The notes under the pieces are model-generated. The model did no database searches. It had not been told where the DNA came from and saw nothing but the letters and a program-made list of their open reading frames with translations. Positions 1-64,000 of a DNA stretch of 64,000 bases are shown here, piece after piece. Within the stretch, counting starts at the first letter, position 1. The number at the start of each line of letters is the position of its first letter. The stretch lies in IMG/VR virus record IMGVR_UViG_3300005534_000001, positions 28,528 through 92,527 of that record; one strand, given 5' to 3'. Position numbers and translations under genes: made by a program. The DNA is from a virus.

Positions 1-50
1 ATCCCTTTCCCGCTGGCCCAGCACATTGCCCGCTGTTTTAAGGAGAAAGC

Positions 51-281
51 ATGAAAGTAATGCGCATGTGGCCGGCAGAAGGCGATAGTGGAGAACCGCG
101 TAACCATGCATTCGAGCAAGGCGGTAATGACTACACGCTTTGTGGTTACACGCTGGACGGTGATGAACTCGTAGTCAAAGACAATAAGATCATTGAAGGC
201 CAAATAACCTGTGAGCAATGCTGGGCAATCATTGAGTACTGTCGGACAATCAAACAGCGGAAGATCGGCGAAGAGCCTTAA
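51..281 (+). CDS. hypothetical phage protein (His/Cys motifs, possible Zn-binding)
   Basis: ORF with AGGAG RBS; H..LCG and CxxC motifs. Confidence 0.6.
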   Translation: MKVMRMWPAEGDSGEPRNHAFEQGGNDYTLCGYTLDGDELVVKDNKIIEGQITCEQCWAIIEYCRTIKQRKIGEEP

Positions 282-493
282 ACCGTCACCCCGTAATAGA
301 TCTGTCCTGCCTTGCGAATCTGCTTGGCAATTACCAACCCATTCATTATCCCCTCGAACTGGTGGATGTCACAGCCGTACTGCATGAGGGCTGCATAAAG
401 TATTCCGCCTGGGATTCCTGTCTTACCTGATTCGTTTACGGCTTCGATTATGAAGTCGCCTAAGAGTTTGAGAGTGTTGTGCGTGGATGTCAT
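278..493 (-). CDS. hypothetical phage protein (possible winged helix)
   Basis: ORF; 4-nt overlap chain with neighbouring - strand genes. Confidence 0.6.
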   Translation of the reverse strand: MTSTHNTLKLLGDFIIEAVNESGKTGIPGGILYAALMQYGCDIHQFEGIMNGLVIAKQIRKAGQIYYGVTV

Positions 494-678
494 TGGTTGT
501 TGCTCAATTCTATTTGGAGAACTCGCTCCAGGTCATATAGTTGAACGTTCGATGTTAGTCCGTCATCCCACTTGACGGTAAATGCGGCATATCCTTTGTC
601 GGTTACTTCGCCCTTACTTCCGTCAACGTGAGTGACCTTGCTGCCCACTTTCATTCTGGTTAGATCGTCTGTGTTCAT
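490..678 (-). CDS. small SH3-like hypothetical protein
   Basis: ATG at 678 after GAGG RBS; KVGSKVTH..GEV..VKWDDG pattern typical of SH3-like barrels. Confidence 0.55.
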   Translation of the reverse strand: MNTDDLTRMKVGSKVTHVDGSKGEVTDKGYAAFTVKWDDGLTSNVQLYDLERVLQIELSNNQ

Positions 679-692
679 ATTCTTATTCCTCT

Positions 693-1139
693 TTAGCCCA
701 CAATCCCAGCGCGTTGATGGTATTCTTTCTTGAGTTTGGAATCGCGTCTCTTTATGAGTTCGATACTGCGGGAGCACGATTCGAATCCCTTAGCCTTGTA
801 CTGCTGGTCTCGCGTGTATCCTCCGAGGCCGTAACGTCTCGCAGTGATTTTACAAACTGAGCAGCGGGCCGTATCGAAACTAGGGCCGCCATTTACAACT
901 TGAGTAACTAAATTGGTTTTCTCCCATGAGTGCGGACTGTGGCCTTTGTCTTTCTGGTCGGCAGTGCGAACATCAACAAGTCTGCGCGGGAGCTCTCCAG
1001 GGCGCAGGCTGCTATTGAAATTGTTGATGGTCTGTTCGGAATATGAGCGGGCCGCCTCAATGGATGATATGGTCGGCTTGTCGTAAGTCTCTTCGCAGTT
1101 CTCACCGCGTTCATCGGTTACTACGCAGATGAATTTCAT
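693..1139 (-). CDS. hypothetical phage protein (HSWEKTNLVT..CxxC family)
   Basis: ATG at 1139 overlaps upstream stop; H/C Zn-ribbon-like motif. Confidence 0.6.
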   Translation of the reverse strand: MKFICVVTDERGENCEETYDKPTISSIEAARSYSEQTINNFNSSLRPGELPRRLVDVRTADQKDKGHSPHSWEKTNLVTQVVNGGPSFDTARCSVCKITARRYGLGGYTRDQQYKAKGFESCSRSIELIKRRDSKLKKEYHQRAGIVG

Positions 1140-1402
1140 TGATGGTTCCTCGTTATCCTGAATTCGCCAGTGCTCAAAGACTGGGCGATTGATCTTCCCC
1201 ATTGATAGCCGCAATTAACGGAGCAGAATTCTCCGTCTCCATTGACTCCATACTTCCCAGAGAACGTCCGAGTAATCGGGCCATTAGCCGGGCAATCGAA
1301 AATCACATAAGGCTTCAGTGGCTTTTTGCAGAGTCGGCATTTCGGGCGAGAGGCGAATGGCGCAATATGTAAGCTGTCGATGATTGGAGTCGTCATTTCC
1401 AC
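1136..1402 (-). CDS. Zn-finger hypothetical protein
   Basis: CxxC ... FCSxxC motifs; start uncertain. Confidence 0.55.
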   Translation of the reverse strand: MEMTTPIIDSLHIAPFASRPKCRLCKKPLKPYVIFDCPANGPITRTFSGKYGVNGDGEFCSVNCGYQWGRSIAQSLSTGEFRITRNHQ

Positions 1403-1653
1403 TCCTCAACGAGTTTCGCTTTAACTGATTTTCCACGATGCATCAATGCAATTGAAAGCGCCAGCATCGCAGTGTGAGCCGTGGCATCTTTGCAAACCAC
1501 GGTCAGCTTGTGCAATAGAAGTTTGATTGCTTTCGGCTGTACTCCATCAGGCCAGCAAGCGCACGTATCGGCAATATGCCTGGGTCTCGCGGCATCTGAA
1601 CTTACCGTGTTGCCGGTTACGGTGATCTTTGGAACTGATTCGTTCATATCCAC
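1393..1653 (-). CDS. hypothetical protein
   Basis: ORF in a tightly packed - strand run. Confidence 0.45.
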   Translation of the reverse strand: MDMNESVPKITVTGNTVSSDAARPRHIADTCACWPDGVQPKAIKLLLHKLTVVCKDATAHTAMLALSIALMHRGKSVKAKLVEEWK

Positions 1654-1798
1654 TCCTCAATTTGAGCCACTGGTTTAACTTCGGACTCGTACCTGAATTT
1701 GGCCACAGCATCATCAATGGCTTTCTTGATGGCTTCGGCCTGTTGCTTGTCGCGGGCCTGCACCTGAAAAGTTACTTGGTAGACTACGCCAGCCCTTC

Positions 1799-2008
1799 TC
1801 ATGCTTCCACCACCCTATAAAAGAAATTCCCGCGATTCTTGGACTCCAGTTCTGGAAACTGCTCAATGCACTTGTCCAGCGTCCTGTATCCAGACCAATC
1901 GCCATACTCGCAGACGATCACGAAGTTACGAGCCTCTGGATCTTTCGGCTCTTCTATCTTGGCCATCTTGCGGTTGATGAGCGCGTAAATTGTGCGTCCG
2001 GTTGTCAT
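1799..2008 (-). CDS. hypothetical protein
   Basis: ORF with ATGA overlap. Confidence 0.5.
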   Translation of the reverse strand: MTTGRTIYALINRKMAKIEEPKDPEARNFVIVCEYGDWSGYRTLDKCIEQFPELESKNRGNFFYRVVEA

Positions 2009-2250
2009 CTGCGACCAGCTTTCATCGGTGAATAGTTGTAATACATCACGAAATGGTGATCCACGTCATTCCAGAATTTCTGCTGGCATTCGGTTAGCGG
2101 CGTGTCGCTTTCAGTGTAGACCTGATAAGCGTATCCACCGAGCAGATAATTGAGTAGGCGGTTGCGCTCTTCGGCGCTCAACTTGTCAATTGCGCCCATT
2201 ATTGATACCGTATCGTCTTTGGTGATTGGCTTGAGTCCAATTGTCGCCAT
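2005..2250 (-). CDS. hypothetical protein
   Basis: ORF with GAGGAG RBS. Confidence 0.55.
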   Translation of the reverse strand: MATIGLKPITKDDTVSIMGAIDKLSAEERNRLLNYLLGGYAYQVYTESDTPLTECQQKFWNDVDHHFVMYYNYSPMKAGRR

Positions 2251-2269
2251 TTTCGGATCTCCTCAAATT

Positions 2270-2479
2270 CTATGGCCGTATTTCGCCCGGCCTGTCGGTT
2301 ACTACCATTTTCCCGAACGCTCCGTAAACGCCGGAGAAGCGTCTAGCGAGGATCTTCTTCATCTGGTTCTGGATATCCGCTATCTCGTGGTGAACGCATG
2401 TGATATGCGCAGAACTGGGAATCTTCGTGCCGTTCATAGGGGCAATCTTCAACCGCGCATTCATCTCCGAAAACTTCAC
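2270..2479 (-). CDS. hypothetical protein
   Basis: ORF downstream of GAGGAGG RBS. Confidence 0.45.
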   Translation of the reverse strand: MKFSEMNARLKIAPMNGTKIPSSAHITCVHHEIADIQNQMKKILARRFSGVYGAFGKMVVTDRPGEIRP

Positions 2480-2503
2480 GCAAGTTCATTACGACCTCCT
2501 CGG

Positions 2504-4177
2504 TTAAAATTCAGCTACTAATTCCGCCTTGCCTACTCCGTTGCAGGTTGAGCACTTCACATATCCGCAATTGTCGCGGCGATCTTTCAGCGGATCTTCG
2601 TCGCGATGTTCCTGTACCCAGGTAGTGATCTGTTTGAATGAGTAATCCCTGCCGGAGCCATCACAGGCAGTGCAATAGCCGTTCTGCTTGCACCATTCAA
2701 TATGCTCTTGCTTCTTGACTTCTCCGGCTGCTTTCTCGCCCTGTTTCCAGAACTTCTTCTGTTCCTTCGTCCGGTTGAAAGCGCAGCGGGTAATAACTGT
2801 CTGCTTGATGCCTTCCCGCTCTTCGTGTTTCTTGATGCTGGCCAGGACGGTAACAGTCTCGCCTTCCCGGATGTCATGCTCTGGAGAGCCGAAGACTTCT
2901 GGTTGATCGGGAACGCTCAAGCGATTCGAGGCCCACCATACAAAGACATTCCCTTCGGCATCTGAGAACTTGTAAAGAGTCGAGACGCCGTAATCGCTAT
3001 CAAATTCGCGGGTAAACTCCATCGTGAGAGTCAATTCCATGCGTTGCTTTGGCTCTCCGATGAACTTAGAATTCTTGTGTAGGTCGGCCAGTTTCGCCCG
3101 ATTGATTGCCCGTTCCTTTTCGCGCAGGAAAGAGGCAATCGAGGAAACCGCTAATCCAATCTGGCGAACTTCGATGATTTGGGCGCGGCCTAACAGGCTC
3201 AGATTGTAGAGATAGTCATTTTCCGTGGTGGCGTCAACCTGCTCAAGCCACTCTTCCGTCTCGGTCGCCATCTTGATATCTTCCTCAATGACCGCTGGAA
3301 CCTCTAGCCGTGCCTCAAGACGGGCATCGCGGTACTTTTTGGCGTCATAGAGCCATGAACTAACCCCGGCTGCCGTGCTGGGCTTGTAGGCTGCTTCAGC
3401 CTTTGCTTTAGAGAGCCATCCATCAATTCGAATGAGGGAAGCGGCGAACTTCAGAACTGTGTCTAGGCTATACCGCTCAGTACGCCGTCTTCCGCTTCCA
3501 CCTTCACCCCAGCCGTCATCTTCTGAAGCGCCAGCCAGATCCCAAGCGTTAATCAGCAGTTCGGCCATCGCTGCGTAACTTTCAGGAGAGATACCGCCAA
3601 GGAAGTCAGCCAAGCAGTTGCGGCCTACCTGTTTTGTGGCCGACTCATTCTGGACAATGAACACGTCATTGCGGCGGCGAATCGTCTGGCAATGGTCGCA
3701 ATGGAGGTCGGCATTCCTGTATTCGGCGGGAACCGGGGGAGCGCCGGGAACGTTGCGGACTTCGTTGCCCACGATCTTGCCATCTTCGTCTGTAACTGGG
3801 TGAATCGTGGCGATGAACGTCCAGCCTGCTACCTTTGGCGCTTTCCCTTCAACTACGATTTCAAAGATGCGGCGAAACCGGCCACTGTCCATCATTGCGC
3901 CGTCAACATTGAACGAGAGGTCAGGGACGCGGATAGGCACTTCATGCTGCCCGGTCACACGCATGACGATTTCGGGAAGGTTGAGTTTCCGAGCGCGGCG
4001 ATTCAATTTCTCAAAGCGTCCTTTTAGAGCTTCGAAATTGTCTTCAGGCACTTCAAAGCAGGTAACGGGTTGAGGATCAAGAACCGAGTCGCAGCCTGTG
4101 CAATTCCAGAGGCCAGCGTAATAATGCAGAGTGTTTTCGCGGGAGCACTTCGGGCAGGTTGTGATGTTGGTCTTCAT
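2504..4177 (-). CDS. conserved phage protein: Zn ribbons + central CDHC/QVGRNC domain + C-terminal OB fold (putative nucleic-acid binding)
   Basis: ~557 aa; HCDHC..RRRN..QVGRNCLADFLG motif; OB-like 'FIGEPKQRMELTL..YKFSD..VWWAS..IKKHEE..QTVITR'; CxxCxGxG at C-terminus; ATG 4177 has GAGG RBS. Confidence 0.75.
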   Translation of the reverse strand: MKTNITTCPKCSRENTLHYYAGLWNCTGCDSVLDPQPVTCFEVPEDNFEALKGRFEKLNRRARKLNLPEIVMRVTGQHEVPIRVPDLSFNVDGAMMDSGRFRRIFEIVVEGKAPKVAGWTFIATIHPVTDEDGKIVGNEVRNVPGAPPVPAEYRNADLHCDHCQTIRRRNDVFIVQNESATKQVGRNCLADFLGGISPESYAAMAELLINAWDLAGASEDDGWGEGGSGRRRTERYSLDTVLKFAASLIRIDGWLSKAKAEAAYKPSTAAGVSSWLYDAKKYRDARLEARLEVPAVIEEDIKMATETEEWLEQVDATTENDYLYNLSLLGRAQIIEVRQIGLAVSSIASFLREKERAINRAKLADLHKNSKFIGEPKQRMELTLTMEFTREFDSDYGVSTLYKFSDAEGNVFVWWASNRLSVPDQPEVFGSPEHDIREGETVTVLASIKKHEEREGIKQTVITRCAFNRTKEQKKFWKQGEKAAGEVKKQEHIEWCKQNGYCTACDGSGRDYSFKQITTWVQEHRDEDPLKDRRDNCGYVKCSTCNGVGKAELVAEF

Positions 4178-4194
4178 GAACGCAAGCCTCAATT

Positions 4195-4248
4195 GTTCTT
4201 ATACAGAACGGGAAAACAATTGTCAATAAAATTGTTCAACTTAAGAAC
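4195..4248 (-). promoter_or_regulatory. sigma70-type promoter TTGACA-N17-TATAAG with two GTTC-N7-GAAC palindromic operators
   Basis: -35 at 4226-4221, -10 at 4203-4198; palindromes at 4195-4209 and 4234-4248. Confidence 0.75.
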
Positions 4249-4442
4249 ATTTTGTGATATAAGGAATCCTGTATGGCGATTATATGGCTGTTCACAAGGC
4301 GAATCGGCAAGAAAATCAGGGCTGGATTCTGTGAGAATTGCGCCTATATCTGGCTGATTCGCGGGGAGTTACCCGTCCAGTGCGGGAATCAAGAGAAGCG
4401 ATGCAGGAACTGGAATACCCCTAAAGTCAAAGGAGCGAAAAA

Positions 4443-4646
4443 ATGAAGAGCACGTATTACGATGCGCTTAAGCAAGCACTCAATCAACCGGCTATTGATA
4501 ATTGCAAACTCAGCAACGATCAACTGGCTTCTGCCATTACCGGTATAACCGCTACTCTCGCCGGATATTTACCAGATACAGTCCGCCTGGAACTCGTAGC
4601 GGATCGAGCAGAGTTACGCGCAACTCTCAAACGGCGGACATCATGA
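4443..4646 (+). CDS. hypothetical protein
   Basis: ORF with AAGGAG RBS. Confidence 0.55.
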   Translation: MKSTYYDALKQALNQPAIDNCKLSNDQLASAITGITATLAGYLPDTVRLELVADRAELRATLKRRTS

Positions 4647-4741
4647 AACTCCTCTGGATTAAATCCGACAACATAGGCGGCCTCTGGGAGAGTGAGCCGA
4701 AAACGACGAGGAAAATGATTTAGAAGAGAGGACAAACTAAA

Positions 4742-4900
4742 ATGCCAAACATGAACTATTGCCGATTTTCAAATACCCTCAGTGATCTAAAAGATTGCTG
4801 CCAATACATGGATGATCAAGCGGAATCTCCAGAAGAAGAAGAGGCAAAACAAAAATTAATCAAGTTATGTCGAGCCATCGCGGCTGACTACGAGGAATAA
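4742..4900 (+). CDS. small phage protein of the M(N/S)YCRFxNT..DL.DC type (52 aa, absent from ORF track)
   Basis: Manual translation MPNMNYCRFSNTLSDLKDCCQYMDDQAESPEEEEAKQKLIKLCRAIAADYEE; GAGG RBS. Confidence 0.7.
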   Translation: MPNMNYCRFSNTLSDLKDCCQYMDDQAESPEEEEAKQKLIKLCRAIAADYEE

Positions 4901-5126
4901 AAATGGACCAACAAACTCTCAACAAAATCCAGGAAAACATAGAGTCGGAAGAAAGCAGCCAAGACATGAGACGCGAACCCAAAAAGCGTAAAGACTCGCC
5001 AAAAGAGTTCCGGGAAGATTCTCGTCTATTTGGGGAACAGCAATTTGCGGGAGATGTAGCGGAACGGGGATGTAGCCTAAATCCTCGCAACCCCTAGATA
5101 ACGCTTAGATTATAGACATACTCTCG

Positions 5127-5170
5127 CTACACACTTCCTTACACTTCCTTAACAGTGTTCTACGTGGAAC
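5127..5170. repeat. direct repeat copy 1 (CTACACACTTC..TTAACAxTGTTxTxCGTGGAAC), ending in a parS-like palindrome
   Basis: Matches 7483-7515; GTTCTACGTGGAAC at 5157-5170. Confidence 0.6.
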
Positions 5171-5187
5171 GTGCTATCGTTACAAAC

Positions 5188-5373
5188 CTACTCCCTAACT
5201 GGCTCATAAACCAATCCATCGCCTGATACTTTCGTTCCCAATTTCCGCCCACGCTTCAGTGACTCCCGGTTCCAAGTTGTTCTCTTGCACTTTGCGCAGC
5301 ATCGAGGCGTAGTTTTGGCGAGCCACTCGTGCTGGCAGTCAAGATGGCGGCAGTGGCAGAGTATTCGTTTCAT
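5188..5373 (-). CDS. small Zn-ribbon protein
   Basis: C..C.HEW...P.CCxxC..TW pattern with basic tail. Confidence 0.6.
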   Translation of the reverse strand: MKRILCHCRHLDCQHEWLAKTTPRCCAKCKRTTWNRESLKRGRKLGTKVSGDGLVYEPVRE

Positions 5374-5546
5374 TTGTTGGCCTTCTGAGAGCGGAAGTCA
5401 TGGCGACATCCACGGCAAGAGTCATTTGGCCTCCGCGCGGGGAGGATTCGCGGGCGTCCCAAGGGTTAGGGTGCAGGGTGGATGTTGCCGGTCATCGGCT
5501 CCATGTGTATGAGCGCGTCCGCTTGGCCGAGTTGTGAGCCACACGA

Positions 5547-5750
5547 TCAAGCGGCAACCTCTGGCAAGCGGAATCGGACGAGCCACGAAGGCCCAAATGC
5601 ATTGCGGACATTCTGCAAAGCGGCAGAGTCGCAATCCGAGGGATAATTGCCGGTCATCCAACAGTCACGAAGTTCCGACTTCCAGCGGCGACCATACTGA
5701 GCGGCAAAACATCTCAAGGCGTTCAGTTGTTCGGCACTAAGTTGATTCAT
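5547..5750 (-). CDS. hypothetical phage protein (YGRRWKSEL..W..G family)
   Basis: ATG 5750 after GGAGGT RBS. Confidence 0.65.
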   Translation of the reverse strand: MNQLSAEQLNALRCFAAQYGRRWKSELRDCWMTGNYPSDCDSAALQNVRNAFGPSWLVRFRLPEVAA

Positions 5751-5767
5751 TTTTAGTACCTCCACAG

Positions 5768-5806
5768 CTACTCTCTCACCGCACAATCCAGGGAGAGAGT
5801 AGGAAT
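5768..5806 (-). repeat. repeated stem-loop element copy 1 (CTACTCTCT..AGAGAGTAGGAAT)
   Basis: Inverted repeat; near-identical to 6194-6226. Confidence 0.7.
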
Positions 5807-5814
5807 CGGGATAC

Positions 5815-6168
5815 TCACTCACCAATGAGCAGATCATCGACAAATACTCTCCCCTCCCCAATACAATCGCCGGAGACGATACGCAGGACACATCCAGTCG
5901 GCAAGGTTACCCACTTACGGACTTCGGTGAAAAATCCATTGTTACTCTCGGCATTTCCCGCCTGGAGAATTGGCGCAGGGCCAGATAAGTGGCGGAACTC
6001 TACATATGCGCCGCCGCTACCAAAAGTCGTGAATCCCTCCACGAGAAGGAATTGCGGGGTGCCGGATACGGGGCGAGGTTGGCGCGGTTCGGATGGCTTC
6101 ACCAAATCGGCGCGGAAATAAGATGCTTCGATCTGCTCTTCTTCTTGTTGCGTAAACGGATAAGTCAT
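5815..6168 (-). CDS. hypothetical protein
   Basis: ATG 6168 after GAAGGAG RBS. Confidence 0.55.
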   Translation of the reverse strand: MTYPFTQQEEEQIEASYFRADLVKPSEPRQPRPVSGTPQFLLVEGFTTFGSGGAYVEFRHLSGPAPILQAGNAESNNGFFTEVRKWVTLPTGCVLRIVSGDCIGEGRVFVDDLLIGE

Positions 6169-6193
6169 ATTTTCTCCTTCGAAAGTTTTTGTA

Positions 6194-6226
6194 CCTACTC
6201 TCTCACCAGGGTCAGAGAGTAGGAAT
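6194..6226 (-). repeat. repeated stem-loop element copy 2
   Basis: CCTACTCTCT-caccagggtc-AGAGAGTAGG. Confidence 0.7.
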
Positions 6227-6309
6227 TGAGATGCTAGCGCTGATCTTGACCGAATCAGCATGAGGGTAAGGCGGCCCACGGTTCGTGCCGGTGTTTCGGC
6301 GGCACAAAC

Positions 6310-6468
6310 TTACCAATATTGAGAAACTGGCAATCTTGATATTTCGCCGCCACAGATCTCATACCCGTAGCAGTGCTCTCCGACATGGACAGCGGCCCAC
6401 GTCTCATCATGCATGACAACTTTGTTAGCGTTGAGTTGCTTTGCGAATTCTTGCTCTTGAGCGGTCAT
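6310..6468 (-). CDS. small hypothetical protein (52 aa, absent from ORF track)
   Basis: MTAQEQEFAKQLNANKVVMHDETWAAVHVGEHCYGYEICGGEISRLPVSQYW; GAAGGAG RBS; downstream of promoter at 6510-6537. Confidence 0.6.
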   Translation of the reverse strand: MTAQEQEFAKQLNANKVVMHDETWAAVHVGEHCYGYEICGGEISRLPVSQYW

Positions 6469-6509
6469 CGGGTTTTCTCCTTCGTCGCTAGTAGCGACCT
6501 ACAAGAGCA

Positions 6510-6537
6510 ATATTACCGGAAGTAAATCTATTGTCAA
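6510..6537 (-). promoter_or_regulatory. sigma70-type promoter TTGACA-N16-TAATAT
   Basis: Consensus -35 at 6537-6532. Confidence 0.55.
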
Positions 6538-6859
6538 GCATAAAACCGGTAAATGGGTAAATTATTTCAATGGTTCTATTGGCTGTGCGTTCCATTTTCT
6601 AGAATGGCACTTAGCGCAATGGGTTGGCAGTTTACCGGTCGGGAGCCAGATATGCTGGCACTGGGAGCACTGGAGGGCCTGGACTTGGATGACTGGCATT
6701 ACTTTATCTCCAGAATTTCAAAGTCAGACCGAAGTGGCAGTTTCCCGCTTAAGCCTCGCACGAAGCAGCGAAGCGCAGCAATCTGCTGTTCGCGGGTCTT
6801 CTGCGCAAGAACTATGTCTAGAGCCTCGCCAAGGATCTTAAGTTCTTGGTTGTCATCAA

Positions 6860-7141
6860 TCATGCTTTTACCTCGCTGAACTCCACATACCCGCACAGGC
6901 CACAGGTACCGGCCAGCGGATCGGGCAGAACTTGGTCACAGCCGAGGCAGCGGATTGCTGATACTGGAGCGGAATGCATTACGCGAATCCTCAAATCTCG
7001 ACTCCAGCCGCGCTGAACTGAGCGCAAAGACCGCAGATACTTTGCGGCATCGCGGCGATTCGAGCCGTAATGTACGGTGATGGGCTGGGCAGTCTTCAGA
7101 ATGCCCGAGTATTGGGTAATCGTGATGTTTGGTTTGTTCAT
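6860..7141 (-). CDS. Zn-ribbon hypothetical protein, probably leaderless
   Basis: CxxC..CxxC; ATG 7 nt after the -10 of the promoter at 7149-7176. Confidence 0.55.
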   Translation of the reverse strand: MNKPNITITQYSGILKTAQPITVHYGSNRRDAAKYLRSLRSVQRGWSRDLRIRVMHSAPVSAIRCLGCDQVLPDPLAGTCGLCGYVEFSEVKA

Positions 7142-7148
7142 GTGCTAA

Positions 7149-7176
7149 ACATTAACACATGTGTGCCCATTGTCAA
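7149..7176 (-). promoter_or_regulatory. sigma70-type promoter TTGACA-N16-TAATGT
   Basis: Consensus -35 at 7176-7171. Confidence 0.5.
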
Positions 7177-7203
7177 CAGTAAATAGTTATGGGTTGATAG
7201 ATT

Positions 7204-7479
7204 TTGAGGGGGTTGAGGGAGGGGATGGGCGCTGGCCATTGGGATGTCCTCTGCGGGAAGATTGCTGATTTCTACTTCCCGGATCAGAGGCTAGTTGTTG
7301 AAATAGATGGCGGATACCACTATTTCAAGAAAGGCCAACGCGCAAAAGACAGGGGCAGGCAAAGGGTAATAGAGAAAAGCGGACGCCGCGTTATCAGATT
7401 CGACAATAAAGACGTCATTAATTTCCCAGAGCATACAATTGCGGCGATACTGAAAGCTCTTGGGCCAGCCTTTGAGTAG
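7204..7479 (+). CDS. DUF559/Vsr-like endonuclease (short N-terminus)
   Basis: IADFYFPDQRLVVEIDGGYH...DR.R...G.RVIRF.N motif. Confidence 0.8.
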   Translation: MRGLREGMGAGHWDVLCGKIADFYFPDQRLVVEIDGGYHYFKKGQRAKDRGRQRVIEKSGRRVIRFDNKDVINFPEHTIAAILKALGPAFE

Positions 7480-7482
7480 TCA

Positions 7483-7515
7483 CTACACACTTCTTAACAA
7501 TGTTATCCGTGGAAC
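7483..7515. repeat. direct repeat copy 2
   Basis: CTACACACTTCTTAACAATGTTATCCGTGGAAC, matches 5127-5170. Confidence 0.6.
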
Positions 7516-7562
7516 TAATGTTGCCCTTTTCTCCCAAAATCCACATTTTATTAATTTTGTGC

Positions 7563-7592
7563 TTGACAATGGCAAAGTGGTAACCATAAAGT
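7563..7592 (+). promoter_or_regulatory. rightward sigma70-type promoter TTGACA-N18-TAAAGT
   Basis: Consensus -35 at the start of the long + strand gene block. Confidence 0.5.
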
Positions 7593-8639
7593 GTCACTTG
7601 TTGATCATGGACAATCCTCCTTCGACTGGTAGTGCGGCCTCTGTGGAGAAGCAGGGGCCGCCTGTATATGGAGAATTGCATCCAGTTTTATCGTCGTTCA
7701 CAGTATTTCCCGTAAATTCAAGTTATTCAAGTGCAAAATACCACAACAGAAAGGCAGCAATTCCGATGGTTTACACGTTGTCCGGCGGCTTGCAACAAAG
7801 GGCGACCGACATCCCTGAAATCTGTGTCTCAGCAGCTATGGGAGCGAAACGGGTGTTAATTGCAAGCGGATATGCCAATCACACAACGCGCACGATCCGG
7901 CTGGAGTCTGGGACCTTCCAGCCGGTTGAGATCGCCAAATAATACCGATTAAGCCCAGCTCCACCCAAGTGAGCAGGGAATAAATGCTCGCACACCAAGA
8001 GCCGACATCCGGCGAAATACAAGCATATTATTTTTTAAAATGAATGACTTAGGAACCTGTAAAGCAGGCGGCCCAGGCGGTACTCATCCTAATTACGGGA
8101 AGCCCCATATTGCTGTCGAAGGGAAATTCGAAGGCCGGCCAAGATCCTCATGTCGCGCTTGTGGTCGATGGCTTGGGACTTCGCCGGGGATTGGCGGCCA
8201 GCAAACAACGGTAGCAGTCTACTATCAGGGGCAGGCTCCGGATGGACCGCCAGCAGAGTTCACGACTCGGGAGCGAGCAGAGCAACTCAAGAGTGGGGGT
8301 AGGGCGCAGAGCATCAATCACGGCAAGGCGATACGGATTATGACGGTGCGGCCAAGCATGGCCGGGGTGAGAGAGTCGAGAAAGCTTGGCTGGCAGAAGC
8401 TCCCTAGTGGATGTGTGACCACAATGCAACTCTCAGGTGAGGTTGATACGGTGAAGCGCGGTCGCACGAAGATTTCCAGGGGCCCGGAGTATTGTTCAGC
8501 GCGGGATGTAAACTTCGTGCCAAAATCTCTGGAAAGTGCTACAGTACGGCCATGACAGACGCAGAAAAGTTCGTCCGCGAAAGACTCCCCGAGGCTGAAT
8601 GTTGCGGCCCAATGCGAAACGGAAGGCCGCATCCCGAAG

Positions 8640-9083
8640 GTGGATACATGTTATTTGCTATGCGATCTTGCAGTGGGCCATTCAGTAGCGGAGACTGCCA
8701 AGCCTGAGACCGTCAAGCCTTCCATGAAGATGCAGGATATTCACAAGCCATGCCCGTATTGCGGGAAGCCGTTCGAGGACGGTAGTTTCCGCAGCGCTGG
8801 CAATGCTCTGGAAAATCACATCCGCAATAAGCATTCACAGGTAATCGACAAACCCCGTATCCGTGAAAGCCGAGCACAGGCCATTCCAAGAGTCCCAGGA
8901 TATCGGCGCGGGGTCGGAGTACTTACGCTCACAGAGAAACAGGAAGAGATGCGCCAAAGGATGGAAGTAGCGCGAAAGGCTGCTTACATCAGAGGCGCAC
9001 GAAGCAAGTTTACCGGCCAATCTTCGCGGCCCGTGCCAATCACTCACAACTCAATCGCGGCGTCTTGCGATTTTGGCCGGTAA
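8640..9083 (+). CDS. C2H2-type Zn-finger protein (start probably nearer 8724)
   Basis: CPYCGKPF...LENHIRNKH. Confidence 0.55.
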   Translation: MDTCYLLCDLAVGHSVAETAKPETVKPSMKMQDIHKPCPYCGKPFEDGSFRSAGNALENHIRNKHSQVIDKPRIRESRAQAIPRVPGYRRGVGVLTLTEKQEEMRQRMEVARKAAYIRGARSKFTGQSSRPVPITHNSIAASCDFGR

Positions 9084-9367
9084 TGGACAACCTTCGCACT
9101 CCGGAAGTAGTAGCGAAAGAACTTGAGCAACTTGCCGCCGATCTGCGCTCTGGAAAAGTTGAGCGATACCAAGCGCCAAAGTTGATTTCCAAGCTTGCGA
9201 ATCGAGTTGAGAGAGCATGAAGCGTGATATCTACGGAAACCCTCGGATGTCTCCCGATGAGTGGATTGCTACTCGTATCGGCTGGGGCTGGGGAGTCGTG
9301 GTTGTCATGGGATTCGTGGCCTTTATCGTTGGCTTATGGGAAACTGCTAAACACTTTTAGAATCAGA

Positions 9368-9739
9368 ATGCTTCTGGTCAAGACAGAAATCAAGCCAAGC
9401 TCAATTCACGGCATTGGTCTTTTCGCGGGCGAGGATATTGCAGCAGGGACGCTGGTGTGGGAATTCCGTGAGCCATTTGACCGGCACATGCCTGAGTCTG
9501 AATTTTATGCCCTCCCTCAGATAGCGCAAGAGCACGTTCGGCAAAGATCGATGCACAGCAAAGATGGCTGGTATCTGTTCACTGGCGACAACGACCGATT
9601 CATCAATCATTCTGAGTTTGCCAATCTCATTACCAACGAAGAAATAAGCCAAAGCCATGCAGCGAGAAATATCGCGCGAGGCGAAGAACTTACCGAAGAT
9701 TATCGGCTCTACAATGAGCCCGAAGGATTAAGTTTATGA
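9368..9739 (+). CDS. SET-domain protein-lysine methyltransferase
   Basis: SSIHGIGLFAGEDI..G; RFINHS..N; A.RNI.RGEELTEDY; true start at ATG 9368. Confidence 0.9.
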   Translation: MLLVKTEIKPSSIHGIGLFAGEDIAAGTLVWEFREPFDRHMPESEFYALPQIAQEHVRQRSMHSKDGWYLFTGDNDRFINHSEFANLITNEEISQSHAARNIARGEELTEDYRLYNEPEGLSL

Positions 9740-10236
9740 GAAAAAACAGATTCACCAATTTCAAGGCATGGCTGGTTCTGACGCTGGTCATCGTTGCAAT
9801 CTCAGGCTGCATCAAGCGGCAAGGTACCGGCAAGCCAGTTACGCCATTCGAGCAGGTGATGGTCTGGAATGATGCTCTGGCGCAGACCAATAACAGCGTG
9901 GCCAAAGGGATCATAGCGGTAAGCTCTGGTACCTCTCCGCTGGTTATGCCGGACAAAGCAGCCGTGATTCTTCTCCAGCAGCGTAATATTGCAACAGCCG
10001 ACCAGCAATTGACGATCATTTTCAAGACAGGGCAGGCCGGCGCAACACTTCAGGCAGCGCAGATCCAGGCGTTACTCAGTCAGATCAAGGCGGCCTCACT
10101 GGTACTCGTTGATTCCGGAGCCATCGGCGTAAAGAATCCGGCGAGTAAGCAGACGTTCGATGCTGATATCCAAGCCATCGGAGATTTAATTACCAATATC
10201 ACGAGCGGGTTGAAGTCGGCGGGGGTGATTCAATGA
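9736..10236 (+). CDS. lipoprotein (possible outer-membrane lysis or spanin-like component)
   Basis: Basic n-region, hydrophobic h-region, lipobox ISG|C. Confidence 0.7.
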   Translation: MRKNRFTNFKAWLVLTLVIVAISGCIKRQGTGKPVTPFEQVMVWNDALAQTNNSVAKGIIAVSSGTSPLVMPDKAAVILLQQRNIATADQQLTIIFKTGQAGATLQAAQIQALLSQIKAASLVLVDSGAIGVKNPASKQTFDADIQAIGDLITNITSGLKSAGVIQ

Positions 10237-10631
10237 ACCTACAAGACACCAAAGATTATCAGGACTACTGGCGTGGGAAAGTAGGAAGGCCAGTTCAGCG
10301 GATCTGTAACCTTGGGTTCCAATGGTTGCCGTCTAACTATGATCCTCTGACAACCATTGACGCGGAAAAGTGGGCAGCACATTTCCTCCAAGTCCTCCGC
10401 GAAAATCCCGAAATCATCATTGACCACGATTTCATGCTTACATGGTTCTCCAATGCCATCATGCGTGGATACGATGAGCGGTGCTGGCAATCGCTTCAGT
10501 ACAAGCGCAGTATTCGCCGTGCTCTGTTCTCGCGCTGGAACTGGCGTCACTATGCCATCGCCGATTGGCTCTCGCCCAAACTCCGTGGCCCTGAATGGCG
10601 CAAACATCTTGGATTGGAAGGTGCAAAGTGA
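10233..10631 (+). CDS. hypothetical phage protein (DA.KWA..F..MLTWFSNAI family)
   Basis: ORF with ATGA/GTGA overlaps on both sides. Confidence 0.6.
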   Translation: MNLQDTKDYQDYWRGKVGRPVQRICNLGFQWLPSNYDPLTTIDAEKWAAHFLQVLRENPEIIIDHDFMLTWFSNAIMRGYDERCWQSLQYKRSIRRALFSRWNWRHYAIADWLSPKLRGPEWRKHLGLEGAK

Positions 10632-10846
10632 ACGTAGCTCTTATTCTCCAGATCGGACAACTTGTTGCCACTCTTGGCCCTATTGCGCTGGACATGGCGC
10701 TGAAGATCCAGGCTTTACTTGCTCCATTGGGGCCGGATATCGCCGTCAACATTAAAGCATTGGGTGATGATGCAATCGCCGCAGACGCCGATACCGTGGC
10801 CGCCGTGAATGCTTTCTTGGCAGCGCATAACCTGCCGGCGATTTAA
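10628..10846 (+). CDS. small amphipathic helical protein
   Basis: GTG start overlapping upstream stop; Ala/Leu-rich. Confidence 0.55.
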   Translation: MNVALILQIGQLVATLGPIALDMALKIQALLAPLGPDIAVNIKALGDDAIAADADTVAAVNAFLAAHNLPAI

Positions 10847-10854
10847 ACAAACCT

Positions 10855-11045
10855 GCTCCCGTTGGCAGTGCAAGGTGCAAGGTAAGCAACGGGTGGCTGG
10901 ACGACTCTTGCAATTAGAGTTGCATCCCGCGTGGCTCTCACTGGCCACGTAAAAGAATCGTGCAGTGAGTGGGGGGATGAGCGGCTCGAAAATTGGGCTA
11001 CTGACACCTAGGCAAGGGCGGCTGCCGAATAACATGGCCGCCCGT
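10855..11045 (+). ncRNA. candidate structured RNA containing an H-type pseudoknot
   Basis: Intergenic; stems 10858-64/10887-93, 10903-08/10916-21, 10923-28/10974-79; pseudoknot S1 10929-35/10944-50 and S2 10937-43/10963-69; terminal GGGCGGC/GCCGCCC hairpin. Confidence 0.55.
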
Positions 11046-11053
11046 CAATTTCA

Positions 11054-11755
11054 ATGACCAAACTCAGGTCAGTAATCTCAATCGTTCTCAGTCTCTCAGC
11101 CATCTTCGCTCTGTGCTCTGTGGGCTATTTCTTCATCCATTTAAGCCGAACAGCAGACGCACTGGCAAATACTCCAGAGAGCGCAAATAGGACGCTTGAA
11201 TCCATTTCGGCGACATCGGCCAAGCTCTATGATACGACAACCCAATTAAACGATACGATTGCTCTTGCGAATAAACGACTCTTCGCGGATGGCGGCCTAA
11301 TCCAAGCAACTCAGAAATCCATCGTGGCCTACAAATCAGTTGCCGTGGAAGCGGCGATAGGCGAGAAAAAGTATTGGAATGAACTGGAAACCGGAACGAC
11401 TGAGGTTCTGGGCAACGCGAATAAGGCGCTCCAAGGATTGACCACGGCAGAAGTTGGAGTAACGGCAGACTTCCACGAAAGCACGGCTCATCTGAATGCA
11501 GCAGTTGACCGAATCGGCCCAATGGTAGACCAGGGCGGGAAAACGCTCAGAACGGCACAAGGCGCAATTGAAGCCATAGACGTACCAGCGGTAAACGAAA
11601 GCCTCAGAAACGCAAGCCTAGCAACGGGGAATGTGGCTGTAGCAACTGGCGACATCAAAGACGCGGTACATCGGTGGACGAGGCCGGCATCGGTGCTGAA
11701 GTCGCTGGCCATTAATCTGTTGGGATTGGCGGGTAGCGCGAGGGCGTTCTTTTGA
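11054..11755 (+). CDS. N-terminally anchored membrane protein with long periplasmic helical region (MlaD-tail or i-spanin-like)
   Basis: Single N-terminal TM helix followed by heptad-like Ala/Thr-rich helices. Confidence 0.6.
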   Translation: MTKLRSVISIVLSLSAIFALCSVGYFFIHLSRTADALANTPESANRTLESISATSAKLYDTTTQLNDTIALANKRLFADGGLIQATQKSIVAYKSVAVEAAIGEKKYWNELETGTTEVLGNANKALQGLTTAEVGVTADFHESTAHLNAAVDRIGPMVDQGGKTLRTAQGAIEAIDVPAVNESLRNASLATGNVAVATGDIKDAVHRWTRPASVLKSLAINLLGLAGSARAFF

Positions 11756-12135
11756 GCGACGAACCGCGCAAGAAAGCCTCTTATGTGGGAGCGCCAGCAG
11801 TGTTCGCTCTTGAGCAAGCCTGCAAAGACATCAACGATGCTTTCGGCGGGTACCGTTGCTATTTGGTTGGATCGGCGCTTGAACGTGGGGATTGGCGGGA
11901 TGTAGATGTCCGCTACATTATGGAAGACGAAGAGTTCTCCGTGCTCTTTCCGAATGCTGGCCAGCAGTGGGAACAAGATCCGCGCTGGCTATTGCTCACG
12001 GTTTCTATTTCGGAAAGGCTTTCCAGAATAACTGGGCTGCCGATTGATTTTCAGATTCAGCCGCAAACTCACGCCAATGAAAGGCATACAGGAATGCGTT
12101 CTGCAATCGGATTGAGAATATACAAACCAGAATGA
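11752..12135 (+). CDS. minimal Pol-beta-superfamily nucleotidyltransferase
   Basis: YLVGS(x7)DVDVR motif and third Asp in PIDFQ. Confidence 0.75.
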   Translation: MSDEPRKKASYVGAPAVFALEQACKDINDAFGGYRCYLVGSALERGDWRDVDVRYIMEDEEFSVLFPNAGQQWEQDPRWLLLTVSISERLSRITGLPIDFQIQPQTHANERHTGMRSAIGLRIYKPE

Positions 12136-12275
12136 AAATCTCCGACTTGCTAAATTCCACAGACAACAGAAAAGGTTCACGCTTACTAAGTCTTCTCGGT
12201 AGATTCTGGGGGAGATACCGAGATTGAGGGGCTGGAGACGGCCCCTCGCTTTTATTCCCCGGCATCACACTCTTT

Positions 12276-12584
12276 ATGACCACTCAACAACTTTTCATAC
12301 CGCGTGGCGTATTTGCCACCAAGATCATCATACTGGCGTTCGCAATTCCACTCGCTGCCATACTCGCTATCCTGGCAATAATACAAACAGGGAGTGTAAA
12401 CGTGGACCCAGATACTATCGCAACACTGTGGAAGGCATTCTTTGGGCTCAGCGGAGCCGCTAACCTGTTCTGTGTTTACAAGTTAGCCGTGATCAGCTAT
12501 CAACATAAACTCATGTGGACCGACTTCGAACGGCGTAAGCGATTGAACGGTGGCCACAGTCAACACTCCAGCGATGGGGAATAA
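12276..12584 (+). CDS. 2-TM membrane protein (holin-like)
   Basis: Two hydrophobic helices with charged C-tail. Confidence 0.55.
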   Translation: MTTQQLFIPRGVFATKIIILAFAIPLAAILAILAIIQTGSVNVDPDTIATLWKAFFGLSGAANLFCVYKLAVISYQHKLMWTDFERRKRLNGGHSQHSSDGE

Positions 12585-12670
12585 AATTTACGAAAACAGA
12601 AAAATGGTGAAGGTGTTGATGACAGACTTAAGAAACAGCGATAAAGTCTCCCATAGAGGAGATTTTTTAT

Positions 12671-12796
12671 ATGAAAAAGCTGTTCTTCATAGTGGCATCA
12701 TGCGTTTTACTCTTTGCTCTCATTCGTCCAGCGTCCGTTCCGGTGGATGGTCCCTGGCCGCCTCCGCAGTGCTTCCCGCCACAGGTCTGCAACTGA
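12671..12796 (+). CDS. secreted Pro/Cys-rich signalling-like peptide precursor (41 aa, absent from ORF track)
   Basis: MKKLFFIVASCVLLFALIRPASVPVDGPWPPPQCFPPQVCN; GAGGAG RBS; signal peptide plus short disulfide-loop core. Confidence 0.75.
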   Translation: MKKLFFIVASCVLLFALIRPASVPVDGPWPPPQCFPPQVCN

Positions 12797-12815
12797 CCGA
12801 CTCAGGAGGTTGGGC

Positions 12816-13484
12816 ATGAATCTCAACCTCCTGAATTATTTTGTCGGGATCTTAGGAACCGTACTGTACATTGCCGTTTTGGTTCGCGTCATCACCAGCA
12901 AGTTTGCTCCTCATTTGTCAATGTTCCGCGTTTATTTGGCCTACTGGTCGCTTGCTTCAATCAGCATGGCATTCGCGACTTTATGGCCTACCGCGTACCC
13001 GCAAATATATTCTGTTCTCGCGGCGCAAATTGGCTCTGTTGGGCAGGGCATTATGGCCTTGGCTCTAATCAATATCACTCTGGCAAAAGTCAAAGACAAT
13101 TTATTTCCGATTGCGTTCTTTGTGATTACAGCCGCGCTGCTGTTCGTTGTCTTCTTGGATGGAACTCCGAACACGGTTTCCTCTTTGCTGAGGCTGGGCT
13201 GGCGCTGGGATGCGGTTGCTGGGTTATTACTGGCTTTCACGTTGATGCGTTCTCAGGTGTGGCGCTGGGAATACTCCTATTCGGTAATCGCCTATTATCT
13301 CTTGGCGCAAATCACTCTTCACATCGGCGCAGTCTACCTCCAGAGCATCTGGAATGACACCCACTTCGGGATCGTGGCGCTTGCTCATCAATTGTCATGC
13401 GTTGGGCCGCTGTGGTGGATGACTCGGAAAGTTTTCAGGATGACAAGGCCAGCAGAATCCAAATCGTATGGAGTTGGTGCTTAA
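12816..13484 (+). CDS. 7-TM integral membrane receptor-like protein (222 aa)
   Basis: AGGAGG RBS at 12804-09; about 7 hydrophobic helices; no cytoplasmic output domain. Confidence 0.75.
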   Translation: MNLNLLNYFVGILGTVLYIAVLVRVITSKFAPHLSMFRVYLAYWSLASISMAFATLWPTAYPQIYSVLAAQIGSVGQGIMALALINITLAKVKDNLFPIAFFVITAALLFVVFLDGTPNTVSSLLRLGWRWDAVAGLLLAFTLMRSQVWRWEYSYSVIAYYLLAQITLHIGAVYLQSIWNDTHFGIVALAHQLSCVGPLWWMTRKVFRMTRPAESKSYGVGA

Positions 13485-13487
13485 TTT

Positions 13488-13928
13488 ATGACCGACAAGC
13501 ACAGTATCGAAGAATTTTCGGATTTTGCCAGCGGTGAGCGTCTACGAGAAGAGTTGCGGAGCGCAGGATTTGCTAAGGCCGCCGATGCCATGCTGGTTAT
13601 TGACGCTAAAGGCAAGATCGTAGTGGTCAATGAACAGGTGACAACGTTCTTTTGGTACACCGAAGCCGAATTGCTGGGCGCGTCCGTTGATATTCTAGTA
13701 CCTGAGAAATTGCGTGATGCCCATGCTCAGCACCGTACAGATTACGTTGATAATCCGGTTGTGCGTTCAATGGGTGCTGGCCGGGAATTGAGCGGACGGC
13801 GCAAAGACGGCAAGGAGTTCCGGGTTGAAATCAGCATCAATCCCCTGCCTCATAGAAATGAAATGTTTTTCATGGCCATCGTGCGAAGGCCTACGGTGAA
13901 GATGATTGCATCGGGCGTCCAAGGCTAA
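13488..13928 (+). CDS. stand-alone PAS-domain protein
   Basis: DAMLVID..G.IV.VN....F.Y...EL.G..VDILVP...R.MG....L.GRRKDG.EF.VEISI. Confidence 0.9.
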   Translation: MTDKHSIEEFSDFASGERLREELRSAGFAKAADAMLVIDAKGKIVVVNEQVTTFFWYTEAELLGASVDILVPEKLRDAHAQHRTDYVDNPVVRSMGAGRELSGRRKDGKEFRVEISINPLPHRNEMFFMAIVRRPTVKMIASGVQG

Positions 13929-13932
13929 GGAC

Positions 13933-14172
13933 ATGGCAACTCGCGATCAGATGATCGCCGATGCGCTCAAGGAAGTTAAAGACGGTCTCAAGGATTTAGG
14001 AAACAAGTTTGACAACAACAAAGACGAGCGTAACCGCGAGATGGCCGAATTTAAACAGCAATATGCCAGAGAAATGGCCAAACTGGAAACACAAGTCAAG
14101 ATTTACGCCGGTATCGCTGGGGCCCTGGGAATGGCAATCGGTACGGCAGTTTCAAAGTTGTTAGTGAGATAG
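13933..14172 (+). CDS. coiled coil + C-terminal TM protein (XhlA-like holin candidate)
   Basis: AAGGA RBS; heptad region then a single TM helix. Confidence 0.55.
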   Translation: MATRDQMIADALKEVKDGLKDLGNKFDNNKDERNREMAEFKQQYAREMAKLETQVKIYAGIAGALGMAIGTAVSKLLVR

Positions 14173-14193
14173 GGTTTTCATAGGAGCAACAAA

Positions 14194-14382
14194 ATGGCAT
14201 CAACCATACAGCACGCTTTTCTCATTATCGCTATCATCTGTTGGTTTCTTTCGTCATGTGCAGCAGTGTTCGGATATTTCATCCCGGCAACTCCCGCGAC
14301 CAATCCCTATTACGGGCGCTCGCTGGCAATTCCCTTTATCGCCGTGGGGTTATTTTTCTACGGCATGGCAATCTATAAGTAG
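14194..14382 (+). CDS. small 2-TM membrane protein
   Basis: AGGAG RBS; two hydrophobic helices. Confidence 0.6.
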   Translation: MASTIQHAFLIIAIICWFLSSCAAVFGYFIPATPATNPYYGRSLAIPFIAVGLFFYGMAIYK

Positions 14383-14598
14383 CGGCGGCATGTCAGCCGC
14401 AGGGATAAAACCCTCTCGTAACTTTAAATCTTCAGAATTTATCCTGGAGATAGACGAAAACGGCGAACACTTCTGGGTTGGAGATGCGGGCGAGAAATTG
14501 ACGGAGTTCTTGAGTTTCAAGGCTGAAGATTATTCTCCGAATACCAAGGTAATACTTTACCCGCCATTAACGCGCACTCGCGGCGATAATGGTGAGAC

Positions 14599-15156
14599 AT
14601 GAAGAAGTTCAAAAATAACGGGCAAAGAGTAATTGACCCGACAGAGAATGTCATGTCTCTTGTCGCGGCAGCCCAAAAACGGCAGGATGATCTTCGAGAA
14701 GCGGAGAACAGGCGAATTGATGATCTCAGAAAACAGCAAGTACAGTACGAGCACGAATTGCGTACAGTCCGTTCGCAATATCAGGATGAATTAGCTCAAG
14801 CAGAATCTAAGCGCATTGATGCGCTGGCAACGGCGGAATCGCGAAGGCTTGACGCTGTTCTTGCGGGCATGAAGGCAGATGTGGCACTCGCTAGCGAAAA
14901 AGCCAGTGCGACCGCAGCAACCCTCGCCGCTTCCGTAGCTGCTACGGCAACGGCCACGGCATCACAGATTAATGAACTGCGGAACACTCTTGATAAGAGG
15001 CTTGCCGCAGTGGAGCAAAATCAGTATCAGGCGGGCGGAGCACAGACGCAACGCAGCGAAGGGCAGAAATCGAATCAGTGGGCAATCACGACCGCGATTG
15101 TCATTGGCATGGCCGTCATTACATTTCTGCTATCTCGTATCTGGCCGGCCCATTAG
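14599..15156 (+). CDS. coiled-coil protein with C-terminal TM anchor
   Basis: DPTENV..LV motif, long coiled coil, C-terminal hydrophobic helix. Confidence 0.65.
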   Translation: MKKFKNNGQRVIDPTENVMSLVAAAQKRQDDLREAENRRIDDLRKQQVQYEHELRTVRSQYQDELAQAESKRIDALATAESRRLDAVLAGMKADVALASEKASATAATLAASVAATATATASQINELRNTLDKRLAAVEQNQYQAGGAQTQRSEGQKSNQWAITTAIVIGMAVITFLLSRIWPAH

Positions 15157-15170
15157 GGGTATGCGATAAC

Positions 15171-15578
15171 GTGATTACAGCATCTCAAATATTGGCCCAT
15201 CTCTGGGGCGATTACATTTTCCAGTCCGATTGGATGGCCAACGGTAAAACTAAGTGGTGGTTTCCGTGTGCGATGCACGTCCTGTTCTATTGTCCAGCAT
15301 TCTTGCTTTTCCATCCGAGTTGGCAGGCAATGGCGGTCATCGCAGTGACGCACTATTTCATTGACCGCTATCGGCTGGCCCGCTTCGTCGTGTTCGCAAA
15401 GAACTGGTATCTAAAGAAATTCGATTTCTGGAAGCCGATGCCGGTTGGATGGCAGCATAAAGTAACTCCGACTGGATACCCAGAGTCAACGCCCGATTGG
15501 TTGGCGGTCTGGCTCCTGATCATTGCGGACAATATCCTACATCTGACAATTAACGGTCTTGCGCTGAGGTATCTGTGA
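15171..15578 (+). CDS. DUF3307-family membrane protein
   Basis: LAHLWGDYIFQSDWMA, H..Y, THYFID, IADNILH motifs; GTG start. Confidence 0.8.
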   Translation: MITASQILAHLWGDYIFQSDWMANGKTKWWFPCAMHVLFYCPAFLLFHPSWQAMAVIAVTHYFIDRYRLARFVVFAKNWYLKKFDFWKPMPVGWQHKVTPTGYPESTPDWLAVWLLIIADNILHLTINGLALRYL

Positions 15579-17473
15579 GCACAACAGCCCCATATCTAAT
15601 TGATCTTCTGCCAGCCGGCAGCAATGCAACCGTCCTGTTCCATGAAATGGGATGGTTTCAGAAGTCTCCGAATGGTCACCGAAATGTCGGCTACAACAGC
15701 GACGATCAAGTGACGGTAGATCGGCATCTGGATATGATCTTGGCGTTCGGCAGGGGGATTCCAGCTTCGCGGCTAGGAGTTATTCTGGACTGGTACGGGC
15801 CGGGATTCAAAGACCCATATATTGACAAAGCGGGATTGCTGCTAAAAGCCGGTTGTGAAAAGCGGGGCATGAAACTCTCGCTCTGCTTCGATCATGGGAT
15901 TCCCGATGTTCCAGGAGCAGTCGCATACGCAGCGCAGAATTATTTCGGTTCGCCGGCGTTCTTGCGGCATTCGAGCGGCAAATTATTTGTCACTGACTTC
16001 AACACGTCTGCCGATTGGAATACATTGTCCGCTCAATATGGACTGCATTGCTGCCGATGGACAAACGCGAAGCCGGGAGGGTACGCATGGATCAAATGTG
16101 GCCCTGGCGATAACCCTACGGCAATAGACACCCTTTGCCGTGAAAATCAACTCGTGGAAGTTCCTGGAGTGTGCGCTGGTTTCGATGACGGAGATCCGGC
16201 GAATATGGCGCAATCGAAGTGGGGCGGTCCACGGCGAACGGCTGGGTATGAGAACGGCCAAGCGTGGCTGAGAACGTGGAAGAGCGTACCAGTAGAGGCG
16301 CAGATCATTCAGGTCATCACATTGAGCGACATTGACGAGAGAACGGGAATAATCGGATGCTTGGGAGAGAGCCTGCCAGCCGATTGTATTTTGCCGGTCG
16401 GCGGAGTAATCCCGAATGTGCTTTCAGGTACCCCGGCGCTCAATCCTCCTAAAATACCGCCCAAGCCTACGCCAATCCAGCAAGTACCCCCGGCGCCCAA
16501 AATCGATTACCAAGCCAACATCCTGAAGGCTGGCGCGTACCTTAGAGCATGCGTTGCCCCAGACGGCGAAATCCTGATGGCTCTGGACTCGCCAATCGTA
16601 AACCCGTATTTCTCGAATCTGGCAGCCCTCGGAATGTGCCATGATCCAGCGTGTATTCCATTTGTCATCAATTGGATGAAATGGTACATCGCCCATGAGA
16701 ATTTCCCTGACAAATGGGGTGCGATGGGAACGGTATACGATGCGTCCGAAGTCGGCGGGAAGTCAGTTTCGAGTAACGGAGCCGATTCAACGGATTCTTA
16801 CGCAGCAACGTTTCTGAGTGTGGCGTGGGCGCTCTGGAATACTGGCGATGCGACGGCACAGGTTTACGTAAAATCTATTATTCCGCAATTGCTTGCAGTC
16901 GCTGAAGTAGTGCTTCAAACTCAGCAGCCAGACGGTCTTACATGGGCGCTGCCTAATTATCATCAGAAGTATTTGATGGACAATTGCGAAGGATACCGAG
17001 GTCTTATGGACTTCGCATCTCTGTTGCGCGTGACTGGAGCGCAATATACCGGAGATTATTATGGGCGAAAAGCATCCGAAATCCTCAACGGTCTGAAATT
17101 CATGTGGCTGGGCAAGTTATGGTCTCCATCCAAAGACGAAGCCGGGACCATCGCACAGCCGAACTTGGCAACTTGGTATCCCGATGCCGTTTGCCAGTTA
17201 TTTCCAGCAATGCTTGGCGTTGACCCAAATTCGCAGATCACTTACGCTGCATTCAATAAATCTTGGCCGAAATGGTCAACCCTTGAGCACGGATCAGATA
17301 CTTTCCCTTGGTGCCTCTGTGCTTACGCGGCTGCGATCATGGGCGATACCGTGCGGGCAAACGAGTTTATTAGCGCAGTCATGGCGAAGTGGGCAAACGG
17401 ATTTACGTGGCCTTTCTTCTCTGCTGAGGCTGGATGGTTTGCTCTGGCTAATGCTATGATGGGCAAGAAATGA
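15575..17473 (+). CDS. two-domain glycoside hydrolase: GH99/GH71-like TIM barrel + Pro linker + (alpha/alpha)6 barrel
   Basis: VGYNSDD..GVILDWYG..GFDD..IQVIT..D.DE in domain 1; PPKIPPKPTP linker; DSTDSYAATF..QQPDGLT..YLMDN.E in domain 2. Confidence 0.65.
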   Translation: MSTTAPYLIDLLPAGSNATVLFHEMGWFQKSPNGHRNVGYNSDDQVTVDRHLDMILAFGRGIPASRLGVILDWYGPGFKDPYIDKAGLLLKAGCEKRGMKLSLCFDHGIPDVPGAVAYAAQNYFGSPAFLRHSSGKLFVTDFNTSADWNTLSAQYGLHCCRWTNAKPGGYAWIKCGPGDNPTAIDTLCRENQLVEVPGVCAGFDDGDPANMAQSKWGGPRRTAGYENGQAWLRTWKSVPVEAQIIQVITLSDIDERTGIIGCLGESLPADCILPVGGVIPNVLSGTPALNPPKIPPKPTPIQQVPPAPKIDYQANILKAGAYLRACVAPDGEILMALDSPIVNPYFSNLAALGMCHDPACIPFVINWMKWYIAHENFPDKWGAMGTVYDASEVGGKSVSSNGADSTDSYAATFLSVAWALWNTGDATAQVYVKSIIPQLLAVAEVVLQTQQPDGLTWALPNYHQKYLMDNCEGYRGLMDFASLLRVTGAQYTGDYYGRKASEILNGLKFMWLGKLWSPSKDEAGTIAQPNLATWYPDAVCQLFPAMLGVDPNSQITYAAFNKSWPKWSTLEHGSDTFPWCLCAYAAAIMGDTVRANEFISAVMAKWANGFTWPFFSAEAGWFALANAMMGKK

Positions 17474-17715
17474 GAGATATAGTCGTTGCTCTTCTCGTGA
17501 TTTTTATTGTCGCACTCGTAGTTTTTACGAGATGGATGAAAACCATCCAGTTGCCGCGATTAATTGCCGAAAGAACACTGCTAGGAATCCCGAGTGGCCA
17601 GAGTTATTGGAGTTGGCCAAAAGACAAGAAACTTGAAAGATTAGTTTCTGAGCGCGAACTGAATAGGTCACAAATTAAAATCTTGGAGATGCTTGGATTT
17701 ATGGTGCATGGATGA
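17470..17715 (+). CDS. small membrane-anchored protein
   Basis: N-terminal TM; ATGA overlaps. Confidence 0.5.
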   Translation: MRDIVVALLVIFIVALVVFTRWMKTIQLPRLIAERTLLGIPSGQSYWSWPKDKKLERLVSERELNRSQIKILEMLGFMVHG

Positions 17716-18767
17716 GCGAACACGATGAACTTCAACAGATTTTAGGGGATTCCGCAGGCCGCATTGACTCAAGGAATGCCAGAGCAGACCAGTGCGAACC
17801 GTCCCAGCCTACTTCGCCAGCGGTAACCGAATCAGCAAAGGTCAATTATGCTCAATGGGAAATTGAGCCGAATGACATGTTTTTGGCGACTGGCGGAACT
17901 CGTGCCACATTACCACCGGGCGTCTATCGACTACTGGAAGATCAACGCGGAATTCACTTCGCTCGCGCCAATGTCCTCACAGACAAACTGATTGACCTGC
18001 ACGATTCGGCTGCCAATGAAATCCTTGATGGCATCCGCACGTTCTGGAAGTCCAAAGCCCATTTCGATGAACTCGGAATTCTGTACAAGCGCGGTTGTCT
18101 GCTCTGGGGGCCGCCTGGTAGCGGCAAGACGGCCACAGTTCAGCGACTCATGAAAGAACTCGTTGATGATGGCGGGTTTGTGATTCTCTGCGATAGCCCA
18201 CGATTAGCAGTTCATGCTCTGGCGCAAGTTCGACGCATTGAGCCAGACCGGCGTTTGATCGTTGTCGAGGAAGACATTGAGGAAATCATGAACCATCACG
18301 GTGAGCATCAATTGCTTGCTTTGCTGGACGGTGAAAACCAGATTGCAAATGTCGTCCACATCGCCACTACGAATTATCCCGACCAACTAGGGGCGCGAAT
18401 CATCAACCGTCCAAGCCGATTCGATGAAGTGAAGAAAATAGGGATGCCGAACGAATGGGCAAGAGCAGCATATTTCAAAGCCATTCTCGGCACAGAGAAA
18501 CTTGCGGATTACGGCGGCGAGGAACGGTGGGTCATGGACACTGAAGGCATGAGTATTGCCCACTTGCGCGAATTGGTTGTTGCTGTTTATTGCTTGGGGC
18601 GCGGTTACGAAGAAACTCTTGACCGTCTCAAGAAAATGGGAATTAAACCAAAGAGTCATGAAGACGGATTCAGCAATGGCAGAGACTTCGGTATCGGCGC
18701 AGCGGCGAATCAACTTAAATCAACGCCAATGAATGCCCCTGCAAAATCTAACGGCGGATGGCGGTGA
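17712..18767 (+). CDS. AAA+ ATPase
   Basis: Walker A GPPGSGKT, Walker B VVEEDIE, sensor ATTN, arginine finger RPSRFD. Confidence 0.9.
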   Translation: MSEHDELQQILGDSAGRIDSRNARADQCEPSQPTSPAVTESAKVNYAQWEIEPNDMFLATGGTRATLPPGVYRLLEDQRGIHFARANVLTDKLIDLHDSAANEILDGIRTFWKSKAHFDELGILYKRGCLLWGPPGSGKTATVQRLMKELVDDGGFVILCDSPRLAVHALAQVRRIEPDRRLIVVEEDIEEIMNHHGEHQLLALLDGENQIANVVHIATTNYPDQLGARIINRPSRFDEVKKIGMPNEWARAAYFKAILGTEKLADYGGEERWVMDTEGMSIAHLRELVVAVYCLGRGYEETLDRLKKMGIKPKSHEDGFSNGRDFGIGAAANQLKSTPMNAPAKSNGGWR

Positions 18768-18913
18768 GGAAATTCTGCCGTACTCCGGGCCGTGCCATAA
18801 CCCGCTATGAAGCATTCAGGCGGTTCGGAATAAAGAACTCAGTTGGTTTCACAATCGGCGGTTACGGCTGCGGACCTGAGTATTACTACCGATTCTTGGA
18901 CTGAAATTGGTCT

Positions 18914-19324
18914 ATGATGACAATCTTAATAATCATCATCGTGGCCATCCTGTTAACGGCAGGGCATTTCACTATGATGCATAGGTTTGACGCCGCTTTT
19001 AACCGAATACTTGATTCACTTAACGCCATCAAACAAGGGGAAATAAACATGGACGCAGACATTCAGAAACTCATTGACCAAGCAAAACTCAATACCAACG
19101 CGGAAGCTTCTGCCGTTGCAACAATCAATGGCCTAGCAGCCAAACTCTCCGCAGCACTCGCCAATGTTGGCGGCCTATCGCCAGCAGATCGCGCAACTCT
19201 TCAGGCCGAAGTTACCGACATGCAGACCGGGGCAGCATCCTTGGGGGCCGCGATCGTGGCCAACACGCCGGCAGCGGGGAATCCTCCGGTAACGACTCCT
19301 CCGGTTGTTCCGCCAGCAGTTTAA
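18914..19324 (+). CDS. TM-anchored coiled-coil protein with a probable internal start at 19049
   Basis: N-terminal hydrophobic helix; AGGGG RBS before in-frame ATG 19049. Confidence 0.6.
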   Translation: MMTILIIIIVAILLTAGHFTMMHRFDAAFNRILDSLNAIKQGEINMDADIQKLIDQAKLNTNAEASAVATINGLAAKLSAALANVGGLSPADRATLQAEVTDMQTGAASLGAAIVANTPAAGNPPVTTPPVVPPAV

Positions 19325-19398
19325 CCCAGAGACGGGCCAGTCCTACAGTTTCCATCGCAGGCTGGCCGTCTTCACTTTCGAATAGGAGAATTAATCCC

Positions 19399-19809
19399 AT
19401 GAGCACTAATCCCTCAAATCTTCAGAACGTAGAGAATCACCTCGCAACATTCGCACACATCGTCCGCGCAGACGTGGACAAGGCGCTGCCATTCGTCGCC
19501 CGCATCATTTCAGTTGCCGGCTCAATCTGGCCATTGGTCGGTTCCATCGGCTCTCCTCTGATTGCTGCCGTAATCAAGGCTGAAGCCTCTGTGAATGCCC
19601 CAGGTCAAGGCGCAAACAAACTGGCATCGGTTATTGCCGCAGTTGGCCCACAAGTGCAGCAGGCGCTCAATGCGTCAGGCCACGCGGCACAGGGTGCAAC
19701 AGTCGAATCCACCATCGAAAAGGTCGTTAAGGGATTACAGGAGCCTACGGCGGTAGATCAGGTTCCGGCAGTGGTATCTGCGCCAATTCCGGGCGTTCCG
19801 AAGGCGTAA
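19399..19809 (+). CDS. amphipathic helical protein (AEA....GQG..K motif; holin or lysis-associated candidate)
   Basis: AGGAG RBS; Ala/Val-rich amphipathic helices. Confidence 0.55.
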   Translation: MSTNPSNLQNVENHLATFAHIVRADVDKALPFVARIISVAGSIWPLVGSIGSPLIAAVIKAEASVNAPGQGANKLASVIAAVGPQVQQALNASGHAAQGATVESTIEKVVKGLQEPTAVDQVPAVVSAPIPGVPKA

Positions 19810-19812
19810 CCA

Positions 19813-20217
19813 ATGAGACTCGTTAGAGACGAAAACGGCGAGAGTGTGACTCGCCCATGTGGCCACGATGATTGGGATAAGCCATCAACATTTCTCGGAG
19901 AAACAGGCACCGAACAATTCTCTGTTGTAACCCGCGTGAACGAGGAAAAGATTGGCGAGCATAAGATCCATGATCCATTCGTGCGAACGGTGGTAATACT
20001 TAGAGGATTTAAGTGGGCATGGAAAGCGCTGTTCGGCGGCCTGACTATCCAAGTCTCGGTCAATTCCAGCGAAGGCGCATCGCGGGCAATAATGACGCTC
20101 AATCCTCATCAACTTCAGGCCGAAACCGAGAAGATGCTGGAAGAGCGCCGACTGAGCCAGGAGGCCCATGCGCGGGCTGAGGACTACGGGATTTGCCAGA
20201 TCGCGGGAGAAGCATGA
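19813..20217 (+). CDS. hypothetical protein
   Basis: ORF overlapping the TerS start. Confidence 0.5.
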   Translation: MRLVRDENGESVTRPCGHDDWDKPSTFLGETGTEQFSVVTRVNEEKIGEHKIHDPFVRTVVILRGFKWAWKALFGGLTIQVSVNSSEGASRAIMTLNPHQLQAETEKMLEERRLSQEAHARAEDYGICQIAGEA

Positions 20218-20819
20218 CAGACGATCAATCACCAGAAACTACAAACGAAGAGCAGCCAAAGCCTAAGCGCAGACACTTTATCCCCATCAAGGAGTCTCAG
20301 CTAGCTAAGAGCACAGCGGCCATTCTCATAGCCGAAGATCTGCTCACCGATGTCAAGATTGCTGAACGTGTCGGCATCAATCTAAAGACTCTTGGCAACT
20401 GGAAGCGCAATGAGCATTTCGCCGCTAAAGTTCTGGAGTACCAGAAAGCTTTTGCCGACCGCGCCCTAAAGCATGGATTGGCCAACAAGGAAATCAGACT
20501 CCATGAGCTCGACAAGATGTATGCCGACCTGAAGCAGGTTATCCGGGAGCGGGGATCTTCCGAGGAAATGAAGAAAGTGCCTGGAGGTACTACTGGGCTA
20601 ATCTGCAAGACCTACAAAGGCATCGGCATTAACCAGCAGGAGATTTTCGAGGTTGACAATCCTACCATCAAGCAACTGATTGCCATCCATGAGCAATATG
20701 CGCAAGAGCTTGGCCAGAAGATTGCCAAGATGGAAGTGGCATTTGGCAGTATTGCTGAGCGCATGGAAGCTGCTGAAGAGCGACTGAAGAACAGAATCCC
20801 GTCAACATGTGTGCAATAG
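20214..20819 (+). CDS. terS: terminase small subunit
   Basis: N-terminal HTH (IAERVGINLKTLGNWK) and position immediately before TerL. Confidence 0.75.
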   Translation: MTDDQSPETTNEEQPKPKRRHFIPIKESQLAKSTAAILIAEDLLTDVKIAERVGINLKTLGNWKRNEHFAAKVLEYQKAFADRALKHGLANKEIRLHELDKMYADLKQVIRERGSSEEMKKVPGGTTGLICKTYKGIGINQQEIFEVDNPTIKQLIAIHEQYAQELGQKIAKMEVAFGSIAERMEAAEERLKNRIPSTCVQ

Positions 20820-23302
20820 CAGCGCAAGAAGAAATCTATAACCGCCTTCATGATCGGCTGCTGGATTTCAAATGGGATCCTTATGGATTTGCGCTTTACG
20901 CCTATCCTTGGGGTGAGGGGGAGCTGGCGAATTCTGCTGGTCCTCGTACTTGGCAGCGCGAAATCATGGAGATTATTGGAGGACATCTCCAGAATCCCCA
21001 GACAAGATTTACGCCGTTACAAGTTGCTGTTTGTAGCGGCCACGGGATCGGCAAGCTACACTGTAAATCATTGGTAATAAATGATTTAAACGGCACAAAA
21101 AGATGGGGCGATATTCGGCCTGGGGATTTAGTTTTTGGTGGCGATGGAAGGCCAGTACGAGTCAAGTCCACTCATGAGCAAGGAGTAAAGCCAATATATC
21201 GGGTTACATTCGATGATGGCTCATACACGCTTGTTGGCCTGGAACATCTATGGAATGTTCGCGGTCGCCAAGAAAGACGCAAGAAGTTAGAAGGATGGCG
21301 AACACTCACAACCGAACAGATTTTAGAGCTTGGAGTTCTGCGATCAAACGGCGTAGCACAGGCAAAGCAATGGGAAATACCGATTCAAGGGGCAGCGCAA
21401 TTTGAGGAAAGAGAAATTGACCTTCATCCGTACTTTTTTGGGATATGGCTTGGCGATGGAACTAAAGGAATCCCGCAATATACTAAACCGTTCCCTGAAT
21501 TGGTTGAGCGGCTTAGAAGTTTGGGGATGCAAGTCAATGAGCGCCCAGACGGCAAACACAAGAGAGTTATTGGGATATCTCATCTTCTCACCGATGCAGT
21601 CTTCAGTTGTGGCTCCCACGAAAGATACATCCCAGATTCCTACAAATTCAATACCGTTGAAAATCGGCGTGAATTGCTTCGCGGCTTACTTGACACGGAT
21701 GGCGAAGCAAATAGTTCTGGGAGTATTGGATACTCATCTACAAGTAAACGCCTTTGTGAAGATGTAATTTGGCTTGTCCGCTCTTTGGGCGGCAAGGCGA
21801 TGATGCAGGATGCGGTAAAACATGGATGGTACCCAGATGGTGAAGGTGGAAGAGTTGAATGCCGGGATTGCTACAGGGCCACAATTAACCTCGACTGGAA
21901 TCCATTCACAATTGAGCATCGGCGAAAGGCGTGGAAACCATCTGAAGAGCGATATCTTAAACGCTGGATTGAGAGCATTGAGTATTCCCACGATGAGGAC
22001 GCAATGTGCATCTCTGTTGATGCTCCAGATGGTCTTTATCTTGCCAATGATTTCATCGTAACGCACAATACGAGCCTGATTGCAATGTTGACTGCATGGG
22101 CCAAGAGCACATGCAGGGATTGCCGAGTCAAGATTACAGCGAACACTGGGCCGCAGTTAGACACCATCACAGTACCAGAAGTATCAACTTGGTTCAGGCG
22201 GTTGATCAATGCGGATTGGTGGGACGTAAAAGCTACTTCGATCAAGGTAAGGGATACTAATTTTGAAAAGACATGGCGAACAGATTTTGTCACTTGGAGC
22301 GCTAAAAATCCTTCCGCTTTTGCAGGCTTGCACAATTACGGGAAGCGAATCCTCTATATTTTCGATGAGGCAAGCGGAATTGATGACATTATCTGGGAAA
22401 CAACGCAAGGTTCCATGTCGGATGAAAATACCGAGATCATCTGGCTTGCCTTCGGAAACCCGATTGAGCGAGATGGGAGATTTGCAGAGTGTTTCGGCAA
22501 ATTCGCCCATCGCTGGGTAAAGAAAAGAATTGATTCACGTACCGTCGAAGGAACCAACAAAGAGGCAATTCAGAAAGATGTTGACGATTGGGGCGAAGAC
22601 TCAGACTTCGTTCGCGCTCGATGGCGCGGAGAGTTTCCACGTGCAGGCTCAAGCCAGTTCATCCCAAGTGATTCTGTAGCCTTCTGCCGAAAGTACAAAG
22701 CAACGGGCTACAGCGGCCTGCCAAAGATCATGGCGGTTGACGTGGCGCGGTTTGGCGATGATCAAACGACCATCGGGTATCGGCAGGGAAGAAAGGCAGT
22801 CATTCTCGCAAAGTATCGCGGATTGGACACGGTTCAGGTAGCAGAACATGTTATTGAGTTTATGGAATCCGAAGATCCCGATGCAGTGGTCATCGACGGT
22901 GATGGTCTCGGTGCCGGAGTGGTCGATCACATTAAGCACCGTGGATTTGGGAAGAAAGTTTTCGAGTTTCATGGAGGGGCCACGCCGAACGATGTAGCGA
23001 AGTATTTCAATCGCCGTGCTGAGATTTGGGGATTAGGCCGTGACGCTCTTAAGGCAGGAATGGAAATTCCCGATGATCCTGAGCTCGACTCTGACTTGAC
23101 CGGAATAAAGTACGGATTTGGACCGAAGGGCCAGATTCAACTTGAGCGCAAAGAGGATATGAAGAAACGCGGATTGAAGAGCCCAGATCTTGGAGATATG
23201 CTTATGATGACATTCGCAGTTAGGATCATGGCGAAAAAGAAAGAGACTGCGACTCGGCCAGTTCTTTCGAGTTATGCTGGTAATTCTTGGATGGGAGCAT
23301 GA
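20807..23302 (+). CDS. terL: terminase large subunit interrupted by an intein
   Basis: Walker A SGHGIGK|T split by intein, Walker B YIFDEASG, FGNP coupling motif, RNase H nuclease AVDVARFGDD...SPDLGD. Confidence 0.95.
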   Translation: MCAIAAQEEIYNRLHDRLLDFKWDPYGFALYAYPWGEGELANSAGPRTWQREIMEIIGGHLQNPQTRFTPLQVAVCSGHGIGKLHCKSLVINDLNGTKRWGDIRPGDLVFGGDGRPVRVKSTHEQGVKPIYRVTFDDGSYTLVGLEHLWNVRGRQERRKKLEGWRTLTTEQILELGVLRSNGVAQAKQWEIPIQGAAQFEEREIDLHPYFFGIWLGDGTKGIPQYTKPFPELVERLRSLGMQVNERPDGKHKRVIGISHLLTDAVFSCGSHERYIPDSYKFNTVENRRELLRGLLDTDGEANSSGSIGYSSTSKRLCEDVIWLVRSLGGKAMMQDAVKHGWYPDGEGGRVECRDCYRATINLDWNPFTIEHRRKAWKPSEERYLKRWIESIEYSHDEDAMCISVDAPDGLYLANDFIVTHNTSLIAMLTAWAKSTCRDCRVKITANTGPQLDTITVPEVSTWFRRLINADWWDVKATSIKVRDTNFEKTWRTDFVTWSAKNPSAFAGLHNYGKRILYIFDEASGIDDIIWETTQGSMSDENTEIIWLAFGNPIERDGRFAECFGKFAHRWVKKRIDSRTVEGTNKEAIQKDVDDWGEDSDFVRARWRGEFPRAGSSQFIPSDSVAFCRKYKATGYSGLPKIMAVDVARFGDDQTTIGYRQGRKAVILAKYRGLDTVQVAEHVIEFMESEDPDAVVIDGDGLGAGVVDHIKHRGFGKKVFEFHGGATPNDVAKYFNRRAEIWGLGRDALKAGMEIPDDPELDSDLTGIKYGFGPKGQIQLERKEDMKKRGLKSPDLGDMLMMTFAVRIMAKKKETATRPVLSSYAGNSWMGA
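21056..22069 (+). mobile_element. class 3 intein (338 aa) with LAGLIDADG homing endonuclease
   Basis: Starts at Leu after Walker A Lys; block B EHLW, block F MCISV, block G VTHN, +1 Thr; LAGLIDADG helices PYFFGIWLGDG and LLRGLLDTDG. Confidence 0.9.
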
Positions 23303-23850
23303 CCGAAGTCCATACCAATCTCTTTGTCGGCTCTCAGGCAGACCTGACGCCGACAGTTCACGACTATGCAATCGTTCACGCAGCAAAAGACCCTTGGCAC
23401 CGGCAAGCGGTAGGCTACACCGAACGAGCAGCGCCTAAAGATCATCCTGAATATCTGTTTGCGCATCGCCGGAATCGGTTGAGCCTGAATCTGATTGATG
23501 CTGCCTATCCTCAATTCATTCCCGATGCGGTGATGGACGAAGGCTGCAAGTTTATCGGGAAGCATTTGGCCGCAGGCTCAAAAGTGCTGGTGCATTGCAA
23601 TCAGGGACAGAGCAGAGGGCCGGGATTGGCGTTCTACTATCTTTGGAAATCAGCGTTATTGCCTGAAGAGTTTGAGGTTGCACTGGCTGAGTTCAAGAAG
23701 GTATATCCTGCATTTAATCCCGCTTCCGGTATTCTCGGGTTTCTGAAAGTACGGTGCGTGAAGCGTGGCGAAGTGTTGCAGGCTGAAACGATTGAAGAGC
23801 AATCGGAAGGCCCAGTTAGCGATGAAGAGTTTTTAGCCCGATTCGGGTAA
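23299..23850 (+). CDS. dual-specificity protein phosphatase
   Basis: CX5R active site VLVHCNQGQSR; LIDA general-acid loop; ATGA overlap with terL. Confidence 0.88.
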   Translation: MTEVHTNLFVGSQADLTPTVHDYAIVHAAKDPWHRQAVGYTERAAPKDHPEYLFAHRRNRLSLNLIDAAYPQFIPDAVMDEGCKFIGKHLAAGSKVLVHCNQGQSRGPGLAFYYLWKSALLPEEFEVALAEFKKVYPAFNPASGILGFLKVRCVKRGEVLQAETIEEQSEGPVSDEEFLARFG

Positions 23851-23859
23851 AGGAGAGAA

Positions 23860-24183
23860 ATGGCACACAGAGAAATGGCATCGGCCACGGTACAGAAGCG
23901 CGAGATGGGCAAGAAGATGCTGGAGCACCTGAAGGTAATAAAGGGGAAAGGCGATAGCGGCCATGTGATTGAGCACCATTACGAAAATGGTGGTATGGGC
24001 ATGTGGCACAAACCTGATGTAGTCCCATTCGGCGCTGACCAAGGCAAGGAGGCGCTGGCTCATATTGCTTCAGCCGTTGGCATTAAAATGGACGCCGAAG
24101 AGAAAGGCGAGTCTCCCAAGGAAGAGAAGGCAGAAATGGCGAAGGGTGGGAAGGGAGAAAAGGAGGAGGAAGACGATGCCTAG
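23860..24183 (+). CDS. small charged hypothetical protein
   Basis: AAGGAG RBS; E/K-rich tail. Confidence 0.6.
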   Translation: MAHREMASATVQKREMGKKMLEHLKVIKGKGDSGHVIEHHYENGGMGMWHKPDVVPFGADQGKEALAHIASAVGIKMDAEEKGESPKEEKAEMAKGGKGEKEEEDDA

Positions 24184-24388
24184 GCCACAGACCCCGATGC
24201 CAGAACTCCTAACATCTCAAGAGGGTGTGGAGTTGTCCGCCTACAACATCAACACCGATAAAATGGATAGCATCCCCGGCTTAACTCCACAGCAGGCCAC
24301 TGATATCCAGCGGCTGTTATGCCGTTATTTTGAAATGGGAGTCAGCGCGGGAATAAACACGGCGCGAGAATCCTTAAAGAATCTGTAA
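24176..24388 (+). CDS. hypothetical protein
   Basis: GGAGGA RBS, ATG 24176. Confidence 0.5.
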   Translation: MPRPQTPMPELLTSQEGVELSAYNINTDKMDSIPGLTPQQATDIQRLLCRYFEMGVSAGINTARESLKNL

Positions 24389-24567
24389 TGCCAGCCTTTC
24401 TTGAGCAGAAACTCAAAGCGCGGTACGGACAGAACAGCAAGATACCGTACAAAATAATGAACTCTATCGGTGCAATGAGGGGTTCACGCGAGACGGCGAA
24501 AGGTGCTGCCATGCAGCGCAAGCACGACAAGAAAGTCTCTATTCTGGCTTTGATGAGGGCGAAATAA
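24388..24567 (+). CDS. small basic protein (59 aa, absent from ORF track)
   Basis: MPAFLEQKLKARYGQNSKIPYKIMNSIGAMRGSRETAKG...; TAATG couplings on both sides. Confidence 0.65.
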   Translation: MPAFLEQKLKARYGQNSKIPYKIMNSIGAMRGSRETAKGAAMQRKHDKKVSILALMRAK

Positions 24568-24740
24568 TGGCCATCCACATCAAACCCTCGCGCAAGGGGC
24601 TGCTCCACAAGAAACTTGGCATCCCAGAGGGCAAGCCAATCAGTATTGCTGCGTTGATGTAGGCCAAGAGTTCAAAGAGTCCAGCGCTTCGCAAAGAGGC
24701 AACATTTGCCGCTAGTGCTCGAAAGTGGAATCACAGTTAA
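24567..24740 (+). pseudogene. small basic phage protein (KGLLHKKLG.PEGK family) with an in-frame TAG at 24660-24662
   Basis: MAIHIKPSRKGLLHKKLGIPEGKPISIAALM*AKSSKSPALRKEATFAASARKWNHS; frame continues to TAA abutting the next ATG. Confidence 0.7.
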
Positions 24741-24938
24741 ATGCCAACTGGTACCCAAGACCCTAAATCGCTCTTCCCGTTCGGCACATCCGATCTGCGC
24801 CGACCAAGATTGAGCGGAGCGATGCGGAATTATGCGACCAAGCCAAAGGCACAGTTTAGGCCTCAGAAAATCGGGGCAATCAAGGCCAACAAATTGGTTT
24901 CCATTGCGGCTCTTTTGCCGAAGAAAGGTTACAGATGA
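24741..24938 (+). CDS. small basic protein
   Basis: ORF coupled to both neighbours. Confidence 0.55.
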   Translation: MPTGTQDPKSLFPFGTSDLRRPRLSGAMRNYATKPKAQFRPQKIGAIKANKLVSIAALLPKKGYR

Positions 24939-25216
24939 TCCAACCTCTCCATGACCGCGTACTCGTTCGCCGAATCCAACAAGAGCAAGGTTTGATTGTG
25001 CTCACCGATGCTGAAAAGTCGCGGCGCTGTGAAGTCTTGGCCGTTGGCCCTGGAAGATGGGATGCAGAACGAGAAGAATTTAAGCCAATCCAAGTTAAGG
25101 CTGGACAGACTGTGATTGTTTCCCCGTCAATCAACAATGAGGCATGGACCGACATCATCCAGCGCGGTGATGAAGTTCTGATTCAGGAAGCGGATATCTT
25201 GGTGGTGTGCGGGTGA
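24935..25216 (+). CDS. groES: co-chaperonin GroES
   Basis: IQPLHDRVLVRR..GLIVL..EVLAVGPG..VKAG..V..LIQEADIL. Confidence 0.88.
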   Translation: MIQPLHDRVLVRRIQQEQGLIVLTDAEKSRRCEVLAVGPGRWDAEREEFKPIQVKAGQTVIVSPSINNEAWTDIIQRGDEVLIQEADILVVCG

Positions 25217-25375
25217 GGGCCACTGCTCGGCTCTGGATAAGCACCATAATCTTTTATCTTGTAATGTCCCATTTTTCCTACGAATTACACCCTAAGTCAT
25301 GGGTAACAATGGGCGTCATTGTTTATCTTTTCACAATATTTTCGGTTGGCATCATTGACAAACGGGAAAACTAAA

Positions 25376-25576
25376 ATGAGTTACGATTCTCCCGAAGTCA
25401 AAGCCGAAAACGACCAAGAGAGCAGACTTCGCTCACTCGCCGAAGGAATCATTGACAACAAGCACTTGCGCGAAATACTCAAAGAGACTCATCCAGCCTT
25501 GCGCCGTGGAGTATACGACAAATTGAAGCCGATGGTGAGTTTTAAAGCACAACCATATTTCTTTCTGATTCGATAA
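25376..25576 (+). CDS. hypothetical protein
   Basis: ORF abutting the portal start. Confidence 0.55.
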   Translation: MSYDSPEVKAENDQESRLRSLAEGIIDNKHLREILKETHPALRRGVYDKLKPMVSFKAQPYFFLIR

Positions 25577-27892
25577 ATGCCAGCCCTCGTAGAAGCCACA
25601 GGTAGCCCCAAGCAAAAAGAAATAGATGAAGAAGAGCAAGCCAGAATTGATCTGGATGCTTTTCTGACTCTTGCGCGCAAGCGTTTCTCTATTGCTGAAG
25701 AGGCTGAGGCAGAAAACCGCAAAGCTTCTCTTGAAGATCTGGAATTTTTCACTGGAGAGCAGTGGCCGAACGATGTCAAGGCCGCAAGAAGCGCCGATGG
25801 ACGCCCATGCCTCACAATCAATCGGCTCAAGGGCATAAAGAATCAAGTCACGAACGAGCAGAGGCAGCAGAGGCCAGCAATTCAAGTAAACCCTCGTGGA
25901 GACGGAGCCAGCACGGAGACCGCCGAAGTCTATCAAGGGATAATACGAGACATTGAGGTAAACTCTGACGCTGAAATTGCCTATGACAGTTCATTCGAAG
26001 GAATGGTCATCGGTGGATTCTCGTACTTCCGCGTTCTCACTGATTACCTTCCCGGATTAAGTTTTGAGCAGGAACTTAAGATCAAGCGGATCAAAAATCC
26101 CTTCACGGTTTACTTTGATCCAACCTGCATTGAACCTGATTATTCCGATGCAAACTGGGCCTTCATCATCGAAGACCTGTCGAAACAGGAATACAAAGCG
26201 CAGTTTCCTAAGTCTGAAGCCGCTTCGATGGTGGACTTCAGCAGTATTGGAGATCAATCGCCGGGATGGGCCGCAAAAGAGACAATTCGCATCGCTGAGT
26301 ACTTCCATGTTGAGCACGATACCCAGCCGATTGTGCTTCTTGATGATAATCGCGTGATGCTCAAAGAACATGCGCCAAAAGATGCGGTAATCGTTAAATC
26401 CAGAGACATGATAGTTCGCCGCGTGGTCTGGACAAAGATCAATGCCATCGAGAAATTGAAAGAGACTTCTTGGCTTGGCCAGTGGATACCGATTATCCCG
26501 GTACTCGGCGACGATCTGGACGTAAACGGGAAAAGGTACCTTGCTGGATTGATCAGAAACGCAAAAGACGCACAAAAGCAATACAACTACATGAACTCGG
26601 CGGCCACAGAGCAGATTGCATTGGCCACTAAAGCCCCATATTTGGCAGTGGAAGGCCAGATGGAAGGCTTTGAGAAAATGTGGGAACAGGCCAATGTCAG
26701 GAATTTCTCGTTCCTGTATTACAAGGCTGTTGATGTTCAAGGTAAACCCGCTCCTCCTCCGACACGCAATGCGGTAGAGCCACCTATTCAGGCAATGGCA
26801 GTGATGATCAGGCAGGCTGACAATGACCTGAAAAGTACTACAGGCATTTATGACGCATCTTTGGGGGAAAGAGGGCCAGACCAGTCAGGGAAGGCGATTC
26901 TAGCTCGACAGAAGCAGGGAGACGTTGCCACGCTCAACTTTAGCGACAATCTGGCGCGGTCGATTCGCTTTCTTGGCAAGCAATTGGTGGATTTGATTCC
27001 GAGAGTTTATACCGCAGCGCGAATCCAAAGAATCATCAAGCCAGATCAAACGGTTGATCATGTGGGAATATGGAATTCCTCAATGCATGATGCCGGTACC
27101 GACCCGCGCACATTGCCGGGAATGACCGATCCGTCAATCAAGAGGATCTTTGACATTGGTACAGGGCGCTACGATGTAACGGTATCGGTTGGGCCTTCAT
27201 ATCAGTCGAAGAGGCAGGAAGCAGTTTCTTCGCAACTTGCGCTCATTCAGGCTGACCCTGATATTTTGAAGGTCGCTGGCGATCTGCTAATCAGGAACAT
27301 GGATTGGCCGGGATCAAAAGAAATTGCTGACAGAGTAAAGAAGATGTTGCCTCCACAATTGCAAGACGATAATGGAGATCCAGCAGCGCAACTCCAGAAG
27401 GCGCAATCTCAACTTCAGCAACTAAATCAGCAGCATGAATTATTGACTCAGCATCTTACTGCTGCCAATGAAACGATCAAATCTAAGCAACAAGAGCAAG
27501 AGGCCAAGATGTCCATCGCCAAGGCTCAGATTGATGCCGATTTGATCAAGACGAAACTGGAACTTGAGAATAAATTGGCGATTGCCGAAATCACTACCAA
27601 GGCCCAAGACCGTCAGCAGAGAGCTCAATTAGAACAGGATATGTGGATGGCGCTGCACAATTCGGCGCACGATGCGGCAACTCAAGCGACAGATCAAACG
27701 CACGAAGCGGGAATGCAGACTGCCGACCAGCAGCATGAAGCACAACTTCAGCAAGCCCAACAGCAACATGAAGGCGAACAGGCCACCCAATCCCAAGGTG
27801 CAGAAGCAGACCAAGCTACTCAGGCCCAAGCAGCCGCACAACAGCAACAAGAATCGGCGCAAGCCGCAGAACCTCAAACTCCAGGAGAATAA
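25577..27892 (+). CDS. portal protein (P22 gp1-like)
   Basis: DLEFFTGEQW..GRPCLTIN, GLIRNAKDAQ..YN, SGKAILARQ, RYDVTVSVGPSY.S.RQE; Q-rich C-terminal barrel. Confidence 0.95.
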   Translation: MPALVEATGSPKQKEIDEEEQARIDLDAFLTLARKRFSIAEEAEAENRKASLEDLEFFTGEQWPNDVKAARSADGRPCLTINRLKGIKNQVTNEQRQQRPAIQVNPRGDGASTETAEVYQGIIRDIEVNSDAEIAYDSSFEGMVIGGFSYFRVLTDYLPGLSFEQELKIKRIKNPFTVYFDPTCIEPDYSDANWAFIIEDLSKQEYKAQFPKSEAASMVDFSSIGDQSPGWAAKETIRIAEYFHVEHDTQPIVLLDDNRVMLKEHAPKDAVIVKSRDMIVRRVVWTKINAIEKLKETSWLGQWIPIIPVLGDDLDVNGKRYLAGLIRNAKDAQKQYNYMNSAATEQIALATKAPYLAVEGQMEGFEKMWEQANVRNFSFLYYKAVDVQGKPAPPPTRNAVEPPIQAMAVMIRQADNDLKSTTGIYDASLGERGPDQSGKAILARQKQGDVATLNFSDNLARSIRFLGKQLVDLIPRVYTAARIQRIIKPDQTVDHVGIWNSSMHDAGTDPRTLPGMTDPSIKRIFDIGTGRYDVTVSVGPSYQSKRQEAVSSQLALIQADPDILKVAGDLLIRNMDWPGSKEIADRVKKMLPPQLQDDNGDPAAQLQKAQSQLQQLNQQHELLTQHLTAANETIKSKQQEQEAKMSIAKAQIDADLIKTKLELENKLAIAEITTKAQDRQQRAQLEQDMWMALHNSAHDAATQATDQTHEAGMQTADQQHEAQLQQAQQQHEGEQATQSQGAEADQATQAQAAAQQQQESAQAAEPQTPGE

Positions 27893-27895
27893 CTT

Positions 27896-28297
27896 ATGGC
27901 ACTACCAATGAATAAAATCGGCAATCATTCAGGGGCATGGGATTCATCGGCCCAAAGGGACGTACTCCAGAGCAATTGTCAATTACCTTTTGTTCTCACA
28001 GGTTCAGCCGATGCCCTCGCATGGCCGGCAAGTTACATTGTCAACTCATCCGTTGTGGATGCAATGACACTCGGTACTCCCATTGCCGGAGATCCATTGG
28101 TCGGTGGCGATGACGGGAAAACCATTACAGTTGCCGATGTCGGCGGCCATGCTCATACGATCACCACGGCTAACAACGTGATCATCAACAGCAAGAAGAC
28201 GCTCACATTCAATGGAACCATTGGTTCTTTCGTTGAGCTCCAGGCGTGGAATGGACTCTGGATAGTCTTGGCCAACACTGGAATAACAATCAGCTAA
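27896..28297 (+). CDS. small beta-rich virion protein (no signal peptide)
   Basis: DDGKTITV..AHTIT..LTF...G..VEL.A.NG.W pattern typical of phage decoration or fibre domains. Confidence 0.65.
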   Translation: MALPMNKIGNHSGAWDSSAQRDVLQSNCQLPFVLTGSADALAWPASYIVNSSVVDAMTLGTPIAGDPLVGGDDGKTITVADVGGHAHTITTANNVIINSKKTLTFNGTIGSFVELQAWNGLWIVLANTGITIS

Positions 28298-28315
28298 CCT
28301 TCCACATGTGAACTG

Positions 28316-28346
28316 GGCCGATCAATCGAGGTCGGCCATTCTTTTT
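28316..28346 (+). terminator. Rho-independent terminator
   Basis: GGCCGATC/GGTCGGCC stem followed by TTCTTTTT. Confidence 0.65.
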
Positions 28347-28420
28347 GGTGTAACAGGAATGCAGAATGATTTTCATATTCGCAATTTTAATCGTATTTTT
28401 ACTTCTCTGTGGGCAGATCA

Positions 28421-30442
28421 ATGAAAAAACTAATCTCGTTATTATTCCTGATTTCAACTCTGTCGTTTTGCCAGAGTTTTTCGACTGGGAGCATAACGGC
28501 TTCCGGTACGACATGTGCGACAACAAACGCTTGCATTGCTCTTCATCTCCCAATAAATACGGCCACGGTAGCAGTAACAATTACGGGTACATGGACAGGA
28601 ACAATTCAATTCGAGGGAGCCGCAAACGATCCTTCGGTGACATTCGTTTCAGTCTCCGGCCAGCCGTTGCCATCGGGTGTATTAGCTAGTTCGGCAACGG
28701 CAAATGGAACATGGATTTTTCCGGCAGGAGCACTTAGCGATTTTCATGTTAGGGAATCGGCGGCGATGACCGGAGCCGCCGTTGTTACTATCAATGCATC
28801 TCTTGGGGCTACTCCACAAGGGACAACGATTAGCGGCACAGTAAATCAAGGTGCAGCCAATGCTACTCCGTGGAATCAGAATATTTCACAGGTAGCAGGG
28901 CAGATTCTTGGAGCAATCGCAAATTATGGGACAACGCCGGGACCTGTTCTGGTGCCGGGGGTGAATGCATTTATAACGAATGTGCCAGCAGTTTCCCAAT
29001 CTGGTACATGGACAGTCCAACCTGGCAACACAGCGAACACAACGCCGTGGCTGTTTACCATTCAGCAGGGCGGCAATCCGGCAACGGTATCAGCGGGTGG
29101 TGCGCTCAAGGTGGACGGGAGCGCAGTCACGCAGCCGGTTAGCGGAACGGTCGCAACGTCAAATTTACCTAACACCGTCGATACTGGTACCGGAGCATCG
29201 GGAGCAAGCACAATTCGCGTTGCTCCTGGAACTGGGAACTTTACCGTTGTCCAGCCTACAGGCACCAATTTACACGTGGTGGCCGATACGGGCAGCACAA
29301 TGACGGTAACCGGAAACGTGAGCACAGTTGGCACGGCTAGCAACAACGCAGGCGCACCAGCAGCAACAAGCAATCTCGGCGTTCTTCCCGCAATCGCCAA
29401 CGCGGCCAGCCCTTCTTGGACAGAAGGCAATCAGGTTCTCGCGAGCACCGATTTAACCGGCAGGCAGAGAGTACGCGGCACAGCAACAAACAATAATGCG
29501 GCTCCTGGAGCGGACCAGATTGACATAATGCCGAACGTGGCCAATGCGGCCTCCCCGACTTGGGTAGAAGGCAATTCAACAAAGGACAGCGTAGATCTCG
29601 CCGGGCGTAAGCGCACTTTTAACCCGGATCTCACGCCGGGAACCTGCACGATCACAGCTTCAGGTACAGCCAACGGCTGCACAGTCACCATGAGCGGATA
29701 CGCTGGTGCGGGATTCATTGTGACGGCAGGCGGGGCAGGAACGGCAACACTTGCGCCTTATATCGTTGGGCCTGATTGTTCCACAATTCGCACCACAGCA
29801 ACGCAGATGATGGACGTTGCTAACGGAAGCGTAGTTTCCAGTGTTGCCAATCCGGCAACCGGCAAGGTGTATCAATTACTTGGGCCGCAAGCGGGAGATT
29901 GTAAAGTGGGAGTGTATGCCAGCGCATTTACGGCAAACATCACCATCCAATTGAGGGCAACCACGATACCGTTTGCTGGTCAAGGGTTTAATGTTAACGG
30001 TGGCACTTGGACACCGTGGCCTCTTTATACGAATGCGCCTTCGACCACTAACGGTCAACCGTTCTGGCAGAGCTATGTTGACCCTTGCGCGGCCCCCGGA
30101 GTTCTAAAGTCACACAAGTTCGCCAACATCACCACTTCAACTACAACGCAGATCATTGCTGTTTCCGGGTCCACAAACATTTATATATGTGGGATTGACG
30201 TTCAGCTCAACTCAACCACCTCGAGCACTATCTTGTTTGAGCATGGCACCGGAGCGGCTTGCACTGGAACGGTATCGGACACGGCAACCTATTCAAACGG
30301 CGGCCTTACTTCTGAAACTATTCACATGGGATTTGGAGCAGGAACTTATTACGCAACTGGAGCATCACAAGGCGTCTGTGCGGTGACTACCGTTGGCACT
30401 TCGCCAACAATTTCAGTGGACATCACGATGGTTCAGCAGTAG
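28421..30442 (+). CDS. fibre-like virion protein with Sec signal peptide
   Basis: MKKLISLLFLISTLSFC|Q; fibre motifs LKVDGSAVTQPVSGTV; 49-aa tandem repeat; 10 Cys in the mature chain. Confidence 0.75.
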   Translation: MKKLISLLFLISTLSFCQSFSTGSITASGTTCATTNACIALHLPINTATVAVTITGTWTGTIQFEGAANDPSVTFVSVSGQPLPSGVLASSATANGTWIFPAGALSDFHVRESAAMTGAAVVTINASLGATPQGTTISGTVNQGAANATPWNQNISQVAGQILGAIANYGTTPGPVLVPGVNAFITNVPAVSQSGTWTVQPGNTANTTPWLFTIQQGGNPATVSAGGALKVDGSAVTQPVSGTVATSNLPNTVDTGTGASGASTIRVAPGTGNFTVVQPTGTNLHVVADTGSTMTVTGNVSTVGTASNNAGAPAATSNLGVLPAIANAASPSWTEGNQVLASTDLTGRQRVRGTATNNNAAPGADQIDIMPNVANAASPTWVEGNSTKDSVDLAGRKRTFNPDLTPGTCTITASGTANGCTVTMSGYAGAGFIVTAGGAGTATLAPYIVGPDCSTIRTTATQMMDVANGSVVSSVANPATGKVYQLLGPQAGDCKVGVYASAFTANITIQLRATTIPFAGQGFNVNGGTWTPWPLYTNAPSTTNGQPFWQSYVDPCAAPGVLKSHKFANITTSTTTQIIAVSGSTNIYICGIDVQLNSTTSSTILFEHGTGAACTGTVSDTATYSNGGLTSETIHMGFGAGTYYATGASQGVCAVTTVGTSPTISVDITMVQQ

Positions 30443-30454
30443 CCATATTCAGCA

Positions 30455-32614
30455 ATGATAATTAAATTGATCTCAGCATGTACCATCCTGTGCTCTTCTA
30501 TTTTCGGACAGAGCATCAATTCCTCATCCCAACCGGGCGCAACCGCTGATGTTCAAATCAGCAATGCAATTGCCGCACTCGCTGGCAATGGAACCGTGGT
30601 CGCTGATTACCTCACAGTTCAGACCTTTGCAGCCTGTCCATTGTGGGGAAGCAACAAGATCATTCTTGAACTTCGTCCTGTTCAGTTCAATTTAAATTCA
30701 GCCTGCACTATTCCGATTAACGTTTCACTTAAGATGTGGAACGGTGCTCTTCTTGCTCCAGCAGCCAATATTAATTTTTTCATAAATGGCAATGTGGATG
30801 CGCAACCTCAGCAGCGAATCGTAAACATCACCAATGGGAATGTGGTATTTCAGCACGTTCCAACGATCTGGTGGGACTGGTACGGAGCGGCAGACCTCGC
30901 TAATTCAGACGGCCCGATTCAGGCAGGCTTGAACGCGCTGGCATTGACAGGCGGGGCAGCAGCGCGGAAACCTCCATTCCTTTGTGTCCCAGGCGGGAAC
31001 TATACGCTTCATTCGCGGCCATTGCATATTGCAACCGGCAACGTGATTTTTGGTGGACCTGGCAGCGGATCGGAGTCATGCGGATTTCGGGAGAATTGGG
31101 GATTCGGGCCAAGCCTCGTGATCGGACCAAGCCCAGCGCAAGGGTATTGCGGACAAGGTACGACCTGCACGGTATCAGCTCCCTTGGTTGCTGGATTGAC
31201 CACGAGCGGCGGGAATGCTCTCAACTTCGATGGCATTCATCCGTACTGGTTTAATTTGTCTCTCGACACCAAAGAGTTGAACGCTATGAATGGCCTCACG
31301 CAATTGACGTTAGAGGCATTCGTAAACACTAGCGCCGTGGCAACGGGCATGATCATGGGATCATCGGGCAGGTTCGCTCAATCCGATCCAGTTACCCAGG
31401 CATTCAGTCTGCTTCTTGTGGGATCGGTGCCAACCTGCAAAATCAACACGAGCAACGGGATGGTACAGGTCAACGGCGGCAGTCTCACAGTAGGAACCAC
31501 GGCGCATGTTGCCTGTTCGTGGGATGGCTCAACGGTTCGCCTATTCGTGGCTGGCGTAGAAACCGCCTCGGGAGCAGCAACCGGCACCCTACTGAAGAAA
31601 GATTCCGAGGATGTGACCATCGGACCAGCGTTGCAATCATGGCCGGATGCTGGAGTTCTGACCAACGCCTGCAAATGCACGATTGACAGCCCAAAGATAA
31701 GTAACATCGCGCTCTATACGAGTGATGCCGGGTTCACTCCTCCAACGGCGAAACTCGTAAAAGATGCCAACACTTTAGCCCTTTTGAACTTTGCAAACTG
31801 CTTTGACGTGTTCTGCGACTTTCAGAGCAAAGATGCTAACGGGTTCCTGTTTTTTCGCAACGCCACATTTGCAGCCGCGCTGAACAATGTGCAACTTAAA
31901 GACCTCGTAATCAGCACAGGAACGGGGTTCGGAGGCGGTCTCTACTGGTACCAAACAAACCGATGGCAGCAGAACAACTTGCACATTGCGTTGAACACTG
32001 GAGCAGCAGATTACTTCTGGAACAACTCGTTCATTGGCAGTGCGAGGACTCTATACATTGATGCTGGAGGGACTGGCAATGGGCCTCTAGGCCATGATCT
32101 CATCGGCCTTGGGATGGTCGGTGCGGTCGGCGTGATTGAACTTGATGACGTGAATGTCACGGGCGGTCAATACCAGATTGTGGGCAATGGTGGGAGCGGT
32201 CAATTCAATCGTCTTTACACTGCCCCAACTACAGAAACGTCCTTTTCAGTATTTGCCAAGGGAAGCGGAGGATCTGAAACCTTTCAGTTTAACAATCTGG
32301 CTTGTGATGCCGAAGTATCGGGAGCGGGAGCAACCTTTCAGGCTTGCGCTTACATTTCGAACATGCGAACTGTTCAATTCATAGGCGGGGAACTGGAAGC
32401 AACTCAGCAATCTCCGCTTTGGGTGGATGGAGGAGAGTCAGTAACCGTTATCGGTTCTCGTTTTCTTCAGACGATAAGCTATCCAGCGCAGATCGTGCAT
32501 GTGGTTAATCCACCGACGCAAACGATACACATATTCAACGCGGTTCAGGCTGGAACACAATTCGGGCATACCCTGCCTTGGTGCGACAACATGACCGCTT
32601 GCTTGGTTCAGTAA
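30455..32614 (+). CDS. tailspike-like beta-helix protein with an inserted LamG/ConA domain and Sec signal peptide
   Basis: MIIKLISACTILCSSIFG|Q; WYGA..IQAGLNAL..VPGGNY spike motif; LTLEAFV..HVACSWDGSTVRLFV LamG motif; 16 Cys in the mature chain. Confidence 0.75.
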   Translation: MIIKLISACTILCSSIFGQSINSSSQPGATADVQISNAIAALAGNGTVVADYLTVQTFAACPLWGSNKIILELRPVQFNLNSACTIPINVSLKMWNGALLAPAANINFFINGNVDAQPQQRIVNITNGNVVFQHVPTIWWDWYGAADLANSDGPIQAGLNALALTGGAAARKPPFLCVPGGNYTLHSRPLHIATGNVIFGGPGSGSESCGFRENWGFGPSLVIGPSPAQGYCGQGTTCTVSAPLVAGLTTSGGNALNFDGIHPYWFNLSLDTKELNAMNGLTQLTLEAFVNTSAVATGMIMGSSGRFAQSDPVTQAFSLLLVGSVPTCKINTSNGMVQVNGGSLTVGTTAHVACSWDGSTVRLFVAGVETASGAATGTLLKKDSEDVTIGPALQSWPDAGVLTNACKCTIDSPKISNIALYTSDAGFTPPTAKLVKDANTLALLNFANCFDVFCDFQSKDANGFLFFRNATFAAALNNVQLKDLVISTGTGFGGGLYWYQTNRWQQNNLHIALNTGAADYFWNNSFIGSARTLYIDAGGTGNGPLGHDLIGLGMVGAVGVIELDDVNVTGGQYQIVGNGGSGQFNRLYTAPTTETSFSVFAKGSGGSETFQFNNLACDAEVSGAGATFQACAYISNMRTVQFIGGELEATQQSPLWVDGGESVTVIGSRFLQTISYPAQIVHVVNPPTQTIHIFNAVQAGTQFGHTLPWCDNMTACLVQ

Positions 32615-32705
32615 CTCCAAAACAAATTAATCAGGACTTATAAATCACGCCCATTGGTCGGCATTTTAATAGGCCAAGAATTAATCAGCTTAAAGGAGCG
32701 ATATT

Positions 32706-33689
32706 ATGAATGAAATTACCATTGTTTCTTCCACGGATACACAAGCCGAAGTAAACGCAGCTCTGGGAATTGAAGAGCCCAAAGCGACTGAAGTAAAAGA
32801 AGAACCCAAACCAGAAGTCAAAGAAACTCCAGCAGTTGAGAAGCCTGCAAAAGAATCCAAGGCTGCCAACGAAACAGAAGAAGAAAGAGCAGAAGCCGAG
32901 AAAGACAAAGGCAAAGGCGGCTGGCAGCGCCGTATCGACAAACTGACCAGAGAAAAATACGAACTTCTTGAAGAGAATCGCAATCTTCGCGCTGGCAAGG
33001 AACGCTTGGGGGCTGTGCCCGCTGTGGCGACCGAGGAAGAGCCAAAGAAACCAGTAGTCGAAGATGATCCACAGCCCAAGAAGGAAGCCTTCACCGATTA
33101 TGAAGAGTACCTTGATGCGCGAGCAGCATGGAGAGCGCGGCAAGAGTTCAAGGCCCTGACAGAGAAACAATCCAAGGAGTCTGATCAAGCCGCAGAAAAT
33201 CAGCGCATCCAGGAAACATTCGACAGTTACAACAAGAGATTCGAGCAAGCCAAATCCGACATCCCTGATCTTGAAGAGAAACTGCTTGAGGCAGCCCAAG
33301 CCGGTGTAAATATCCCGCAAGCAGCAATTATGGCCATCTATGAATTGGAGAATGGCCCAGAAGTTTCTTACTACATCGCTACCAATTCAGATGTAGCAGA
33401 AAAACTCAACAAGATGACCACTCTCCGCGCAGTGGCCGAAATTGGCCGCATTGCCTATACCTTGCAGAATAATCCAAAGGAAGAGACCAAAGCGGAACCA
33501 AAGCCGAAGGCCGAAGAGCCTAAGCCTGCAAAAGTTGAAGCCCCAAAGACAAAGGCCGCGAGTCCTCCACCTGAGCCTATAGCTCCAGTGGGCGGCTCCT
33601 CAACCAATGCGAGCGTCCCGGATTTCGACAAAATGAGCATGTCTGAATACACGGCATGGTACAAAAAGAATTATCCAGGCGTCCGCTAA
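32706..33689 (+). CDS. scaffolding protein
   Basis: E/K/P-rich; WQRRIDKLTREK; ENGPEVSYYIATN; PPEPIAPV; position before coat gene. Confidence 0.85.
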   Translation: MNEITIVSSTDTQAEVNAALGIEEPKATEVKEEPKPEVKETPAVEKPAKESKAANETEEERAEAEKDKGKGGWQRRIDKLTREKYELLEENRNLRAGKERLGAVPAVATEEEPKKPVVEDDPQPKKEAFTDYEEYLDARAAWRARQEFKALTEKQSKESDQAAENQRIQETFDSYNKRFEQAKSDIPDLEEKLLEAAQAGVNIPQAAIMAIYELENGPEVSYYIATNSDVAEKLNKMTTLRAVAEIGRIAYTLQNNPKEETKAEPKPKAEEPKPAKVEAPKTKAASPPPEPIAPVGGSSTNASVPDFDKMSMSEYTAWYKKNYPGVR

Positions 33690-33705
33690 ATTCAGGAGAA
33701 TTTAA

Positions 33706-34908
33706 GTGAACACCCTTTTAACTTCCAGTATCATCACCAAAGAAGCCGTACGGGTGCTTGAGAACAATCTTACTCTGACCAAGCACATCAACCGCGACTA
33801 CGATGATCAATTCGCCAAAAAGGGCGCAGTCATCGGCAATACCATCAACGTACGCAAACCGCCCCGTTACATCGGTACCACTGGATCTGCGCTCTCAATT
33901 GAAGATGCGACCGAGACCAGCGTACCGTTGACACTCACCACTCAATTCCACGTGGACATCGCCTTCACCACGGTCGATTTGACCTTGAGCATCAACGATT
34001 TCAGCCGCCAATTCATCAAGCCTGCCATCGCGGCCATTGCCAACAAGGTAGACTTTGATGCCTCGTTGCTCTACCAGACGGTTTACAACACCATCGGCAC
34101 TCCGGGAACTACGCCCAACGCACTGCTGACTTATCTTCAGGCACAGCAGCGCTTGAACGAAGAAGCGGCTCCTTTGGATGAGCGCAGCCTGTGCATGACT
34201 CCTGCCATGAATGCTGCCATCGTGGACTCTCTCAAGGGATTGTTTCAGTCCTCTGAAAAAATCCGCGAACAGTACGAAAAGGGCATGATCGGGATGTCCA
34301 TTGGTCTTGAATGGTACATGGATCAGAACCTGCGCACCCATAAGATTGGGCCTCTTGGCGGTACACCTCTGGTAAGCGGTGCCGGACAGACAGGTACCTC
34401 TTTGCTGACCTCTGGATGGACGGCTGCTGCGGCTTCCCGGCTCAAAAAGGGCGATGTATTCACGATTGCCAATGTGAATGCGGTGAACCCTCAGAATCGG
34501 CAATCCACTGGCTCACTTCGCCAGTTTGTCGCGACGGCTGATTTCTCTTCGGCTGCGGATGGAACGGGAACCATTTCTATCTCGCCCGCTCTGACCGTTG
34601 CTGGCCCCTTCCAGACCGTGGATGCACTTCCGGCCAATGCCGCTGCAATCACTGTCTTTGGCGCGGCCAATACCCAAACTCCTCAAGGTCTCGTGTTCCA
34701 TCGGGACGCCTTCACGATGGGCGTTGCCGATCTCATGATGCCCCAGGGAGTCGATATGAACAACAGGGTATCGGACAAGCAACTTGGATTGAGCCTTCGC
34801 CTTGTCCGCGCCTACGACATCAACACGGACCGCCTGCCATGCCGCACAGACATCCTGTACGGTTTCGCGCCGATTTACCCGGAACTTTGCTGTAGGATAG
34901 CGGGATAG
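33706..34908 (+). CDS. major capsid protein (P22 coat/gp5-like)
   Basis: NTLLT..IT.EA..VLEN.L, GNTINVRKPPRY, RTDILYG; AGGAG RBS with GTG start. Confidence 0.95.
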   Translation: MNTLLTSSIITKEAVRVLENNLTLTKHINRDYDDQFAKKGAVIGNTINVRKPPRYIGTTGSALSIEDATETSVPLTLTTQFHVDIAFTTVDLTLSINDFSRQFIKPAIAAIANKVDFDASLLYQTVYNTIGTPGTTPNALLTYLQAQQRLNEEAAPLDERSLCMTPAMNAAIVDSLKGLFQSSEKIREQYEKGMIGMSIGLEWYMDQNLRTHKIGPLGGTPLVSGAGQTGTSLLTSGWTAAAASRLKKGDVFTIANVNAVNPQNRQSTGSLRQFVATADFSSAADGTGTISISPALTVAGPFQTVDALPANAAAITVFGAANTQTPQGLVFHRDAFTMGVADLMMPQGVDMNNRVSDKQLGLSLRLVRAYDINTDRLPCRTDILYGFAPIYPELCCRIAG

Positions 34909-34926
34909 CTAGATAACCACCATCCA

Positions 34927-34956
34927 AAGAGGGGTGCGCAATCGCCCCTCTTATTC
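34927..34956 (+). terminator. hairpin or terminator after the coat gene
   Basis: AAGAGGGGTG/CGCCCCTCTT stem. Confidence 0.55.
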
Positions 34957-34978
34957 ACACTTCAGGAGAACAAAGTTT

Positions 34979-36076
34979 ATGAAACACGTGAAAGCAATCA
35001 TTCTTTTCTGTCTACTGGTGGTTTTGGCGGGAACTGGATTTGGTCAGGCCACTCTGCAATCAACAACCGTTTCGGCTGCTGTAGGATTGAACGATCAGTC
35101 AATCGTCGTTGCCTCAGCCACTGGTTTTGTCGCTCCGAACAATGGAGCAATTGCCAGCATCGTATTCATTGACCAAGAAGCACTGGGAGTCCAGTCAATT
35201 TCCGGCACTACCATTGGCGTCATTCGTGGATATGGTGGAACCCGATCTACTGCTCACGCTTCAGGCACGACAACCTATATTGGGCCGCCTAATTACTACG
35301 TGTCGTTTCCACAAGCTGGAGCCTGCACAGCAGCCAATCAGGTAGTTTTGCCGACAATCAATATCACCAGCGGATTGCAGTACAACTGCCTTGGCGGTGT
35401 GTGGGTAGCAATCAATCCGTTGCCTACCAAGTTGTTTTTCCCTGCCGGAACTGCTTCGGTGACCTCATTCAATTTGCCTACTGGCGTAGCTCCAACTACT
35501 TCAGCGGTCGGTGATTGGTGGGTACCTGTTCAGGTGGTTCCATCGTTCTCTGAGGTCTCAGGGTCGCAAATCAGCGTAGTGGGAAACGTTTATTCTTTGG
35601 CCGGAGCCCAGGCGGCAACAACCATCAACACTTTGACCACGATAACCGGATCAAGTTTCACCATCAATGCTGGCCTGATGAACATAGCTGGCAAGACTCT
35701 TGAGGGTGAAGCATGGCTTACCAACATCAACACTACAGGCACCCCGACCGTGGCTCTTTCTGTGAAAATTGGTGCTGTTACAGTGGCCACATGCACCTCT
35801 GCCGCCATCACTAACGCGGTGACTGCTCCTGTACATTTTACGTTCACGGTAAAGACTGCCGTTGTGGGAGCATCGGGAACGGATGAGGCCCATTGCGCTC
35901 TTGACATCCCATTGGCCGCGGCTGCGAATGCTGTAGGGCGGTATCTGGACAACAACACTGCCACATCGAGCACCTATGACCACACGGTTGCCAATGCCAT
36001 TGTGATTCAGGGATTGTCGGCGGGAGCTTCTAACACCATCACTCTCCGCGATCTGCGGTATGACCTGAAGAACTAG
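34979..36076 (+). CDS. capsid decoration or head-fibre-like protein with Sec signal peptide
   Basis: CAGGAG RBS; MKHVKAIILFCLLVVLAGTGFG|Q; IDQEAL.V..V.RGY.GT...AH..G motif; 4 Cys in the mature chain. Confidence 0.75.
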   Translation: MKHVKAIILFCLLVVLAGTGFGQATLQSTTVSAAVGLNDQSIVVASATGFVAPNNGAIASIVFIDQEALGVQSISGTTIGVIRGYGGTRSTAHASGTTTYIGPPNYYVSFPQAGACTAANQVVLPTINITSGLQYNCLGGVWVAINPLPTKLFFPAGTASVTSFNLPTGVAPTTSAVGDWWVPVQVVPSFSEVSGSQISVVGNVYSLAGAQAATTINTLTTITGSSFTINAGLMNIAGKTLEGEAWLTNINTTGTPTVALSVKIGAVTVATCTSAAITNAVTAPVHFTFTVKTAVVGASGTDEAHCALDIPLAAAANAVGRYLDNNTATSSTYDHTVANAIVIQGLSAGASNTITLRDLRYDLKN

Positions 36077-36123
36077 CGGCATCAGGAGCAGGATTCAATC
36101 AAAAATCGAAATAAGGAGTTTTT

Positions 36124-36594
36124 ATGCATGAAAGCAAAGGCGTTCATTCTGAAACACACGTCTATGTCAACGGGTCTTATGTCGCCGTGCCGTATTTTCG
36201 CCAGGAGTACCCGAAAGTGAAGTACGGGACTAGCGTGGTGACCGTAAACAATGCCGACGAGGAAGCGGCCCTCGGTGAAGGCTGGTTCGATTCGCCGGCA
36301 CGGGAAGTACAGCCCACAATTCCGGGCGAACTGCAACCAACACGAACTGCCGAAGAAGTGGCGTATTTCAATGAGAATGGTCACTGGCCTATGGGCTCAC
36401 AGGAAGGCGCATTCAATCCAGACCAGACAACCCAGCCCGCAACGGCAATATCGGCTAACCCTGAGATACCTTCATCTCCGGCACCTGTAGCATTCCCGGC
36501 CAGTCCTAGCGCCGTGGAGTTAGCACACCAGAAGACACTCAACGCCGAAGCGAATCTCGCCGAAGCCCAGAAACAGGAATCACAGACCACCTAA
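36124..36594 (+). CDS. virion-module protein with EYPK..Y..V.N.DEE..LG.GW.DSP domain (paralog 1)
   Basis: AAGGAG RBS; motif shared with the next gene. Confidence 0.7.
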   Translation: MHESKGVHSETHVYVNGSYVAVPYFRQEYPKVKYGTSVVTVNNADEEAALGEGWFDSPAREVQPTIPGELQPTRTAEEVAYFNENGHWPMGSQEGAFNPDQTTQPATAISANPEIPSSPAPVAFPASPSAVELAHQKTLNAEANLAEAQKQESQTT

Positions 36595-36644
36595 TCACCG
36601 AGAGCGTCTTAATGGCGCTCTCAATTTAATAGGAGAAATTACAA

Positions 36645-37142
36645 ATGGCCCGTACTACCAATTTGCCGGTTGACCACGCATGGAGCCAGATACCTAATCC
36701 ATGCAAAAACTCCCACATTTTCAAGGATGGAGAATACATCGAGTCTCCGTGGGTTCGAGAGGAATATCCGAAATACAAATACCATGCCACGCTTGCGCCA
36801 GTCTTGGTGAACAGCGAAGACGAAGAAATCATGCTGGGCGATGGATGGGAAGATTCTCCTGCAAAGCATGGCATCGTGACTGCGCCAAGCGCCGAAGAGA
36901 ACCACGCTACCAAAATCAAGCAGGCCGCAGCGGGAGCTAACTGGAAGGTTGCACTCGGCGTTGCCGCTCAAAATAACATCACCGAAGAGCACATTGAGTT
37001 CCTGCAATCTTTCGGTCGGCAGGACATCAAAACGATTGGCGATGTCTATACCTTCTTGACCCCGATGACATCGCAACAGATGAAGTCCTTCATGGATGAA
37101 TCTGGTCAGTGGATCAAGCAGCGCAAAAAGAAAGCCAATTAA
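36645..37142 (+). CDS. virion-module protein with EYPK..GW.DSP domain (paralog 2)
   Basis: AGGAG RBS; shared motif. Confidence 0.7.
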   Translation: MARTTNLPVDHAWSQIPNPCKNSHIFKDGEYIESPWVREEYPKYKYHATLAPVLVNSEDEEIMLGDGWEDSPAKHGIVTAPSAEENHATKIKQAAAGANWKVALGVAAQNNITEEHIEFLQSFGRQDIKTIGDVYTFLTPMTSQQMKSFMDESGQWIKQRKKKAN

Positions 37143-37145
37143 CGC

Positions 37146-37865
37146 ATGACCGGCAACGATCTGATAGCTTCCGCGTTGAGGCTCATTGGAGCCTTGGCAA
37201 GCGGAGAAACCGCTGGGGCATCTGAATCCGCAGATGCCCAAGTGATATTGAATCAAATGCTTGATGCATGGGGTGCAGAGCATTTGATGGTCTTCACTCT
37301 GAATCGTTTGACGTTTTCTCTGCTTTCTGGGAAGCAGACGTACACGCTTGGGGTCGGAGGAGACTTCAATACTGCTCGTCCTCCAAGGATTGATTATGTG
37401 AGCATCGTGAATCTTGCAAATCCCGCTCTGCCTCTTGAGTTGCCAATCAAGATGTACACGGATACAGAATGGCAGGGCGTTCCGGTAAAACTGACATCTG
37501 GATCTTTGCCATTCGGGGTGTACGATGACGGCGGTTTCCCGCTTCGAAGCTTGAGTTACTTCCCGATTCCCAATATCGGGGTTAATACCATCATCGGTGG
37601 GTGGGCGCAATTAACACAGTTCGCCGATTTGACGGTTGATGTCACCTTTCCACCAGGTTATGCAGAGGCAATCAAATACAACTTCTCTGTTCGCTTGGCG
37701 GCTGAATGGCCGGGAAATGTTTCGGAACTTACTTTACAGTTGGCTTCGGAAAGCAAGGCCAGGATCAAATCATCCAATATTGGCATCGTGGAATTGCGAT
37801 GCGATCCGGGATTGGATAACGGTGGTGGCCGGTATAATTGGCTCACCGACTCGGTAGGTAGATAA
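37146..37865 (+). CDS. head-tail adaptor (P22 gp4-like)
   Basis: DLIASALRLIG.LA.GE....E..DA...LNQMLDAW; PPGY.EAI.YN...RLA. Confidence 0.85.
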   Translation: MTGNDLIASALRLIGALASGETAGASESADAQVILNQMLDAWGAEHLMVFTLNRLTFSLLSGKQTYTLGVGGDFNTARPPRIDYVSIVNLANPALPLELPIKMYTDTEWQGVPVKLTSGSLPFGVYDDGGFPLRSLSYFPIPNIGVNTIIGGWAQLTQFADLTVDVTFPPGYAEAIKYNFSVRLAAEWPGNVSELTLQLASESKARIKSSNIGIVELRCDPGLDNGGGRYNWLTDSVGR

Positions 37866-39395
37866 TTGGCCCGCTTCGGATTCTGTGGACAATCTTACGC
37901 TTCGCAGTCACTGGATGCTAATGCCCAGCTGACGATGAACCTCTACCTTGAGGCAGACGAGAGCCAGCAGGGGAAAAGCTCTTTCATCCTGCTACCGACT
38001 CCAGGAACTCAAGCCTTTGCCACTCTGTCCGATGCGCCGCTTCGCAGTTGGGGGTTGCACACCATCAATGGGAGATTGTTCGCCGTTGCTGGCCGAACAT
38101 TCTTTGAAGTGTTCGCGAATGGAACCAGTGTTGCTCGCGGAAATAATCTGGCTAACGATGGTAATCCTGTTTCGATAGCGTCCAGCGCGAAACAGATTAT
38201 GATTGCCAGCAGTGGAGCAACATACGCCTTCAACCTCACAACAAATGTTTTCGCTCCTATTGATCCTGCAAACTTCATCGGACTTGTCTCAATGGTCGGC
38301 TATGCCGATGGTTTCTTTGTCGCTCTAATCAAGAATTCTCAGAGTTATCAAGTCTCAAAATTACTTGATTGCACAGTGTGGGATTTACTGAGTCAGACAA
38401 CTGTATCGGTATTTCCTGACAATATAATTGCGATGTTGATTGACCATCGGGAAATTTGGCTATTCGGCAACACGAAAACAATTCCTTACTACGATTCGGG
38501 AAATTCTGACTTTCCATTCGATGTGACTCCAGGCGGTTTCATTGAGCAGGGGATTGCGGCCCAGTTCAGCCCTGTGCGTTTGGACAATAGCATCTATTGG
38601 ATCGGTGGAGATGACAGAGGAGCAAGAATCGCATGGAAGGCAGACGGTTATCATCCTACGAGAGTGAGCAATTATGCCATTGAGACCGCATGGCAGAGTT
38701 ATTCAACCGTGGCCGATGCTGTCGGTTATGCCTATCAAGATCAAGGGCATTCGTTTTGGGTACTCAGGTTTCCGACCGCAAATAAGACATGGGTTTACGA
38801 TGTTTCGAACGGAACCTGGCATGAGCGCGGTAATTGGAATGGATCAACCTTCGATGCCCATCATAGCAATTCTCATGTCTATGCCTTCGACAAGCATCTA
38901 GTTGGAGATCCAACAAGCGGAGTAATTTACCAGATGGCCATCCCGGTATCGAATGGCCTTGGTGGCTGGAAATTCGCCACCGATTCAGCAGACAACAGCG
39001 GAAACAATGGCACGGCGATCCGCAGAGTACGCCGTTCTCCTTATGTTGGTACTGCTGGAAAATGGATGTTTTTTCAGTGCATAGAGTTTGAAATTGAAAT
39101 GGGTTTAGCCCTCGAATCCGGCCAAGGTTCAGACCCTCAAATCATGCTCAGATGGTCAAACGATGGTGCGAAAACGTGGAGTAACGAGAATTGGCTGAGT
39201 ATCGGGAAGATTGGTGATTATCTCCACAGGGCAAGAAAGTTTGGGAGACTGGGACGATGCTGGGGAACTCGCGGGAGAGTTTGGGAATTGACATTCACTG
39301 AGACCATTCCGCTTCGCATCATTGATGCCGACTTGACTGCTACCGATTTCCAGCCGCAAGAAAGACTCCAAAAGCAGATTGGCAAGGGTGCATAG
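37866..39395 (+). CDS. tail nozzle / DNA stabilization protein (P22 gp10-like)
   Basis: N.Y.E..L.PTPG, YQDQGHSFWVL.FPTA.KTWVYD, MLRWSNDGAKTW. Confidence 0.88.
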   Translation: MARFGFCGQSYASQSLDANAQLTMNLYLEADESQQGKSSFILLPTPGTQAFATLSDAPLRSWGLHTINGRLFAVAGRTFFEVFANGTSVARGNNLANDGNPVSIASSAKQIMIASSGATYAFNLTTNVFAPIDPANFIGLVSMVGYADGFFVALIKNSQSYQVSKLLDCTVWDLLSQTTVSVFPDNIIAMLIDHREIWLFGNTKTIPYYDSGNSDFPFDVTPGGFIEQGIAAQFSPVRLDNSIYWIGGDDRGARIAWKADGYHPTRVSNYAIETAWQSYSTVADAVGYAYQDQGHSFWVLRFPTANKTWVYDVSNGTWHERGNWNGSTFDAHHSNSHVYAFDKHLVGDPTSGVIYQMAIPVSNGLGGWKFATDSADNSGNNGTAIRRVRRSPYVGTAGKWMFFQCIEFEIEMGLALESGQGSDPQIMLRWSNDGAKTWSNENWLSIGKIGDYLHRARKFGRLGRCWGTRGRVWELTFTETIPLRIIDADLTATDFQPQERLQKQIGKGA

Positions 39396-39728
39396 ATGGC
39401 AAAGTTGCCAGTCCCATATCGCAGCCCCATGATAGATTCGAACGGTCTCCCTACTCGTGAATGGCTTCAGTTCTGGGCTGGAATTGGAGGGGGAACAACG
39501 AGTTTTTCTTTCCGTGATCCTGAGACCCCTACCGGAAATATTGACGGAGTAAACAATGTCTTCACTCTCGCGCAAAACCCGAATCCAGTCTCAAGCCTTT
39601 GGTGGATTTGGAACGGATTGAAGATCAAGATCGGAGTCGGCATTACGGTTAGCGGGAATAAGGTAACGTGCCTTGCAGGCTATATACCTCAAATTGGCGA
39701 TACCGTTGAGGTTTATTACAGATTCTAA
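39396..39728 (+). CDS. tail needle/adaptor (gp26-position) with a small beta adaptor domain
   Basis: G.PTREW..F needle N-terminus; ETPTG.IDGVN.VFTL..P...NGL...P..GD.V.V.Y domain. Confidence 0.7.
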   Translation: MAKLPVPYRSPMIDSNGLPTREWLQFWAGIGGGTTSFSFRDPETPTGNIDGVNNVFTLAQNPNPVSSLWWIWNGLKIKIGVGITVSGNKVTCLAGYIPQIGDTVEVYYRF

Positions 39729-42148
39729 TGAGAACTCTCTTTCTGGCTTTGATGTTGAGCATCTGCGCCAATTGCCAACAGGTCGATTGGCTGACAAATA
39801 TCAAAAACCGTCCTCCATCTCTCGTGAACCAGAAATTCGACTGGGTAACCAACCTGATCAATAAGCCAGTCAGGGATATCAGGAATTACGGAAACACGCT
39901 CACAGGAACCGGCAAACAGGCTTACTCTGGCCACATGACAAGCGGCTCAACTACTTTCACGTTGAGCGATTCAAATTTTGATACTTTCACGGCGTCCGAT
40001 GTGGGAAGAAACATTCTGATTTCAGGTTCATGCTCCGATGTTTGCCAGTTGTGGTCAAGTATTGTATCTGTGATCAGCCCTACTCAGGTCATCTTGAATG
40101 ATCCAGCACCGGGAACCTCGACGAATATTTCAGAGGTGTACTGGTGGAATCCGGCGCAAGATGACACGCTGTTCATTCAGAATGCCATCAACGACAGTAC
40201 TAATATTTCTCCAATCGTCTACCTGCCGCACGGCGTTTATGTGGTGAACAATGTCAACACTCCACTTACTTATCAGCCGGCCATGAGGGCAATGATCGGA
40301 GACGGGCGACAGAGCACCGTAATCATTCCGAACAATAGCTCTTACTCTTCCCGGACGCTGCGGTTTTTGGATGTGAATCACTTTCTTTTGAAAGGCATGA
40401 CGTTTCGTGGCCCAGGAATTAACGGGATATTTGGAGGCGGCCTGTCGTTCGACCTCAACAACATGTCGAATATTGAGAATCTTCGTCTTGAAGATATTGA
40501 GGTTCGCAACGTAGCTTCTGGTGGAATATTCATGAACACGCCGATTCTTTCCAGTCTGCATAACGTCAAAGTGGTTCTCGCCGCTGGTATTGGCTTCAAC
40601 TTCTTTGATCCTGTCTCAGTAACCTGTGAGCAATGCTATTCGATTACGAATGTCGGCGAAGGCTTCCTAGTAAACACTGGGGCCGATTGGAACTGTGACG
40701 GATGCGCGGCTGAATCGGACGGCATTGGTTATCACATCATGGGAGCCACAAACGTAAGCATCAAGGCTTCAGATGCGGAAGCGATGCTTCACAGAGCGCC
40801 ATCCGCTCCAGCCAGTTTCCCAGCGGCTGCGGTTGTGGCTGGCGGGGGTATCCCGGCAGGCAATTATCTTCTCAAGTACACATGGGTTCGGCAGTTCAAT
40901 GCGTCCGCGATAAATCTCGAATCAACCGCGAGCCCTGAATCTCTGGTACAAACAACGGCAGGCGGAAACTTGACCATACAATTTACCCTTCCGATTGCTC
41001 CGACAGACGCACCCTTGGTTACGAGTGCCAACATTTACATTACGCCGACAAACGGGGCCAGTGGAACAGAGGGATTCGAAAAGAATGTTGCGGTATCCAG
41101 CAGCGGGACAACACTGGTAAGCCTCACTTCATTTTCCGCTCCAGGTTCGGCACCCCCAACGGTGTCGCTGATCGGCCATGCTTACGTAGTAGACAACAGC
41201 ACCCACGTCCACATTGATACCGACAATTCGCGCAAAGTTCCAACCCTGGACGCTTTTCACCTCTGGGTAACGAATGCTTCCGATGATGTGCAGATAGATG
41301 CTTTTCGCGCACTGGAAGGGCCAAGTGTACCAACCACTGACATTCAGTTTGATGCAGGCGTGACCAATGTAAGATTTGCAGGAAATCTCAGCGGACTGAC
41401 ATTTTTAAACTCAGGAATCAATACGATTGTGACCGACAGAGGGACAATCAAGGCGAACATCTTTGATGCCGGAACAGGTTTGCGGATCAACTCTCTTGCG
41501 CCTTCGCGGCATGTTCCTTGCGGCAATGGGACGAATTATATTGACTGCACCCTAGCATTCACGGATCTATCTGGAGCAGCGACTCTGGCGCAAGAAGTAG
41601 CAGCCGGAGCAGTGGGCCAAGTTCAATTCAACGGTGGTACGACATTCAACGCAAGTACTCGCCTGTTCTGGGATGACACCAACAAGTTTCTGGGCGTAAC
41701 AAATACGGCTCCGATTGTTGATTTGACGGTCGGCGGAGCAGAGCCAGGTACAGCACTCGCCATGCAGCATTGCTTGGTTAACAACGCGGCTGGCGGTGGA
41801 ACATGGTGTCTCGGAAGCAGCGACAACGGAAACGCTTCAGGTGGCGGAAGATTCCTGATCAACAATGCAAATTCAACCGGTAGCCCGGCGTTAACGATTG
41901 ATTCATCCAAGAGAGTCGGCATTCTCCAGAAAACTCCTGCTTTTGCCTTGGATGTAACCGGGCAAGTGAACGCGACAACGGGGCATTGCATGAGCGCAAA
42001 TGTTTGCTGGACTTCAGGAGCCGGAGTACCAGCGGCAGGAACATGCGTTGTGGCGAAGGGCGGAAGCCTCTACAGTCGCACCGATGGAACCACTACGACA
42101 AGCCTGTATGTCTGTGACAATGCGACTGGAGTTTGGACGGCTAAGTAA
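39728..42148 (+). CDS. tailspike (pectate-lyase-like beta-helix depolymerase) with Sec signal peptide
   Basis: MRTLFLALMLSICANC|QQ; DW.TN..N.P repeats; DDT..IQ.AI..VYLPHG.Y..IGDG; 14 Cys in the mature chain. Confidence 0.8.
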   Translation: MRTLFLALMLSICANCQQVDWLTNIKNRPPSLVNQKFDWVTNLINKPVRDIRNYGNTLTGTGKQAYSGHMTSGSTTFTLSDSNFDTFTASDVGRNILISGSCSDVCQLWSSIVSVISPTQVILNDPAPGTSTNISEVYWWNPAQDDTLFIQNAINDSTNISPIVYLPHGVYVVNNVNTPLTYQPAMRAMIGDGRQSTVIIPNNSSYSSRTLRFLDVNHFLLKGMTFRGPGINGIFGGGLSFDLNNMSNIENLRLEDIEVRNVASGGIFMNTPILSSLHNVKVVLAAGIGFNFFDPVSVTCEQCYSITNVGEGFLVNTGADWNCDGCAAESDGIGYHIMGATNVSIKASDAEAMLHRAPSAPASFPAAAVVAGGGIPAGNYLLKYTWVRQFNASAINLESTASPESLVQTTAGGNLTIQFTLPIAPTDAPLVTSANIYITPTNGASGTEGFEKNVAVSSSGTTLVSLTSFSAPGSAPPTVSLIGHAYVVDNSTHVHIDTDNSRKVPTLDAFHLWVTNASDDVQIDAFRALEGPSVPTTDIQFDAGVTNVRFAGNLSGLTFLNSGINTIVTDRGTIKANIFDAGTGLRINSLAPSRHVPCGNGTNYIDCTLAFTDLSGAATLAQEVAAGAVGQVQFNGGTTFNASTRLFWDDTNKFLGVTNTAPIVDLTVGGAEPGTALAMQHCLVNNAAGGGTWCLGSSDNGNASGGGRFLINNANSTGSPALTIDSSKRVGILQKTPAFALDVTGQVNATTGHCMSANVCWTSGAGVPAAGTCVVAKGGSLYSRTDGTTTTSLYVCDNATGVWTAK

Positions 42149-42223
42149 GGCAGAACCGAGAACCGATCCTGCTCTCGATGTAGGCCCGGAGGCGTCAGCC
42201 TATTCTGCACCTGAAATCTTACC

Positions 42224-42682
42224 ATGCCACTAAGCTTCGAAAGAACCAAAAATTATAACCTCATCCGCTCAATTGTGTCTCATCCCGAAGTCTACAAACA
42301 TGTGGCCGATGACTTCAGCCCGAAACGGGAAGACTGGGTACCGATTGAAAATGATGCAGTTTTTTATCTTCTGGTCAAAGATGGCGAAGAAGTCTTAGGA
42401 GTCTTCACGCTGGTTCCCCACAATGCCATCTGCTGGGAAGTTCACACGTGCTTTTTACCGAGTGCATGGGGGCCAAGAATCAAGGATGCAGGGCGAGGCG
42501 GCCATGAATGGATTTTCGCCAATACAGAGTGCAGGAGGATCACAACCGAGGTACCAGAGTACAACCGGATTGCGCTGAGATATGCAAAGCAGAACGGGAT
42601 GGAGCAGTACGGAGTTAACCCGAAGTCATTTATGAAAACTGGAACGCTTCACGATGTGATTTTACTTGGCGTGTCGAAATGA
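42224..42682 (+). CDS. GNAT-fold virion-associated protein (P22 gp14/DUF2824-like)
   Basis: WEVHTCFLP.AWG...WIF...C.RI.T.VP.YN..A..YA...G...G; position before the ejection genes. Confidence 0.8.
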   Translation: MPLSFERTKNYNLIRSIVSHPEVYKHVADDFSPKREDWVPIENDAVFYLLVKDGEEVLGVFTLVPHNAICWEVHTCFLPSAWGPRIKDAGRGGHEWIFANTECRRITTEVPEYNRIALRYAKQNGMEQYGVNPKSFMKTGTLHDVILLGVSK

Positions 42683-42942
42683 CGGCTCCCGCGAATGAAT
42701 CCTTCAAGCCGTGCAACCGCTGGGATGGGGCGGCGACCGGGCCAGCGTAAGTGTTCATCGGGAATGCATACCTGTTCGGCGCAATCGGAATGAAACAGGT
42801 CTCCAGTGCTGATGCCGGGTAATTCTCGTGTAGCCATGCAGTCAACACCGGGCAACTCGCACAACTTACAGATGAATTGGAATGTTCGTGCGCGTTCTCG
42901 TAAATCACCAATGGCGCTTTCTTCCATGTCCACGGCTACCAT
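42649..42942 (-). CDS. antisense-cassette hypothetical protein (Cys-rich)
   Basis: ORF in a 4-gene - strand island. Confidence 0.4.
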   Translation of the reverse strand: MVAVDMEESAIGDLRERARTFQFICKLCELPGVDCMATRELPGISTGDLFHSDCAEQVCIPDEHLRWPGRRPIPAVARLEGFIRGSRHFDTPSKITS

Positions 42943-43148
42943 CCACGCACTTTATTGCGAATAGATTTGGATCTTTCGACAATGCGCAAATCGAAGCACT
43001 GGACGCTATGTGGATCTGATTCGAACTCGACAACGATCAAATCAAGAACATCATAAAGTTCTGCTGCGTCATTTCTAGAAATCCGGCGCATCACCAGTTG
43101 ATAAGGTTCTTGCAATACGTCGTCTTCCTCAAAGTCAAATATGCTCAT
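42936..43148 (-). CDS. antisense-cassette hypothetical protein (EF.SDP.SVQCFDLRIV family)
   Basis: ATG overlapping upstream TGA. Confidence 0.6.
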   Translation of the reverse strand: MSIFDFEEDDVLQEPYQLVMRRISRNDAAELYDVLDLIVVEFESDPHSVQCFDLRIVERSKSIRNKVRGW

Positions 43149-43345
43149 CGCGCGCTCCAGTGGTATTCGTAGGGGATCACAGACTGGCCAGAATCGAGAT
43201 AGACGCATGTTTCACGCTGTTCTCCGCAACTGCAAATCTGAGTGAGCACATGAGTGTGACACGTAAACGGAGATTGCTCGATGACAGCAGCCCCATAGTG
43301 GAAACCCAGAATTCGATGAAGCCATCGCAGGATTATTTTTGGCAT
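43145..43345 (-). CDS. antisense-cassette hypothetical protein
   Basis: GAGG RBS; H/C motifs. Confidence 0.5.
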   Translation of the reverse strand: MPKIILRWLHRILGFHYGAAVIEQSPFTCHTHVLTQICSCGEQRETCVYLDSGQSVIPYEYHWSAR

Positions 43346-43351
43346 CGGTAT

Positions 43352-43537
43352 TCAATCCTCATATCGCGGCAGACTGCATGGTAAAGGCAGCAAGCAAGTG
43401 TGCGCATAACATTTATCCGAGTTAAGACGTAAGCATGATTTGAATTCACAATCTGGCACGGAGCAATTAGGCCAATCCAGAAGATCATCATCTAATTCAA
43501 TGAACTTGATGGCCAACGGCAATATTCCATACGCCAT
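43352..43537 (-). CDS. antisense-cassette Cys/His protein, probably leaderless
   Basis: TGG-TACGAT extended -10 lies 7 nt upstream of the ATG. Confidence 0.5.
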   Translation of the reverse strand: MAYGILPLAIKFIELDDDLLDWPNCSVPDCEFKSCLRLNSDKCYAHTCLLPLPCSLPRYED

Positions 43538-43572
43538 GCCCCAAATCGTACCACAGTCAGGAGTAAATTAAA

Positions 43573-45012
43573 ATGCCCGTAGCGGCTCTCGCACTAGGCG
43601 GTGTCGGCTCCATTGTCGGTGGCATCTTTGGCGCAAATTCTGCCAATAAAGCGGCCAATGCCCAAGTACAGGCCGCAAATCATGCAGCCGATCTTCAGCA
43701 CCAAGATGCGCAAGCCGCTCTTGATTTTCAGCGGCAGATATTCGGTACGCAGCAACAGAATATTGCTCCGTGGCTTCAGGCTGGCAGAGGTGCGCTGGGC
43801 AATCTGTCTTATCTTTTGGGCATCGGCGACAGAAGCCAATCGCCATTCGGTAGAGACTGGAATTTCCCTTCAGCCAATAACGTAAACTTTCCGAATGCGG
43901 CCAATCCTAACGTTCCCACTGGGCAATCTTCAATAAGCGCACTATCGCCAAATGGTGTGCCTTCCGGCGTCATGCCGACAGTCTCAAACATGCAACCGAC
44001 AGCAGCGGGCGGTGACATTCCCAATCCTGCCAGCATGTCGGCAATCCCTAATCCTGCGTCCATTCAAAATCCCGCAAGTACGAACGCTGCAGCACCAGGA
44101 CAGATGCCGCCGAATGCTGCTGAGCCTATTCCTGCCGGCGCTGTGCCAACGGGTGCTCCTATATCAAACATGAGTGCTCTTTCTGGACAGACCGGGAATG
44201 CACCAGCCTTTGGTGGTGGCCCTACTACTCAGGGAGCTTCAGGCGTAGCAACCGGAGATCAGAAAGGGCCGCCCACTGGTGGAGGTCTGATTGGAGGTGG
44301 ACCGGGACTGACTGGCGATCCGACATTTACAGGTGGCGGCCAAAATAAAGATGGTGGCCCAACTGTTGATCCGGGTACAGGAGCAACGGCAACGGGTACT
44401 CCGGGAACACCTCAGCCAGATTCCGGCAATCCTAATGATCCATTCAGCGGCCTGAATTTCGGCTCTCTGCTCGCTGGTTACGGAAAGCAATTCGTTGCTC
44501 CAACAAACGTCACAGAGCAAAATGATCCAGGCTTTCAATTCAGACTGCAAGAAGGGCAGAAAGCGCTTGAGAACTCAGCAGCAGCGCGTGGCGGTGTACT
44601 TGGTGGAGGTACCGCTAAAGCACTTCAGAGGTACGGACAGGATTACGGCTCAAACGAGTACGGAAATGTATACAACCGCTCTCTGACCGAATATCAACAA
44701 GGGTACAATCAATTCCAGCAGCAGCAAGCGAACGTATTTAATCGGCTCTCTGCTCTTTCTGGAGGTGGTCAAGTAGCAGCGGGAGAATTGAATTCGGCGG
44801 CGGGAAGTACCGCTAACAATGTGGGCAATATCTTGATGACTTCAGGAAATCAGATCGGGCAAAACTTGAACAATGCAGGAGCCGCGAGAGCGTCAGGATA
44901 TGTTGGTGCTGGGAATGCTTATTCCAATGCCTTCAGCAATCTTGGAGGGTTGGCCAGTATTTACGCTCTAATGAACCAGAATCAATCATCTAGCGGTGGA
45001 GGTAACGTCTAA
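43573..45012 (+). CDS. DNA ejection/pilot protein (P22 gp7-like) with a low-complexity insertion
   Basis: G/A-rich N-terminus; DPGFQFR..EG..A...SAAARGG..GG...KAL..YGQ..GS.EY; AGAARASGYVG. Confidence 0.85.
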   Translation: MPVAALALGGVGSIVGGIFGANSANKAANAQVQAANHAADLQHQDAQAALDFQRQIFGTQQQNIAPWLQAGRGALGNLSYLLGIGDRSQSPFGRDWNFPSANNVNFPNAANPNVPTGQSSISALSPNGVPSGVMPTVSNMQPTAAGGDIPNPASMSAIPNPASIQNPASTNAAAPGQMPPNAAEPIPAGAVPTGAPISNMSALSGQTGNAPAFGGGPTTQGASGVATGDQKGPPTGGGLIGGGPGLTGDPTFTGGGQNKDGGPTVDPGTGATATGTPGTPQPDSGNPNDPFSGLNFGSLLAGYGKQFVAPTNVTEQNDPGFQFRLQEGQKALENSAAARGGVLGGGTAKALQRYGQDYGSNEYGNVYNRSLTEYQQGYNQFQQQQANVFNRLSALSGGGQVAAGELNSAAGSTANNVGNILMTSGNQIGQNLNNAGAARASGYVGAGNAYSNAFSNLGGLASIYALMNQNQSSSGGGNV

Positions 45013-46913
45013 TGAGCTCTATTCCCTTGCCTGCTTTGGCCGTAAAGGCTCCTGAAAGCCCACTGAATCAGTACGCCCAAGCCTTGTCCATCAAAAGCCT
45101 AATGGGCAATCAGCAACTTCAGGCTGGCCAGCAGCAATTACAACAACTTCAGATCAAACAGGCGAAGCAACAGCAGCAAGATTCAGATACTTTCCGCAAG
45201 GCTTTTCAGGATAACAACGGAGACTTCGACAAGAGTATTGCAGCAGCCGTCAAGGCTGGCATTTCTCCGCAGATGGTGACTCAACTACAGGCCCATGCGC
45301 TGGACGTTAAGACTAAGACTGCTGCATTGACAACGGACCAATTGAAAAACCAAGCTACCCAGAATGATAATTTGGTCGGACTGATCAAGCCCATAGTGGA
45401 TGCTCCGGCAGAGAAAAAAGCGGCTCTTTACCAGCAAAGCAGGCAGCAACTTTTGCAGAATCCTGCCATGTACGGGATTAACGATCCGAGTCAAATTCCA
45501 CCAGAGCAATATCCCGGAGATGACGCCATGAAGTCTCAAATGGCTCTTCATCAAGGTGGTAAACAGCAAGCAGAACAGGCCATCAAAGAAAGAGAGGTAG
45601 CAGCCGCAGAAACCAGGGCCAAGAATACTGGCGGGGTGGATATGGCTGTTTACAATTCTCTTACCAATCCTCAACCTCCAGCACCCGGAGCAGCAGCATC
45701 CCCAAACCAGGTGCCACAAGTACCGCTATCACCTCAAGCACAACCTCCACAAGTTCAGCCACCAAGCACTCAGGCACCTCAAGTTCAACCTCAGCAGCCT
45801 ATCCCTATCGGCATGGGGGGAATGCCTGCAATAACGCCAGAATCATTGATGGCGAGAAGCGGAATTTCAATTGATCCTCAAAGCGGGAAACTGGTAAGGC
45901 CGAATCCGGGTGCAAATGTTCAGCCGATACCGAACGCAATGCCGGGACAGAATCAGCCGCAACCCATTCCTAATGCTGATCCGAATAATCCGGCACAGAT
46001 GCAGCCAGTGGTTAATAAGCCATTGACTCCAGTTGAGGCTTTGGCGAAGATCAACGAGACCAAGGTGGAAGCAAAATCCCCTCCACTTGGTGCCGATAAA
46101 GTCAAGCAGTTCAACGATGGCCTTACGAGTCGCTGGCATATATTGCATCCAAATCAACCGTTGCCAGATGCTTACACATTGCCAGCGACCGCCACACGCA
46201 AAGATTACGAGGACATCGACAAGTCTCTTGAACAGCACGAGAAAGCGGTGGGAACAAAGGCCCAGCAGGACACTGTCAATGCGATTCGCAGCCAGACGGC
46301 AACTATGGCTCAGCAGGCCGCTGAAGATCGCCATGCAACGCTAGGAATGCAGCCTGTAGTTGGCACCGATGCGGACGGTAATCGAGTACTCGTATCAAAA
46401 TCCGATGCCGATAAAATGGGACTTACCGGACTCAGCAAAGCGGATGCCGATCTGCAAAATAAGTCTGAAGCGGCCCGCCACTGGTTAACTCTAGCCAGCA
46501 AGCAAGGCCAGACGCCTGAGACGATGGGTATTTCACAACTCATAGACAAAATGGACAAAGAAAACAAGCTCGGTGTTGTCACTTCCAGATGGAACGATTT
46601 CATGGCTGGCAAGGTCGGCGCTGGCGATCCTGAGTTTACGGCGCTTCGGGCAAAGATGGGTCTGGCCAATACGAAATTGATGCAGGCCCATGTCGGCAGC
46701 CGAGGCGGTGCGTTCATGCTGGAGCACTTCGAAGACTTGGCCAATGCCGGGAAAATGAATGCCAGCACCTTGAAATCGGCTGTCAATTCCGAAGTGGACT
46801 ACATGCAGGATGTGGCGATGCTTCCAAAGGCCAAGAAAACGACGCAACCCAAACAAACTCAGCCAGCCAACAACAGTGGCTTCGATCCTGCATTCACTCC
46901 CATAAATCAATAG
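45012..46913 (+). CDS. DNA ejection protein (gp20-position), Q/P-rich
   Basis: Position, Q-rich helices, TAATG coupling. Confidence 0.65.
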   Translation: MSSIPLPALAVKAPESPLNQYAQALSIKSLMGNQQLQAGQQQLQQLQIKQAKQQQQDSDTFRKAFQDNNGDFDKSIAAAVKAGISPQMVTQLQAHALDVKTKTAALTTDQLKNQATQNDNLVGLIKPIVDAPAEKKAALYQQSRQQLLQNPAMYGINDPSQIPPEQYPGDDAMKSQMALHQGGKQQAEQAIKEREVAAAETRAKNTGGVDMAVYNSLTNPQPPAPGAAASPNQVPQVPLSPQAQPPQVQPPSTQAPQVQPQQPIPIGMGGMPAITPESLMARSGISIDPQSGKLVRPNPGANVQPIPNAMPGQNQPQPIPNADPNNPAQMQPVVNKPLTPVEALAKINETKVEAKSPPLGADKVKQFNDGLTSRWHILHPNQPLPDAYTLPATATRKDYEDIDKSLEQHEKAVGTKAQQDTVNAIRSQTATMAQQAAEDRHATLGMQPVVGTDADGNRVLVSKSDADKMGLTGLSKADADLQNKSEAARHWLTLASKQGQTPETMGISQLIDKMDKENKLGVVTSRWNDFMAGKVGAGDPEFTALRAKMGLANTKLMQAHVGSRGGAFMLEHFEDLANAGKMNASTLKSAVNSEVDYMQDVAMLPKAKKTTQPKQTQPANNSGFDPAFTPINQ

Positions 46914-46914
46914 C

Positions 46915-49599
46915 ATGACCGAAACTCAACAGCCCCAGAACAGCGATCCTCCGGTTTACGTCTACAGCCCTCCCGATAAGGATGGGAAGCAGACGCTCGG
47001 CACCGTGCCAACGTCCCAACTGTCGGACGTTTTGAACAATGGAAAGGGATACAGAAAAGCCGTGATGATGACGGCTCCAGACGGGAAAACTAAAGGATGG
47101 GTACCTCCGACCAAGGTTACCGAACTGCTCAAACCGGAAAATGGGTACAAGATCGGTCCACCATCCGCAGTGCAAGAAGGGGCGATATCGAGATTTCTAA
47201 AGGGTGCTGGCGGTGATTTAGCAAATATGGGGGAAGATCTTGCTACAACCGCAATGCCCAACTTTGATAAAAATAATGCAACTTCATCTCTCGCGAATCA
47301 AAGCTGGCAAGACTTAACCAGCAACGAGGGCATTGGTGGCCCAGCGAATGTGGCATTGATGCCGCTTGCTAGGCTGATAAAGGGTGCAGCGAGGGCGCAA
47401 TACCAATCATCCGTAGACATGCAAGAGAAGGCATCAAAGGCGGCGGAGAAAGGCGACAACGCGGGAGTGATGATCAATTCAATCGGCGCAGGGTTGCCCC
47501 TGGTTGGCCAATTGATTAATGGAATTTACGAGCAGGCCGATTCGGGCGATACTGCCGGCGCAGCGGGTAAGGGCTTGGTCCGTGCAGCAATGGCCGCTAG
47601 TATGGCTCCAGAAGGGAGCGTAATACCAAACCCATTGCGCGCAACTGCAAATGCGGTCAATAAGATTATCCCCGCACCCAAACCGCCCTTAGCCCGCACT
47701 CTGCCAAATCTGAGTAGAGAATCAGCAGCCACAGCCACGCCTCATATTCAATCTGCGGCTCAAGACCTCGGAATTGATCTCACAAAAGAGCTTCCCGTTG
47801 ACCCAGAAACCGGACAAGCAATGACAACAGCAGATGCTGTCCGTTCAGCCGCCAAATTAGCAAAACACAAACTGATGCTCCATGCCGACCAATCCGCAGG
47901 CGAAGGACAGACATTCCACGACCTTCCGGAAGATGTGCAGCAAGGATATCGCGATCAGCTCAAGGCTATTTCAGAAGTTGAAAAAACGGTAGGAGATGCA
48001 CAAGCGCAAGCGGCCAAGAATACCAGTGCTCCCACTACTCGCGGCCAGGCTGCACTTGATGTCGCCAAGGGTGCTGGAAAGATTGCAATTGCCGATACGG
48101 CTGGAAGACTAATCCCAGGTGGAAGGCTTGTTGCCGATGCGGTCGGAGTTGGTGCCGGTGGATCTCAGGTGGTACGCGGCATCAAAGGATTGATTAGGCC
48201 CAACGCAGTAACCCCAGAGGTGCTCAATACGCGCCTACAGCAAGCATTCAGCCGCATGGGGCCATCCAATGTACCGGGAGTACCACCAGAGGCAGCAGAA
48301 GCCCCTCAGCCCTACCAGCCAGTAGAAGATACAGTAGTAGAGCATACCGGAATACCTCGTCCACCAGAAACGGCAGGCGGGGATGTAGGCGTGACTCCTG
48401 TTAATCAGAATCCCCGCACAGTTTCACAAGTGGCCGACTCTTCGCGCTCACCAGTCCAACAACCTCCAGAATGGCAAGGCCCGATTCCGCAAAGAGAGCC
48501 GATGGCAGTAGCCTCTCCTGTCAATAGGGCTCCAGTGCGCATTTCGGAACCATCGCAAGTTCCAATACAGGAGCAACCACAATGGCAGGGGCCAATACCT
48601 CAACGGGAACCAATCGGAGAACCCATAGCGCAATCTCAGCCTGCTCCAGAAGCACCCGCTAACACGCCGCAGCCTTTCAAGGCTAAGACTCCCGAAGCGG
48701 CATTGACTGAAACCCTTAAGAAAGCAGGCGTAGCGGCTCCAAAGGCCACGCAGCAAGGATTTGAGCATGGCGTACCCGGCTCAACTCTTCCGGTACGCGA
48801 CTTCGAAACATTCCCAGGAGCAGATACTGGAGAAAAAGCGGCTCTTCAATCACTTACTCACTATTCAATCAATGAATTGAGGGCCATTGCTCAGCAGAGG
48901 GGCATAAAAGTAGCAGCGGGAGATTCACACGTTGATCTTATTGGCAAAATCCATGACGATCTTACGCCCGAAGAAATCCAGCACTTTCACGATGCGGCCA
49001 CAGCCCAAGAAACAGCAAGACAGTCTCCGGTAGGCCCAGGCGTTCAGCATCCTGAAAATTTAGCAATTGCTAAACAGTTCTACGATTCCGCGAACAAACT
49101 TGAACAGGCAGGCGGCAAGCCTTATGACGTAGCAGCATATCGAACGGGAGCACGAGCGATTGAGGATCATCCCGAACCGATGTCCAAACTTGACCCAAAA
49201 GACATTCAGAAAATCCCAGGAATCGGCAAGAAGTTAGGGCAAGAGATTCAGAACCATCTGCATCCACCTGATGAGGATTTAACTGTAAAACTTCAGGAAT
49301 CAATTGATCAGGCGAAGGCAGGCCAGAGCCAAAAAGTAGGCGGCCTTAGCGATGCAGCAGACAATCAGGATATTGCCACAGCCAAAGCCACTCTAGGGCC
49401 AGATGCTTCAGTGAGTCACGTCTTACTTGAGGCTCAGAGATTGAAAGATATTCGCAATGGAGCAAATCTCAGAGGATCATCCGAAGATGCTTTTTATACT
49501 GCGAAGGCAAAGCAGGCTCTTGGAGATAAGGCTTCAGCAGAAGATATCGCAGCGAAGGCTAAAGAGTTGAAGGCGGCAAATCAACGCCCAAAGAAGTGA
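46915..49599 (+). CDS. large ejection protein (gp16-position) with HEH-like and PolX-N-terminal HhH domains
   Basis: Position; YSINELRAIAQQRGI..DLIGKI; IA..F...A..LE..G.....AAYR..A.AI...P......IQKIPGIGK. Confidence 0.7.
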   Translation: MTETQQPQNSDPPVYVYSPPDKDGKQTLGTVPTSQLSDVLNNGKGYRKAVMMTAPDGKTKGWVPPTKVTELLKPENGYKIGPPSAVQEGAISRFLKGAGGDLANMGEDLATTAMPNFDKNNATSSLANQSWQDLTSNEGIGGPANVALMPLARLIKGAARAQYQSSVDMQEKASKAAEKGDNAGVMINSIGAGLPLVGQLINGIYEQADSGDTAGAAGKGLVRAAMAASMAPEGSVIPNPLRATANAVNKIIPAPKPPLARTLPNLSRESAATATPHIQSAAQDLGIDLTKELPVDPETGQAMTTADAVRSAAKLAKHKLMLHADQSAGEGQTFHDLPEDVQQGYRDQLKAISEVEKTVGDAQAQAAKNTSAPTTRGQAALDVAKGAGKIAIADTAGRLIPGGRLVADAVGVGAGGSQVVRGIKGLIRPNAVTPEVLNTRLQQAFSRMGPSNVPGVPPEAAEAPQPYQPVEDTVVEHTGIPRPPETAGGDVGVTPVNQNPRTVSQVADSSRSPVQQPPEWQGPIPQREPMAVASPVNRAPVRISEPSQVPIQEQPQWQGPIPQREPIGEPIAQSQPAPEAPANTPQPFKAKTPEAALTETLKKAGVAAPKATQQGFEHGVPGSTLPVRDFETFPGADTGEKAALQSLTHYSINELRAIAQQRGIKVAAGDSHVDLIGKIHDDLTPEEIQHFHDAATAQETARQSPVGPGVQHPENLAIAKQFYDSANKLEQAGGKPYDVAAYRTGARAIEDHPEPMSKLDPKDIQKIPGIGKKLGQEIQNHLHPPDEDLTVKLQESIDQAKAGQSQKVGGLSDAADNQDIATAKATLGPDASVSHVLLEAQRLKDIRNGANLRGSSEDAFYTAKAKQALGDKASAEDIAAKAKELKAANQRPKK

Positions 49600-49831
49600 G
49601 CCATTGCTCCGTATCGTGCTTCATCAGATCATCAATTTCTGCCAAGCGCTTAAGTGTTTCTGGTGGATAAACAGTCTCGGATATCTCTCCATGTTTTAGC
49701 GAGATGCTGAATGGGCTCTTGAGCATTATCTCGGCCTTCATGCGAAGGAATGGTTGAATCCTGAAGTGCCACTCTCGCCTGAGTTTTACTGGGTCAACTG
49801 GGCGATGGATAAGAATGGAATTGTCAGCCAT
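49559..49831 (-). CDS. antisense hypothetical protein
   Basis: ORF filling the gap between structural genes. Confidence 0.45.
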   Translation of the reverse strand: MADNSILIHRPVDPVKLRREWHFRIQPFLRMKAEIMLKSPFSISLKHGEISETVYPPETLKRLAEIDDLMKHDTEQWLTSLGVDLPPSTL

Positions 49832-49920
49832 TGTAAACGAACCCTTTTGTAGGGAAGAATTTTTTCAGATTCCATCCACCAAACTCTAAATCTTACATCT
49901 CCCAAAATCAAGGAAAATAA

Positions 49921-51195
49921 ATGGCCTCAGTAGCTCTAACACCAGTCCCAAGAATCCAGTTCTTCGACATCAACGGGAAACCTCTGGCAGGCGGAAAAGT
50001 CTTCACATACGCCGCAGGAACAACCAATCCTCAAGTTACCTACACTGATTCAACTGGACTTGTACCAGCGGCCAATCCGATTATCCTTGATGCTGGAGGA
50101 TTTGCAAGCATATGGCTTGGAGCTCTGGTTTACAAGATCGTGGTTCAGAGCTCATTGAACGTCACGCAGTACACGGTTGACGGAGTTTCGGATATCGGCC
50201 AATTACTGAAAGTCAATTCTATCATCGGCAATCCAGCAGCGAACGCCCAGCAGAACATTTCAGGTCCACTTAGTCTTGGGATCTACCAGATTCAGGCGGG
50301 ATACTTTCTCTCGAACTCTGCTAATCCAGCACAAAGCGGCTCCATCAGACTTGCCAATGGCGATCTATTTGTATTTAGGAATGCAGCCAATAGCGGCGAC
50401 ATCGCTCTTTCAAACGACGGTCCAGCCGCGCCCGCTAATGGGAATCTTGCCGATGTTCTCGAATGGGACGGAGGCGGAATACAAAGCGCATCATTTGTTG
50501 ATTTGAGCGCTGCGCCGGCACAATCGGGAGTCGTGCGAGTCGGCAATAATGTCTCGGCTCTCGTTGCCAGAAATGCCGCTGGCAATGCGGATGTTGTAAT
50601 CGCTCTTCTTGATGCTACGAATATCGCAGTTCTCGGTGGAGCTACAGGAGTAAAGTTCATTGGCCCAATCAATGCCAACTCCCAGAATATTCTCAATGCC
50701 AAATTTCCAGTGCCGGCCAACGGCAACCAGATCTCTCTCTTGGATGTCCAAGGTCCAGGGAATGCTATTGTTGGCACTGGTGCTGATGTGGCCCTATTTA
50801 CGGCCACGGCTCCGATAGCTCCAAATACCGTAGCTGCGGGGAAAGGAATCAGGATAACAGTATGGACTCAGCACACAAATGGCAGCGCCTCGGTAATGTA
50901 TAAACTTAAGTTCGGCGTTACGACTTTCGAGTCTCACGCCATTGCTCCTCAAAACACAGCGCTGCTTGACATGATAGTCTATGAAATATTCAATAATGCT
51001 GGAGTTCAGAACTCACAATATTACGTAGCCAGCGGATTAGAGAACCTATCAGGAAATGCTACATCGGTTCCCTTTATGTTCAACAACACAAACGCCTTCG
51101 ATTTTACGCTTGCACAGACTCCAAGTTTTGCGTTTAATGTGGCCGCCACAGATAGCGTTAAGCCTCTCTTTTGGAAAGTGGAATTGGTGTTCTAG
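49921..51195 (+). CDS. tail fibre/spike with P22-gp9-type head-binding N-terminus (no signal peptide, no Cys)
   Basis: QFFD.NG.PLAGGK.FTY.AGTT.P..TYTD.TG....NPIILD. Confidence 0.85.
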   Translation: MASVALTPVPRIQFFDINGKPLAGGKVFTYAAGTTNPQVTYTDSTGLVPAANPIILDAGGFASIWLGALVYKIVVQSSLNVTQYTVDGVSDIGQLLKVNSIIGNPAANAQQNISGPLSLGIYQIQAGYFLSNSANPAQSGSIRLANGDLFVFRNAANSGDIALSNDGPAAPANGNLADVLEWDGGGIQSASFVDLSAAPAQSGVVRVGNNVSALVARNAAGNADVVIALLDATNIAVLGGATGVKFIGPINANSQNILNAKFPVPANGNQISLLDVQGPGNAIVGTGADVALFTATAPIAPNTVAAGKGIRITVWTQHTNGSASVMYKLKFGVTTFESHAIAPQNTALLDMIVYEIFNNAGVQNSQYYVASGLENLSGNATSVPFMFNNTNAFDFTLAQTPSFAFNVAATDSVKPLFWKVELVF

Positions 51196-51374
51196 GCAAC
51201 TTTCTCTTCGCCCCAAAGAACATGATCAGGAATCGGCCTCGGTTCCATGAAATAACTGGTAGGAATGATATCCAATTTCTGTTCAAGCAAACGAGCGCGT
51301 GGAATCGGCGGATTGTCTATCAGTTCCGCGAGTACTTCATCGGCAATGATTCCGTCGAGGCGCATCGTATCCAC
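51192..51374 (-). CDS. small hypothetical protein, probably leaderless
   Basis: TGG-TATCAT extended -10 lies 6 nt upstream of the GTG. Confidence 0.4.
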   Translation of the reverse strand: MDTMRLDGIIADEVLAELIDNPPIPRARLLEQKLDIIPTSYFMEPRPIPDHVLWGEEKVA

Positions 51375-51539
51375 ATGAAAATGATACCATTTATGTCAAA
51401 TTTGGTTGTATATCGGGCGCAAAACTGTAAGGAATGGCCTGTTGTTGTCGGTATGCTTAACGTTTTCGGACAAAATGAGCGCAATACTTAAATCGTTAGG
51501 CTCTGTCAAAACGGTGAAATTGAGCAGTGTTTTAAGTTT

Positions 51540-51613
51540 TGGTCGGGCTGGTCGTAATCGAAACGACGTCTTACGATCCCAAATCGTAGGCTTGACCTTC
51601 CAGCTACAGCCCG
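51540..51613 (-). tRNA. tRNA-Pro(TGG)
   Basis: Manual cloverleaf CGGGCTG..TACGA-TTTGGGA-TCGTA..GTCGT-TTCGATT-ACGAC CAGCCCG A CCA. Confidence 0.9.
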
Positions 51614-51651
51614 ACATTGCCGATTACCGACTTACGTAATCGGGTAATTCA

Positions 51652-51727
51652 TGGTGGACCCGGCGAGTTCCGCCCTCGCTGCCTCCTGATTGCAAAACAG
51701 GCGCTCTCCTAATTGAGCTACGAGCCC
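51652..51727 (-). tRNA. tRNA-Ala(TGC)
   Basis: G3:U70 pair, loop TTTGCAA, encoded CCA; atypical T-loop GGCGGAA. Confidence 0.85.
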
Positions 51728-51737
51728 ACATTCGAAT

Positions 51738-51813
51738 TGGAGCCGAGAGTCGGAATTGCACCAACGACATCTCCTTTACAAGAGGAGCGCTCTACTGTCT
51801 GAGCTATCCCGGC
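51738..51813 (-). tRNA. tRNA-Thr(TGT)
   Basis: GCCGGGA acceptor, CTCCT-CTTGTAA-AGGAG, T-loop TGCAATT, CCA. Confidence 0.9.
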
Positions 51814-51820
51814 AAAACAT

Positions 51821-51893
51821 TGGCGGCCAAAAAGCTGGCAAACAACCTCACGTCATGGAATTTCAGGTTCCATTCCGTATTCGCGATCTGCCC
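51821..51893 (-). ncRNA. degenerate tRNA-like element (pseudo-tRNA, TGA in loop)
   Basis: GGGCAGA/TTTGGCC-G-CCA acceptor-like stem, ATGGAA-CCTGAAA-TTCCAT arm, weak T arm, no proper D arm. Confidence 0.5.
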
Positions 51894-51900
51894 GCCAAAA

Positions 51901-51994
51901 TGGAGGAGAGTGCAGGATTTGCACCCGCGTATGCCGGGTGCTCCGACATTCGCCAGCTTTCAAGGCTGGTGCCTTACTACTCGGCCAACTCTCC
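51901..51994 (-). tRNA. tRNA-Ser(TGA)
   Basis: CCAGC-CTTGAAA-GCTGG, long variable arm, T-loop TGCAAAT, CCA. Confidence 0.9.
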
Positions 51995-52249
51995 AAACTC
52001 TACTGGAAACCTAAACCTCTGTTTGTGCTGGTTCCCGATGTGATTACCTTGGCAAATGTCACAGAAATAAATACAGACCATGCCGCCCTGTTTTGGCAAT
52101 TGCTCTGCCGTGAGCATCGCTGCCAAGAAATTCTGATAGCTAAATTTCCCAATACACCCTCTGACATGCCGTGCGCGAGTCTCGTCCTTAGCTTCAGGAT
52201 GCCGCTCTTTCCAATCATCGTATACTCGCCGCCACATTTTCTTGGACAT
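51977..52249 (-). CDS. Zn-finger phage protein (C.GK..Y...Y.C..C...H.G)
   Basis: Motif; 3' end overlaps the 5' 18 nt of tRNA-Ser. Confidence 0.6.
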   Translation of the reverse strand: MSKKMWRRVYDDWKERHPEAKDETRARHVRGCIGKFSYQNFLAAMLTAEQLPKQGGMVCIYFCDICQGNHIGNQHKQRFRFPVEFGELAE

Positions 52250-52255
52250 AAATTT

Positions 52256-52286
52256 AAAAAGGCTCCCGTTTTATAGGAGCCTTTTT
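52256..52286. terminator. bidirectional Rho-independent terminator
   Basis: AAAAA-GGCTCC-loop-GGAGCC-TTTTT. Confidence 0.75.
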
Positions 52287-52307
52287 ACCTGTCAAGATGC
52301 AAGGCCC

Positions 52308-52613
52308 CTACATGGAAATACCCGCCGATGGCGTGGCTGACGATGCCGGGGCTGTAGCAATGAAGTTCACAGGCAGAAGTATTCCACAGCAGCACAAAGA
52401 AGTCAATCCCGATTTTTGTCGGCCATAATCTTGAGCAGTTTCCTGAAGTGCGCAGATGTCTCCAGAGCAATCCGGTTCGGCTACATGGTTCCCGCAATGA
52501 CAGGCGTAACAGTGCCCGTATTTTGGATCGTGGCTGCACAGGGTACAGAAGCACATTCTTGCGCCTGATTTATCAAGCAGGTCGCAGAGTTCTTTGAATG
52601 GATCTTTGGTCAT
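52308..52613 (-). CDS. Cys-rich hypothetical protein
   Basis: Multiple C/H motifs; ATGA overlap. Confidence 0.45.
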   Translation of the reverse strand: MTKDPFKELCDLLDKSGARMCFCTLCSHDPKYGHCYACHCGNHVAEPDCSGDICALQETAQDYGRQKSGLTSLCCCGILLPVNFIATAPASSATPSAGISM

Positions 52614-52861
52614 TGAACTCCTTCATCGAATTCAAAACATTCAACAGGAATTGCACCGCGCTTCTGTTCGACCACTTCGCGGTATTGTCTGTCTTTGTAA
52701 ACCCTCCCGCAAAACCTGCATTCAACTTCGGCCAGAAATATCTCAGCGTGAACCTCGATTTCAATTGGCGATTGAGATTCGTAGATCTTACGAATCTTGT
52801 CACAGCATAAGGCCCACGCCGGAAGTTCTGCGATTGTCTTTGGCTTGGCTCGAAGTATCAC
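52610..52861 (-). CDS. hypothetical Zn-ribbon protein
   Basis: CC..CxxC; GTGA overlap. Confidence 0.5.
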   Translation of the reverse strand: MILRAKPKTIAELPAWALCCDKIRKIYESQSPIEIEVHAEIFLAEVECRFCGRVYKDRQYREVVEQKRGAIPVECFEFDEGVQ

Positions 52862-54597
52862 ACTAAAACCTCATGCCTCTCTTGTGGCATCTTCGCCAGA
52901 TACGATTCAGCCAGTCTCTTTATGTACCCTTCCGTGTTCTGAAGTTTCTCCAGCAATTCCTGCTTATCATCTCGCACGCCTTCAATCTGTGCTTTCTTCA
53001 GGCCCAACGCTTCAGTCATTAGCGGGTCTGATCCTTCCGTTGAAAGCAGGAAATACGATACTACTGGTTCGCTCTGCCCGTCTCTGTAAATTCTGCCGAT
53101 ATTCTGCTCCATGACTCCGGGAGACCAGTCTAATTCACCGTGGACGGTTGTTCTGCACACTTTCTGAAGGCCATCCATGCCAGCGCCTGCCCGAAGAGAA
53201 ATAATCATTCCCTTGGCCTTTTTACTCATGAAGTCTTGCTTTGCTTGTTCCTTTTGGGCTGCGCTTTCTGAGCCGGTATACATTACGAAGTTCAGGTCTT
53301 TGAGTCTGTCCAACCAAATATCGTACACGGCCCGATGCCATCCGAAGAGCACAACCTGTTCGCCGCTCTCTACGAGTAATCGGCAAAACTCTGCAACGTA
53401 TGGAGCCTTTGCAATTCCGGTTGCCTGCCGGATGATATTGTCCAACTGGCCAGAGCTTTCCATCTTTTGACCGCGATAAGATTCCCCTTGCGCCAAAATG
53501 ATCTTTGCCAGTTCCGCGCACGACAGGCTTACTTTGTCCAGTGCTTCGATATCGCAATCAATGTGATGTGGAATCTTTGTCAGTGCCGGGAGTTCGCGTC
53601 CTACATCGGCCCGCGTTCGCCGTAGCATCATGCCAGTTTCGCGCAAGTAGGCACCGAATGCCTTTGGGTCTTTGATGGCTAATTTGTTTTCTTGGTAATC
53701 GTGCTTGCACCATTCGCGGACAAACTCTTCATGGGAACCAAGAGCGCCAGGGCAAGTGCAATTCATCACATTGAACATTTCTCCGCCGAAGTTGTAGAAC
53801 GGGGTCGCTGATAATCCCATGCGAAATTGCGCTTTGCTGGAAATATGTTCCGCCGCCGCATACTTGGCGCTAGTCTTTTTACCGCTCTTCATGTGGCGCA
53901 ATTCCTGAACTTCATCAAAGACCACACTTTTTACGATTGGTGCCAATGTCTCAGCCCAGCCGCTCAACTTGTGGTAATTGATAATCACTACATCGGGAAA
54001 CGAATCTGGCAAAAATAGATTGCGAGTCTTGCGCCTGTTCGATGTTAGATCGTAGGGAGTGCCTTTCTTGATGATGTGTGTTCGTAACCCAGGTGCGAAT
54101 TTCTCAATCTCTGCCTGCCATTGAATCGGAAGGTGAGTCAATGTGACTACGAGCGCCGGCAGTGTTGCAGGATCAGAGAACGTACAAATTGCCGATGCGG
54201 TCTTTCCTAAACCTACATCGTCCGCAAGAAGTAGGCCGTGGCTAGCCAGTAAGAGATTCGCTGCTAGGCTCTGATATTCTCTTGGTGGAATCGCCATTTC
54301 AAATGGTTGCGAAGGAACGCGACGGCTCAATAGATCATCCACAAGCGCGGTACGTTCCATGTGGATGTTGGCTTGCACTTCAAGTTTGGCGCGGTCTGCT
54401 ACTTCCAACGGGTAGCGTTCCATGAACCAAATCAAATCGCGGCAATTCTCAGGCGTATCCGATATCAGGTGGTGGCCGTGTGAGAACTTGTCCACCTTGG
54501 CGAACACTCGTTTCAGGCGCAAGGCAATATGTGGCTCAAGAATTAATTGCCACGCCTTACGATCTTCGCGGTAAGAAACCTTTCCGTATGTTCTCAC
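52858..54597 (-). CDS. SNF2-family helicase
   Basis: LLADDVGLGKT, FDEVQ, LSATP, QNIGRIYRDGQ. Confidence 0.9.
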   Translation of the reverse strand: MRTYGKVSYREDRKAWQLILEPHIALRLKRVFAKVDKFSHGHHLISDTPENCRDLIWFMERYPLEVADRAKLEVQANIHMERTALVDDLLSRRVPSQPFEMAIPPREYQSLAANLLLASHGLLLADDVGLGKTASAICTFSDPATLPALVVTLTHLPIQWQAEIEKFAPGLRTHIIKKGTPYDLTSNRRKTRNLFLPDSFPDVVIINYHKLSGWAETLAPIVKSVVFDEVQELRHMKSGKKTSAKYAAAEHISSKAQFRMGLSATPFYNFGGEMFNVMNCTCPGALGSHEEFVREWCKHDYQENKLAIKDPKAFGAYLRETGMMLRRTRADVGRELPALTKIPHHIDCDIEALDKVSLSCAELAKIILAQGESYRGQKMESSGQLDNIIRQATGIAKAPYVAEFCRLLVESGEQVVLFGWHRAVYDIWLDRLKDLNFVMYTGSESAAQKEQAKQDFMSKKAKGMIISLRAGAGMDGLQKVCRTTVHGELDWSPGVMEQNIGRIYRDGQSEPVVSYFLLSTEGSDPLMTEALGLKKAQIEGVRDDKQELLEKLQNTEGYIKRLAESYLAKMPQERHEVLV

Positions 54598-54947
54598 AGT
54601 CCTCTCCGAGTTGAGATAAAGAACACGTCTACCTGCTTGCCGTTGATCTCCTGCGGCGCGTCCAAATGTTTTGCCTTTGTGGTAATCAGCATGATACTGC
54701 CGATGCTTTCATGCTGTGCATATCGGTGGAGCTGTCGAACTACAGCGGAGAAAGCGCCGTCAATCTTACACTCAATTCCAATGTTGCCGACCATGAAGTC
54801 GATGCGGTCTTTCGCGGTGATTCTTACTTCGCGCTCGAAGGCAATCTTGTTCTCTGTGAGCATGGCCGCAATTGATTGCTGGAGTTCGTCTTCACATTGG
54901 AAGTGGAACGAGTAGGACTCCATGAGTTTACGAATGCGGTCAATCAT
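54594..54947 (-). CDS. PD-(D/E)XK nuclease
   Basis: E..LQ..I..FEREV...RIDF...IGIECK...QL.RY. Confidence 0.75.
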   Translation of the reverse strand: MIDRIRKLMESYSFHFQCEDELQQSIAAMLTENKIAFEREVRITAKDRIDFMVGNIGIECKIDGAFSAVVRQLHRYAQHESIGSIMLITTKAKHLDAPQEINGKQVDVFFISTRRGL

Positions 54948-55030
54948 TTCCCTTGCTCTCCCTGTATTCCTTGCACCGTTCGCACTCGCAGTAAATCCGA
55001 TGAAGGCTTACTGTCTCTTCTTCTTGAGGA

Positions 55031-55246
55031 TCACTCTGCATACTTGGCCTTGATATCTCGCAACCAGTAAAGTTGTTTCGCGCTCACTGGCCGATTATTA
55101 TCTTCCATCTCATCCAAAAATTCGGTTTCTTTGCCCGTGAACTCGTCTGGACTAACGTCTGCCAGAATCTTCAGAATCCTAGTTGCTTCTGCTCTGCGAT
55201 CATCTGCTGTCCCGCCTGATTCGGTTGCTAAGGGATGGTAGGCCAT
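55031..55246 (-). CDS. hypothetical phage protein (E.EFL..M....S.KQ..WL..I)
   Basis: GAAGGAG RBS. Confidence 0.6.
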   Translation of the reverse strand: MAYHPLATESGGTADDRRAEATRILKILADVSPDEFTGKETEFLDEMEDNNRPVSAKQLYWLRDIKAKYAE

Positions 55247-55318
55247 TTGTTCTCCTTCTTGATTGAATATTGATCCGCGCAGTACCCTATCGGCACTGCG
55301 CGGGGGAACTGATAACCT

Positions 55319-55957
55319 TCAAAACGTTATCGGCTGAAGGTGTTTGTTTTTCGGAATTTCCCAGACAATGTGCTTCGGTTGAACTTTGGCTCCGAGATTT
55401 GGCGCAACGTCTCCGCAGTTCGGATCACCGAAGCATGTACAACTACCGCTCTGGCAAGTTTCTCCAGCCTGACACACATTACCCTGGCCACCACAGTTCT
55501 GGAAGTCTGTATTGAAATTGGTGCAATGTCCTCCTCCAAAAGAGTCGGAGTTATTCACACAATCTGGAAAGCTTGGACTTGCGCAATCAAGACTTGTGGT
55601 GCAGGTGTCAACTAGCTGTAGATGCTTATTTTTTGGAAGCATCCATGCTACGTGTTTGGGCGTGGCCTTTGCCCCTTGATTTGGAGCTATGCCATCTCCG
55701 CAGTTTTCATCGCCAAAACATGTACAGCTTCCGTTCGAGCATCGGTCGCCACTGCTACATGTACTCCCGACGCCACCGCAATTAAGCGAATCGTTTTGGC
55801 AGTCTACGTAGAAGCATTTGGTGAAAACCCAATACCCCGCTCCATCGTAATATCCGCAACCACCTGGCGGGGTATTGCCAGAGCAGACTGTTTGTTGAGC
55901 GTTTGATACTCCCACCATCGCCACGATAGCGATGGAAATCAGGATCAATTTTTTCAT
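55319..55957 (-). CDS. secreted Cys-rich protein with two STIG1/MXAN_6577-like repeats
   Basis: MKKLILISIAIVAMVGVSNA|QQ; 20 Cys; duplicated D..NCGG.G..C..G..C..GSCTCFGD.NCGD..APN.GAK..PKH..W..PKNKHLQ. Confidence 0.8.
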   Translation of the reverse strand: MKKLILISIAIVAMVGVSNAQQTVCSGNTPPGGCGYYDGAGYWVFTKCFYVDCQNDSLNCGGVGSTCSSGDRCSNGSCTCFGDENCGDGIAPNQGAKATPKHVAWMLPKNKHLQLVDTCTTSLDCASPSFPDCVNNSDSFGGGHCTNFNTDFQNCGGQGNVCQAGETCQSGSCTCFGDPNCGDVAPNLGAKVQPKHIVWEIPKNKHLQPITF

Positions 55958-56198
55958 GTTTCATTTTCCTTTCAATTGTTACAGTGGTTGAGGGCATTCG
56001 CATTCAGTGAGATTCTTGCCGCAAAATCCGCAATCAATCGCGGCATGGATTCGGCCCAGATTTTCAATAGCTTCTGGTTCCGTTTCCCCGACTCCCACTT
56101 CTGGGCGCTCTGAAGTCCAAGCGTGCCAAGCGTGTTGGCCACGGATGGCAACCTTAGCGGTATGGATTTCAGTGGTTTGAGTTTCGCCTCGCGCAATC

Positions 56199-56435
56199 CT
56201 ACTGGTTGGCATGGACGCCACCTTGCAGGGGATTTGCCAGCCACGCCTCTCGTTCAAGGTGCAACTCGGCCACGATTTCCGAGCGAGATTTAGGCAAGCC
56301 ATGTTCGTTTTTATTGAACGGGTTCATGGTCTGCTCAAAGACCTTGGTTTGCTGATGCCATTTGCCGTCACCGTCTTTCCACCGGCGCACGGCTTTAAGC
56401 TGGACGCGCTGAAAGCGGATTCTAGTTGTTGGCAT
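56199..56435 (-). CDS. hypothetical phage protein (F.QT.NPFNKN..G.PK family)
   Basis: GGAG RBS; conserved-looking motif. Confidence 0.6.
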   Translation of the reverse strand: MPTTRIRFQRVQLKAVRRWKDGDGKWHQQTKVFEQTMNPFNKNEHGLPKSRSEIVAELHLEREAWLANPLQGGVHANQ

Positions 56436-56712
56436 GAACCCGCTCCGTGGTTTGCCCGTTGGCATTTTCTATATAGGCGCAGTCGAACTCTTCGCCAACT
56501 TCGAAGGAGTTTTCGGTCGTCAATGGTTGATGGGAAATGTAATAGGTTTCAAGGCCATTAACGCCAGAAATGCAGTCAATAGCTTGAATGTTTAGACTAT
56601 GGGCGTCCTTCGGGGCGACAATTTGAGGGTCTTTACCGCAGGCACGAATAAACACCTTGTCCGCGCTGACTATCTTGGTTGAACTACCTTTTTTCAATTT
56701 AACTGTGAACAT
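56422..56712 (-). CDS. hypothetical phage protein (AYIEN.NG.T.E family)
   Basis: AAGGAG RBS. Confidence 0.6.
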   Translation of the reverse strand: MFTVKLKKGSSTKIVSADKVFIRACGKDPQIVAPKDAHSLNIQAIDCISGVNGLETYYISHQPLTTENSFEVGEEFDCAYIENANGQTTERVHANN

Positions 56713-56813
56713 AACTACTACTCCTTGTGCTACTTCTGAATTTTCCGCTACGGCGGAATCTTGGTAATGCTACTCTACCTTATGGTTTTTACTTCACTTT
56801 GGTTACAAGGGAG

Positions 56814-57629
56814 TCACACATAATGTCTTATTGGTCTTTCCATCAACGTGCTATTCCGCGCAATCCAAGCCTGAATGTTCGGAAAGTCAATCAACTTTAT
56901 CGGCAATGGAAATCGGCTGAAAATTTCTACTCCAGGATACGGCTCGGCGCATTTCTTGCAAGCGTAATCAGTCCACGATATGCGACCGAATGAAACTCCA
57001 TACCCGCATTGCTCCGCATTATCACCGCAGAACGCGCAGACCTTTCCGGTATTACCAACGTACAACTTGTAAGCGAAATCGTTGCGCTCTCCCCAATCCG
57101 TTTCGTGAACGTGCGGCCTCTTTGTGAAATACATTTCTGCCGTATTCAGATCTCTTGCTACTTCGTCCACGGTCATATCTCGGCCAACTTGGTTCGGCTT
57201 CCAGTCTTCGGCCACTCGCGCAAGCTCCCACGGGATTGAAGGTTTTCCATATCCTCGAAAAAACTTCTGGTGTGGAATGTGCCATGTTGGCCCGTTCTGA
57301 ATCCGCGTCTCTACGAACATAAGCGAATGCCGCCCAGTACTAGAACACGCTCGGCAATGCGGCCATGTATACCCATTGCTGTCGTAATACTTTCCTGTTC
57401 CTGAACAGCCGCGACAGACCACCATTGCTCTGATGTGCTCATGCTGACAGGTTAGATTGTTGTCTGCCCATTCGATTGCTTGACCTTTTAGCCAATAGAT
57501 CGCATAGAATGGTGAACTGTGCCAATGGCCTTTGCGATATGATTCTGAGCGTACCCAGGAGTTTAGCCGGTCTATAGCTAAGATGTGTTCGGGCATGGGA
57601 GAGGGGAAGGTCATTGCATTATCTCTCAC
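56814..57629 (-). CDS. hypothetical protein with a DnaJ-like CxxCxGxG Zn finger
   Basis: CRGCSGTG..CRACSSTG; further CxxC pairs. Confidence 0.6.
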   Translation of the reverse strand: MRDNAMTFPSPMPEHILAIDRLNSWVRSESYRKGHWHSSPFYAIYWLKGQAIEWADNNLTCQHEHIRAMVVCRGCSGTGKYYDSNGYTWPHCRACSSTGRHSLMFVETRIQNGPTWHIPHQKFFRGYGKPSIPWELARVAEDWKPNQVGRDMTVDEVARDLNTAEMYFTKRPHVHETDWGERNDFAYKLYVGNTGKVCAFCGDNAEQCGYGVSFGRISWTDYACKKCAEPYPGVEIFSRFPLPIKLIDFPNIQAWIARNSTLMERPIRHYV

Positions 57630-58636
57630 TCGTAAAGTGTGGCCTGGGGAATCTCTTCAGTTTCTTCCTCTGCGAATTGATGGTGGGTACTTTCTAATTC
57701 ACCGAAGCCATGTTCCAAGTAATAAGCGATGTTACGCTTCGATTGATTGAAGTATCCGGTCTTAAGCTCTATGCCGATCGCACGGTACCCGTTGACCAAA
57801 GCGGCGCAGACTTCTGACCCAACTCCCATGAATGGAGTAAGTACGGTTTCTCCTGGGTTTGACCATAGCGCCAGGGCGCGCTCGATCACATCAAGTTGCA
57901 GAGGGTGCGGTACCTGCTCGTCGCCCTCTTCCCTTGCATTCTTGAATGGCAGTGTGCGCCAGATGCGGATATCGTCCCAGAATGCAGAAGCGTACTGCCG
58001 CCAGATCCATTGCGAATATTTGTTGCCAAGTTGGGAGCCTTCATGGCCTCTATATTTGAGAAATTCGGCTGGTACTTGCCTCTCGCCGGCGTAGTTCATT
58101 AACCCAGTTGGATGAACAATCGGGATAGGGTTTGTGCCTTTGCGCCGAAACACAAGTAGGTAGTCAGCCGACGCGTTGGAGCATCGAGACGAGTCCTCAA
58201 TGACGGTGGTATGGAATAGGGACTTCATCAGCGTTCGATTTCGCAACGCCAGTGGCTCTTTCCATACGCAGTACCGGGCCACATATCGCCAGCCTTCACT
58301 CTCGTGCAATCGGATGATATCGCCGGGGAAATCCACAAGATAGTCGTTGCCGGTGTTTCCGCTGGCAATATCCATACAGTGAACGGCTGTCATCCTGCCT
58401 GGCATTGTTACCCGGCCAATCTCCTTCACGATGAATTGGTAATGTTTAAAAAATTGCTTGTAATCATCGGCATTCGACAGATCGCGCTCACTTGAGGAAT
58501 AGCAGTACAGGCCGCCGAACGGAGGAGAATAGATAGACAAGTGGATAGATTCTTTCGGAAGGGCCTGCATGACTTCTCCGCAGTCTCCAAGATAGATCGC
58601 GTATTTGTCGGTAATTTTCTGGTCTTTCACAGCCAT
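57626..58636 (-). CDS. DNA methyltransferase (N4-C/N6-A, beta class)
   Basis: IYSPPF catalytic motif; HPLQLDVIER; LTPFMGVGSE SAM motif; GIELK. Confidence 0.9.
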   Translation of the reverse strand: MAVKDQKITDKYAIYLGDCGEVMQALPKESIHLSIYSPPFGGLYCYSSSERDLSNADDYKQFFKHYQFIVKEIGRVTMPGRMTAVHCMDIASGNTGNDYLVDFPGDIIRLHESEGWRYVARYCVWKEPLALRNRTLMKSLFHTTVIEDSSRCSNASADYLLVFRRKGTNPIPIVHPTGLMNYAGERQVPAEFLKYRGHEGSQLGNKYSQWIWRQYASAFWDDIRIWRTLPFKNAREEGDEQVPHPLQLDVIERALALWSNPGETVLTPFMGVGSEVCAALVNGYRAIGIELKTGYFNQSKRNIAYYLEHGFGELESTHHQFAEEETEEIPQATLYE

Positions 58637-60006
58637 GCCGGCACCATTTCCTTTTGCTGAAAATCGTTTGATTTGTGTAACTGGAGAGCTTCGTTCATAT
58701 GGGCGACTAAGCGGATAAACATATTGTCAGCGGCTCTCTGTTTGTGTTGCAGGTTGGCCATCACTCCGCGCTCTGCTTCAGAAACTACGATGTCAATAGT
58801 GACCGGACGGTTCTGGCCGAAACGCCAGCAGCGCCGTACTGCTTGGTAATACTGTTCGAAGCTATGCGAAGGGAATGTAACCTCGTGGGCGCAGTGCTGG
58901 AAATTCAGACCCCAGCAACCAATCTTGGGTTTGGTGATGAGTCGGCGAATTTTGCCAGCCGCGAATGCGTTTAACTTTTCTTCCTTGGCATCGTCCGGAT
59001 CATTGCCTGATACTTGGACGGAATCGGGAATGATTTCGTTAAGCATATCTCCTTCGACATTCAAATGGCACCAAATCAAAGACACATCGCGGTGGCGAAC
59101 CAACTCTTCAACTTGCTCACATCTCTCTCGCAAAGTTCTGCGGCGTTCGTCGGTTTGCTCCCGGATGCTGGTCGCGGCAACATGGAAGAGTTTGTCCGGC
59201 GGGAGACTGCGCGATTTTACGATGTGCTCGCTCTCAATTAATTCTGGTAGATTGAATCTGCCGTCATCAAATCCGATATCACTGGGCTTGCGCAGGGCCC
59301 TGGCGAATGAGCATACCCATTTCCAGAATGCCTCTTCAGCGTGGCCCTTGAATACCCACTTCGGAAGAATCAAGCCTTCCCTGGTTCTGCGGCCTCTGCG
59401 CTCGGCCTCGCTCATTTTCTCTTCGTTTTTAAAGAATCTGGCCAGCATTTCACTGTAGTCGAGATATCCCAGGGCTTCGCTGCTTGTTCCTAGTTCAATG
59501 TAGTCATTAGGTGCAGCCGTGGCCGTGCAGAGCAGTCGGTATGGAATCTGACGCATGAACGCGGTGATCTGGCGCCGGCGCGTTCCGTCGAAGGATTTGA
59601 GGATTGATGACTCATCTAATACAATGCCGCTAAAATCATCAGGATTGAAATAGTGCAGGCGCTCATAGTTGCAGACATTGATGCCGCCTTTCAGCTCGCC
59701 GTTGCCGCTGCGGTAACATTCAATGCCGACCTTGTCAGCTTCGCGTAGGGTCTGGCTGGAAACGGCCAGCGGGGTAAGGATTAATACTTTCCGATTGGTC
59801 TGCATGACTATGTTTTCAGCCCAGGCGAGCTGCATCGGAGTTTTGCCTAACCCGCAATCGGCGAAGAGTGCGCCACGACCTTTCCTGACAAGCAAGTTGA
59901 CTAGGAATCGCTGAAAGTCAAACAGCGGCCCACAGTCCCAAACAGGTTCGAATCCGTCATTGAACTGCATTTGGGATTTGCTCTTAATAAATTGCTCGTA
60001 GTTCAT
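58627..60006 (-). CDS. SNF2-like helicase paired with the methyltransferase
   Basis: FADCGLGKT, LDESSILK, TATAAPND, QAVRRCWRFGQ; ATG 60006 after GAGGGAGG. Confidence 0.9.
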   Translation of the reverse strand: MNYEQFIKSKSQMQFNDGFEPVWDCGPLFDFQRFLVNLLVRKGRGALFADCGLGKTPMQLAWAENIVMQTNRKVLILTPLAVSSQTLREADKVGIECYRSGNGELKGGINVCNYERLHYFNPDDFSGIVLDESSILKSFDGTRRRQITAFMRQIPYRLLCTATAAPNDYIELGTSSEALGYLDYSEMLARFFKNEEKMSEAERRGRRTREGLILPKWVFKGHAEEAFWKWVCSFARALRKPSDIGFDDGRFNLPELIESEHIVKSRSLPPDKLFHVAATSIREQTDERRRTLRERCEQVEELVRHRDVSLIWCHLNVEGDMLNEIIPDSVQVSGNDPDDAKEEKLNAFAAGKIRRLITKPKIGCWGLNFQHCAHEVTFPSHSFEQYYQAVRRCWRFGQNRPVTIDIVVSEAERGVMANLQHKQRAADNMFIRLVAHMNEALQLHKSNDFQQKEMVPAWL

Positions 60007-60023
60007 GCCTCCCTCAATCCCTC

Positions 60024-60344
60024 TCATTCGGCTTTCTCCCTTGCAACATTGATCAGATAATCCCGGCAAAGATCGTAATGGCCCCAATACGCTCGTAAAT
60101 GCCATCCTGCCCACGTTCCCCAGTCCTTAACGCTTTCCTCTGTCAATTGCTTCTGACGCTGCACATCGGCCAGCAGATCGTTAAAGCGCCTCATCAAATT
60201 CGCCCTCTGCAATCTGATTGAGCACGAACGGCAAAACGGAGAATTAGCCCACTTCTCAGACTTGCAAGCTGCGCATGTCGTGCTCTCATACTCTGCCTCG
60301 AATTGCTCCAGCGCCGCGATTAGGACATGGCCGTTACGCTCCAT
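60024..60344 (-). CDS. Zn-finger hypothetical protein
   Basis: CxxC..FCxxC. Confidence 0.5.
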   Translation of the reverse strand: MERNGHVLIAALEQFEAEYESTTCAACKSEKWANSPFCRSCSIRLQRANLMRRFNDLLADVQRQKQLTEESVKDWGTWAGWHLRAYWGHYDLCRDYLINVAREKAE

Positions 60345-61090
60345 TACTTCACTGAATCCTTCAACTCAATGCCTGATGCCTCAATTGATTGAATCAGGCC
60401 GTCTCTGGTAATAGGCTTAGGGTTCTGTGGACCTTCCGTATTGCCGTCTTCAGGCTCAAACTCACGAGTACCACAGCCCTGCTCTTTCATCTGCTTCGCA
60501 ATCGCTTTGATGGTGGTCTTTTTGGTGAATGAGACTGTTAGCTTATATGGCTTGGTCGCCTGTTTGCCAAGACCTCCACCGAAGACTTCGCCAATGTACA
60601 CGTAGGCGATTCCAGTGTTCTCTTTGTCGAACTCAATGCCGCGAAAACGATGGCCGTAATTCAGCAGAGACCGCAGCGCCTTGTGAATCTTTGTTGCCGC
60701 GCTTTGCTTGTCGCCTTCCCATAGGAATTTTTCATGGATGCCAACGACTCGGACATAACTCTCATTGCCGTAATTGCAGAGTTTATCTGTGCCGATTGCG
60801 CGAAGGCACAGCCCATGAGGATCATGCGGTATCCCTTGCTCATGTACGAAACTGATAAGCCAGGGATTCTGCTGGATGCCGGTGCTCGTGCGACAGACAA
60901 CGAGCTCTCCCTTTGCGAACGGCTTCTTGTTGAATAAATCCCATTCGCACAAGACATGAGAAATAGAGTGAGGGCTGGCCATGTACCGCCTGACTTCTGG
61001 CAACATCTGAAGTTTCTCAAGTTCGATGGCTAGGATTGCGGCGATGTTTGTAAGGATGCGTTCACGGTCTGTCATCTTATCGTTCTTCAT
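60344..61090 (-). CDS. hypothetical protein
   Basis: Long ORF; ATG 61090 overlaps upstream stop. Confidence 0.6.
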   Translation of the reverse strand: MKNDKMTDRERILTNIAAILAIELEKLQMLPEVRRYMASPHSISHVLCEWDLFNKKPFAKGELVVCRTSTGIQQNPWLISFVHEQGIPHDPHGLCLRAIGTDKLCNYGNESYVRVVGIHEKFLWEGDKQSAATKIHKALRSLLNYGHRFRGIEFDKENTGIAYVYIGEVFGGGLGKQATKPYKLTVSFTKKTTIKAIAKQMKEQGCGTREFEPEDGNTEGPQNPKPITRDGLIQSIEASGIELKDSVK

Positions 61091-61383
61091 TTGTCTTTCC
61101 TGCTCGTCTGACATTGGAACTGATCTCCTACTTTCTTCCATGCCCAGTTATCAATTTGCTCGTTCTCGTGAAGATCGTAAGCGCGGTCACACTTTGGGCA
61201 ATATCTGTGCGGCCCGGTTGGCGTGCTGAAACGCGATTTATAGACAAGCGGTTTACGTCCGCAGCATCGGCCCTTTTCGTCTAGATGCATTGGTGCTGAA
61301 AGGATCACGCCTTGGCCTTCGCACTGCGGATGGTTATCGCTCACTTTGTTTTCCTCGCTTCCATCTCCAGGCAAGCCCGACAA
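61087..61383 (-). CDS. hypothetical phage protein (CCGRKPLVYK..C..C.RAY..EQ..NWAW)
   Basis: Motif-rich; start uncertain. Confidence 0.55.
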   Translation of the reverse strand: MSGLPGDGSEENKVSDNHPQCEGQGVILSAPMHLDEKGRCCGRKPLVYKSRFSTPTGPHRYCPKCDRAYDLHENEQIDNWAWKKVGDQFQCQTSRKDK

Positions 61384-61683
61384 CTTGGATCGCGCTTGCC
61401 ATTATGCGCCGCTTTTCGATGGCATTCAATCGCTTCTTTCAGATGATCCTTGTGAAAGATTCTCTCTATTGCATACCTGCCGTGACGAGCATTCGTAAGT
61501 GGGCGATTCATCTGTGTTCCCTGTTTTGCCATTCAGAAAGTTCTTGATCATCAATATTGCGGGCGAACAGGAACACGCACAGACAGGCAATCATCATTGA
61601 CAGGGCAAGCAAGCCTATCAGTAGCCAGTAAAATGGGTTCATAAATACTCCTGATTAAACTGCGGGCTTGTTAGGCCCGCGTG

Positions 61684-62382
61684 TTAGTTGACCGCTTCCC
61701 CTGTCTGTCTTGACCTGAAGCTTCTCCGCACACGATCTACCGGCGTCTGCGTTTTGCTCACTTCTTCAGGCTTGATGTCGGCCACTGCTTCGGCTCTCTC
61801 TTCCGTTTGCTCGTCTTCGGGAAGGGATGATTCGGAATCGTCTTCATTGTCTTCTTCGGTCTCTGGCTCCGGCTGGTCGCCGATGCGCATTTGAAGCGGA
61901 GGTTTCTCGTCTTGGATTGGATGGAAGTCCGGCGAAGGAACGAAGTCACACCATAGTTTACAGCCCCAATAGCGGTCCACAAAACGCCATAGACCTTTAA
62001 ACCACGGCACGTTGTATTCGAGCCGCAAAACGGTCACATATGAGTCCTTTTCTTTTTCGCGGGAGAGTTCAAACTTCTGGAGGGTAAGGCCGGTAGCGCG
62101 TTGGACTTTTTCTGCACTTGTATCCGTGTCATAGAAATCCATGCTCATCTGTTCGAGGATGATATCTGAAGAGAATGTCCCACTGCCGCGCTCTTTTTCT
62201 ACAGCATGGAAACCTTCGGTGAGGAATTCGGGAAAGCCTTCAAAACTCTCGCCGGTTATTGGAAGTTTGAATTTGAAGAGAACTCGCTTTTCATTCTCAT
62301 TGTTTTTCTTTGGCGACCAGCTTTCAAGAATGATTGCCCGCTTCTTGGCTGGAAAGAATTGAAACCTAATGTCTTCTGTCAT
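61684..62382 (-). CDS. hypothetical protein with acidic C-tail
   Basis: AAGGAG RBS; 232 aa. Confidence 0.6.
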   Translation of the reverse strand: MTEDIRFQFFPAKKRAIILESWSPKKNNENEKRVLFKFKLPITGESFEGFPEFLTEGFHAVEKERGSGTFSSDIILEQMSMDFYDTDTSAEKVQRATGLTLQKFELSREKEKDSYVTVLRLEYNVPWFKGLWRFVDRYWGCKLWCDFVPSPDFHPIQDEKPPLQMRIGDQPEPETEEDNEDDSESSLPEDEQTEERAEAVADIKPEEVSKTQTPVDRVRRSFRSRQTGEAVN

Positions 62383-62395
62383 TGATTCTCCTTTG

Positions 62396-62770
62396 CTAAA
62401 ATGCTTTATTCATCTCTTCCGCTGTCTTGTCCCTTACCAGCACTTCAGGCCGCGATAAACTCTCTTGCAGGATTTCGGCCAAGTGTTGTGCATCCTTCGG
62501 TGCCTTCTCTATCTCCCGCGCCACCCATTCAACATCGGGCGAATAGGCGAACATCAATTCAATTCGCGTTGGCAGTTCCGGGATGAACTCGTTCAGAAAC
62601 TTGTGGATCGGCTGGCCCTGCTTCAGTTTCTCAATGTTTCCCGGTTCGAGAATCATCAAGATAATGACTTTCCCTTCGCCATCGTGCAACCGTGCAGCAA
62701 TCATAGATATGCCTCTCGGTCTTTCTGGTACCACGGCTTGAAGCTCTTCAGGAATTCCATTGTCGGCCAA
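62396..62770 (-). CDS. hypothetical protein (N.E.LK.G.PI motif; start probably near 62705)
   Basis: ORF coupled to the upstream gene. Confidence 0.5.
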   Translation of the reverse strand: MADNGIPEELQAVVPERPRGISMIAARLHDGEGKVIILMILEPGNIEKLKQGQPIHKFLNEFIPELPTRIELMFAYSPDVEWVAREIEKAPKDAQHLAEILQESLSRPEVLVRDKTAEEMNKAF

Positions 62771-63123
62771 GTCCCAGTGAACAGCACTCCGCGATCATCA
62801 AGAGTGACATGGGCAGGCGGTTTCTCCAAGGGGAATTTCAATTGAGTCAGAAAGAAAGTAGTTCGCGGTTCAGTGTGACCGTTGGCCCATTCGGTACCGT
62901 GCTTATCAAACCAGTCTTTCATTGCCTGAAGGCCGCCCTCTTGATGAGACCGCGAAGAGAAAATGTTGACTTCGAACTCCCGTATCGCTTGATCCAGGAA
63001 TTCAAAAAGGCCATTCACTGGAGGATCTGGAATTACCGCAGCGCCTTTCCATCCTGAATATCGGCTTACTGTGCCGTCGAAATCAAGGCAAAGAATCGGC
63101 TTGCGTCCAATTAAATCGGTCAA
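62701..63123 (-). CDS. HAD-superfamily phosphatase
   Basis: LDFDGTV motif I, FSSR motif II, KPP...LDDR motifs III/IV. Confidence 0.85.
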
Positions 63124-63374
63124 ACCTTTTCTCCCTTCAGTGATTTGGTAACGTAGTCCACGATCTGCTGGACGGTTTCAATCTTCTCTGCGTCTTCGTC
63201 TGGAACATCCAAGTCAAACTCATACTCGAAGTCCATCACGAGTTGGCAGCAGTCCAGCGAGTCCGCTCCGAGGTCATCAACGAGTTTTGCTTCTGGAGTT
63301 ACCTCATCTTCTTCGACGCCCAGTTGCTCGACGAGGATCTGCTTTACGCGCTGTTCTATGGTGGATGTGGTCAT
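63120..63374 (-). CDS. acpP: acyl carrier protein
   Basis: [40 protein letters not shown]. Confidence 0.92.
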
Positions 63375-63670
63375 GCCGTTTGCCCCTCTGCCAGATCGTA
63401 ACTGTCCGCGAAGATATCAGATTTACAAGGATACACTTCACCCTTGATCCCGATGATTACGAAATCACCGATGGATGCTTCCAGCGGATCGGATGTGCTT
63501 TCGAGTGTGTGAATGAGTAAGCGAATAGGCTTGGCTGTAAGGTCGAAATTGACCTTGGTATTGGCCGTCATCTGGCCTTCGTTGTTTTGCAGGAAGCGCA
63601 TGATTTCTGATACGTTCTCGCCATCCCACTGGATTGCGTTGATGGTTACTGGCTTTTTGGTGTATCGCAT
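63371..63670 (-). CDS. widespread phage protein (Y.KKPV.I.AIQW...I.TLE...GD..I.G..GE.YPCK.DIF..Y)
   Basis: Recognisable phage motif family; AAGGAG RBS. Confidence 0.75.
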
Positions 63671-63687
63671 TGGTTCTCCTTGTTGAT

Positions 63688-63936
63688 TTACTGTGCTACT
63701 TGCATCGCGTCTAAATCCAGTACGAATGACGCCGGAGCAGGACGATAAGCGGTATCGCCTTTTTCACGGTCGTACTTCTCGCGCCATTCAACTTTAGCCA
63801 TCGTCCGGAAGTCGAACCATTCATCAAATTGCATTGTCCAAATTTCCAGGGAATCGCTATAGGGCTTTCCGTTGTTGTCGGCTGTGGCAATCTCTACTCG
63901 TTCTATGGCCTTGTCCGGTTCGCCGTGGCACTCCAA
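63688..63936 (-). CDS. hypothetical protein (start uncertain, near window edge)
   Basis: ORF upstream of the KKPV gene. Confidence 0.4.
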   Translation of the reverse strand: MECHGEPDKAIERVEIATADNNGKPYSDSLEIWTMQFDEWFDFRTMAKVEWREKYDREKGDTAYRPAPASFVLDLDAMQVAQ

Positions 63937-64000
63937 TACGATTCCACGGCAATCTACGAAGGCACCATAGGATTCAACGCGAAAATTAAACTTGCCATAT

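Follow-up and report, generated by a model that had tools for sequence, protein, structure and literature searches.

Why phages carry tRNA genes is a fifty-year-old question, and the answers given to it are codon supply and escape from tRNA-cutting defenses. The question is raised here by four tRNA genes on the minus strand of a phage genome, Ser-UGA, Thr-UGU, Ala-UGC, and Pro-UGG (positions 51540–51994), found in a stretch of 64,000 nucleotides (hereafter the window, positions 28,528 to 92,527 of the IMG/VR record IMGVR_UViG_3300005534_000001; unless stated otherwise, all coordinates are counted from the first nucleotide of the window). The window is part of a complete record of 92,527 bp with direct terminal repeats. 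According to the original prediction, the cluster is exactly the complete set of UGN anticodons, with which the phage would either counter a defense aimed at such tRNAs as a class or supply decoders for NCA codons.

The tRNA Genes and the Completeness of the Set

ARAGORN, run on the window, called tRNA-Pro(UGG) at 51540–51613, tRNA-Thr(UGU) at 51738–51813, and tRNA-Ser(UGA) at 51901–51994, all on the minus strand. The Rfam model RF00005 recovered these three (54.8, 60.2, and 56.3 bits, respectively) and also a fourth gene with 47.5 bits, all above the gathering score of 29. This fourth gene (51652–51727, minus strand; 51655–51727 by RF00005) has the anticodon loop UUUGCAA and is identified as tRNA-Ala because of its anticodon UGC, its G3:U70 pair, and A73. 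Its lack of an ARAGORN call is probably due to the T-loop GGCGGAA together with a U31·U39 mismatch that leaves a 4-bp anticodon stem. Since 4-bp anticodon stems are reported for 5.6% of bacterial tRNAs (PMC13092985), the mismatch is unremarkable in itself. The identity elements expected of the other three are also present, namely C1:G72, A73, and G35-G36 in tRNA-Pro, G1:C72 and C2:G71 in tRNA-Thr (which has U73), and the long variable arm of a class II molecule in tRNA-Ser, whose discriminator is U73 as compared with G73 in a candidate host (see below). CCA is encoded in all four genes and, as far as can be read from their sequences, they are working elongator tRNAs.

Two structured spacers separate members of the cluster. 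The one between tRNA-Ser and tRNA-Thr (51814–51900, minus strand, 87 nt; fold −31.9 kcal/mol, z −3.2) consists of a closing stem plus a hairpin of 6 bp whose 7-nt loop reads CCUGAAA, and the one between tRNA-Ala and tRNA-Pro (51614–51651, minus strand; fold −11.2 kcal/mol, z −2.4) contains an 8-bp hairpin. That the 87-nt spacer might be the decayed remnant of a fifth tRNA was rejected, as it gave no RF00005 match at E ≤ 1 and shows no homology to the four tRNAs. These non-tRNA structures, together with the degenerate T-loop of tRNA-Ala, would suit a role other than decoding, in which the genes act as integration targets, as processing signals of a polycistron, or as a source of tRNA-derived small RNAs. 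We regard such a role as very improbable, given that the cloverleaves are intact, the identity elements correct, and CCA encoded throughout, that the genome has terminal repeats with no integrase among the proteins scanned, and that such roles would leave unexplained why the set is defined by anticodons.

No further credible tRNA was found by RF00005 and ARAGORN in the whole 92,527-bp genome; relaxed ARAGORN settings added a single 90-nt call (genome positions 455–544), to which Rfam gives no support. The quartet is thus the entire tRNA set of the phage and comprises exactly the four UGN anticodons, as was originally claimed for the cluster on the basis of the window, and the claim that no other tRNA class is present holds for the complete genome as well. 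Drawing four types from the 12 U34 anticodon types of a candidate host would give this quartet with a chance of 1/495, a figure that alone would not exclude coincidence because very many windows were read. The argument against chance comes instead from two other features of the same genome, a codon run with attenuator-like structures and the avoidance of NCA codons in the coat gene, both described below.

Candidate Host and U34 Modification

The named cellular matches of the phage DNA helicase, together with the soil source, hint at Acidobacteriaceae as a putative host, an assignment that we hold weakly. Helicase matches named Myxococcota were short contigs of assembled metagenome genomes, and the phage DnaB gave no match in a first scan of genome contigs for a host. 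The coat protein gave only partial matches (29–48%) when compared with 401 Acidobacteriota genomes, which therefore provide no prophage support, and the phage tRNAs match those of Acidobacteriaceae over conserved stretches of 40–50 nt only. A single DNA run, from a soil metagenome and probably the source sample, was the only sequencing run matching the stretch, and no RNA run was listed.

In work by Sakai et al. in 2016, E. coli is said to carry mcmo5U in tRNAs Ala1, Ser1, Pro3, and Thr4, and cmo5U in Leu3 and Val1, so that the mcmo5U group has the same four anticodons (UGC, UGA, UGG, and UGU) as the phage cluster. This shared modification was a premise of the original prediction and stands for E. 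coli, where it belongs to the xo5U pathway (PMC13602947). It fares differently in candidate hosts: in five Acidobacteriaceae genomes none of TIGR00452 (CmoB), TIGR00740 (CmoA), and PF17773 (TrhO) gave a match over the cut-off, while the control genomes matched, and the premise therefore probably does not apply if the host is a member of this family. The overlap with the E. coli set probably stems from both sets corresponding to the four family boxes of the NCN column.

Codon Usage

All four tRNAs have U34-G35, and each therefore reads NCA and NCG by normal wobble; given the strong central G:C pair, each could probably read its whole family box. The quartet can in this way serve the full column of 16 NCN codons, approximately a quarter of the codons of the phage. 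NCA accounts for 7.4% of the codons in the phage vs. 3.3–4.8% in candidate hosts, and NCN codons are more frequent in late genes (28.7%) than in early genes (21.6%). The large fiber, spike, and ejection genes are rich in NCA codons, as had been suggested for the fiber and ejection genes, and it is in the coat gene alone that these codons are avoided.

The idea that the tRNAs supply NCA codons is supported, in a modified form, by this approximately twofold usage and by the late enrichment of NCN, but NCA is not singled out. Its over-use is no greater than that of GGA, GTA, CAA, or AAA, and the excess over candidate hosts for CAA, AAA, GAA, and GGA equals or exceeds that of NCA. Every A- or T-ending codon is over-used by the phage, the G+C content of which is 50.5% (GC3 52.5%) compared with 55–63% in candidate hosts. 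Plain codon compensation thus explains U34 but not G35. One could still propose that a phage of lower G+C simply acquired U34 tRNAs and that the restriction to the NCN column, the codon-run tail, and the terminator upstream are coincidental. The base composition and the general over-use of A/T-ending codons agree with this, and a set expected once in about 500 should turn up somewhere among so many windows. Against it, compensation would have been at least as good a reason to carry Gln-UUG, Lys-UUU, and Gly-UCC, and coincidence would have to account for several class-specific features; we consider this combination of compensation and chance unlikely.

The first of these features is found in the coat gene, where NCA accounts for 12 of 122 NCN codons (10%) as opposed to 1271 of 4301 (30%) elsewhere (Fisher p 4e-7), the lowest share among the 40 genes of at least 200 codons. 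GGA (10/29) and GTA (7/23) are not depleted in the same gene, and the contrast between NCA and GGA+GTA inside it has p 6e-4. In other words, the coat gene is host-like for NCA and stays phage-like for GGA and GTA, while the ribosomal operons of candidate hosts avoid NCA, GGA, and GTA alike. The scaffold gene shows no avoidance of NCA. The coat contrast concerns one gene, with small counts of GGA and GTA. The evidence that is specific to the UGN class consists of this avoidance and of the codon run with its attenuator-like structures upstream of the cluster.

The Upstream Region and a Proposed Attenuator

We propose that the phage supplies decoders for Ser, Thr, Ala, and Pro on demand, the four tRNAs being placed behind a codon-sensing attenuator, and we would give this model about an even chance of being correct. 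On the same strand as the cluster and 329 nt upstream of it, a run of 12 NCN codons (ATAPASSATPSA, 52323–52358, minus strand) codes only for Ala, Thr, Pro, and Ser. The run contains ACA, GCA, TCA, and CCA once each, together with five NCG, two GCC, and one GCT, and is followed by GGT ATT TCC ATG TAG, ending four codons before the stop. NCA or NCG codons are nine of the 12, not significantly above the 53% of the genome. It is the longest NCN run in the six frames of the 92.5-kb genome (the next having 11, 9, and 9 codons) and, among the called proteins, no stretch made up of Ala, Pro, Ser, and Thr is longer (the next has nine residues). The chance of finding the longest run on the right strand and no more than 400 nt upstream of the cluster is about 0.002.

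The run is carried by the C-terminal tail of a Cys-rich ORF of 101 aa (52308–52613, minus strand). Its single homologue is 76% identical through the N-terminal ~55 residues only, with no relation in the remainder; the run-bearing tail is not conserved protein. Tracts dominated by Ala, Pro, Ser, and Thr are often met with in proteins as low-complexity linkers, and no convincing matched codon run was found before the small tRNA sets of eight other loci; both points fit compensation with chance. That explanation must nevertheless account for the position of the longest NCN run, for the complementarity described next (0.001–0.005), and for the NCA-specific avoidance in the coat gene.

Between the stop codon of the 101-aa ORF and the tRNAs lies an intrinsic terminator (52250–52292, minus strand; regions 3:4; fold −18.2 kcal/mol, z −5.2), in which a 13-bp stem is followed by a U-run (stem and U-run 52287–52255). 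A stricter scan for hairpins with T-runs gave five sites genome-wide and missed this one because its T-run is interrupted. The last sense codon of the ORF, the stop, and the next nine nucleotides (52312–52301) pair with the 5′ arm of the terminator in a candidate antiterminator helix of 12 bp (52268–52313, minus strand; regions 2:3; fold −19.3 kcal/mol, z −4.5, 0 of 200 shuffles). A pairing with the terminator arm as good as this was obtained for 10 of 2000 shuffled sequences and for one of 954 genomic 35-mers. The two helices are mutually exclusive and approximately equal in stability, and the whole leader has z −4.9. The codon run itself can pair with region 2 in a candidate 1:2 hairpin (52296–52360, minus strand; fold −26.5 kcal/mol, z −2.4, 3 of 200 shuffles).

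When a ribosome footprint was modeled on the nascent transcript, the antiterminator stayed intact for every position of the A site within the 12-codon run, while placing the A site on the stop or on either of the last two sense codons abolished the helix. The full leader, folded at equilibrium with ribosome masks, gives the terminator every time. The two states come apart in the nascent-transcript model only, which makes the proposed switch dependent on co-transcriptional kinetics. From these features we infer an attenuator function that would operate as follows. Transcription from the upstream operon of replication genes would meet the terminator before the tRNA cassette, and ribosomes would be translating the 12 consecutive Ala/Thr/Pro/Ser codons directly ahead of it. 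A ribosome stalling in the run would leave the stretch at and after the stop codon free to pair with the 5′ arm of the terminator, the antiterminator would form, and RNA polymerase would read through into a small ORF and the four tRNA genes. A ribosome reaching the stop would cover region 2, allowing the terminator to form and switching the cassette off. The purpose of such a switch would be to keep NCN codons, NCA above all, readable where they are limiting in the host.

The small ORF (51977–52249, minus strand, 90 aa) lies between the terminator and tRNA-Ser, with its stop codon inside the tRNA gene, and would be co-transcribed with the tRNAs. It has a weak match to phrog_15216 (E 3e-4) and otherwise matches only unnamed viral clusters in the Atlas. 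A search for sigma-70-like promoters found no match between the terminator and tRNA-Ser. Farther upstream, a weak sigma-70-like match (52378–52406, minus strand; TTGACT-17-AATACT with TG) stands directly before an in-frame GTG that opens a mini-ORF of 20 codons, for which no ribosome-binding site is visible. We do not rely on this promoter match, there being five such sites in the region vs. 4.0 expected, which is not significant alone.

Some observations weigh against an attenuator. All the helix and codon-run evidence comes from one genome, and the frame that would do the sensing forms the end of a gene of 101 aa, unlike a classic short leader. The terminator hairpin is symmetrical and could serve merely to separate converging units, the tRNAs using a promoter type invisible to the scan.

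Altered Elbows and the Counter-Defense Alternative

Three of the four phage tRNAs deviate from the canonical elbow (G18-G19 with U54-U55-C56), which is found only in tRNA-Pro, with its T-loop UUCGAUU. In tRNA-Thr the D-loop is AGACAGUA, with A18, and the T-loop UGCAAUU has G55; likewise, tRNA-Ser has A18 replacing G18 and, in its T-loop UGCAAAU, G55 replacing U55. The third deviating elbow is that of tRNA-Ala, with the T-loop GGCGGAA. The joint A18/G55 change, present in both tRNA-Thr and tRNA-Ser, has the look of compensation and not of decay. Elbows are canonical in 45 tRNAs of the candidate host and in nearly all of ~115 tRNAs of other phages. At the other end of the molecule, the 7-nt anticodon loops of the Ala, Pro, and Ser tRNAs are the same as those of a candidate host and that of tRNA-Thr differs at position 32 only, while the anticodon stems of all four differ from those of this (uncertain) host, as expected of unrelated sequences.

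As an alternative to supply, the host, or an element resident in it, might remove or cleave the whole class of UGN tRNAs during infection; phage copies would then replace them, the altered elbows making these copies poor substrates and the attenuator acting as a sensor of depletion. There are precedents for attack on tRNAs, class-wide or isoacceptor-specific, being overcome by phage tRNAs, such as T5 tRNA-Lys against the AriB effector of PARIS (PMC11464382), phage tRNAs against retron effectors (PMC11555353), and escape through mutation of the anticodon loop (PMC10264068). A sensor of slow NCN decoding would suit a conditional shortage, and the coat gene, host-like for NCA alone when candidate-host ribosomal operons avoid GGA and GTA too, would also agree with this. 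On the other hand, we found in the literature no nuclease or defense system aimed at UGN or (m)cmo5U/xo5U tRNAs, and a shared (m)cmo5U mark is unlikely in candidate hosts in which CmoA, CmoB, and TrhO do not pass the cut-off. The published escape variants change the anticodon stem-loop, whereas the anticodon loops here are host-like, and no tRNA repair or anti-nuclease genes were identified in the window. Such a counter-defense, one of the two purposes originally envisaged, seems unlikely to us, and we infer that supply rather than attack is the cause of the presumed limitation.

The two ideas can also be combined into an emergency kit, in which the Ala/Thr/Pro/Ser stalling sensor would detect a class-wide loss of UGN tRNAs caused by a host system and would switch on escape tRNAs with rebuilt elbows, each reading an entire NCN box, so that four genes would restore the NCN column. 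We find this combination quite unlikely.

Search for Related Phages

Only distant relatives of the phage could be compared at the DNA level. The SNF2 helicase as a single query gave no match in IMG/VR, nor did exact or gapped DNA patterns of the Ala, Ser, and Thr genes, and a search for relatives with the 101-aa ORF found nothing. An alignment of the helicase retrieved at least 80 IMG/VR and at least 80 metagenome loci with 48–61% identity, which share only two to four genes with the phage and have other tRNA sets or none. The coat protein retrieved at least 80 loci at ≤53% identity, and tRNA genes were absent from the 37 longer loci that were scanned. The closer homologues, proteins on ENA or Logan contigs, reach ≤68% identity for the helicase and ≤65% for DnaB. 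The quartet itself was not found in the loci scanned, all of them from distant relatives. That distant phages with a related SNF2 helicase hold quite different tRNA sets in the same slot downstream of it is one more point in favor of compensation with chance.

Comparison with Known Systems

The cluster resembles the tRNA regions of phages such as T4 and T5, for which the codon-compensation hypothesis has been summarized (PMC10264068, PMC11025619), in its tandem co-oriented genes, its encoded CCA, the lytic-type genome, and the provision of isoacceptors with U34 for codons more frequent in the phage than in its likely host. It differs from them in covering exactly one column of the code (NCN) instead of a sample of the most over-used codons, in being the complete set of the phage, and in that the most expressed gene avoids the codons concerned.

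Amino-acid operons are controlled by leader-peptide attenuators such as trpL, hisL, and the multivalent thrL and ilvL. The proposed phage attenuator shares with these a regulatory codon run a few codons ahead of the stop and, as predicted features, the 1:2, 2:3, and 3:4 regions, of which the 2:3 and 3:4 helices exclude each other and are similarly stable, an intrinsic terminator ending in a U-run, and multivalent sensing of several amino acids. Unlike them, it would gate tRNA genes and not biosynthetic enzymes, in a phage setting, and its sensing frame would be the tail of a 101-aa gene or the 20-codon GTG mini-ORF.

With the tRNAs that resist PARIS (PMC11464382) or retron effectors (PMC11555353), the quartet has in common that the phage supplies its own copies of isoacceptors, structurally unlike those of the host. 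In our case the changes affect the elbow formed by D-loop and T-loop and not the anticodon stem-loop, and four isoacceptors sharing two anticodon bases are involved, for which no matching defense was found in the literature.

Implications

With its single codon run and a tRNA for each of four amino acids, this locus offers a very small, clean test case for why phages carry tRNAs, and two of these tRNAs, by their joint A18/G55 change, provide a natural experiment on the elbow. The codon run would sense the need for exactly the four tRNAs encoded downstream. If the attenuator works, leader-peptide attenuation would extend to tRNA genes, regulated by translational demand, and NCN decoding would be a specific weak point of this phage–host pair.

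The UGN tRNA quartet

The window covers bases 28528–92527 of a virus record that is complete (92,527 bp, with direct terminal repeats), and a tRNA search over the full length of this genome found no genes beyond four in a minus-strand cluster at 51540–51994. tRNA-Pro(UGG) (51540–51613), tRNA-Thr(UGU) (51738–51813), and tRNA-Ser(UGA) (51901–51994) were detected by both ARAGORN and the Rfam tRNA model. The fourth gene (51652–51727) was left without a call by ARAGORN, probably because of its T-loop GGCGGAA and the U.U at 31/39, and was recovered by the Rfam model (match 51655–51727, 47.5 bits, cut-off 29 bits); its anticodon loop UUUGCAA, G3:U70, and A73 make it a tRNA-Ala(UGC). CCA is encoded in all four genes. 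The original prediction of a Pro, Ala, Thr, and Ser cluster is thus confirmed and, with no larger tRNA repertoire elsewhere in the genome, the quartet is the entire tRNA set of this phage, comprising exactly all four possible UGN anticodons.

The 87-nt spacer between the Ser and Thr genes (51814–51900, minus strand) folds well (z −3.2), and contains a 6-bp hairpin with a 7-nt loop, CCUGAAA, equal to the Ser anticodon loop with C33. As a further tRNA it was rejected, having no Rfam match and no homology to the four tRNAs; it may represent a processing element, a relic, or a mimic of an anticodon arm.

Genome context and candidate hosts

The phage resembles P22 in its coat, portal, scaffold, and head-closure proteins, for which the best matches are only 40–53% identical and come from phages of ~37 kb. 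Searches of IMG/VR and JGI metagenomes retrieved no close relative, and the nearer relatives are known as protein records only. The cluster lies at the downstream end of the leftward replication operon, and the rightward late operon ends facing it; around it, the minus strand codes for two SNF2/DEAD helicases, DNA methylases, DnaB, a YqaJ exonuclease, and PAPS-reductase-like proteins. In distant phages that have a related SNF2 helicase, the same downstream position often holds tRNA genes (just downstream and on the same strand in loci L097, L108, L137, L152, and L153, from one Met gene to 31 genes), which suggests a conserved insertion site for tRNA cargo. The sets differ between these phages (Met; Met+Thr; Met+Gly+Ser+Ser; arrays of 26–31).

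Elsewhere in the genome, two PAPS-reductase/PP-loop proteins, DndC- or QueC-like (L081 and L082, genome positions 12703–13698 and 25121–26218), are encoded near a DUF5131 protein and several DNA methylases, and together these may form a DNA-modification module. The ejection/tail-gene region includes an 894-aa late protein (46915–49599, plus strand) with a helix-hairpin-helix DNA-binding domain (HHH_8) at residues 714–781.

In the top 120 hits for the phage DnaB, all named cellular proteins belong to Acidobacteriota (Pseudacidobacterium, Acidipila, Angelobacter, Terriglobales, and Vicinamibacterales; 35–38% identity), and the sole sequencing run containing this DNA is a soil metagenome. A search of 401 Acidobacteriota genomes with the coat protein turned up no convincing prophage, and comparison with Acidobacteriaceae tRNAs ruled out the phage tRNAs as recent copies of them. 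On this evidence, we consider Acidobacteriaceae candidate hosts only. A complete genome of this family has 45 distinct tRNA sequences, with one gene per anticodon except for three CAU tRNAs; all four UGN species are present, and D- and T-loops are canonical throughout. The premise that these four isoacceptors carry mcmo5U34 in E. coli agrees with the reviewed xo5U34 pathway (PMC13602947), but this pathway is probably absent from the candidate-host group, as CmoA, CmoB, and TrhO had no match over curated cut-offs in five Acidobacteriaceae genomes and control genomes matched.

Codon usage

The phage has a G+C content of 50.5% (55–63% in candidate hosts), and NCN codons (the Ser, Thr, Ala, and Pro boxes) make up 28.7% of codons in late genes and 21.6% in early genes. 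The suggestion that the quartet supplies NCA codons holds insofar as these reach 7.4% of phage codons vs 3.3–4.8% in candidate hosts, but the excess is no greater than that of GGA, GTA, CAA, AAA, or GAA, so plain compensation explains U34 and not the shared G35. NCA is frequent in the fibre, spike, and ejection genes (26–37% of their NCN codons).

A coat gene is expected to be under the strongest translational selection. Here (33706–34908, plus strand; GC3 0.63 vs 0.525 for the genome), NCA accounts for 12 of 122 NCN codons vs 1271 of 4301 elsewhere (p = 4e-7), the lowest share among all 40 genes with 200 or more codons. GGA (10/29) and GTA (7/23) are as common as in the rest of the genome, GAA is also normal, and CTA, CGA, and AGA are never used; within the gene, NCA differs from GGA+GTA with p = 6e-4. 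Codon choice is a sharply selective filter in this one gene. In candidate hosts, operons for ribosomal proteins avoid all three of NCA, GGA, and GTA, so the NCA-specific avoidance is the phage's own, and decoding of NCA in particular seems to be limiting during infection.

An attenuator-like leader upstream of the tRNAs

Upstream of the cluster, a 101-aa ORF (ORF101, 52613–52308, minus strand) of no known family, with CxC, CxxC, and HCYACHC motifs, ends in NFI-ATAPASSATPSA-GISM-stop, where ATAPASSATPSA is encoded by 12 consecutive NCN codons and contains only Ser, Thr, Ala, and Pro, the amino acids of the four tRNAs (ACA, GCA, TCA, and CCA occur once each). Protein tails rich in these residues are common; this run exceeds every other NCN run in all six frames of the genome and every other run of these residues among called proteins, and the chance that the longest NCN run would fall on the correct strand no more than 400 nt upstream of the cluster is ~0.002. 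ORF101 has one homologue, which resembles it only over the Cys-rich first ~55 residues, so the run-bearing tail is not a conserved part of the protein.

A strong intrinsic terminator (52287–52255, minus strand) begins 20 nt past the ORF101 stop, followed by a second small Cys-rich ORF of no known family (ORF90, 90 aa, 51977–52249, minus strand, with a CDIC motif), whose stop codon lies inside tRNA-Ser, and then by the four tRNA genes. A scan for sigma-70-like promoters between terminator and tRNAs gave no match, and ORF90 would share the regulation of the tRNAs. On this strand the leader (52372–52250, −48.2 kcal/mol, z −4.9) is predicted to form a 1:2 hairpin between the codon run and region 2 (52360–52296, −26.5 kcal/mol, z −2.4), a 12-bp 2:3 antiterminator helix joining the stop-codon region to the terminator 5' arm (52313–52268, −19.3 kcal/mol, z −4.5), and the 3:4 terminator (52292–52250, −18.2 kcal/mol, z −5.2). 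Equally good pairing with the terminator arm was seen in only 10 of 2000 shuffled and one of 954 genomic 35-mers. The terminator could also serve just to separate the converging operons. When a ribosome footprint was modeled on the nascent transcript, the antiterminator was predicted to form fully with any of the 12 codons of the run in the A site, and to be lost when the A site holds the stop codon or either of the two sense codons before it. Layout and logic are those of trp-, his-, and thr-type attenuators, unlike which the sensing frame is the tail of ORF101, unusual for a leader. This switch, predicted computationally in one genome, is a candidate.

tRNA elbows and the origin of a possible shortage

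The elbow of a tRNA normally includes a tertiary pair between positions 18 and 55. Both tRNA-Thr and tRNA-Ser carry A for G18 and G for U55 (T-loops UGCAAUU and UGCAAAU, respectively), a change that therefore looks compensated. These positions are canonical in all 45 candidate-host tRNAs and in nearly all of ~115 tRNAs from other phage loci, where one Phe tRNA (L120/L202) likewise has G55. tRNA-Ala keeps only C56 and R57 of the T-loop consensus, and U31.U39 reduces its anticodon stem to 4 bp, with G3:U70, A73, G18-G19, and CCA retained. Such re-built elbows in three of the four phage tRNAs, absent from the candidate-host tRNAs and from almost every other phage tRNA examined, would fit a shortage of NCN decoding that may be inflicted by a defence, as would a sensor, which suits a conditional shortage. 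However, the anticodon loops are host-like (7-nt loops identical for Ala, Pro, and Ser, with Thr differing only at position 32), and a literature search found no such defence in print. Such a shortage could be either a standing host property or inflicted by a defence.

Three separate features concern the same codon class: the set of tRNAs, the codon run and switchable terminator upstream of it, and the NCA avoidance of the coat gene. We therefore think that the quartet functions as a unit rather than having come together by chance. Demand-driven supply is the most likely mechanism: if ribosomes stall at codons for Ser, Thr, Ala, or Pro, transcription would continue into the cassette, and its U34-G35 tRNAs would decode NCA and NCG codons, probably whole boxes.
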